From Dehalococcoidia bacterium (GTDB lineage Bacteria > Chloroflexota > Dehalococcoidia > DSTF01 > JACRBR01): DNA of 28,798 bases. The notes beneath the pieces were generated by a model. The model worked only from the letters and a program-made list of their open reading frames with translations, was not told the DNA's origin and did no database searches. Position numbers and translations under genes: made by a program. Where the stretch lies: NCBI GenBank assembly GCA_035574215.1, contig DATLZC010000109.1, forward strand, positions 1-28,798, written 5' to 3'. Shown here piece after piece: positions 1 to 28,798 of this stretch; positions within the stretch are counted from its first letter, which is position 1; the number at the start of each line of letters is the position of its first letter.

Positions 1-600
1 CTCCGCCTGGTGTTCCGCCACAACCGCTGGGACGTGCTCGCGATGGCGTCGCTCCTGACGCGGCTCGCGATGGCCGTCGACGGCGACACCGAGGACGCGC
101 GCGAGCGTCTCGGCGTCGCCGCGTGGCACGAGCGCCGGGGCGAGCGCGCGAGGGCCGTCGGCGCCTACGCCGGGGCGCTCCCGGAGCTGACCGCAGCGGA
201 GCGGGCGCACGCGCTGCGCCGCCTCGCCCTGCTGTACCGGCGCGAGCGTCGCTGGCACGAGGCTGCGGCGCTCTGGCGCGAGCTCGCGGCGGCGGGCGAT
301 CGCGACGCGCTCATCGAGGTGGCCAAGCACCTCGAGCACCGGGAGCGCGACTACGCGGGCGCGCTCGAGGCGTGCGAGCGGGCGGCGGCGCTGAGCGACT
401 CCCCCGAGTTGCGGCATCGCATGGAGCGGCTGCGCCGGAAGCTCGCGAGCCGGCCGGCCGAAGAAAGGACGGAGCCATGGCCACCTGGGGAGCGTTCGAA
501 CGGGCGGCGCCCCTTCTTGCGCGCCTGGGACGCGAACGCCTGGAGCCGCGGCGCCTCGCCTTCATCGGGACGCTGCGGCGCGACGGTGGGCCGCGCCTGA
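1..600 (+). CDS. C-terminal part of a YprB-like (RNase H-like plus TPR) protein, 5' truncated by the window edge
   Basis: The frame is open from base 1 (LRLVFRHNRWDVLAMASL), resembling the HNxxDv end of RNase_H_2/YprB domains. It is followed by TPR-like helices (HEAAALWRELAA, ALIEVAKHLEHRERDYAGAL, RMERLRRK). The last ~40 codons overlap the next gene. Confidence 0.6.
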   Translation, partial: LRLVFRHNRWDVLAMASLLTRLAMAVDGDTEDARERLGVAAWHERRGERARAVGAYAGALPELTAAERAHALRRLALLYRRERRWHEAAALWRELAAAGDRDALIEVAKHLEHRERDYAGALEACERAAALSDSPELRHRMERLRRKLASRPAEERTEPWPPGERSNGRRPFLRAWDANAWSRGASPSSGRCGATVGRA

Positions 601-1007
601 GCCCGGTCGAGGTCCTGTTCGTCGATGACCACCTGTACGTCGGCATGATGCCGCGCTCGATGAAAGCGCGGGATCTGTTCCGGGATCCCCGCTGTGCGTT
701 GCATAGCCCGACCACCGACCCGAATGGCGAGGAGGGCGACTTCAAGCTCTACGGACGCGCGATCCCGGCGGCGGACCCTGCGCTTCGCGCCCGCCTCCAC
801 GACGCCGTGTTCGAGGCCACGGGATGGCGTCCACCTGACGAAGCGCACGATTTCACCATCGACATCGAGTTGGCGGCGTTCGCGCTGTTCGGGGCGGGAG
901 CGCCCGAGCTTGCGCGGCAGGCGGAACGTGAGGGCGGCCTCCGCGTGCGGTTCATGCCGGGAAGCGCTGGAACCCCGAACGTCGCCCTCGTCTGGCGCGC
1001 GCCGTAG
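477..1007 (+). CDS. Pyridoxamine 5'-phosphate oxidase-family (PPOX class, flavin/F420-binding split beta-barrel) protein
   Basis: ATG at 477 after AAGGACGGAG. Motifs AFIGTLRRDGGPRLSPV, SMKARDLFRDPRCALHS and GDFKLYGRA are typical of PPOX-family proteins. The listed ORF start at 123 is a GC-rich extension. Confidence 0.75.
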   Translation: MATWGAFERAAPLLARLGRERLEPRRLAFIGTLRRDGGPRLSPVEVLFVDDHLYVGMMPRSMKARDLFRDPRCALHSPTTDPNGEEGDFKLYGRAIPAADPALRARLHDAVFEATGWRPPDEAHDFTIDIELAAFALFGAGAPELARQAEREGGLRVRFMPGSAGTPNVALVWRAP

Positions 1008-1024
1008 ACGCTCGCCAGGCGACG

Positions 1025-4000
1025 TTAGGGAGCTCTCGCCAGCGGTGGCCCCGGGATCGGCTTCGGCGTCACCCGGTAGATGGCGGTGGAGCCGTTGTCG
1101 AACGCCTTGTCCAGACGCCCGTTGAGGCCGGCGGCGATGTTCTCGAGCCCTGGCCCCGGGAAGTAGTTGCGCTCGAGCTCGCCGACGATGACATATCGCA
1201 CGTCGTAGCGGTCCAGGATCGCGATCTGCTCGGCGGGGTCCGGCGAGGTGTAGAACCTGGTCACGTCTTCCTGGCGCTTGGTGACCAGGATGCCGTACTT
1301 GCCCCGCTGCTGGCGCTGGTGCCAGTCCCACCCGGCGACCGCGGGCAAGCCCGTGTAGATGGAGTAGCGCGAGCCCCATCGGTACCCGGGCGTCACGCCC
1401 TCCATGATCGCGGGCGACCCCTCGACGTGCTCGCGCATCCACAGGATGCCCTCGTAGTCCTTCGACAGGTCGATGGTCCCCATGTCGTCGAAGTCGTTGA
1501 ACACCGCGTGCGCCATGTAGTTCATGCCGTTGATGGATCGGGGCAGGTCAGCGAAGCGCTCGTCGATGCGCTGGGGGAGCGCCAGGATGGGATACAGCGC
1601 GACGCCCACCAGCGTGACGGCGAGCGCGGACGCGAACGCAGGCGCGAGGTACGGGCGCAGCGCCCCCAGAGACGACCCGACGGCGCGGGCCGCCCGGAGG
1701 GCCCGGACGTCCGGGCGCATGACGGCCGTGAGATACCAGACGCCCACGGCGGACGCCAGCCCGAACAGCAGCCAGGCGTGCAGGTAGAACTTGAAGACGG
1801 TGTTCATCCGGGTGATGTCGTCGTTCAGCGTGATGAGGTCGACGCCGCCGCCCAGGGCGAACGCCATACCGAACATGGCGAGGACGAACAGCCGCACATG
1901 GCTGTCCGGTTTGGGCCTCGCAATCTCGCGCGCCGCGAGCCATGCCACCACCGCGAGCATGACGACGGCGAGCGCGACCACACCCATGCGGCCGCGCTGG
2001 GTGGCGGCGAACACGAAGACCGCGGGCAGTGCGATGAGCAGCGCCCCCATCGACAGGGACACGCCCGTGCCCGAGCGGAGCGACGCCATCGCCGGCGTTC
2101 GCCCGAGAGAGCGGTACAACCAGACGCCCAGGATCGCCGCAGCCAGGAGGACGAACAATCCGAAGTGCCACAGGTAGTCGTCGAGCTGAGTCGTCTGCTC
2201 GGCGCGGTGGAAGCCGGTCGCGGGCGCCAGGAAATGGCGCGAGGCCGGCGAGAAGAGGGCGAGCGACACAGCGAGCACCGCCGCCGACTTCAGGAGCCAC
2301 ATCCCCAGCGTCGAGAGCCGGAGCCCGCCGTCGCCGCGCCACTGGGAGATGAGGAGGGTCGCCGACGCCAGAAGCCCGAACGTAGGGTAATCCCACGAGT
2401 TGGTCCAGCGCGCCGTCCCCACCAGCAGCCCCAGAAGACCCACGAACGTCCACTCCACGGCGAGCCGGCGGCCCCGCGGCCAGCCCCGCGCCTCGCGCGC
2501 CGACGCCACCGCCGCGAGCCCGACCGCCAGGGACAGCAGCGACACCGGGATCACCATCAGATGGGCGTGCAGGTCGGCGAACATGAACGTGAACATCGGG
2601 AATTCGGTGATGGGCGCCGCCTGATTTGCCTGGTCCGGCGTCAGGTGAATGGCCCGGCTCGGATCCCAGTAGTCGTAGGGGATCGTCTCGCCCCGGAGCA
2701 GCTCCAGCGCGCCTCCGGCGACCTCGACGACCGGGCCCACCACGGGCACGTTCGACTGCCAGGGCGACGCCTCGGACAGGCGGTCGAGTCCCTGCGCCAT
2801 GCCCCGGAAATTGCCGGCGAGCACGACCAGGAACACCGCGAGCCCGGCGGCCCACAGGGACGACCACGCAGGGATCGGACGGAACCCGGGCGACCGCTTC
2901 AGCGCGCGGCGGGCCAGCTCCACGAGGTTGTACGCGATCGACGCCACCACGCCGACGGTGAAGGCGAAGTACGTCGGCAGGGCCAGGTTGAACGCGATCT
3001 CCGGGAGAATGCCCGTGAGCTTGATGACGTTCGCGGTCATGAACTGGCCGTAGTAGTAGTAGTTGATGTAGCCGCCCGCATACCACGGGTCGTACGGCGG
3101 CATCGTGGTGCTGCGGGTGACCGCGTTCAGGTACGCGAGCTCCATCGGCTTCTCGCCGCCGCGGAACGGGTGCCAGAGGTCGGGGTTGGCGAGGCGGACG
3201 CCGTACGCCGCGAGGAACGCCGCAATGAAGAGCGCCTCGGCGAGGGCGAGGCCGCGCCAGCGCTCGCGGACGAGCTCCCGAACCTGGGGACCCCAGACAC
3301 TCCGTGTTGCGACGCCGAACAAGAGGATGGCGACGAACACGCCGTACACGACCGGTCGCGTGAAGTCGACCAGACGGAACGATACGGGGCCCCAGACGAG
3401 ATACGCGAAGACGATGAACCCCAAAGGCTTCGTAAGGAGATAGCCGCGGTCGGGCAGCGCGCGGAACAGCACGGAGGCGAGGGGGAGCATCGCGAAGCCG
3501 AGAAGCTCGACGACGGCGAACCAGACGATGAGCGGGTGCTGATTCGCGAAGCTCCTGGCGTCGAAGATGGCGGTCCACGTCCCGCCCGCACGCTGCTTCT
3601 CGAGCTCATCCGGCCGAAGCTGAAGCGCGTTCTTCCCCGCCTCCTTCGGCGTCATCCGCACCGCCGTCTCCGCCTTTTCGACTCCGAGTACGGCGGCCGC
3701 GCGTTCTCTACTGTACGCCGAGGTCTTGCGGTAGATCGTGACGGGCGGATGGTCGTACACCGTCCACGACTCCTCGGCGCTGCGGTCCTGAATCGACACA
3801 CCGAAGATCTCGGGCGGATTCACGAACTCGGCGGCCTTCTCGAAGCCGAGTTCGCCGCTCCGCAACGCCTCGTAGTACCGCGTCGTGACGGGCCAGATGG
3901 CGGGAGCGCGGGGAATGCTCCCCGAGAGGCGATTGCTGGTCAAGATGACATAATCAACGGCGTCCAGGTTGTCGAGCAGCCGGCGGACCTTATCCGGGTC

Positions 4001-5626
4001 GTCGATGTCGTAGTTCTGAAACTCGACGTGCCGGTACTGGTTCGGACCGGCGAACGGAAGGCTGTCGTCCCAGTGTTCGACGCCGAGTGTCGAGCCAGCA
4101 GGGATGTTCTCGTGGATCCACTGCGACGCCTGCACACGGGTCACGGGCTCCATGTAGATGCTGAAGTAGGCGAGTCCCCACGCCGCCGTCAGGGCCACGA
4201 CGGCGGCCCCGGCGATGGTCGCGGCGAGGTGCGCGAGGCGGCCAGCGAGAGCAAGGCGCTCGCGCTGAGCGCGCGGCGCAGCTCCCGCGAACCCGCGGCT
4301 CCAGTCCCACATATGGAGGAGCAGAACCGCGGCGAGGGCAGCCAGCGTCGGGTACAGGGGGAGGAAGTACCGCATGTACAGCGAGAATTGCCCGCCCATG
4401 AAGCCGAAGTAGCCCACCACCCATGAGAGCGGCACCAGCCACACGAGCTCGCGGCGCGCCACGACCCGCCATGTCAGGTAACCGACCGCCAACCAGGCGG
4501 TCACCCCGAGGGGGACGCCCATCCCCCAGAGGGCCATCTGCTGCAGGGGCCACAACCATGGGACGCGCCCGATCCACTGCACGTTCGGGGGGAACGACGA
4601 GCCATCGAGGAGCGCCCGTTGGTCGAGTTCGTCTTGCAGCCAGTGAGGATTCAGACGGATCGTCCAGAACAGGATGTCCTGCCATGAGGGCGCATTGAAG
4701 GCGTACGGCATCGCAATCCGGAAGGCCGCGAACGCCCCGATCGTCGCTACGAGACACAGTCCGAGCGCCCCCAGCAGCGGCTTGCGCGCCGACGCCCAGT
4801 CTAGCCGGGCGTCCCGCTGCGAGCGCCACATCGCTTCGAGCCAAGGTCGGAGGACGGGCCACGCTCGCAGGGACGCGCCCAGCAACACCACGGGGAGCAG
4901 TGAAACGACCGTCACCTTCGACGCCGTCCCGAAGCCGAGGGCTATCCCCGCCAGCAGCGCGCTGCCCCAGCCGCCGCCCTGGGCGAGACGGATGGCGAAG
5001 TACACCGCGACCGAGGCGAAAAACGTGGCGTACGGGTCGACGACGAAGAAGTGACTGTGCTGGATGGGGAGGGGCGCGAAGGCGTAGAGCGTCGCGGCCA
5101 CGACCCCTGCGCGCCTGTCGAGCAGGCGGCTCGCCGTCAGAAAGACCATGAGGATGGTCGCCGAGTCGATGATTCCCGTGAGGGCGCGTCCCGCCCGGTG
5201 CGCGAGGTCGTACGTGTCCCAGTCGCGGTCGGCGAAGCCCAGCGTGAGGAGCCGGGTGTTCGAGGCCACGAACTTCCCGAGGAAGAGCGGCAGCTCCCCG
5301 TACACGTAGGTGTCGTGGTTCCGGTTGTAGGGGTTGAGCGGCGAGCGCTCCGTGTCAAAATAATCCCCAATCGAGTCGGGCGCGCGGATGTCGAGAAGAA
5401 CGGTAGTGATGAAGCGCTCGTCCGGGTGCAGGTGGAGGCTCTGGCCCGAGACGTCGGCGTCCCAGTTGTTGTGGGCCAGCCGCAGATACGCGCCAAGAGC
5501 GACGATGATGACGAGCAACGCGAGGGTGAGGCTCTCCACCCTTGCCGTCGAAAGGGCTCGCAGGCGCGCCAGCGCGCCGGTGCCGGTGGCGAGTTCCCCC
5601 GTCACGGGGGCGGCTCGTTCGGTCAT
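1025..5626 (-). CDS. Large polytopic membrane protein: N-terminal GT-C (PMT_2/GT39-like) glycosyltransferase fused to a DUF2298 / Chlor_Arch_YYY domain
   Basis: 1533 aa with many hydrophobic segments. The N-module has HPDERF and YVYGELP. The C-module has GGEKPME, PPYDPWYAGGYINYYYYG, ITEFPMFTFMFADLHAH, TNSWDYP and RMNTVFKFY, plus a soluble C-terminal domain (YTGLPAVAGWDWHQRQQR, YDVRYVIVGELER). Confidence 0.85.
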   Translation of the reverse strand: MTERAAPVTGELATGTGALARLRALSTARVESLTLALLVIIVALGAYLRLAHNNWDADVSGQSLHLHPDERFITTVLLDIRAPDSIGDYFDTERSPLNPYNRNHDTYVYGELPLFLGKFVASNTRLLTLGFADRDWDTYDLAHRAGRALTGIIDSATILMVFLTASRLLDRRAGVVAATLYAFAPLPIQHSHFFVVDPYATFFASVAVYFAIRLAQGGGWGSALLAGIALGFGTASKVTVVSLLPVVLLGASLRAWPVLRPWLEAMWRSQRDARLDWASARKPLLGALGLCLVATIGAFAAFRIAMPYAFNAPSWQDILFWTIRLNPHWLQDELDQRALLDGSSFPPNVQWIGRVPWLWPLQQMALWGMGVPLGVTAWLAVGYLTWRVVARRELVWLVPLSWVVGYFGFMGGQFSLYMRYFLPLYPTLAALAAVLLLHMWDWSRGFAGAAPRAQRERLALAGRLAHLAATIAGAAVVALTAAWGLAYFSIYMEPVTRVQASQWIHENIPAGSTLGVEHWDDSLPFAGPNQYRHVEFQNYDIDDPDKVRRLLDNLDAVDYVILTSNRLSGSIPRAPAIWPVTTRYYEALRSGELGFEKAAEFVNPPEIFGVSIQDRSAEESWTVYDHPPVTIYRKTSAYSRERAAAVLGVEKAETAVRMTPKEAGKNALQLRPDELEKQRAGGTWTAIFDARSFANQHPLIVWFAVVELLGFAMLPLASVLFRALPDRGYLLTKPLGFIVFAYLVWGPVSFRLVDFTRPVVYGVFVAILLFGVATRSVWGPQVRELVRERWRGLALAEALFIAAFLAAYGVRLANPDLWHPFRGGEKPMELAYLNAVTRSTTMPPYDPWYAGGYINYYYYGQFMTANVIKLTGILPEIAFNLALPTYFAFTVGVVASIAYNLVELARRALKRSPGFRPIPAWSSLWAAGLAVFLVVLAGNFRGMAQGLDRLSEASPWQSNVPVVGPVVEVAGGALELLRGETIPYDYWDPSRAIHLTPDQANQAAPITEFPMFTFMFADLHAHLMVIPVSLLSLAVGLAAVASAREARGWPRGRRLAVEWTFVGLLGLLVGTARWTNSWDYPTFGLLASATLLISQWRGDGGLRLSTLGMWLLKSAAVLAVSLALFSPASRHFLAPATGFHRAEQTTQLDDYLWHFGLFVLLAAAILGVWLYRSLGRTPAMASLRSGTGVSLSMGALLIALPAVFVFAATQRGRMGVVALAVVMLAVVAWLAAREIARPKPDSHVRLFVLAMFGMAFALGGGVDLITLNDDITRMNTVFKFYLHAWLLFGLASAVGVWYLTAVMRPDVRALRAARAVGSSLGALRPYLAPAFASALAVTLVGVALYPILALPQRIDERFADLPRSINGMNYMAHAVFNDFDDMGTIDLSKDYEGILWMREHVEGSPAIMEGVTPGYRWGSRYSIYTGLPAVAGWDWHQRQQRGKYGILVTKRQEDVTRFYTSPDPAEQIAILDRYDVRYVIVGELERNYFPGPGLENIAAGLNGRLDKAFDNGSTAIYRVTPKPIPGPPLARAP

Positions 5627-5661
5627 GTACGCTCTCGCCGGATGGGCGTCGTATCGAGCCG

Positions 5662-5670
5662 ATGATAACA
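5662..5670 (-). promoter_or_regulatory. Candidate extended -10 element (TGtTATCAT) for the DUF2298 fusion gene
   Basis: Minus-strand TGnTATCAT lies 35 nt upstream of the ATG at 5626 in the short divergent intergenic region. There is no matching -35. Confidence 0.3.
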
Positions 5671-5683
5671 GAGGCGCACGTCA

Positions 5684-7123
5684 ATGACCCCGTGCGCGAC
5701 CGCGCGGTCGTGGTTCGCAGGGAGTATCGGCCGCCTCGCCCGGTTCATGACCGGGAGGCGAGCCGAGCTCGTGCTGGCGTGTCTCATTCTTGCCGCCGCG
5801 ACTGCGGTCCGCGTGGTCAAACTGGATACGCTCCCCCGGATTCTCGCAGGGGACGAGCTGGATAACCTCCAAACCGCATATCACATCATCGAAGGGACCG
5901 GGCCTGGGCCGTTCGGCTTCGACTGGAAACCAGCGCCCGCGCTGGGCCTGTACCCCCTCGCGTGGAGCGTGCGAATCTTCGGTAACGGGGTCTGGTCGTT
6001 TCGCATGTTCCCTGTCGTCATGGGCGTATTGACGCTGGCGTTGTTCTACCCCCTCGCTCGGCAATCGATGCGCCCCTTCGCTGCTGTCGCATCGCTCGCG
6101 CTGCTCGGCTCGAATCTGTGGTTTCTGCACTTCTCGCGCACCGCCTGGGACAACATCAATTCTGCGCTGTTCGCGGTCGGCGCCTGCCTGTGTGCGAGCA
6201 GGGCGATCGATTCCCGTGGGTGGCGGTGGTGGGCAGGCGCGGGCGCGTTCAGCGCGCTGGGAATGTACGGCTACTTCACGGGGCGGTTCATCATCGTCGC
6301 GGTGCTGGTGCAGGTGGCGTTGGCGGTGGCATTGCGAACGTTGTCGTGGCGAGACGCCGTGCGCGGTGGGGCGCTCGTCACGCTGATCGCAGCCGTACTC
6401 GTTGCGCCACTGGCGGTGAACGTCCTCGAGGACTGGGACTATTTCAACCGCCGAACCCAGATGGTGTCGGTCTTCAATACGAAACAACCCTACGAAGGCG
6501 ATACGAACGGCTGGGTCATCGCGGCGAAAAACGTGGTGCGGAACTATCGGGGCTTCGTATTGCAGGATGGCTCGGAGTTCCGCCGCGGTCTGTGGACCCG
6601 CTACGGTCCGCCGGGCGCCCCGCCGCTCGATCTGCTCACCACGCACCTGTTTTGGGTTGGGATGGTCGTGGCGGTGGTCCGATTTCGTCAGTCGTTCCAC
6701 TGGTGGCCGTACTTCATCCCGCTGTTCATCTCCGAAGTGTTCTCCCGTGGCACGCCCGACCTTGCCCGCGGCGTTCTGTTCGCCCCGTTCTACTTTTTGT
6801 ACGTAGGCCTGGGCGTGGATGCGCTCGGCCAGGTGGTGGAAACGTGGGGAAGACGGGCGACCGCGACCGCGGCTGCGATTCTTGCAATCGGCGTGGTGGC
6901 CGCCGGGGCCTGGAACATCCGCGAGTACTTCCTGTGGCAATCGAGGGATGCCGTACAGATGCAGCGGCTCCCTGGAATCGATCGCTGCGAATGGGAGCTG
7001 TGGCGGGACATGGCTCGGGAGGCGGCTCGGCTCGGGAACGGTGGAGTGAACGGTGCCGAATTCGAGGCGCGGCGGCGAGTCCTAGATTGTTCGCCCGTCG
7101 TGCGCGCGACGTGGACTCGCTGA
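5684..7123 (+). CDS. GT-C fold membrane glycosyltransferase (ArnT/PMT_2/GT39-like)
   Basis: First TM helix followed by an acidic loop motif (LAGDELDN), then WSFRMFP and WFLHFSRTAW, multiple TM helices and GYFTGRF. The start could instead be the ATG at 5747. Confidence 0.75.
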   Translation: MTPCATARSWFAGSIGRLARFMTGRRAELVLACLILAAATAVRVVKLDTLPRILAGDELDNLQTAYHIIEGTGPGPFGFDWKPAPALGLYPLAWSVRIFGNGVWSFRMFPVVMGVLTLALFYPLARQSMRPFAAVASLALLGSNLWFLHFSRTAWDNINSALFAVGACLCASRAIDSRGWRWWAGAGAFSALGMYGYFTGRFIIVAVLVQVALAVALRTLSWRDAVRGGALVTLIAAVLVAPLAVNVLEDWDYFNRRTQMVSVFNTKQPYEGDTNGWVIAAKNVVRNYRGFVLQDGSEFRRGLWTRYGPPGAPPLDLLTTHLFWVGMVVAVVRFRQSFHWWPYFIPLFISEVFSRGTPDLARGVLFAPFYFLYVGLGVDALGQVVETWGRRATATAAAILAIGVVAAGAWNIREYFLWQSRDAVQMQRLPGIDRCEWELWRDMAREAARLGNGGVNGAEFEARRRVLDCSPVVRATWTR

Positions 7124-7139
7124 CGGTGCGTGCGCTGAA

Positions 7140-8789
7140 TCAGGGGCCTGGCGCTGTTGGCGGAAGGTAATACGCGACGAATTCCACTGTCCCGTTGTGG
7201 CGTGACTCCGTAACCGTGCCTCCCGGGTACAGACGCGTCAACCGCGAAAGGTACTCCTCGTACGGCGGAAGCAGAACGTAGGCGACGCCAGTGTCACGCG
7301 TTCGCCGCAGGTCGAACGTGCCGAATTCTCTCGAACGGTCTTCTCCCTCGACTCCCGGCGCGAGGTAACGGCGCGTTTCATAACCGAAGCCCCAGCGCGC
7401 GCTGTAGAAATACACGTACGTGTCGTCGGGCAGGTCCTGCATGTACTCCGACGCCTTCGCGAGTTCCACAGCGAACGTGAAGCGTGCGAGGCCGGTATCT
7501 GGAAAATCCCGGAAATAGTACGTGAGCGCTTGGTAGCCGATGAACGCGACGACTCCCGCCACGGCCACTCGCGCCAGGATTTGCCAGTCTCGGGCGAACG
7601 ACTGCGCGCGGTCCCATAACGTTGCGAGAGGCACCGCGGCGATCACCGCGACGAACGGTACGAGGCCCAGCGATCGGCGAAACAGCGCGTTATAGGTAAA
7701 TTCGCTGGCCAACGGAAGGAAGACGAACGCTGCCAGGACGGTGGCGGCCGCCGGATTGCGCCACTTCGAGGCCAACATGAGAAGGCCCACAGCAACGAGG
7801 ACGACAGAAGCGCGATCCACCATGGCGCGCGCGCCAGCGGCGTCTGCGCCGTCAGGCTCGCCTTTCCAGAACACGGCCGAGTAGAAATCCTGGACTCGCC
7901 CGAGTGAGAAGGTGAGTTTCTCCCACGCGTCTTTCGACTTCCATTCCTCGCTCTCGAAGACCGACACGGTGCGGTGATGATTCAGGTAGCCGTTCTGTGG
8001 GTCGGCGGCATACTGAATCATCGGGAGCGCTGCGATGACCGCCGTGACGGCGAACAGCGTGAGACAGAAGGCGGGCCGCGCGATCGCGCGAAGCCACCCA
8101 CGCCAGCGGTTCTGCCCGGTCTCAGCCGCCGCGAACCATATCAGCGCGACGGCCACCGGGAGCGCGAACACGGGGTACGCGTTGTAAGTGTAGATCCCTG
8201 CCCCGAACGAAAGGCCCGCTGCCGCGAATGCAAACGGACTTCGGCTTCGAATGCCCCAAAACAGGAACGCGAGGGTGATCAGCTCCACGAGGGGCCACGA
8301 AATGACCATGAAGCCGATGCGGCTGTAATGCAGGTGCCAGAGGCTCACCGAGAGGAGGACCGCGGCGAATATCCCGACGGTCTTGGAGAACATGGTTCGG
8401 AAAGCAAGATACGCAAGGGGCACCGTGAGGGTAGCTAAGACTGCCATGGGCAGTCTGACCGCCAAAATGTCCGGGCCGAACAGCTTCTCGAAGGGCGCTA
8501 CGAAGTAGAGAGGGCCGGCCGGCTGCCCGAGCGCGCTCCCCACGTACGGCCCGATCCACCCCTCTCGCAGGATGCGTTCGGCGTCCAGCCCTGTCCATCC
8601 CTCGTCGCCGTGGAGTCCGGGAGGAATCTTCGTGAGTAACACGAGCCGGGGCACCGCCGCGAAGATGGTGAGCCCGGCAAGCAGGAGCGCCTCGGCCCGC
8701 AGGCCGGCGAGTTTACCGAGGGCGACCTTCGACAGGGACCGGAGCGCCCATCGCTCGCGGGTTGTGCTCGTGCTGACCGTCGTAGCCAC
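7140..8789 (-). CDS. GT-C fold membrane glycosyltransferase (ArnT/PMT_2/GT39-like)
   Basis: PPGLHGDEG acidic motif after TM1, AVRLPMA, WHLHYSRIGF, GIYTYNAY, and a C-terminal extracytoplasmic domain. GTG start after GAGGTAGGA. Confidence 0.8.
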   Translation of the reverse strand: MATTVSTSTTRERWALRSLSKVALGKLAGLRAEALLLAGLTIFAAVPRLVLLTKIPPGLHGDEGWTGLDAERILREGWIGPYVGSALGQPAGPLYFVAPFEKLFGPDILAVRLPMAVLATLTVPLAYLAFRTMFSKTVGIFAAVLLSVSLWHLHYSRIGFMVISWPLVELITLAFLFWGIRSRSPFAFAAAGLSFGAGIYTYNAYPVFALPVAVALIWFAAAETGQNRWRGWLRAIARPAFCLTLFAVTAVIAALPMIQYAADPQNGYLNHHRTVSVFESEEWKSKDAWEKLTFSLGRVQDFYSAVFWKGEPDGADAAGARAMVDRASVVLVAVGLLMLASKWRNPAAATVLAAFVFLPLASEFTYNALFRRSLGLVPFVAVIAAVPLATLWDRAQSFARDWQILARVAVAGVVAFIGYQALTYYFRDFPDTGLARFTFAVELAKASEYMQDLPDDTYVYFYSARWGFGYETRRYLAPGVEGEDRSREFGTFDLRRTRDTGVAYVLLPPYEEYLSRLTRLYPGGTVTESRHNGTVEFVAYYLPPTAPGP

Positions 8790-8924
8790 GCCGTCCTACC
8801 TCGAGGGTGCGAGCAGGCTTTCGCTCCCTTGGCACGAAGCTTAACCCGCCCAGGCCACCTACGTCACCCGCGGCCCATGGCTACATATCGGCAGGCGGCG
8901 AGGCTTCCACCATGGCTATGCTAG

Positions 8925-9728
8925 CTAGCCCTTCATCGGCTTGTCGGCGGAGATGTAGGCGCTGGTCCAGCCGCGGCCGTCGTCGGGGCCGTGCTCGATG
9001 CGGATGCGCTCGAAGCCGGCGGCGCGCAGCTTCTCCGCGAATGCGCCCACCGTCAGCGCGCCAGCCACGCATCCCGCCCATGACGCCAGGTCGCTCTGCT
9101 CCTCCGGCGTGGGCTCTCGCACCCACACGATGTCCGACACGCGGAAGCGCCCGCCCGGCTTCAGCACCCGGTACGCCTCGCGCAACACGGCGTCCTTGTC
9201 GGGTGAGAGGTTGATCACGCAGTTCGAGATGATGACGTCGACGCTGCCGGAGTCGACCGGGAGCGCCTCGATCTCGCCGGCGCGGAACTCGACGTTGGAG
9301 GCGCCGACCTTCGCCAGGTTGCGGCGGGCGAGCTCGAGCATCTCAGGGGTCATGTCGACGCCGATGACCCGGCCCGCGGGACCCACCCGCTGCGCCGCCA
9401 GGAAGCAGTCGAGCCCGGCGCCGCTGCCTAGGTCGAGCACGGTTTCGCCTTCGCGAAGCTCGGCCAGCGCGATGGGATTCCCGCACCCGAGCGACAGCTC
9501 CGCGACGGTCTCGGGCACGGCGCCCAGCTCCTGCGCCGAGTACAGCCGCTGCGCCCAGCTCGACACTTCCTCTTGCGGCGCTTCGGCCGGGCCGCAGCAG
9601 GGGTCGCAGCAGGACGCGGACGTCTCGATCAGGGGGATGGGGTCTTCCTGTTGGAGCCGCTCGCGGGCCCGCGCGGCGTAGCGCTCCTTAACCGCAATCT
9701 TGATCTCGTCGGCAGGCGGATTCGGCAT
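8925..9728 (-). CDS. arsM: Arsenite S-adenosylmethionine methyltransferase
   Basis: SLGCGNP, SAM-binding VLDLGSGAGLDC, GVDMTPEML, DVIISNCVINL, LKPGGR and WAGCVAG carry the conserved ArsM cysteines. There is also an N-terminal CCDPCC. Confidence 0.9.
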   Translation of the reverse strand: MPNPPADEIKIAVKERYAARARERLQQEDPIPLIETSASCCDPCCGPAEAPQEEVSSWAQRLYSAQELGAVPETVAELSLGCGNPIALAELREGETVLDLGSGAGLDCFLAAQRVGPAGRVIGVDMTPEMLELARRNLAKVGASNVEFRAGEIEALPVDSGSVDVIISNCVINLSPDKDAVLREAYRVLKPGGRFRVSDIVWVREPTPEEQSDLASWAGCVAGALTVGAFAEKLRAAGFERIRIEHGPDDGRGWTSAYISADKPMKG

Positions 9729-10101
9729 GACTCGCTCCTTTCGATTCGCCCGCGGGGCCGAGCAGCCCCCTGGTGACGGCTTGCGACAGATAGGGGAGGA
9801 CGTGGCCCCAGGCCTCGGCGGCGACGCGGTACGCCCGCCAGCCGCGCTCGGTGAGCTCGCAGACCTTGCGGACGCGCGCCCCCTGGCGTTCCTCGCGGCA
9901 GACGATGTACCCGCCGAGCGTGAGTTCGCGGATGGTCGGGTAGATCATGGCGTCGGAAGGCTCGCAGCAATGGTCGCACGCCTCTGCGATGGCCCTGGCG
10001 AGCTCGTACCCGTGCATCGGGCGCTCCGCGAGGCTCGCGAGCAGGAAGAAGCGCGAGGCGCTGCGGGCGATGAGGGTATCCCAGTGAGCGCGGGTGTCCA
10101 T
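9688..10101 (-). CDS. PadR-family winged-helix transcriptional regulator, Cys-rich
   Basis: PadR hallmarks LLASLAERPMHGYELARAI, MIYPTIREL and RKVCELTERG. It overlaps the arsM start by 41 nt and contains the arsM SD sequence (AAAGGAG). Confidence 0.8.
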   Translation of the reverse strand: MDTRAHWDTLIARSASRFFLLASLAERPMHGYELARAIAEACDHCCEPSDAMIYPTIRELTLGGYIVCREERQGARVRKVCELTERGWRAYRVAAEAWGHVLPYLSQAVTRGLLGPAGESKGASHAESACRRDQDCG

Positions 10102-10111
10102 AGCTAGGTCA

Positions 10112-10141
10112 ACGATATATCGGCGGGCTAGGTGTCGTCAA
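10112..10141 (-). promoter_or_regulatory. Sigma70-type promoter of the padR-arsM unit
   Basis: Minus strand TTGACG-N18-TATCGT, ending 10 nt before the padR ATG. The palindrome CGATATATCG overlaps the -10. Confidence 0.55.
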
Positions 10142-10176
10142 GGGCGGGGAAATCCAGTGGGCCCGGACGTGCCGCG

Positions 10177-10512
10177 TCACAGGCCCTCGCGCACCAGCGA
10201 GTCGAGCGCAAACTCGAAGTAGGTGACCGCCTCGGAGAAGCTGAACCGTTCGCGGTCGTACACCACCGATGGAGGTCCGTCGGCGGGCGTCTCGAGGTGA
10301 GCGCCGAGCCGGGGAAACGCGAAGATGCGGAAGCGGCCCATGGGACCTTCCAGAAGCTCCGGCTTTCGCTTGAGCAGCTCGACGTACGCCTCCGCGGCGC
10401 GGCGGACGACGTCGGGGTAGTTTCCCGCGACGAGCGAGGCATGGGCGGCGCGCAGCGATTCGCGCAGCGCTTCGTCCTGGATCCGTTCGAGCTTCGCCGG
10501 AGGCGCAGGCAT
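10177..10512 (-). CDS. Hypothetical protein (111 aa), last gene of the di-iron operon
   Basis: ATG 2 nt after the LLM stop, with normal codon usage and protein-like composition. I recognise no family. Confidence 0.7.
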   Translation of the reverse strand: MPAPPAKLERIQDEALRESLRAAHASLVAGNYPDVVRRAAEAYVELLKRKPELLEGPMGRFRIFAFPRLGAHLETPADGPPSVVYDRERFSFSEAVTYFEFALDSLVREGL

Positions 10513-10514
10513 GG

Positions 10515-11759
10515 TCAGATGGAGGAATTGACCGGGTACTCCACGCCGTCGAGCTGCCGCTCGCGCCAGCGCCGGTGCTGTTCGTGGCGCTCCTTGAACT
10601 CAGGGAGCACCTTCGTCCCGAACAGGTACAGCGAGTCCATGATGTCCTCGTGCTTCCGGGCGCCCGCCTGCGCGACGAAGATCATGAGGTCGAGGTGCGC
10701 GTCCTCGTACTTGCGCAGCGTCTCGCGGATGAACGCCGGGCTGCCGATACAGCCGCCCCGGCGGGACGCCCGCCAGAGGGCCCGCTGCACTTCGTCGGCG
10801 GGCTCTTCTTCGCTCGCGCCGCCGGCGTAGCCGCCGAACCCCCGGCCGCCGAAGATGTCCATGCGCCGCTCCGGGGGCGTCTCGAGGAACCGGCGGTACA
10901 GGTGGACCTTCGACGGCTCGTGGGCTGCGCCGAGGGGACTGTAGTAGTAGCCCAGAGAGTAGGCGAAGAACTGCGTGCCTTCCACGCCCTTTTCGATGGC
11001 TTCGTCGTCCGTCTCGCAGCACATGAGCGAGGACAGCACCGCGAGCGCCGGGTTGATCGCCTTGCCGATGGGGAAGCACTCCTCCCGGATGAGGCGATAG
11101 TAGTTCTCGACGCGCTCCTGCGCCTCCTCCGGCGTCTCGAAGGCGAAGCCGAGGGAGCCCATGCCCAGGCGGGCGGCGACCATCGTTGTTTCGCGCCGGG
11201 ACGACGCCACCCAGAGCGGCGGGTGCGGCTTCTGCAGCGGCTTCGGGATGACGTTGCGGGGCGGCATGCCGAAGTACGCGCCCTCGAACCCCGGATACGG
11301 GCTCGAGGTCATCATGTTCACGCACTCGCGGGTCGCCTCCTCCCACATCATCTTCTTCTCTTCGCGGGCGACGCCGAACCCGCCGAGCTCCATCTCCGAA
11401 GACGACTCCCCGGTGCCGAATTCGACCCGCCCGTCGCTCACAAGGTCCAGCGTGGCGATGCGCTCGGCGACGCGGGCGGGGTGGTTGTACCGTGGCGGCA
11501 TGAGGACGATGCCGTGCCCGAGCCGGATGTGCTTCGTGCGCTGGCTGGCGGCGGCGAGGAACACCTCGGGCGCCGAGGAGTGCGAGTACTCTTCGAGGAA
11601 GTGGTGCTCGACCTCGAAGACGTAGTCGAAGCCCAGTTTGTCGGCGAGCTCGATCTGCTCGAGCGCGTCCTTCAGCAGGCGATGCTCGGCGTCGGGGTCC
11701 CAGTCGTCGCGGTCGGGCGGACGGGGGAGCTGGTGTTCGTAGAAGAGGCCGAATTTCAT
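10515..11759 (-). CDS. LLM-class (luciferase-like) flavin-dependent oxidoreductase/monooxygenase
   Basis: MKFGLFYE, ELADKLGFDYVFEVEHHF, SAPEVFLAAASQRTKHIRLGHG, HPARVAERIATLDLVSDGRVEFGTG and PKPLQKPHPPLWVA. SD GGGAGG upstream. Confidence 0.9.
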   Translation of the reverse strand: MKFGLFYEHQLPRPPDRDDWDPDAEHRLLKDALEQIELADKLGFDYVFEVEHHFLEEYSHSSAPEVFLAAASQRTKHIRLGHGIVLMPPRYNHPARVAERIATLDLVSDGRVEFGTGESSSEMELGGFGVAREEKKMMWEEATRECVNMMTSSPYPGFEGAYFGMPPRNVIPKPLQKPHPPLWVASSRRETTMVAARLGMGSLGFAFETPEEAQERVENYYRLIREECFPIGKAINPALAVLSSLMCCETDDEAIEKGVEGTQFFAYSLGYYYSPLGAAHEPSKVHLYRRFLETPPERRMDIFGGRGFGGYAGGASEEEPADEVQRALWRASRRGGCIGSPAFIRETLRKYEDAHLDLMIFVAQAGARKHEDIMDSLYLFGTKVLPEFKERHEQHRRWRERQLDGVEYPVNSSI

Positions 11760-11792
11760 GGTGGCGTCCTCCCTCGGCGGGATGCGATCACG

Positions 11793-12416
11793 TCAACGGC
11801 CGCCGGTCACGCCGCCCGAGCGGACCAACAGGTCCTCGAGGTGCATCTGCCATTCGAGCGCTGTGCGGCGCTTCTGCGGCGTGTCGGCGAGCTCTTCGTA
11901 GATGGCCTGGCCCCACTGGATGTGCCGCTCTTCCTCGAGCAGGATGTGCTCCAGGATGCGGACGGTGGGCGCGTCGCACACCTTGTCCGTGACGAGCAGA
12001 TGGTGGCGGTAGTACACGGCGAGGTGCGTCTTGAGGACGCGATACAGCCCGACGATGCGCAGGAGCTCGTCGTCCTGCAGCATCATCGTCTCGCAGAAGC
12101 GCACGAACTCCTCGTTGGGCGGCTCGGCCCGTGTCGACGAGCGTAGAGTCGGCGGGACGTCCATCTCCATCCCCTCGGTCACGCGGAGCTCGGGGAGCCG
12201 CTGCCCGAGCCAGTACGAGTGGATGGAGTCGTGGTAGCAGTGCTCGCCGAAGGCGAACTTGACTTTGATGGTGGGGCAGGAGGAAGCCCACCCTCCCAGG
12301 GCCGTCATGCAGACGTTCTCGGCGTAGCGGTAGTTCAGGATACGGCGGGCGTTCTCGTCCACGGAGAAGGCGCCGCCGATGTGCCGCGGGTCGACGGCGA
12401 GTTCCAGCGCTCCCAT
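11793..12416 (-). CDS. Ferritin-like four-helix-bundle protein with a degenerate di-metal ligand set
   Basis: SD TGAGGAG is 7 nt before the ATG at 12416 (alternative ATG at 12422). The helical pattern includes E33, D63xxH66 and DAPTVRILEHILLEEERH (E162xxH165). Confidence 0.65.
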   Translation of the reverse strand: MGALELAVDPRHIGGAFSVDENARRILNYRYAENVCMTALGGWASSCPTIKVKFAFGEHCYHDSIHSYWLGQRLPELRVTEGMEMDVPPTLRSSTRAEPPNEEFVRFCETMMLQDDELLRIVGLYRVLKTHLAVYYRHHLLVTDKVCDAPTVRILEHILLEEERHIQWGQAIYEELADTPQKRRTALEWQMHLEDLLVRSGGVTGGR

Positions 12417-12427
12417 GTTCATGCTCC

Positions 12428-12754
12428 TCAGGCCGGCGCGGGCGCCTCGCGGAGACGGGCCAGCGCAGCCGCCACTTGCGCCTTGCGCGCCAGCTTCGCT
12501 GCGTGCTGCCGGGCGGCCCAGGCCCGCGCCTTCTCCTTCGCCCGCTCGAGCTGCTCGGGCGACGGCCGGTACGGGTCCTCGTCGATGCAGTCCACGGGGC
12601 ACACCTTCACGCAGATCCCGCAGTCGATGCACCATTCCGGGTCGACGACATGCGTACGGTGACCCGTCGAAAAGTATCGGATGCACTCGGTGGGGCAGGC
12701 GCGCCGGCACCAGCTACAGTTGATGCACGCCGCGAGGTCGATGCGGACGGCCAC
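12428..12754 (-). CDS. 2[4Fe-4S] dicluster ferredoxin with a C-terminal basic/Ala-rich helix
   Basis: Two CxxCxxCxxxCP motifs: CINCSWCRRACP and CIDCGICVKVCP. GTG start 3 nt after the upstream stop. Confidence 0.9.
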   Translation of the reverse strand: MAVRIDLAACINCSWCRRACPTECIRYFSTGHRTHVVDPEWCIDCGICVKVCPVDCIDEDPYRPSPEQLERAKEKARAWAARQHAAKLARKAQVAAALARLREAPAPA

Positions 12755-12757
12755 GGC

Positions 12758-13579
12758 TCACGCGGCCCCTTCCTGCCCCTGGGCGACCGCGCCCGTGCCG
12801 AGCGCGGCCATCCCCCGGTCCATTTCCTCCGCGAAGAACCGCCGCAGCTCCTCGGTCTGTTCGCCCGAGAGCCGCGCCCGGAACCCTTCGGACAGCGCGT
12901 GCGCGCGCAGCGCCCGTTGCTCCTTCTCGGGGTCGCCCTCGACGAGCTCCTTGATGAAGTAGTCGCCGATGGCGGTGTGAGTAACCTCGTCCGCCCAGTT
13001 GTAGTCGTAGACGTGCGCCATGAGCCGGTCGCCGATCTTCTCACCGACGAACGAAGTGTCCTTGAAGAGCTGCAACGCCGCTCCTTCGAGGGACACGTTC
13101 GTCATCGAGAGGCTCACCACCGGGTCGCGCATAATCTGCTGCACCTGGTCGGGCATGAGGGTGCCGGCGGCGCCACCGCCCGCCAGCGTGTCGGGATACT
13201 CGCCGATGCGCCCTCCGTACGATTCCAGCAGCTCCTTCCCGAGCCAGGCGTGGCGCACTTCGTCCCAGGTCTGGCGGGCCATGGCCATGATTAGCGACCA
13301 GGGAACGGGCCACTCCTGCCACTCGCAGACCTTCCGGCTGAAGGCGTCGATGCCCGCGAACTCGGCGCTGACGATGCCGCTGACCAGCGCCTTCCTGAAC
13401 TCGAGGTTGTCGGGGTCGGCCAGGACCATCTGGCGCAGGAGCTGCAGGTCGTAGTTGGCGGCGTCGCCGAGCCGTGCCGCGAGGCTAGCCCGCTCAGCGT
13501 CGTCGATGACCGCGACGGGCCGATACGCCGGCTCCCGGCGCGACGGCAGCTCCCGGACGTGGTCGGCGAACTTCCCCAT
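12758..13579 (-). CDS. Ferritin-like (DUF455-like) di-iron carboxylate protein
   Basis: SD GGGAGG before the ATG at 13579. It has a full ligand set: E73, DE107xxH110 (WDEVRH), E165 and DE198xxH201 (ADEVTH). Confidence 0.75.
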   Translation of the reverse strand: MGKFADHVRELPSRREPAYRPVAVIDDAERASLAARLGDAANYDLQLLRQMVLADPDNLEFRKALVSGIVSAEFAGIDAFSRKVCEWQEWPVPWSLIMAMARQTWDEVRHAWLGKELLESYGGRIGEYPDTLAGGGAAGTLMPDQVQQIMRDPVVSLSMTNVSLEGAALQLFKDTSFVGEKIGDRLMAHVYDYNWADEVTHTAIGDYFIKELVEGDPEKEQRALRAHALSEGFRARLSGEQTEELRRFFAEEMDRGMAALGTGAVAQGQEGAA

Positions 13580-13614
13580 CGGCGTCCTCCCGGGCGTGTG
13601 CGGGTAGTGCAGCG

Positions 13615-13643
13615 AGTATAGTACGGCGGGCCCCATTCGTAAA
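13615..13643 (-). promoter_or_regulatory. Sigma70-type promoter of the di-iron/ferredoxin/LLM operon
   Basis: Minus strand TTTACG-N17-TATACT, 35 nt upstream of the ATG at 13579. Confidence 0.6.
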
Positions 13644-13716
13644 GTCCCAGGATTGGCGCTTCTGCAATGATCGGGCCTGAATGATGCAGTTGCGTCAGTA
13701 GAAGCGCGGCTCGATT

Positions 13717-13750
13717 GCGGCCGGAGCATTCTGGCCGCTCCGCGGGAGCG
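13717..13750 (-). terminator. Possible terminator-like hairpins downstream of DUF1015
   Basis: Two overlapping GC-rich stems: GCGGCCGGA-gcat-TCTGGCCGC (one mismatch) and CGCTCC-gcg-GGAGCG. There is no U-tract. Confidence 0.25.
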
Positions 13751-13771
13751 CGCCAGGGCAGGACGCCGCGG

Positions 13772-15079
13772 CTACTCGAAGGGATACATCACGAGGCCGG
13801 TCGCCAGCTTGGGGTAGAAGTAGGTCGACTTCTGCGGCATGCGCTCGCCGGCGTCGGCTACCTTGAGGATGTGCTCGACGGGCGTCGGGTTCAGCAGGAA
13901 CGCCAGCCGCGCGCGTCCATGCTCGACCGCGAGGCGCGCCTGGTCCGCGTCCTCGGTGTACGATACGACCTCGCCCTCTGCGACGGCGCTCTCGTCGATG
14001 CCGAGGCACGCCTTGAGCACAGCGTACTGGAGCACTGCGACGTCCAGGCGCTTCCAGACCGCGGGCTTATCGGGCGGCATCAGGGGCTCGACGGCCTCGA
14101 ACGACGTCAGCCGCAGCAGGTGATAGCGCTGCTCCTCGAGGCCCAGCGCGCCGAACGCCACGGTCTCGCGCCCCGCGGCGGCCAGGCGCGCCAGCAACCT
14201 GAGCAACGCCGTCCCGTCCCACGATCGTGGCGTGACGTCTTCGATCTCGAAGAAGCGGCTCAAGCGGGGTGCGAGGTCGTGCGGCGTCACGGGCGGCCGG
14301 AGGAGCCGATGGGCGGGGAGCACGACGAGGCCGGGGTCGTCCGCGGCCACGAGCGCCATGAGGACGAAGTTCTCGGGCTCTTCGCCCGTCCAGCGCTCGC
14401 TCTGTGCCTTGCGCTCGTCGCGGTACGCCAGGGCGGTCTCGTAGCGGTGGTGCCCGTCGGCCACGTAGATGACGCGCTCGGAGAACGCCTGCGCGATAGC
14501 GGCGTCGTTCCCCTGCGGGAGCGCGAACAGACGGTGGCGCTGCCCGTCGGGAGTCGCCGCCTCGAGGAGGGGCGGGCCTTCCGGCTCCAGGAGCCCGCCC
14601 AGCGCGTCGCGGTCGCGGTACAGGCCGAAGACAGGGCTGATGTTCGCCCGGACGCTGCGCAACAGCCGGAGGCGGTCCTCCTTCGGCTTCGGCAACGTCC
14701 GCTCGTGGGGGAGGATGACGCCGCGCTCCCAGGGCTCGAGACGTACCGCGGCGATGAGCGCCCGCCGCCGGCGCCGGCCCTCGTGCTGGAACTCCTGCTC
14801 GTAGAGGTAGAACCGCGGCCGGTCGTCGAGGACGAGGACGCCCTCCTCTCGCCAACGCCGGAGGTCTGCGGCCGCGCGGGCGTAGCGGTCGCGTCCGGGG
14901 GCGTCATCGGGCCGCTCCTCGCCGTACTCCAGCCGGACGACGTTGTACGGGCTGGCCGTGTAGAGCCGGCGCTGTTCGTCGGGGTCGATGACGTCGTACG
15001 GTGGTGCGACGAGGCGCGAGGGGTCTCCGGCGACCGCGGGATCGTACCGGAGGGCCCGGAAGGGACGGACGTCAGCCAC
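13772..15079 (-). CDS. DUF1015 family protein (ParB-like N-terminal fold)
   Basis: VADVRPFRALRYD, APPYDVID, ILPHERTLPKPKEDRLRL, ANISPVFGLY, YVADGHHRYETA and MPQKSTYFYPKLATGLV. GTG start after GGAGG. Confidence 0.85.
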   Translation of the reverse strand: MADVRPFRALRYDPAVAGDPSRLVAPPYDVIDPDEQRRLYTASPYNVVRLEYGEERPDDAPGRDRYARAAADLRRWREEGVLVLDDRPRFYLYEQEFQHEGRRRRRALIAAVRLEPWERGVILPHERTLPKPKEDRLRLLRSVRANISPVFGLYRDRDALGGLLEPEGPPLLEAATPDGQRHRLFALPQGNDAAIAQAFSERVIYVADGHHRYETALAYRDERKAQSERWTGEEPENFVLMALVAADDPGLVVLPAHRLLRPPVTPHDLAPRLSRFFEIEDVTPRSWDGTALLRLLARLAAAGRETVAFGALGLEEQRYHLLRLTSFEAVEPLMPPDKPAVWKRLDVAVLQYAVLKACLGIDESAVAEGEVVSYTEDADQARLAVEHGRARLAFLLNPTPVEHILKVADAGERMPQKSTYFYPKLATGLVMYPFE

Positions 15080-15098
15080 GCGAGCGCCTCCCTTCGCG

Positions 15099-15127
15099 TT
15101 GACCCGGCGCGGGGCCCTTCCTAGAAT
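15099..15127 (+). promoter_or_regulatory. Sigma70-type promoter for the HIT gene
   Basis: TTGACC-N17-TAGAAT, close to consensus. Confidence 0.7.
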
Positions 15128-15173
15128 GACGCCGTCTCTCCTGGAACGCGCTTCCCACCGTCGAGAGGAGCCT

Positions 15174-15494
15174 GTGTCGTACTGCATGTTCTGCGAGATC
15201 GTGGCCCGTCGCGAGCCGGCCGAGATCCTCTACGAAGACGACGACGTCGTCGTGTTCCGGAACCGGTTGCGCTGGGTGCCGGTGATGCTGCTCGTCGTGC
15301 CGCGCAAGCACATGTCCCAGGCGGAGCTGTGGCGGGACATGGGCCCCGTGGGGCGCGTCGCCGTCGAGATGGGCGAGAAGCACTGCCCCAACGGCTTCCG
15401 GCTGCTTTCGAACTTCGGGTTCGACGCCATGCAGAGCCAGTACCACGGCCACGTGCATGTGCTGGGCGGCATCTACCTGGGCGAGTACGCCTGA
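15174..15494 (+). CDS. HIT (histidine triad) family nucleotide hydrolase, HinT-like
   Basis: GTG after GAGGAG. N-terminal CMFC, EILYEDDDVVVF, GFRLLSNFG and the triad HGHVHVLGG. Confidence 0.85.
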   Translation: MSYCMFCEIVARREPAEILYEDDDVVVFRNRLRWVPVMLLVVPRKHMSQAELWRDMGPVGRVAVEMGEKHCPNGFRLLSNFGFDAMQSQYHGHVHVLGGIYLGEYA

Positions 15495-15496
15495 CC

Positions 15497-16246
15497 TCAC
15501 GCCGCGCCGATCTCCCGCAGCGCCGCCACCTGCGCCTCGAACAGGCGCTTCAGCCCGATATCCGCCAGGCGCAGGATTTCGTCCATGAGGGCGCGCGGGA
15601 ACGGATGCCGTTCGGCGGTCCCCTGCACCTCGACGTACAGGCCCTCGGCCGTCATGACGATGTTGAAGTCGACGTCGGCCCGCGCGTCTTCGTCGTACGT
15701 GGGATCGAGCACCGGGACGCCTTCGACCACCGCGACGCTCACCGCCGCCACGGCGGTCCGCAGAGGTATCGAGCCGAGCTCCCGTTCGTCGACGAGGCGC
15801 TGAAACGCCTGTCGCAGGGCGACGTAACCCCCCGTGATGCTGGCGCAGCGGGTGCCCGCGTCGGCGCGGATGACGTCGCAGTCGACCGTGAAGGTCCGCT
15901 CGCCCAGGATGTCGAGGTTCGTGACGGCGCGAAGCGAGCGCCCGATGAGGCGCTGAATCTCCTGACTGCGGCCGCTCTGGCGTCCTTCGCGGGCCTCGCG
16001 AGGCGTCCGCACGATGGTGGCGCGCGGCAGCATGCCGTATTCCGCCGTCACCCAGCCGGACGTGGTGCCCCGGAGAAAGGGCGGCTGGCGGTCCTCCACG
16101 GAGGCGGTGCAAACGACGACCGTGTCGCCCATCTCGATGAGGGCCGACCCCTCAGCGTGCGGGAGGTAGTTCGGCGTGATCCGCACGGGACGGAGTTCGT
16201 CGGGGCGTCGGCCGTCGGGGCGCAGGGGACGTTCGCGCGCGGTCAT
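15497..16246 (-). CDS. rph: Ribonuclease PH
   Basis: RPDGRRPDELRPV, GWVTAEYGMLP, RSQEIQRLIGRSLRA, DCDVIRADAGTRCASITG and EVQGTAE. Confidence 0.95.
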   Translation of the reverse strand: MTARERPLRPDGRRPDELRPVRITPNYLPHAEGSALIEMGDTVVVCTASVEDRQPPFLRGTTSGWVTAEYGMLPRATIVRTPREAREGRQSGRSQEIQRLIGRSLRAVTNLDILGERTFTVDCDVIRADAGTRCASITGGYVALRQAFQRLVDERELGSIPLRTAVAAVSVAVVEGVPVLDPTYDEDARADVDFNIVMTAEGLYVEVQGTAERHPFPRALMDEILRLADIGLKRLFEAQVAALREIGAA

Positions 16247-16257
16247 GTGGCGGTGCG

Positions 16258-16286
16258 AGTATAGCCCGCCGCCGTCGGCGAACGAA
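16258..16286 (-). promoter_or_regulatory. Candidate promoter for rph (short leader)
   Basis: Minus strand TTCGTT-N17-TATACT, 11 nt before the ATG, with no SD. Confidence 0.4.
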
Positions 16287-16304
16287 AGCGCGCCAGGCGC
16301 CCGT

Positions 16305-17033
16305 TCACTCGATGGCCTCCAGCAGGTAGTGGAGGTCCAGTTCGGGGTTTTCGTAGCGCACGAGCGGGCGCTCCGGCGTGTCGGCGTACCAGGCGAACAG
16401 GGTCGCGCCGCCGCCCTGCACCTCCACGCGCCACGCGTCGAAGGCGCCGGCCGGCGTCTCCACCCGCTCCGGACCGCTCACCCGCAGGGTCACCGGCACC
16501 GTGCGGCGCCGGGTCGATAGCACGGCGTTGTACGCGCCCTCGTATCCGTCTCGAAGCTCGATGGTCCGCCACAGAAAGAGGCTCGTCTCGTTGTCGTAGT
16601 AATGGTCCGGAAGCCGCAGCGGATTGGTCCGCTGATCGCCGTCCGTCTTCTCGGTCAGCTCGACGATGTCCTCGTCCGGCCGGTAGACGGCCGTGAACTC
16701 CGTGGTCTCGTCCTCGCTCACGATGGTTCTGGTCACCCGCAGCGGCTTCAAGGTCGCGGCGTCGACGCGAACCTCGCTGTCGTCCGTGGTTCTGCCGCTG
16801 TCGAACGACGACCGCAGCACGTATTGCTCGCCGTCACGTTCGATGGAGAGCGTGGCGTCGCCCACGTCGTTCCCGTCGTCGTCGACCATGCGATAGCGCG
16901 CCGTCTCGCGGTCCGGCCACGGGATGCCGGCGACGACGTCCGACGTCTGAACCTGCGGCGCTTCTTCGGGCGCCGCGCAGGCGACGGCGAGCGAGATGAC
17001 GAGCGGCAGGGCGAGCGCGAGGAGGCGAGACAT
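16305..17033 (-). CDS. Putative lipoprotein, DUF3108-like beta-rich domain
   Basis: Signal peptide with lipobox (LALALPLVISLAVAC) followed by a beta-strand-rich body containing the RVETPAGAFDAWRVE motif. Alternative ATG at 17042. Confidence 0.65.
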   Translation of the reverse strand: MSRLLALALPLVISLAVACAAPEEAPQVQTSDVVAGIPWPDRETARYRMVDDDGNDVGDATLSIERDGEQYVLRSSFDSGRTTDDSEVRVDAATLKPLRVTRTIVSEDETTEFTAVYRPDEDIVELTEKTDGDQRTNPLRLPDHYYDNETSLFLWRTIELRDGYEGAYNAVLSTRRRTVPVTLRVSGPERVETPAGAFDAWRVEVQGGGATLFAWYADTPERPLVRYENPELDLHYLLEAIE

Positions 17034-17040
17034 CGGCACC

Positions 17041-17069
17041 ATCGTATCGGGGGCGGGACGGTCGCGAAA
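17041..17069 (-). promoter_or_regulatory. Candidate leaderless promoter for the lipoprotein gene
   Basis: Minus strand TTTCGC-N17-TACGAT, with the ATG (17033) 7 nt downstream. Confidence 0.4.
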
Positions 17070-17077
17070 GCGGAGCC

Positions 17078-18127
17078 TCAGGCGCCTACGGCCGCCGTGG
17101 CCACGGCGCGCACCCGCTCGAGCGCCTCCTCGATGTCCGCGCGCGTGATGCCGTAGTGGGTGTTCATGCGTAGGCGGCCGTAGCCGATGGCCGTGGTGAG
17201 CACGCCGCGCTCGCGAAGCCGGCGGGCGAAGTCCGCGGGGTCCATCGACGTGACCTCGAAAATCACGATGTTGGTCTGCACCTTCGCAGGGTCGATGACG
17301 ACGCCGGGGATCACGGCGAGCCCTTCGGCGAGCACCCGCGCGTTCTGGTGATCTTCGGCGAGCCGCTCGACCATCGTCTCGAGGGCGACGATGCCCGCAG
17401 CGGCGAGGACGCCCGCCTGCCGCATGCCGCCGCCGACCATCTTGCGCATCTTCCGGGCGCGGGCCACGAAGTCGGCGCTCCCGCACACGAGCGACCCGAC
17501 GGGCGCGGAGAGCCCCTTCGACAGGCAGAAGCTCACAGAGTCGACGTCCTTCGTCAGTTCGGTCACCGGGACCCCGAGGGCAACGGCGGCGTTGAACACG
17601 CGGGCGCCGTCGAGGTGCACCGGGATACCGTGGCGATGGGCCACGCCGGAGATGGCGGCGGTGTCCTCGGGCGTGAGGACGGCGCCGCCGCAGCGGTTGT
17701 GGGTGTTCTCGATGCAGACGAGCGCCGTGCGAGGGAAGTGGATGTTCTCGCCCCGGATCGTCGCCTCGACCTCGGCGGGGTCCATCATGCCCCGCTCGTC
17801 GTTGCGCACGGGGCGGAGCTGGATGCCGCCGAGGCCGGCGGCGCCGGCGACCTCGTAGTGGAGGATGTGGGCCTCGCTGCCGACGATGGCTTCATCGCCC
17901 CGCCCGCACCACGCCAGGAGCGACACCAGATTGGCCATGGTGCCGCTGGCGACGAACAGCGCGGCTTCCTTGCCCGTGCGCTCGGCGGCCATGCGCTCGA
18001 GGCGGTTCACCGTCGGGTCTTCCCCGAAGACGTCGTCGCCGAGCTCGGCCTCGGCCATGGCCCGGCGCATCTCGGGCGTCGGCAACGTCACCGTGTCGCT
18101 GCGCAGATCGATGACGCGCTCGGTCAC
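17078..18127 (-). CDS. ltaE: Low-specificity L-threonine aldolase (PLP-dependent)
   Basis: IDLRSDTVT, GDDVFGEDPTVNRLE, FVASGTMAN, ENTHNRCGG, HLDGARVFNA, the PLP lysine in CLSKGLSAPVGS, and GGGMRQAG. GTGA overlap with the upstream gene. Confidence 0.93.
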   Translation of the reverse strand: MTERVIDLRSDTVTLPTPEMRRAMAEAELGDDVFGEDPTVNRLERMAAERTGKEAALFVASGTMANLVSLLAWCGRGDEAIVGSEAHILHYEVAGAAGLGGIQLRPVRNDERGMMDPAEVEATIRGENIHFPRTALVCIENTHNRCGGAVLTPEDTAAISGVAHRHGIPVHLDGARVFNAAVALGVPVTELTKDVDSVSFCLSKGLSAPVGSLVCGSADFVARARKMRKMVGGGMRQAGVLAAAGIVALETMVERLAEDHQNARVLAEGLAVIPGVVIDPAKVQTNIVIFEVTSMDPADFARRLRERGVLTTAIGYGRLRMNTHYGITRADIEEALERVRAVATAAVGA

Positions 18128-18564
18128 GGGCGCCGCTCCCACAGCGACTGATAGTGGTCGGCGCCCAGGATGGCGGCGATCTCCTCGGCCCGCTCCTCCC
18201 GACGGAGCTGCTCCAGCGCGAGGTCGCACTGCTCCTGCGTCCCCACGTACCCGAGGTCGACCAAGCGCTCGACGATGCGGTCCCAGACGCCGCTGGTGAC
18301 GAGGGTCTCGACGTGCCGCGGCCACACGAAGGACATCAGCCGCTCGGGAACGCGGAAGCGGGGGCGGAGCTGCTTGATGCTCTTGAACCGCTCTTCGATG
18401 GAGGCCGCCGGAGGCACCACGCGGATCAGCGGGCCCTCGTCCTCCCGCGTGCGCGCGTCGATGAGGAGTCGCTTCTGGATGAGCGCGAAGCGCACCACCA
18501 GGACGTCGGCGGTGTCGATGACGTGGTGGACCTCGTCGAGGTCGATGCCGAAGTCGGGTTCCAC
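18124..18564 (-). CDS. Hypothetical protein (146 aa) translationally coupled to ltaE
   Basis: GTG after GGAGGGG, host-like codon usage, and a stop overlapping the ltaE start. I recognise no family. Confidence 0.7.
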   Translation of the reverse strand: MEPDFGIDLDEVHHVIDTADVLVVRFALIQKRLLIDARTREDEGPLIRVVPPAASIEERFKSIKQLRPRFRVPERLMSFVWPRHVETLVTSGVWDRIVERLVDLGYVGTQEQCDLALEQLRREERAEEIAAILGADHYQSLWERRP

Positions 18565-18584
18565 TGCCCCTCCGAAACGATGAA

Positions 18585-18605
18585 TGACCCGCCGGCGGCG
18601 GGTCA
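18585..18605. promoter_or_regulatory. Perfect 10-1-10 inverted repeat in the 5' leader of the hypothetical-ltaE operon
   Basis: TGACCCGCCG-G-CGGCGGGTCA, located between the promoter and the SD. Confidence 0.5.
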
Positions 18606-18628
18606 CTCCGTGTGGACCGCTCGACGTC

Positions 18629-18658
18629 AGTCTAGGGCCGCTCGCCTGAGGGGGTCAA
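18629..18658 (-). promoter_or_regulatory. Sigma70-type promoter for the hypothetical-ltaE operon
   Basis: Minus strand TTGACC-N18-TAGACT. Confidence 0.55.
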
Positions 18659-18689
18659 GTTCGACGGTCTTGGGGCAGCCCGCCCTTGC

Positions 18690-18980
18690 CTACAGCGTCT
18701 TCACCATCGCGGCGATCTGGTCGGGCGTGAACGCCTTCAACGTCGTGGTAGTGACGTTGCCCTGCGACGCCAGCCACATCGCGTACGAGATGGCCACCTC
18801 GTCCGACGGCGCCTCGCCGATGGCGACGTAGTCGTAATCGCCGGTCACCAGGTAAAAGCCGACCACTTTGCCGCCCATCGACTCGAATTTCCTCACCCCT
18901 TCCGCTGTTCGGGCGGGCGCGTTCTTGATGTCGCGCGCTCCCTGTTCGGTGAGCTTCATGAGAAGCATGTACGTTTGCAT
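18690..18980 (-). CDS. GYD domain-containing protein
   Basis: TYMLLMKLTEQG, GGKVVGFYLVTGDYDYVAI and GNVTTTTLKAFT match the GYD family pattern. SD AAGGAGG upstream. Confidence 0.8.
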   Translation of the reverse strand: MQTYMLLMKLTEQGARDIKNAPARTAEGVRKFESMGGKVVGFYLVTGDYDYVAIGEAPSDEVAISYAMWLASQGNVTTTTLKAFTPDQIAAMVKTL

Positions 18981-19141
18981 CACCCGGCCTCCTTCTGCTC
19001 GACATGATGCGGCTCACGGGTGCAGGCGCGGGCGTCCACATTTCCAGTCAACCACCCGTCGGGTGACGATAGCAGTGCCATCCAGCCTGTCTCAGCCAAT
19101 GTTTCGGGCCCGGCTGTCCCGGGCTGCAGCCGATGGCGGGT

Positions 19142-19987
19142 TCACCCCTGGTTGAACCGCGGCGGGCGCTTCTCCCGGAAGGCGGCGATGCCCTCCCGCG
19201 CATCCGGGTGGTGGTCCGAGATCGCGGTCTTGGTCGCGATGTCGTCGAGCGCCTGGGCGAACGTCATCTCAGCGGCGTTGTACACGGCCCGCTTGAGGAG
19301 GCGCATCGCCACCTGCGGGCCCTCGGCCAGCTCGCGGGCCAGCGCCAGCGCGCGGTCGAGGAGCGCCTCGGGCGGGACCACCTCGTGCACGAGGCCCAGG
19401 TCGAGCGCCTCCTGCGCGCTCACGATGCGGTTCCGCATGAGGAAGTCCATGGCCTTCGCGACCCCCAGGAGCTGCACGAGGAGGTACTGACCGCCTTCGT
19501 CCGGCAGGAGGCCGAAGCGCAGCGTGGCGCTCCCCAGCCGCGCTTCCGTCGATGCGATACGGAAGTCGCACGCCAGCGCCAGCGAAAGCCCCGTCTGGAT
19601 CGCGACGCCGTTGATGGCGGCGATGGTCAGCTTGTCGAGATTGCGCACGGCGACGTTGAGGGGCTGCGACAGCGCCCGCAACCCGTCATAGGTGCCGATG
19701 GGCGTGTGGTGGCCGGGCGGGATGTCGGGGACGAGCGCCCGCGCCCCGCCGGGCGGCCTCCGGCCACTGATGTCGTCGCCCGCGGAGAACGCCCGGCCCG
19801 ACCCCGTGAACACGACGACGCGGACGGCGTCGTCCATCTGCGCCTGGAGGAGTGTCTCGACCAGATCGCGCTTCATCCCCTGCGTCATGCCGTTCAGCCG
19901 CTCGGGCTGGTTGAACGTGATGAGCGCAATGCCGGGGTCGTGAAGCGCGACCTCGAACCCGCGGAAGACGCCCGTTTCCATCGTCAC
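19142..19987 (-). CDS. Enoyl-CoA hydratase/isomerase (crotonase) family protein, Asp-type
   Basis: ITFNQPERLNGM, FTGSGRAFSAGDDIS, IAAINGVAIQTGLSLALACDFRIA and GLLPDEGG. GTGA overlap with the upstream paralog (alternative ATG at 19981). Confidence 0.88.
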   Translation of the reverse strand: MTMETGVFRGFEVALHDPGIALITFNQPERLNGMTQGMKRDLVETLLQAQMDDAVRVVVFTGSGRAFSAGDDISGRRPPGGARALVPDIPPGHHTPIGTYDGLRALSQPLNVAVRNLDKLTIAAINGVAIQTGLSLALACDFRIASTEARLGSATLRFGLLPDEGGQYLLVQLLGVAKAMDFLMRNRIVSAQEALDLGLVHEVVPPEALLDRALALARELAEGPQVAMRLLKRAVYNAAEMTFAQALDDIATKTAISDHHPDAREGIAAFREKRPPRFNQG

Positions 19988-20814
19988 TCCCCGGTGAAGG
20001 TCGGCTGGCGCTTCTCGACGAACGCCTTCGCCGCCTCGCGGTGGTCGTTGGTCATGCCCGAGAGCCGCATGTTGAGCGCTTCCTGGTCGAGCAGCGTGAG
20101 CAGGTCGCAGTGCTCGCTGCGGTTCAGGTTCTCCTTCATCCGCGCGTAGGCCAGCGTCGGACCGGTGGCGAGCCGGTGCGCCAGCTCCATCGTCTCTTCC
20201 TCGAGCCGGTCGTGGGGCACGACGCGGTTCACCATGCCGATGCGGTAGGCCTCCTCGGCGTCGATGATCTCGCCCGTGAAGTAGAGCTCGCGGGCCTTAC
20301 CGATGCCCACCAGCCGCGGCAGGAAGTACGATCCTCCGAAGTCGCCGCTGAAGCCCACGTTGCGGAACACCGTGCCGAACTTCGCGCGGTCGGAGGCGAT
20401 GCGCAGGTCGCACGCCAGGGCGAGGCTGAGCCCGGCGCCGACGGCGTGCCCGTTGACCATGGCGATGGTGGGCTTGGGCATGGTGTGCAGCATGTAGCTC
20501 GTGGCGCGCTGGCTCTCGCGGAGGATCTCGACGCCGCGGTAGAGCAGGTAGGCGGCCGACCGGCGGCCATCGCCGCCGCCCGCGCCCAGCGCCTCGCGTC
20601 CCGCGGCCATGTCTTTGACGTCGCCGCCGGCGCAGAAGGCACGTCCGGCCCCGGTGAGCACCACGCAGCGGACGTCGGGGTCGCGGGCGCAGTCGGCGAG
20701 ATGCTGCGCGAGCAGAGGCATGAGCTGGCCGCCCATGGCGTTCAGGCTCTCGGGGCGGTTGAGGGTGATGAGCGCGACACCGTCGGGCCGCTTCTCGAAC
20801 AGAACATCGGGCAT
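19984..20814 (-). CDS. Enoyl-CoA hydratase/isomerase (crotonase) family protein, PaaG-like
   Basis: ITLNRPESLNAM, LTGAGRAFCAGGDVK, KPTIAMVNGHAVGAGLSLALACDLRIA, GFSGDFGGSYFLPRLVG and DHREAAKAFVEKRQPTF. Confidence 0.9.
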   Translation of the reverse strand: MPDVLFEKRPDGVALITLNRPESLNAMGGQLMPLLAQHLADCARDPDVRCVVLTGAGRAFCAGGDVKDMAAGREALGAGGGDGRRSAAYLLYRGVEILRESQRATSYMLHTMPKPTIAMVNGHAVGAGLSLALACDLRIASDRAKFGTVFRNVGFSGDFGGSYFLPRLVGIGKARELYFTGEIIDAEEAYRIGMVNRVVPHDRLEEETMELAHRLATGPTLAYARMKENLNRSEHCDLLTLLDQEALNMRLSGMTNDHREAAKAFVEKRQPTFTGE

Positions 20815-20877
20815 CTCGCACCTCCGGGACTCGGTGAATTCGGGGCGTCACGACTCGCGGACGCGGGCGACGGGCTC

Positions 20878-20906
20878 ATTATGCGCCTGCGCCGCCCCGC
20901 TGTCGA
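20878..20906 (-). promoter_or_regulatory. Candidate promoter for the crotonase pair
   Basis: Minus strand TCGACA-N17-CATAAT, followed by SD GGAGGT before the ATG at 20814. Confidence 0.5.
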
Positions 20907-20949
20907 TGGAGGTGAGCCGTCTGAACGTCGCGGAGCGCGCTCCGAGCGC

Positions 20950-22251
20950 CTATGGGTAGATGCCGCGGATCTGGACGGCTTCGACGACGCGGGAGATGGC
21001 CAGCATGTAGGCCGCTTCGCGGAAGGAGACCCGGTGGCGTTCGGCCAGCCCCGCCACGTCCTCGAAGCTCTTCACCATCACCCGCTCCATCCGGCTGTTG
21101 ACCTCGCCCTCTTCCCAGAAGAAGGACTGCAGGTCCTGCACCCACTCGAAGTACGAGACCACGACGCCGCCCGCATTCGCCAGAATGTCCGGGACGACGA
21201 ACACGCCGCGCTCGGCGAGGATGCGGTCGGCCTCGGCGGTGATGGGTCCGTTCGCCGCCTCGACGATGACGGGCGCGCGGATGCGGTCGGCGTTGCGGGC
21301 GGTGATCTGCCCCTCCAGCGCCGCCGGGATGAGCACGTCGACGGGGAGCTCGAGCAGCTCTGCGTTCGTGATGTGGTCGCCCGGATGCTCCGGGGGCAGC
21401 ATTCCCCGCTCGCGTTTCGCGTGGACGAGGGCCTCGATGTCGAGGGCGGCGCCCTCGGTGTAGATGCCGCCTGACGAGTCGCTGACGGCGACCACCTTTG
21501 CGCCCGCTTCGCACAGCAGCCGGGCGGTGACGCTGCCGACATTGCCGAAGCCCTGGACAGCGACGGTCGCGCCTTCGAGCGACCGGCCCAGGTGACGCAT
21601 CGTCTCGCGCACGATGACAGACACGCCGCGCCCGGTCGCTTCCTCACGGCCGAGGCTCCCGCCTACGCTGGGCGGCTTCCCTGTCACGACGCCGGCCACG
21701 GTATGTCCGTGGTGCATCGAGTACGTGTCCATCATCCAGGCCATCACCCGCGCGTCGGTGCCGATGTCCGGCGCCGGGATGTCCTCCTCGGGGCCGATGA
21801 GGATGCTGATCTCCGTGGTGTACCGCCGGGTCAGGCGCTCGAGCTCGCCTTCCGAGAGCGCCTTGGGGTCGACGATGACGCCGCCTTTGGCCCCGCCGTA
21901 GGGGAGGTTGGCGACGGCGTTCTTCCACGTCATCCACATCGCGAGCGCCTTCACTTCGTCGAGCGAGACGCTCGGGTGGTACCGGATACCCCCCTTCGCC
22001 GGACCCCGCGCGGTGTTGTGCTGAACCCGGTAGCCCGTGAACACGCGGGTGGTGCCGTCGTCCATCTTCACGGGGAAGTGGACGGTCAACTCGCGGTTGG
22101 GCCGGCGGAGGAGTTCGCGCAGGCCCGGGTCGATGCCCAGTCGTTCGGCGACGGCGTCGAACTGAGCGACCGCCGTGTCGAAGGCGCTGCCGGGGCCGTC
22201 GACGCCCGGGGGCGCCTCCCGGGTGGTCGTGCGGGTGGGGTTTTCGGTCAT
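20950..22251 (-). CDS. gdhA: Glu/Leu/Phe/Val dehydrogenase, most likely NAD(P)-glutamate dehydrogenase
   Basis: [67 protein letters not shown] and [10 protein letters not shown]. Confidence 0.93.
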
Positions 22252-22326
22252 GGTCGGGCTCCTCGTGCAAGCGAGCGGGTCACTGTGTACAGCATCGCAC
22301 GGCGGAGCGGCGCCGTGAAGTTGGGG

Positions 22327-22360
22327 AAAACGGAGCGGCCCCTGCCGAAGCAGGGGCCGC
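22327..22360 (-). terminator. Rho-independent terminator after rpoC
   Basis: Perfect 11-bp stem GCGGCCCCTGC/GCAGGGGCCGC with a C(UUCG)G tetraloop on the minus strand, followed by TCCGTTTT. Confidence 0.8.
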
Positions 22361-22383
22361 AGCGCTCTTCGCTGGTCGCCCGC

Positions 22384-28798
<6,415 letters not shown>

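Follow-up and report, generated by a model that had tools for sequence, protein, structure and literature searches.

A PadR-type regulator with five conserved cysteines as the predicted arsenic switch of arsM in Dehalococcoidia

The PadR-type regulator encoded next to arsM in the analyzed window (28,798 nucleotides of contig DATLZC010000109.1 from a Dehalococcoidia bacterium) is very probably the arsenic switch of this adjoining gene, with a predicted arsenic-sensing function. We consider it probable that padR and arsM form an autoregulated two-gene operon, which is derepressed when trivalent arsenic binds to the cysteine pair C45-C46 and a third thiol. The system is a real and coherent variant of the published PadRars family, and the principle of a PadR-type arsenic repressor was already known. 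That PadR acts as a repressor of arsM is suggested by the conserved linkage of the two genes, PadR-ArsM fusions, the two best operator matches in the genome, and the homology to PadRars.

The padR gene (9688–10101, minus strand) encodes a 137-aa protein that passed the threshold of the Pfam PadR model (PF03551; E = 4e-13, 49.6 bits versus a cut-off of 27). It is a predicted repressor of the LmrR-like, short winged-helix form and belongs to the arsM-linked branch of PadRars. Its ORF overlaps by 41 nt with arsM (8925–9728, minus strand), whose product, an As(III) S-adenosylmethionine methyltransferase of 267 aa, matched the NCBIfam arsenite methyltransferase model NF008823 with 307 bits (cut-off 263). 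The first-pass annotation, which had described a PadR with C42-x-x-C45-C46, C68, and C81 overlapping arsM, was thus correct on the identity and arrangement of both genes. ArsM has CC pairs at its N-terminus in addition to conserved C82, C108, C170, and C220, of which C82, C170, C220, and the N-terminal CC are kept across related loci; an AAGGAG motif of arsM is located at 9735–9740. HTH_5 (PF01022), the mark of the ArsR/SmtB family, had no match in PadR at E ≤ 0.001, and all six HTH_5 matches in the genome were on other contigs. Neither Acr3 nor ArsP was found in this genome, which is 85% complete.

In the AlphaFold model of PadR (pLDDT 84.6), helices span residues 4–26, 31–41, 50–62, and 85–114, and the wing strands residues 66–73 and 76–83. 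The best Foldseek matches of the model, whose fold includes the C-terminal helix, were LmrR and other short PadRs. LmrR and Rv3488 are the nearest solved folds, and Trp98 aligns with the Trp of the C-terminal helix in LmrR; in contrast to the window PadR, however, LmrR has no Cys cluster ahead of the recognition helix according to the alignment, is a drug-binding protein, and has no ars genes under its control. The five core Cys residues of the window PadR are C42 (codon 9976–9978), the pair C45-C46 (9964–9969), C68 (9898–9900), and C81 (9859–9861), all encoded on the minus strand. C42 to C46 lie in the loop between helices 31–41 and 50–62, immediately ahead of the recognition helix, and the two strands of the wing (codons 9859–9900 from C81 to C68) carry C68 and C81, one each. 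Judging from the hairpin register and the strand limits, C68 and C81 would form a cross-strand pair. Two additional residues, C130 and C136, which the first-pass annotation had not named, are situated in a low-confidence tail, which is encoded at 9688–9728 inside the arsM overlap. Since the five core Cys were invariant in 120 of 120 closest homologues and absent from 75 ordinary PadR loci, which had zero Cys in the aligned region, their pattern is not due to chance.

The association with arsM extends over the whole branch. Directly downstream of padR, on the same strand and within 1 kb, arsM was found in 81 of 90 branch loci with sufficient room, as compared to 0 of 69 control loci with Cys-less PadRs; these counts are non-redundant and refer to loci that are kin and not independent. 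Two loci that were sorted wrongly in the count, L187 and L210, fall into the branch in the tree. PadR-ArsM fusions occur in two separate sub-branches (L136:656–1933, plus strand; L187:658–1848, minus strand). Among the 81 arsM-linked members, C42 was kept in 73, C45 in 75, C46 in 77, C68 in 77, C81 in 67, and all five in 53. C42 and C68 were lost in six orphan branch members without arsM. Orphans of one family (L176 and L178–L183) had no arsM downstream, lacked C42 and C68, and, in those viewed, had no obvious operator boxes upstream. A loop variant, C41-C42-x-x-W, replaces C45-C46 in L152, some of L184–L193, and L211, and most of these loci still have arsM after padR. Because of these variants and the missing C42 in 8 of the 81 arsM-linked members, the site is plastic, in that the thiol pair can shift inside the loop. 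The named relatives were mostly Dehalococcoidia or Chloroflexota. The gene is patchy in its distribution and was detected in 37 of 401 sampled genomes of the class (a few CC-only members included), 6 of 401 of the phylum, and 0 of 13 others of the window's family.

In one sub-branch, padR is directly followed by an ORF of 63–78 aa for half a winged helix, with arsM coming next in loci that extend far enough (L120:5384–5599, plus strand; also L105, L112, L115, L117, L131, L134, L138, L142, L149, and L162). This ORF is a truncated padR duplicate that lacks helix 1 and the CC loop, with the C68/C81 equivalents kept and the wing arginines altered, and its median dN/dS was ~0.17 over 10 sequences. 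No description of it was found in the literature; its product is possibly a modulator or a thiol-binding partner. Upstream of the window operon, an unrelated-looking gene string (10177–13729, minus strand) encodes a DUF455-like protein, a 4Fe-4S ferredoxin, an unassigned ORF, a luciferase-like monooxygenase, and a small protein, and adjoins padR in close kin only. Downstream of arsM, two PMT_2 glycosyltransferase genes in convergent orientation (5684–8789) fall outside the conserved unit. A second padR-arsM copy is present on contig C154 of the genome, which is 93.4% identical to positions 1–10085 of the window, and probably stems from a co-binned related strain (contamination 5.9%) rather than being a paralogue. 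A further ArsM-like methyltransferase gene (L218; contig C87:422–1018, minus strand) contains one in-frame TGA and possibly encodes an ArsM-like selenoprotein.

Upstream of padR, we identified a sigma70-type promoter (TTGACG-N18-TATCGT; 10112–10141, minus strand; one site versus 0.1 expected in shuffles). Only 10 nt separate the −10 box from the padR ATG, and the transcript is probably leaderless or nearly so. TTGAC is present at most homologous promoters together with repeated boxes, which were spaced by 15, 30, and 45 bp in 82, 42, and 13 pairs, respectively (any other spacing, ≤10). A position weight matrix (PWM) built from 65 homologous promoters, with the window and its closest kin (L081–L083) left out, yielded a 21-bp inverted repeat with the consensus ATA(C/T)(C/A)TAG-N5-CTA(G/T)(G/A)TAT. 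When the 2.37-Mb genome was scanned with this PWM, the best match (29.4 bits) was predicted operator 2 at 10100–10120, which spans the start codon in addition to the −10 box. The second best match (18.5 bits) was predicted operator 1 at 10115–10135, between the −35 and −10 boxes. The two 21-bp inverted repeats share one middle box, and the next hit beyond this pair at the padR promoter was an unrelated site of 13.5 bits. The scan gave no sign of a larger regulon in this genome, and the predicted operator layout is that of an autoregulated repressor with this operon as its regulon. Our assessment relies on the 15-bp periodicity of the boxes and the held-out genome scan; a count of the motif against shuffles was set aside as circular, since the motif was derived from the same sequences. 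The proposal that a Cys-rich PadR takes the place of ArsR and controls arsM is backed by the linkage, the two fusions, and a conserved operator in exactly the region that had been proposed (10100–10145), from which we infer that such control is very probable.

A PadR-type arsenic repressor, PadRars, has been described by Zhang, Wu, Tang, Chen, Rosen, and Zhao (2022, Environ Microbiol 24:5139, PMID 35880613), and its operator is given as CCTTGA-11N-TCAAGG in PMC12817078. Since CCTTGA-N11-TCAAGG stands upstream of the gene for WP_245593555 in Azospirillum halopraeferens (Au 4; locus L215), this protein is, by operator match, the PadRars of that organism. WP_245593555 has 135 aa with Cys56/57 and Cys133/134, and its gene lies beside aio genes and upstream of genes for a flavin monooxygenase and an MFS protein, which we read as arsV-arsW. 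PadRars reportedly represses arsV-arsW, is said to be induced most strongly by MAs(III), and reportedly needs Cys56/57, with Cys133 or Cys134 as the third ligand. The window PadR is 45% identical to WP_245593555 over 105 aa (ungapped, E = 1e-33), and C45/C46 align on Cys56/57 with an offset of 11. In trees calculated from a short alignment, with the root not fixed, both proteins grouped together and apart from the Cys-less PadRs (support 100/97; SH-aLRT 96 without the Cys columns). In these trees, the arsM branch was supported by 99/97 with all columns, the outgroup attached inside this branch once the Cys columns were removed, and the split between arsM-linked and CC-only proteins had an SH-aLRT of 97 without the Cys columns.

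More distant relatives of the window PadR keep only C45-C46, which was present in 120 of 120 sequences in both homologue sets. All 120 CC-only relatives examined have Thr at position 42 and Tyr at position 81, and Ser or Ala stands in place of C68. The CC-only genes precede ArsP, flavin monooxygenase and MFS (ArsVW), or ArsK-like MFS and ArsH (arsC-padR-MFS-arsH) genes. Parts of the initial interpretation had to be revised. A novel non-ArsR sensor on a PadR scaffold had been proposed, and we reject the idea of a categorically new one because PadRars and MarRars were already known. The site had also been regarded as convergent, with C42, C45, and C46 as an essential triad resembling that of R773 ArsR. 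C45/C46 is inherited from the Cys56/57 pair of PadRars and forms the deep core of the site, and C42 is variable, being Thr in the CC-only relatives and lost in some arsM-linked members. What remains of the likeness to R773 ArsR is the position of the site in the DNA-binding domain.

The window PadR and PadRars have in common the PadR fold, the Cys pair, the YW and HGY motifs, and Trp98; both head an ars operon, and their inverted repeats overlap the −35 region. However, the window branch is linked to arsM and not to arsV-arsW, and its members occur mostly in Dehalococcoidia. The window PadR adds C42, C68, and C81, where PadRars has Thr, Ser, and Tyr, respectively, and its recognition helix starts with PSDAMIYP instead of PAEGTIYP. 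The operators differ as well, as the branch consensus is not the PadRars operator and the A. halopraeferens promoter scored −6.5 on the PWM of the window branch. Most members of the window branch lack the C-terminal CC (Cys133/134). The window PadR itself has C130 and C136 rather than a CC pair; a counterpart of the PadRars tail pair occurred in only 21 of 120 close homologues, and 99 of 120 had no tail Cys. In some close kin, the protein ends in CC or a comparable sequence, which recalls the C-terminal pair of PadRars. Since the C-terminal pair is also missing from CC-only ArsP-linked members, it separates subgroups of the PadRars family. New in the window system are thus the arsM target (not arsVW, arsP, or arsH), the three added Cys, the usual lack of the C-terminal pair, the distinct operator, and the Dehalococcoidia hosts.

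Similar site logic is known from other repressors. AdMarRars of Achromobacter deleyi As-55, which responds to As(III)/Sb(III) through Cys36/37 and a third Cys (bioRxiv 10.1101/2021.08.12.456183), is likewise a non-ArsR winged-helix repressor with a vicinal Cys pair, but belongs to the MarR family, has its third Cys at position 157, and controls arsV. The As(III) repressors of the ArsR/SmtB family (R773 ArsR with C32/C34/C37, AfArsR, CgArsR, SpArsR, and ArArsR) resemble the window PadR in the logic of a three-thiol site but represent another family with unrelated Cys spacing; ArArsR, encoded in arsRMC, also heads an arsM operon (PMC11868830). In the window system, PadR dimers would occupy both overlapping operators, which together span the −35 box, the −10 box, and the start codon, and would thereby block transcription. 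As(III), with MAs(III) and Sb(III) as probable further inducers, would bind to the thiols of C45-C46 in the loop before the recognition helix, with C42 as the likeliest third ligand in the arsM-linked branch. Metalloid binding would displace the recognition helix and release the repressor, and ArsM produced from the derepressed padR-arsM operon would then methylate arsenic. The plasticity of the Cys site and the rarity of a counterpart to the C-terminal pair weigh against this reading.

The strongest alternative is that PadR mainly senses MAs(III) via C45-C46 alone, like SpArsR or PadRars, so that detoxification of methylarsenite would be the chief task of ArsM, with a structural or accessory role for C42, C68, and C81. 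This fits the status of C45-C46 as the sole Cys feature common to the whole family, the dispensability of C42 in several arsM-linked lineages, and the finding that three-Cys ArsRs sense As(III), whereas two-Cys ArsRs respond to MAs(III) and not As(III) (PMC11868830). However, retention of the extra Cys is specific to the arsM-linked branch, C42 and C68 decay in orphans, and the Cys pattern would suit a three-coordinate site for As(III), the first substrate of ArsM; we therefore regard this alternative as unlikely. Somewhat less probable still is a sensor of thiol redox state (disulfide C68-C81 or C42-C45) or soft metals (Zn, Hg, Cu) that ties arsM to general thiol stress. The cross-strand register of C68 and C81 inferred from the model is compatible with a disulfide, and a few branch members precede genes other than arsM, namely MFS (L196/L198) or another methyltransferase (L211). 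Yet 90% of the loci have an arsenic-specific enzyme as the target, and the homologue PadRars is a published repressor responding to trivalent metalloids. That the PadR of this genome responds to no signal, or that it regulates a gene other than arsM, with the Cys as a lineage quirk, is very improbable in view of the invariant Cys, the PadR-ArsM fusions, and the confinement of the operator to the padR promoter.

Returning to PadR as the arsenic switch of arsM, the occurrence of CC-only proteins beside MAs(III) defences and of Cys-rich ones beside ArsM fits the Cys-number rule of ArsRs, as a correlation across one tree split. We tentatively suggest, as a scenario that may well prove wrong, that a two-Cys MAs(III) switch (for ArsP, ArsVW, and ArsH) was re-tuned in this branch so as to respond to As(III) and act on arsM. 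Here, the local C42 would replace the C-terminal Cys, and C68/C81 would be a second, wing-based thiol site of a kind not described in any arsenic sensor. C68 and C81 may form such a second site or a disulfide, or may reflect no more than a remodelling of the core.

With the principle of a PadR arsenic repressor already published, the system offers limited surprise. How arsM is switched in uncultured bacteria of sediments, soils, and the subsurface is, however, an open question of arsenic biogeochemistry, and annotation centred on ArsR misses this PadR regulator of arsM. The branch offers a precise predicted operator and a defined set of candidate Cys ligands, and might serve as the source of a novel arsenic biosensor part. 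If the re-tuning scenario is true, the branch would be a natural experiment that relates the number of Cys ligands to the inducer and the target gene.

Follow-up and report, generated by a model that had tools for sequence, protein, structure and literature searches.

Three adjacent genes, encoding two ferritin-fold proteins (A and C) and, between them, a 2[4Fe-4S] ferredoxin (Fd), form the conserved core of a five-gene array in the 28,798-nucleotide stretch of Dehalococcoidia bacterium DNA analyzed here (the window). The other two genes of the array, encoding a luciferase-like protein (LLM) and a small protein (S), are frequent but optional neighbors of this trio. We consider it somewhat better than an even chance (about 55%) that A-Fd-C is a ferredoxin-fed heteromeric di-iron hydroxylase that functions within an oxidative catabolic cluster and acts on a hydrophobic small-molecule substrate, with LLM and S serving the same line.

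All five genes are found on the minus strand and are similarly oriented, with intergenic gaps of 3, 11, 33, and 2 nt (Table 1). The co-directional array described in an earlier reading of the DNA made without database searches (the sequence-only reading) was thus borne out by the ORF coordinates. The TTTACG-N17-TATACT element placed ahead of the array by that reading is likewise present and is promoter-like; two such sites were observed in 5.2 kb, as compared to 0.2 expected from shuffled sequence. A sequence scan of the minus strand detected no terminator-like sites inside the operon. The ATG at 13579 that begins A is preceded by GGGAGG, and homologs share the same start position. Genes for a reductase or an effector protein are absent from the operon, as are substrate-specific genes. 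The sequencing runs containing this stretch are DNA runs, together with one of unstated kind at a 0.19 share.

Table 1. Positions of the genes and promoter-like sites of the operon within the window.
Feature	Position	Strand	Description
A	12758-13579	(-)	273 aa, ferritin fold, di-iron carboxylate ligand set, divergent DUF455 relative
Fd	12428-12754	(-)	108 aa, 2[4Fe-4S] ferredoxin, GTG start
C	11793-12416	(-)	207 aa, second ferritin-fold protein, distant paralog of A
LLM	10515-11759	(-)	414 aa, luciferase-like (TIM-barrel) flavin or deazaflavin oxidoreductase
S	10177-10512	(-)	111 aa, conserved, helical
Promoter-like site, sigma-70-type, TTTACG-N17-TATACT	13643-13615	(-)	9/12 matches, 35 nt upstream of A start
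Second promoter-like site	10141-10112	(-)	ahead of next gene, PadR

The complete carboxylate di-iron ligand set previously ascribed to the first protein, A, was recovered. E73, E107xxH110, E165, and E198xxH201 are found at the positions claimed, with E73, E107, H110, E198, and H201 being invariant in 41 sequences and E165 being kept in at least 90%. In the AF2 model of A (pLDDT 85.6), a four-helix bundle with VIA Z scores of about 14 to ferritin-like proteins, the ligand residues lie mid-helix, with one element on each of the four core helices. A hence presents the four-helix bundle and the E/ExxH/E/ExxH pattern that define the superfamily and is predicted to bind a di-iron center. The top structural matches of A in Foldseek and VIA searches were bacterioferritin, Dps-like proteins, and thioferritin, all generic bundles in a flat list of Z scores.

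When compared to PF04305 (DUF455), A yielded a score of 28.1 bits (E 1.9e-6), under the gathering cut-off of 34.3. P0134, a fusion protein scoring 98.6 bits on PF04305, served as bona fide DUF455 reference; the profile of A aligned with the DUF455 domain of this protein at an hhalign probability of 98.7% (E 4.5e-16), with both ExxH motifs being aligned. Precomputed Pfam assignments gave PF04305 for nearly all of the A homologs listed, the match being faint where its strength was stated, and Phenol_Hydrox as a second entry beside DUF455 in only a few. Searches of PDB sequences with A, C, and their profiles returned nothing significant, while a search for look-alikes among AlphaFold DB clusters returned entries without a name or labeled 'DUF455'. 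DUF455 proteins and their relatives occur in several bacterial phyla and, judging by the names of look-alikes, in eukaryotes as well.

Fd, which scored 49 bits against Pfam Fer4 (cut-off 21.1), contains two CxxCxxCxxxCP motifs, the eight cysteines of which (C10, C13, C16, C20, C42, C45, C48, and C52) are invariant in 12 sequences. A ninth cysteine, Cys56, is almost invariant, and the C-terminal tail is basic and helical. Its gene is placed between those encoding A and C in 65 genome loci. As such, the earlier description of a dicluster ferredoxin lying between two ferritin-like genes proved correct.

C, for which homologs comprise 1369 cluster representatives, retains five of the six ligand positions (E33, D63xxH66, and E162xxH165), with an invariant K129 (plus H131) replacing the third-helix glutamate, E165, of A. 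Indeed, K129 was aligned with E165 when A and C were compared by hhalign (E 5.6e-4). C scored 14 bits against PF04305. The predicted model of C (pLDDT 91.3) resembles the toluene monooxygenase beta subunit (T4moH chain B, TM 0.71; ToMOH chain B, VIA Z 16.3), aldehyde-deformylating-oxygenase-like proteins (top VIA match 5ux2, Z 18.0), and PaaC, with both Foldseek and VIA searches describing a generic ferritin-like fold and returning flat score lists. The suggestion that C corresponds to the non-catalytic homologous partner of a di-iron enzyme is supported to the extent that C shares its fold with such partners of di-iron oxygenases. Across 22 aligned Chloroflexota loci containing A-Fd-C, C is 71-83% identical and A 55-70%; this greater conservation of C, together with the five ligand-position residues kept, is surprising if the role of C is purely structural.

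Proteins of 400-550 aa in which an N-terminal C-like domain is fused to a C-terminal A-like DUF455 domain were found in Bacteroidota, Chloroflexota, and other phyla, and such fusions argue for the existence of an A·C complex. The N-terminal domain of P0134 is 46% identical to C (hhalign E 1.7e-43), and in one locus (L086), a gene encoding a related 2[4Fe-4S] ferredoxin lies directly upstream of that encoding the fused C-A protein. The trio therefore shares homologous C-like and A-like domains with DUF455 fusions and stand-alone PF04305 proteins, one of these also having the adjacent ferredoxin. By contrast, A and C are here the products of two distinct genes, A preceding C with Fd in the middle, which reverses the domain order of the fusions, and C of the window clade retains D63xxH66 and E162xxH165, both lost in the C-like domain of P0134. 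In a phylum-wide sample of 301 genomes, only distant C-like matches were detected beyond the genome of the window. These were mostly frames of ~400-530 aa, i.e., of the length of the fused form, so that the split trio belongs to certain lineages only.

One fusion protein also presented a weak match to MiaE_2. DUF455 and MiaE belong to the same Pfam ferritin clan, and this kinship, as well as a degree of conservation that is very strong for an enzyme of peripheral catabolism, would be in line with A·C acting not on a small catabolic substrate but on a macromolecule, be it tRNA (as modified by the di-iron hydroxylase MiaE), a peptide, or a protein. Yet in the loci compared, neither tRNA genes nor ORFs resembling precursor peptides are conserved next to the trio. 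The neighbors that recur encode enzymes acting on small molecules and a MarR regulator, and we deem macromolecule modification the least likely of the readings considered.

In 66 of the 68 genome loci with enough flanking sequence, C is encoded downstream of A within 1.2 kb. Of 48 loci with sufficiently long flanks, 27 have an LLM within 7 kb of the trio and 21 do not, although many loci come from related MAGs, such that these counts overstate independence. LLM of the same cluster adjoins the trio in three orders, namely, A-Fd-C-LLM-S, LLM-S-A-Fd-C, and A-Fd-C followed by a 50% LLM paralog, and does so even in lineages where A is just 50-68% identical; a short-chain dehydrogenase gene was found with all three. 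The sequence-only reading had treated the five genes as one operon forming a single redox pathway, with the di-iron proteins working in tandem with a flavin monooxygenase. What stands of this is the A-Fd-C unit and its linkage to LLM. The five genes need not occur together, LLM and S being optional and S belonging with LLM.

These same observations bear on the possibility that A-Fd-C and LLM+S are separate modules, mere neighbors kept by shared ancestry and not parts of one pathway. Apart from the 21 loci in which LLM is distant or missing, three genomes that carry the trio (G301-G303) have no full-length ortholog of the LLM of the operon, two others (G304 and G305) encode LLM orthologs away from the trio, LLM paralogs are abundant in trio genomes (8 in G000 and 42-60 first-look candidates in others), and S is tied to LLM and not to A or C. 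Set against this are the three arrangements in which a single LLM cluster lies directly beside the trio, including in the more divergent lineages, the gaps of 33 and 2 nt seen here with no terminator-like site, and the finding that one and the same dehydrogenase/LLM/S/esterase frame can house either A-Fd-C or a P450 system. On balance, we regard separate modules as improbable.

LLM clearly belongs to PF00296 (146.3 bits, cut-off 27.9), whereas comparison with NCBIfam subfamilies of both F420 and FMN types gave 87-90 bits throughout, far under their cut-offs. The nearest solved chains were RslO1 (98 bits), 2I7G, LuxA, and MsnO8, with a weak match (E 7.8e-5) being seen to 3,6-diketocamphane monooxygenase. 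Of these relatives, RslO1 and MsnO8 are FMN-dependent (PMC8093152). The genome also encodes CofD and CofH, meaning that F420 is available to the host. S, with 537 homologs and 22 invariant columns at 33-66% identity, is a genuine conserved small protein, and its gene was found directly downstream of an orthologous LLM gene in every case examined. The predicted structure of S resembles helical DUF4145/Abi_C-type domains (TM 0.6-0.7), a weak lead. The possibility that S is an MmoB- or PaaB-type effector protein was rejected, as S goes with LLM and not with A/C.

In close relatives of the window locus, LLM is 91-93%, S 83-88%, and the esterase 68-74% identical. Across such loci, the slot between S and the carboxylesterase is occupied by A-Fd-C (L061 and L066), by a P450, a small ferredoxin, and DinB (L093 and L094), or by a P450, a ferredoxin, and A-Fd-C (L095). 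That A-Fd-C and a cytochrome P450 share this slot suggests hydroxylation of a greasy substrate, while the presence of both in L095 means that the two may catalyze distinct steps. At four more loci (L046, L050, L071, and L060), the trio is directly adjoined by CYP107-like P450 genes; elsewhere, the trio neighbors MarR regulators, acyl-CoA dehydrogenase, dehydrogenase, and esterase. The window genome is that of an uncultured, aerobic Chloroflexota bacterium and contains two heme-copper oxidase genes. P450cam-type camphor clusters combine a P450 and its ferredoxin with an alcohol dehydrogenase, luciferase-like type II Baeyer-Villiger monooxygenases, and lactone or ester hydrolysis. Relatives of the window locus likewise carry a dehydrogenase, LLM, S, a P450, a small ferredoxin, and a carboxylesterase, with A-Fd-C in the slot of the P450 pair; the P450s are, however, CYP107-like and not CYP101, and the likeness is one of gene content by analogy.

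Proximity to oxygenases able to leak peroxide, the use of a ferredoxin as direct donor, and the bacterioferritin, Dps-like, and thioferritin matches of A would also suit a ferredoxin:peroxide (or O2) reductase resembling rubrerythrin or bacterioferritin, one that shields the cell, or an uncoupling-prone LLM or P450, and oxidizes no organic substrate. To our knowledge, peroxide-reducing ferritin-fold proteins are homo-oligomers lacking a degenerate paralogous partner such as C, heteromers with a partner subunit being typical of substrate oxidizers, such as PaaA/PaaC and the alpha and beta subunits of soluble di-iron monooxygenases. Moreover, A contains about 55 additional conserved N-terminal residues and additional helices, and the MarR, acyl-CoA dehydrogenase, dehydrogenase, and esterase neighbors point to catabolism. 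We accordingly give the peroxide reductase little credence, less than the separate modules considered above. Iron storage in a ferritin cage is also held to be unlikely, given the heteromer, the dedicated ferredoxin, and the catabolic neighbors.

In the favored reading, that of a ferredoxin-fed hydroxylase, A and C would form a heteromeric ferritin-fold di-iron enzyme in which A would bear the O2-activating site and C would be a diverged paralogous partner, with Fd handing over electrons singly, drawn from general metabolism. A·C would most likely hydroxylate or epoxidize a hydrophobic small molecule. In the window genome, the trio is putatively co-transcribed with LLM and S, all presumably on the same substrate line, with a short-chain dehydrogenase and a carboxylesterase joining the cluster in related genomes. 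This gene content fits a sequence in which hydroxylation would be followed by dehydrogenation, flavin-dependent oxygen insertion, and hydrolysis. A bolder version, which we offer tentatively and as less probable, is that A·C is a ferredoxin-driven heterodimeric di-iron hydroxylase used by aerobic bacteria of the Dehalococcoidia class interchangeably with or alongside P450 to start alicyclic or aliphatic oxidation, with C being active and not a passive scaffold. Lys129 and His131 of C, at the former ligand position, might then serve substrate binding, gating, or a second metal site, and the product would pass to the dehydrogenase, to LLM (as the inserter of oxygen, partnered by S), and to the esterase.

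Searches of Pfam, NCBIfam, PDB sequences, folds, and the literature found no characterized match to A-Fd-C, in agreement with the earlier impression that the gene set is unlike characterized pathways. The name DUF455 occurs in 21 papers, with no functional study among them, and no member of DUF455 or its relatives with an assigned reaction was encountered. The phenylacetyl-CoA 1,2-epoxidase system, PaaABC(D)E, shares with the trio a ferritin-fold di-iron subunit (PaaA) with a degenerate paralogous partner (PaaC), Fe-S electron supply, and similar structures (Foldseek E about 5e-3 to 1e-2; VIA Z 12-15), and acyl-CoA enzymes lie near the trio in some genomes. Still, A does not match PF05138, which 2 of the 27 C sequences do, and then weakly (E 0.0078); PaaB-, PaaD-, and PaaE-like genes are absent from the window operon and related loci; and a free 2[4Fe-4S] ferredoxin takes the place of the reductase with its [2Fe-2S] domain. 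Soluble di-iron monooxygenases (PF02332), i.e., the toluene, phenol, and methane hydroxylases, have the same type of ligand set as A, and it is their non-catalytic beta subunits that, among oxygenases, the C model best matches. Yet A, at 273 aa, is shorter than their alpha subunit (about 500 aa) and shows no sequence-level membership, the operon lacks a gamma subunit, an effector protein, and an NADH reductase, and the fold likeness is to beta subunits only. Cyanobacterial aldehyde-deformylating oxygenase and acyl-ACP desaturase are, like the predicted A, small ferritin-fold di-iron enzymes reduced directly by ferredoxin, and depositions with aldehyde-deformylating activity are the first VIA match of C (5ux2) and the ninth of A (8fhc, Z 13.2). 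Those enzymes are, however, homomeric, use the general [2Fe-2S] ferredoxin of the cell, and show no sequence match.

The operon and its relatives provide a concrete and testable setting for DUF455-like proteins, i.e., a split A/C pair and its dedicated ferredoxin, set among genes for oxidative catabolic enzymes at a site where a P450 system can stand as well, with the window contributing the links of A-Fd-C to LLM/S, the esterase, and P450. Were the bolder version true, the DUF455-like superfamily would gain in A·C its first functionally placed member. If confirmed, A-Fd-C would represent a new architecture among di-iron oxygenases and possibly a new ferredoxin-driven C-H hydroxylase of practical value, and would help explain how little-known aerobic Chloroflexota of soil, sediment, and the subsurface attack hydrophobic organic matter.

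Examination of the five similarly oriented genes encoding A (a ferritin-fold protein with a di-iron ligand set), Fd (a 2[4Fe-4S] ferredoxin), C (a distant paralogue of A), LLM (a luciferase-like oxidoreductase) and S (a small conserved protein) revealed intergenic gaps of 3, 11, 33 and 2 nt, and bore out every detail of the gene structure in the sequence-only reading, with the ORFs, gaps and promoter-like site each being checked. The start of A at 13579 is preceded by GGGAGG and is the same in all homologues, while the start of C at 12416 is preceded by GAGGAG. Over 5.2 kb, two promoter-like sites were found, as compared to 0.2 expected from shuffles, and a scan detected no terminator-like site on the minus strand inside the operon. 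GC content per 1-kb window is 63-74% and is even over the entire 28.8-kb window.

Positions of the operon, promoter-like sites and flanking genes
Feature	Position	Strand	Description
DUF1015 protein	13772-15187	-	471 aa, 298 bits
Promoter-like site TTTACG-N17-TATACT	13643-13615	-	promoter scan and sequence
A	12758-13579	-	273 aa ORF
Fd	12428-12754	-	108 aa ORF, GTG start
C	11793-12416	-	207 aa ORF
LLM	10515-11759	-	414 aa ORF
S	10177-10512	-	111 aa ORF
Second promoter-like site	10141-10112	-	precedes PadR regulator gene
PadR-family regulator	9688-10101	-	overlaps arsenite methyltransferase gene by 41 nt
Arsenite methyltransferase	8925-9728	-	NF008823, 307 bits (cut-off 263)

The DUF1015 gene lies directly upstream, ahead of the promoter-like site of the operon, and its family is absent among the recurrent neighbours of other loci. 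On the other side, arsM is partnered by PadR, not ArsR (8925-10101).

The match of A to DUF455 (PF04305) scored 28.1 bits, under the 34.3 cut-off, and no NCBIfam family was matched. By profile homology, the system of A is nonetheless assigned to the uncharacterised DUF455 superfamily. Across 41 sequences, with identity down to 37%, residues E73, E107, H110, E198 and H201 are invariant, and at least 90% have E165. The AF2 model (pLDDT 85.6) places every ligand mid-helix in one of four long helices (residues 59-87, 94-120, 153-182 and 185-213). Fold searches returned a generic ferritin/Dps/bacterioferritin bundle in a flat list (Foldseek E 0.02 or worse; VIA Z about 14). More than 500 homologues were found, the few with an organism name being from Chloroflexota or Dehalococcoidia MAGs; where given, product names read 'hypothetical protein' or 'uncharacterized ferritin-like protein (DUF455 family)'. 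The genome containing the window (G000; 2.37 Mb, 85% complete) carries A a second time, as a solitary gene on a different contig (C146:3004-3771, the same as L088 1459-2268), with neither Fd nor C alongside. A solitary paralogue of about 60% identity is also found in a near-identical MAG (L054, 7001-7762), and solo copies occur in further genomes, with that in L003 (6001-6810) adjoining a DAO-family oxidase.

For C, no Pfam match exceeded 14 bits, although weak matches to DUF455 (18/27 members) and Ferritin (15/27) were seen across its family. Comparison of C with A by hhalign (E 5.6e-4) paired D63xxH66 with E107xxH110, E162xxH165 with E198xxH201 and invariant K129 with E165. In Foldseek, the C model (pLDDT 91.3) resembled the toluene 4-monooxygenase beta chain, which is non-catalytic (TM 0.71), PaaA/PaaC and TenA, and in VIA it resembled proteins deposited as aldehyde-deformylating (Z 18.0), the beta chain of ToMOH (Z 16.3) and R2lox (Z 16.0); as these lists are flat, fold class is all that they show. 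In 22 aligned Chloroflexota loci containing the A-Fd-C trio, C is 71-83% identical, whereas A is 55-70% identical, such that C, the presumed partner, is under the tighter constraint. Five ligand-position residues are retained in C; K129 and H131 are invariant as well, and its C-terminus is a conserved Gly-rich tail, most often GGVTGG[R], with variation in diverged members. A purely structural role for C explains none of its high conservation, retained residues or Gly-rich tail.

A profile search with C yielded 1369 cluster representatives, many of 400-550 aa. When ten representatives were scanned, a DUF455 match was found in the C-terminal half of eight, scoring above the cut-off in seven. One such fusion, P0134 (a 443-aa 'DUF455 family protein' from Bacteroidota), matches C over residues 3-189 (46% identity, E 1.7e-43) and A over residues 263-411 (E 4.5e-16), both ExxH motifs included. 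Domain fusion is classical evidence for interaction of the corresponding separate proteins. As such, the C-A fusions argue that separate A and C interact. The fused C-like domain of P0134 retains E33, K129 and H131 but has lost the counterparts of D63, H66, E162 and H165, a pattern consistent with this domain being generally non-catalytic. In L086, a 95-aa 2[4Fe-4S] ferredoxin sharing 33% identity with Fd is encoded directly upstream of a fusion gene, indicating that the ferredoxin link recurs independently. Here (L086 1963-5197), the ferredoxin gene precedes the 408-aa C-A fusion, which a 72-aa ORF separates from another DUF455-type protein of 424 aa; fused copies thus stand in tandem around a small ORF. 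Fd itself contains two CxxCxxCxxxCP motifs, with all eight Cys being invariant; a ninth Cys is almost invariant too, and the C-terminal helix is basic.

Scanning a single genome for each species gave 169 loci, 79 of which were distinct and retained; loci were compared by tblastn with the five window proteins and by ORF clustering. The A-Fd-C trio is a conserved gene combination: C follows within 1.2 kb of A in 66 of the 68 loci with enough flank, with Fd between the two in 65. In Methylomirabilota, adjacent A-like and C-like genes, 34-40% identical to A and C, occur without Fd. The pair stands in a differing, ferredoxin-free context in L084 of this phylum (5229-9061), where genes for a 251-aa DUF455 protein and a C-like protein of 323 aa precede those for biotin carboxylase, biotin carrier protein and a member of the DinB family.

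The claim that all five genes form a single unit held only in part. Among the 48 loci flanked by enough sequence on each side, 27 have an LLM of the same cluster within 7 kb, directly adjacent in 22 of these 27, but none was found in the other 21. Three arrangements were distinguished, namely, the window-like A-Fd-C-LLM-S (LLM 75-88% identical; e.g., L029, L043, L059 and L091), LLM-S-A-Fd-C (LLM 64-70%; L061-L066) and, in 16 loci, A-Fd-C followed by an LLM paralogue of about 50% identity, with S absent. The last often shows a divergent MarR gene upstream and DinB, short-chain dehydrogenase and acyl-CoA dehydrogenase genes downstream; a short-chain dehydrogenase gene is common to all three arrangements. 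A MarR gene neighbours the trio in 28 loci, and the effectors of such regulators often point to the substrate. In two otherwise window-like operons, a PDDEXK_3 nuclease-like gene sits between C and LLM (L089 5129-5530; L090 375-776). A PNPOx-like split-barrel flavin/F420 protein of about 131-138 aa is encoded directly before A in L001, L002, L006, L007, L009, L010, L023 and L070. No LLM accompanies the trio in this lineage, and no full-length LLM orthologue was found in genomes G301-G303, where the PNPOx-like gene is ahead of the trio, so that the trio pairs with either of two families, both including F420-dependent enzymes. In genomes G304 and G305, LLM orthologues are located elsewhere. A rival reading, in which A-Fd-C and LLM plus S are independent modules, has the 21 LLM-free loci on its side and, against it, LLM genes directly beside the trio in three gene orders; A-Fd-C is the core, with LLM and S being a frequent, non-random yet dispensable companion.

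LLM is a clear member of PF00296 (146 bits) that scored below the individual cut-off of each curated subfamily. Its closest solved relatives are FMN-dependent RslO1 (7BIP), 2I7G, LuxA-type chains and MsnO8, with RslO1 and MsnO8 being described as epoxide formers that depend on a separate flavin reductase (PMC8093152). S, with 537 homologues and 22 invariant columns at 33-66% identity, was assigned to no family but is, on sequence grounds, a real protein; it belongs with LLM, since it is always directly 3' of an orthologous LLM.

Homologues of S were traced into other contigs, which were then compared by tblastn. In L061 and L066, the gene order is dehydrogenase, LLM, S, A, Fd, C and, on the opposite strand, carboxylesterase (COesterase family, 392 bits in L061). 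In L093 and L094, the corresponding order is dehydrogenase, LLM, S, P450, a 64-aa ferredoxin, DinB and the opposite-strand carboxylesterase, while L095 presents dehydrogenase, LLM, S, P450, ferredoxin, A, Fd, C and carboxylesterase. Identity to the L093 copies is 76-80% for the dehydrogenase, 91-93% for LLM, 83-88% for S and 68-74% for the esterase. On the metagenomic contig L095 (7419-10832), P450 with its 64-aa ferredoxin and A with its 2[4Fe-4S] ferredoxin and C are thus in tandem between LLM-S and carboxylesterase. Elsewhere, P450 directly adjoins the trio, as P450-A-Fd-C (L046, L050 and L071) or A-Fd-C-P450 (L060). These P450s are CYP107-like, with PksS, PikC, EryF, vitamin D3 hydroxylase and CYP267B1 as best solved relatives, all hydroxylases of bulky lipophilic molecules. 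A conserved frame that holds one module, the other or both, with a separate ferredoxin for each, is what redundant or consecutive oxygenases would be expected to produce. This pattern is the best pointer to date towards a ferredoxin-driven oxygenase role for A-Fd-C; because both modules coexist in L095, the two need not be equivalent. Less likely readings take A·C as a peroxide or O2 reductase, or as a macromolecule-modifying enzyme.

As a ferredoxin-driven oxygenase, A·C would be a heteromer with two irons bound by A, and Fd, reduced by general metabolism, would hand electrons to the diferric site. O2 would then be activated and one O atom inserted into a C-H or C=C of a hydrophobic substrate. 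Judging by gene content, LLM and S may oxygenate the product or its ketone, like two-component flavin monooxygenases, with relatives contributing a dehydrogenase and an esterase. G000 encodes two haem-copper oxidases and eight LLM proteins, as well as CofD and CofH for F420 synthesis, making an F420-dependent LLM possible. DNA runs containing the stretch derive from metagenomes of the subsurface, sediment and hot springs, and a search turned up no usable RNA run.

No characterised relative of the system was found in the literature or structure databases. A-Fd-C would work much as do PaaA/PaaC, the alpha/beta subunits at the heart of soluble di-iron monooxygenases and ferredoxin-fed aldehyde-deformylating oxygenase, yet, going by the membership tests, it belongs to none of them. 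The anatomy, conservation, fusions and neighbourhoods of these genes are directly observed, and the system is read as a probable multicomponent di-iron oxygenase, to which this window newly adds the operonic link to LLM and S, the dehydrogenase/esterase frame and the slot shared with P450.
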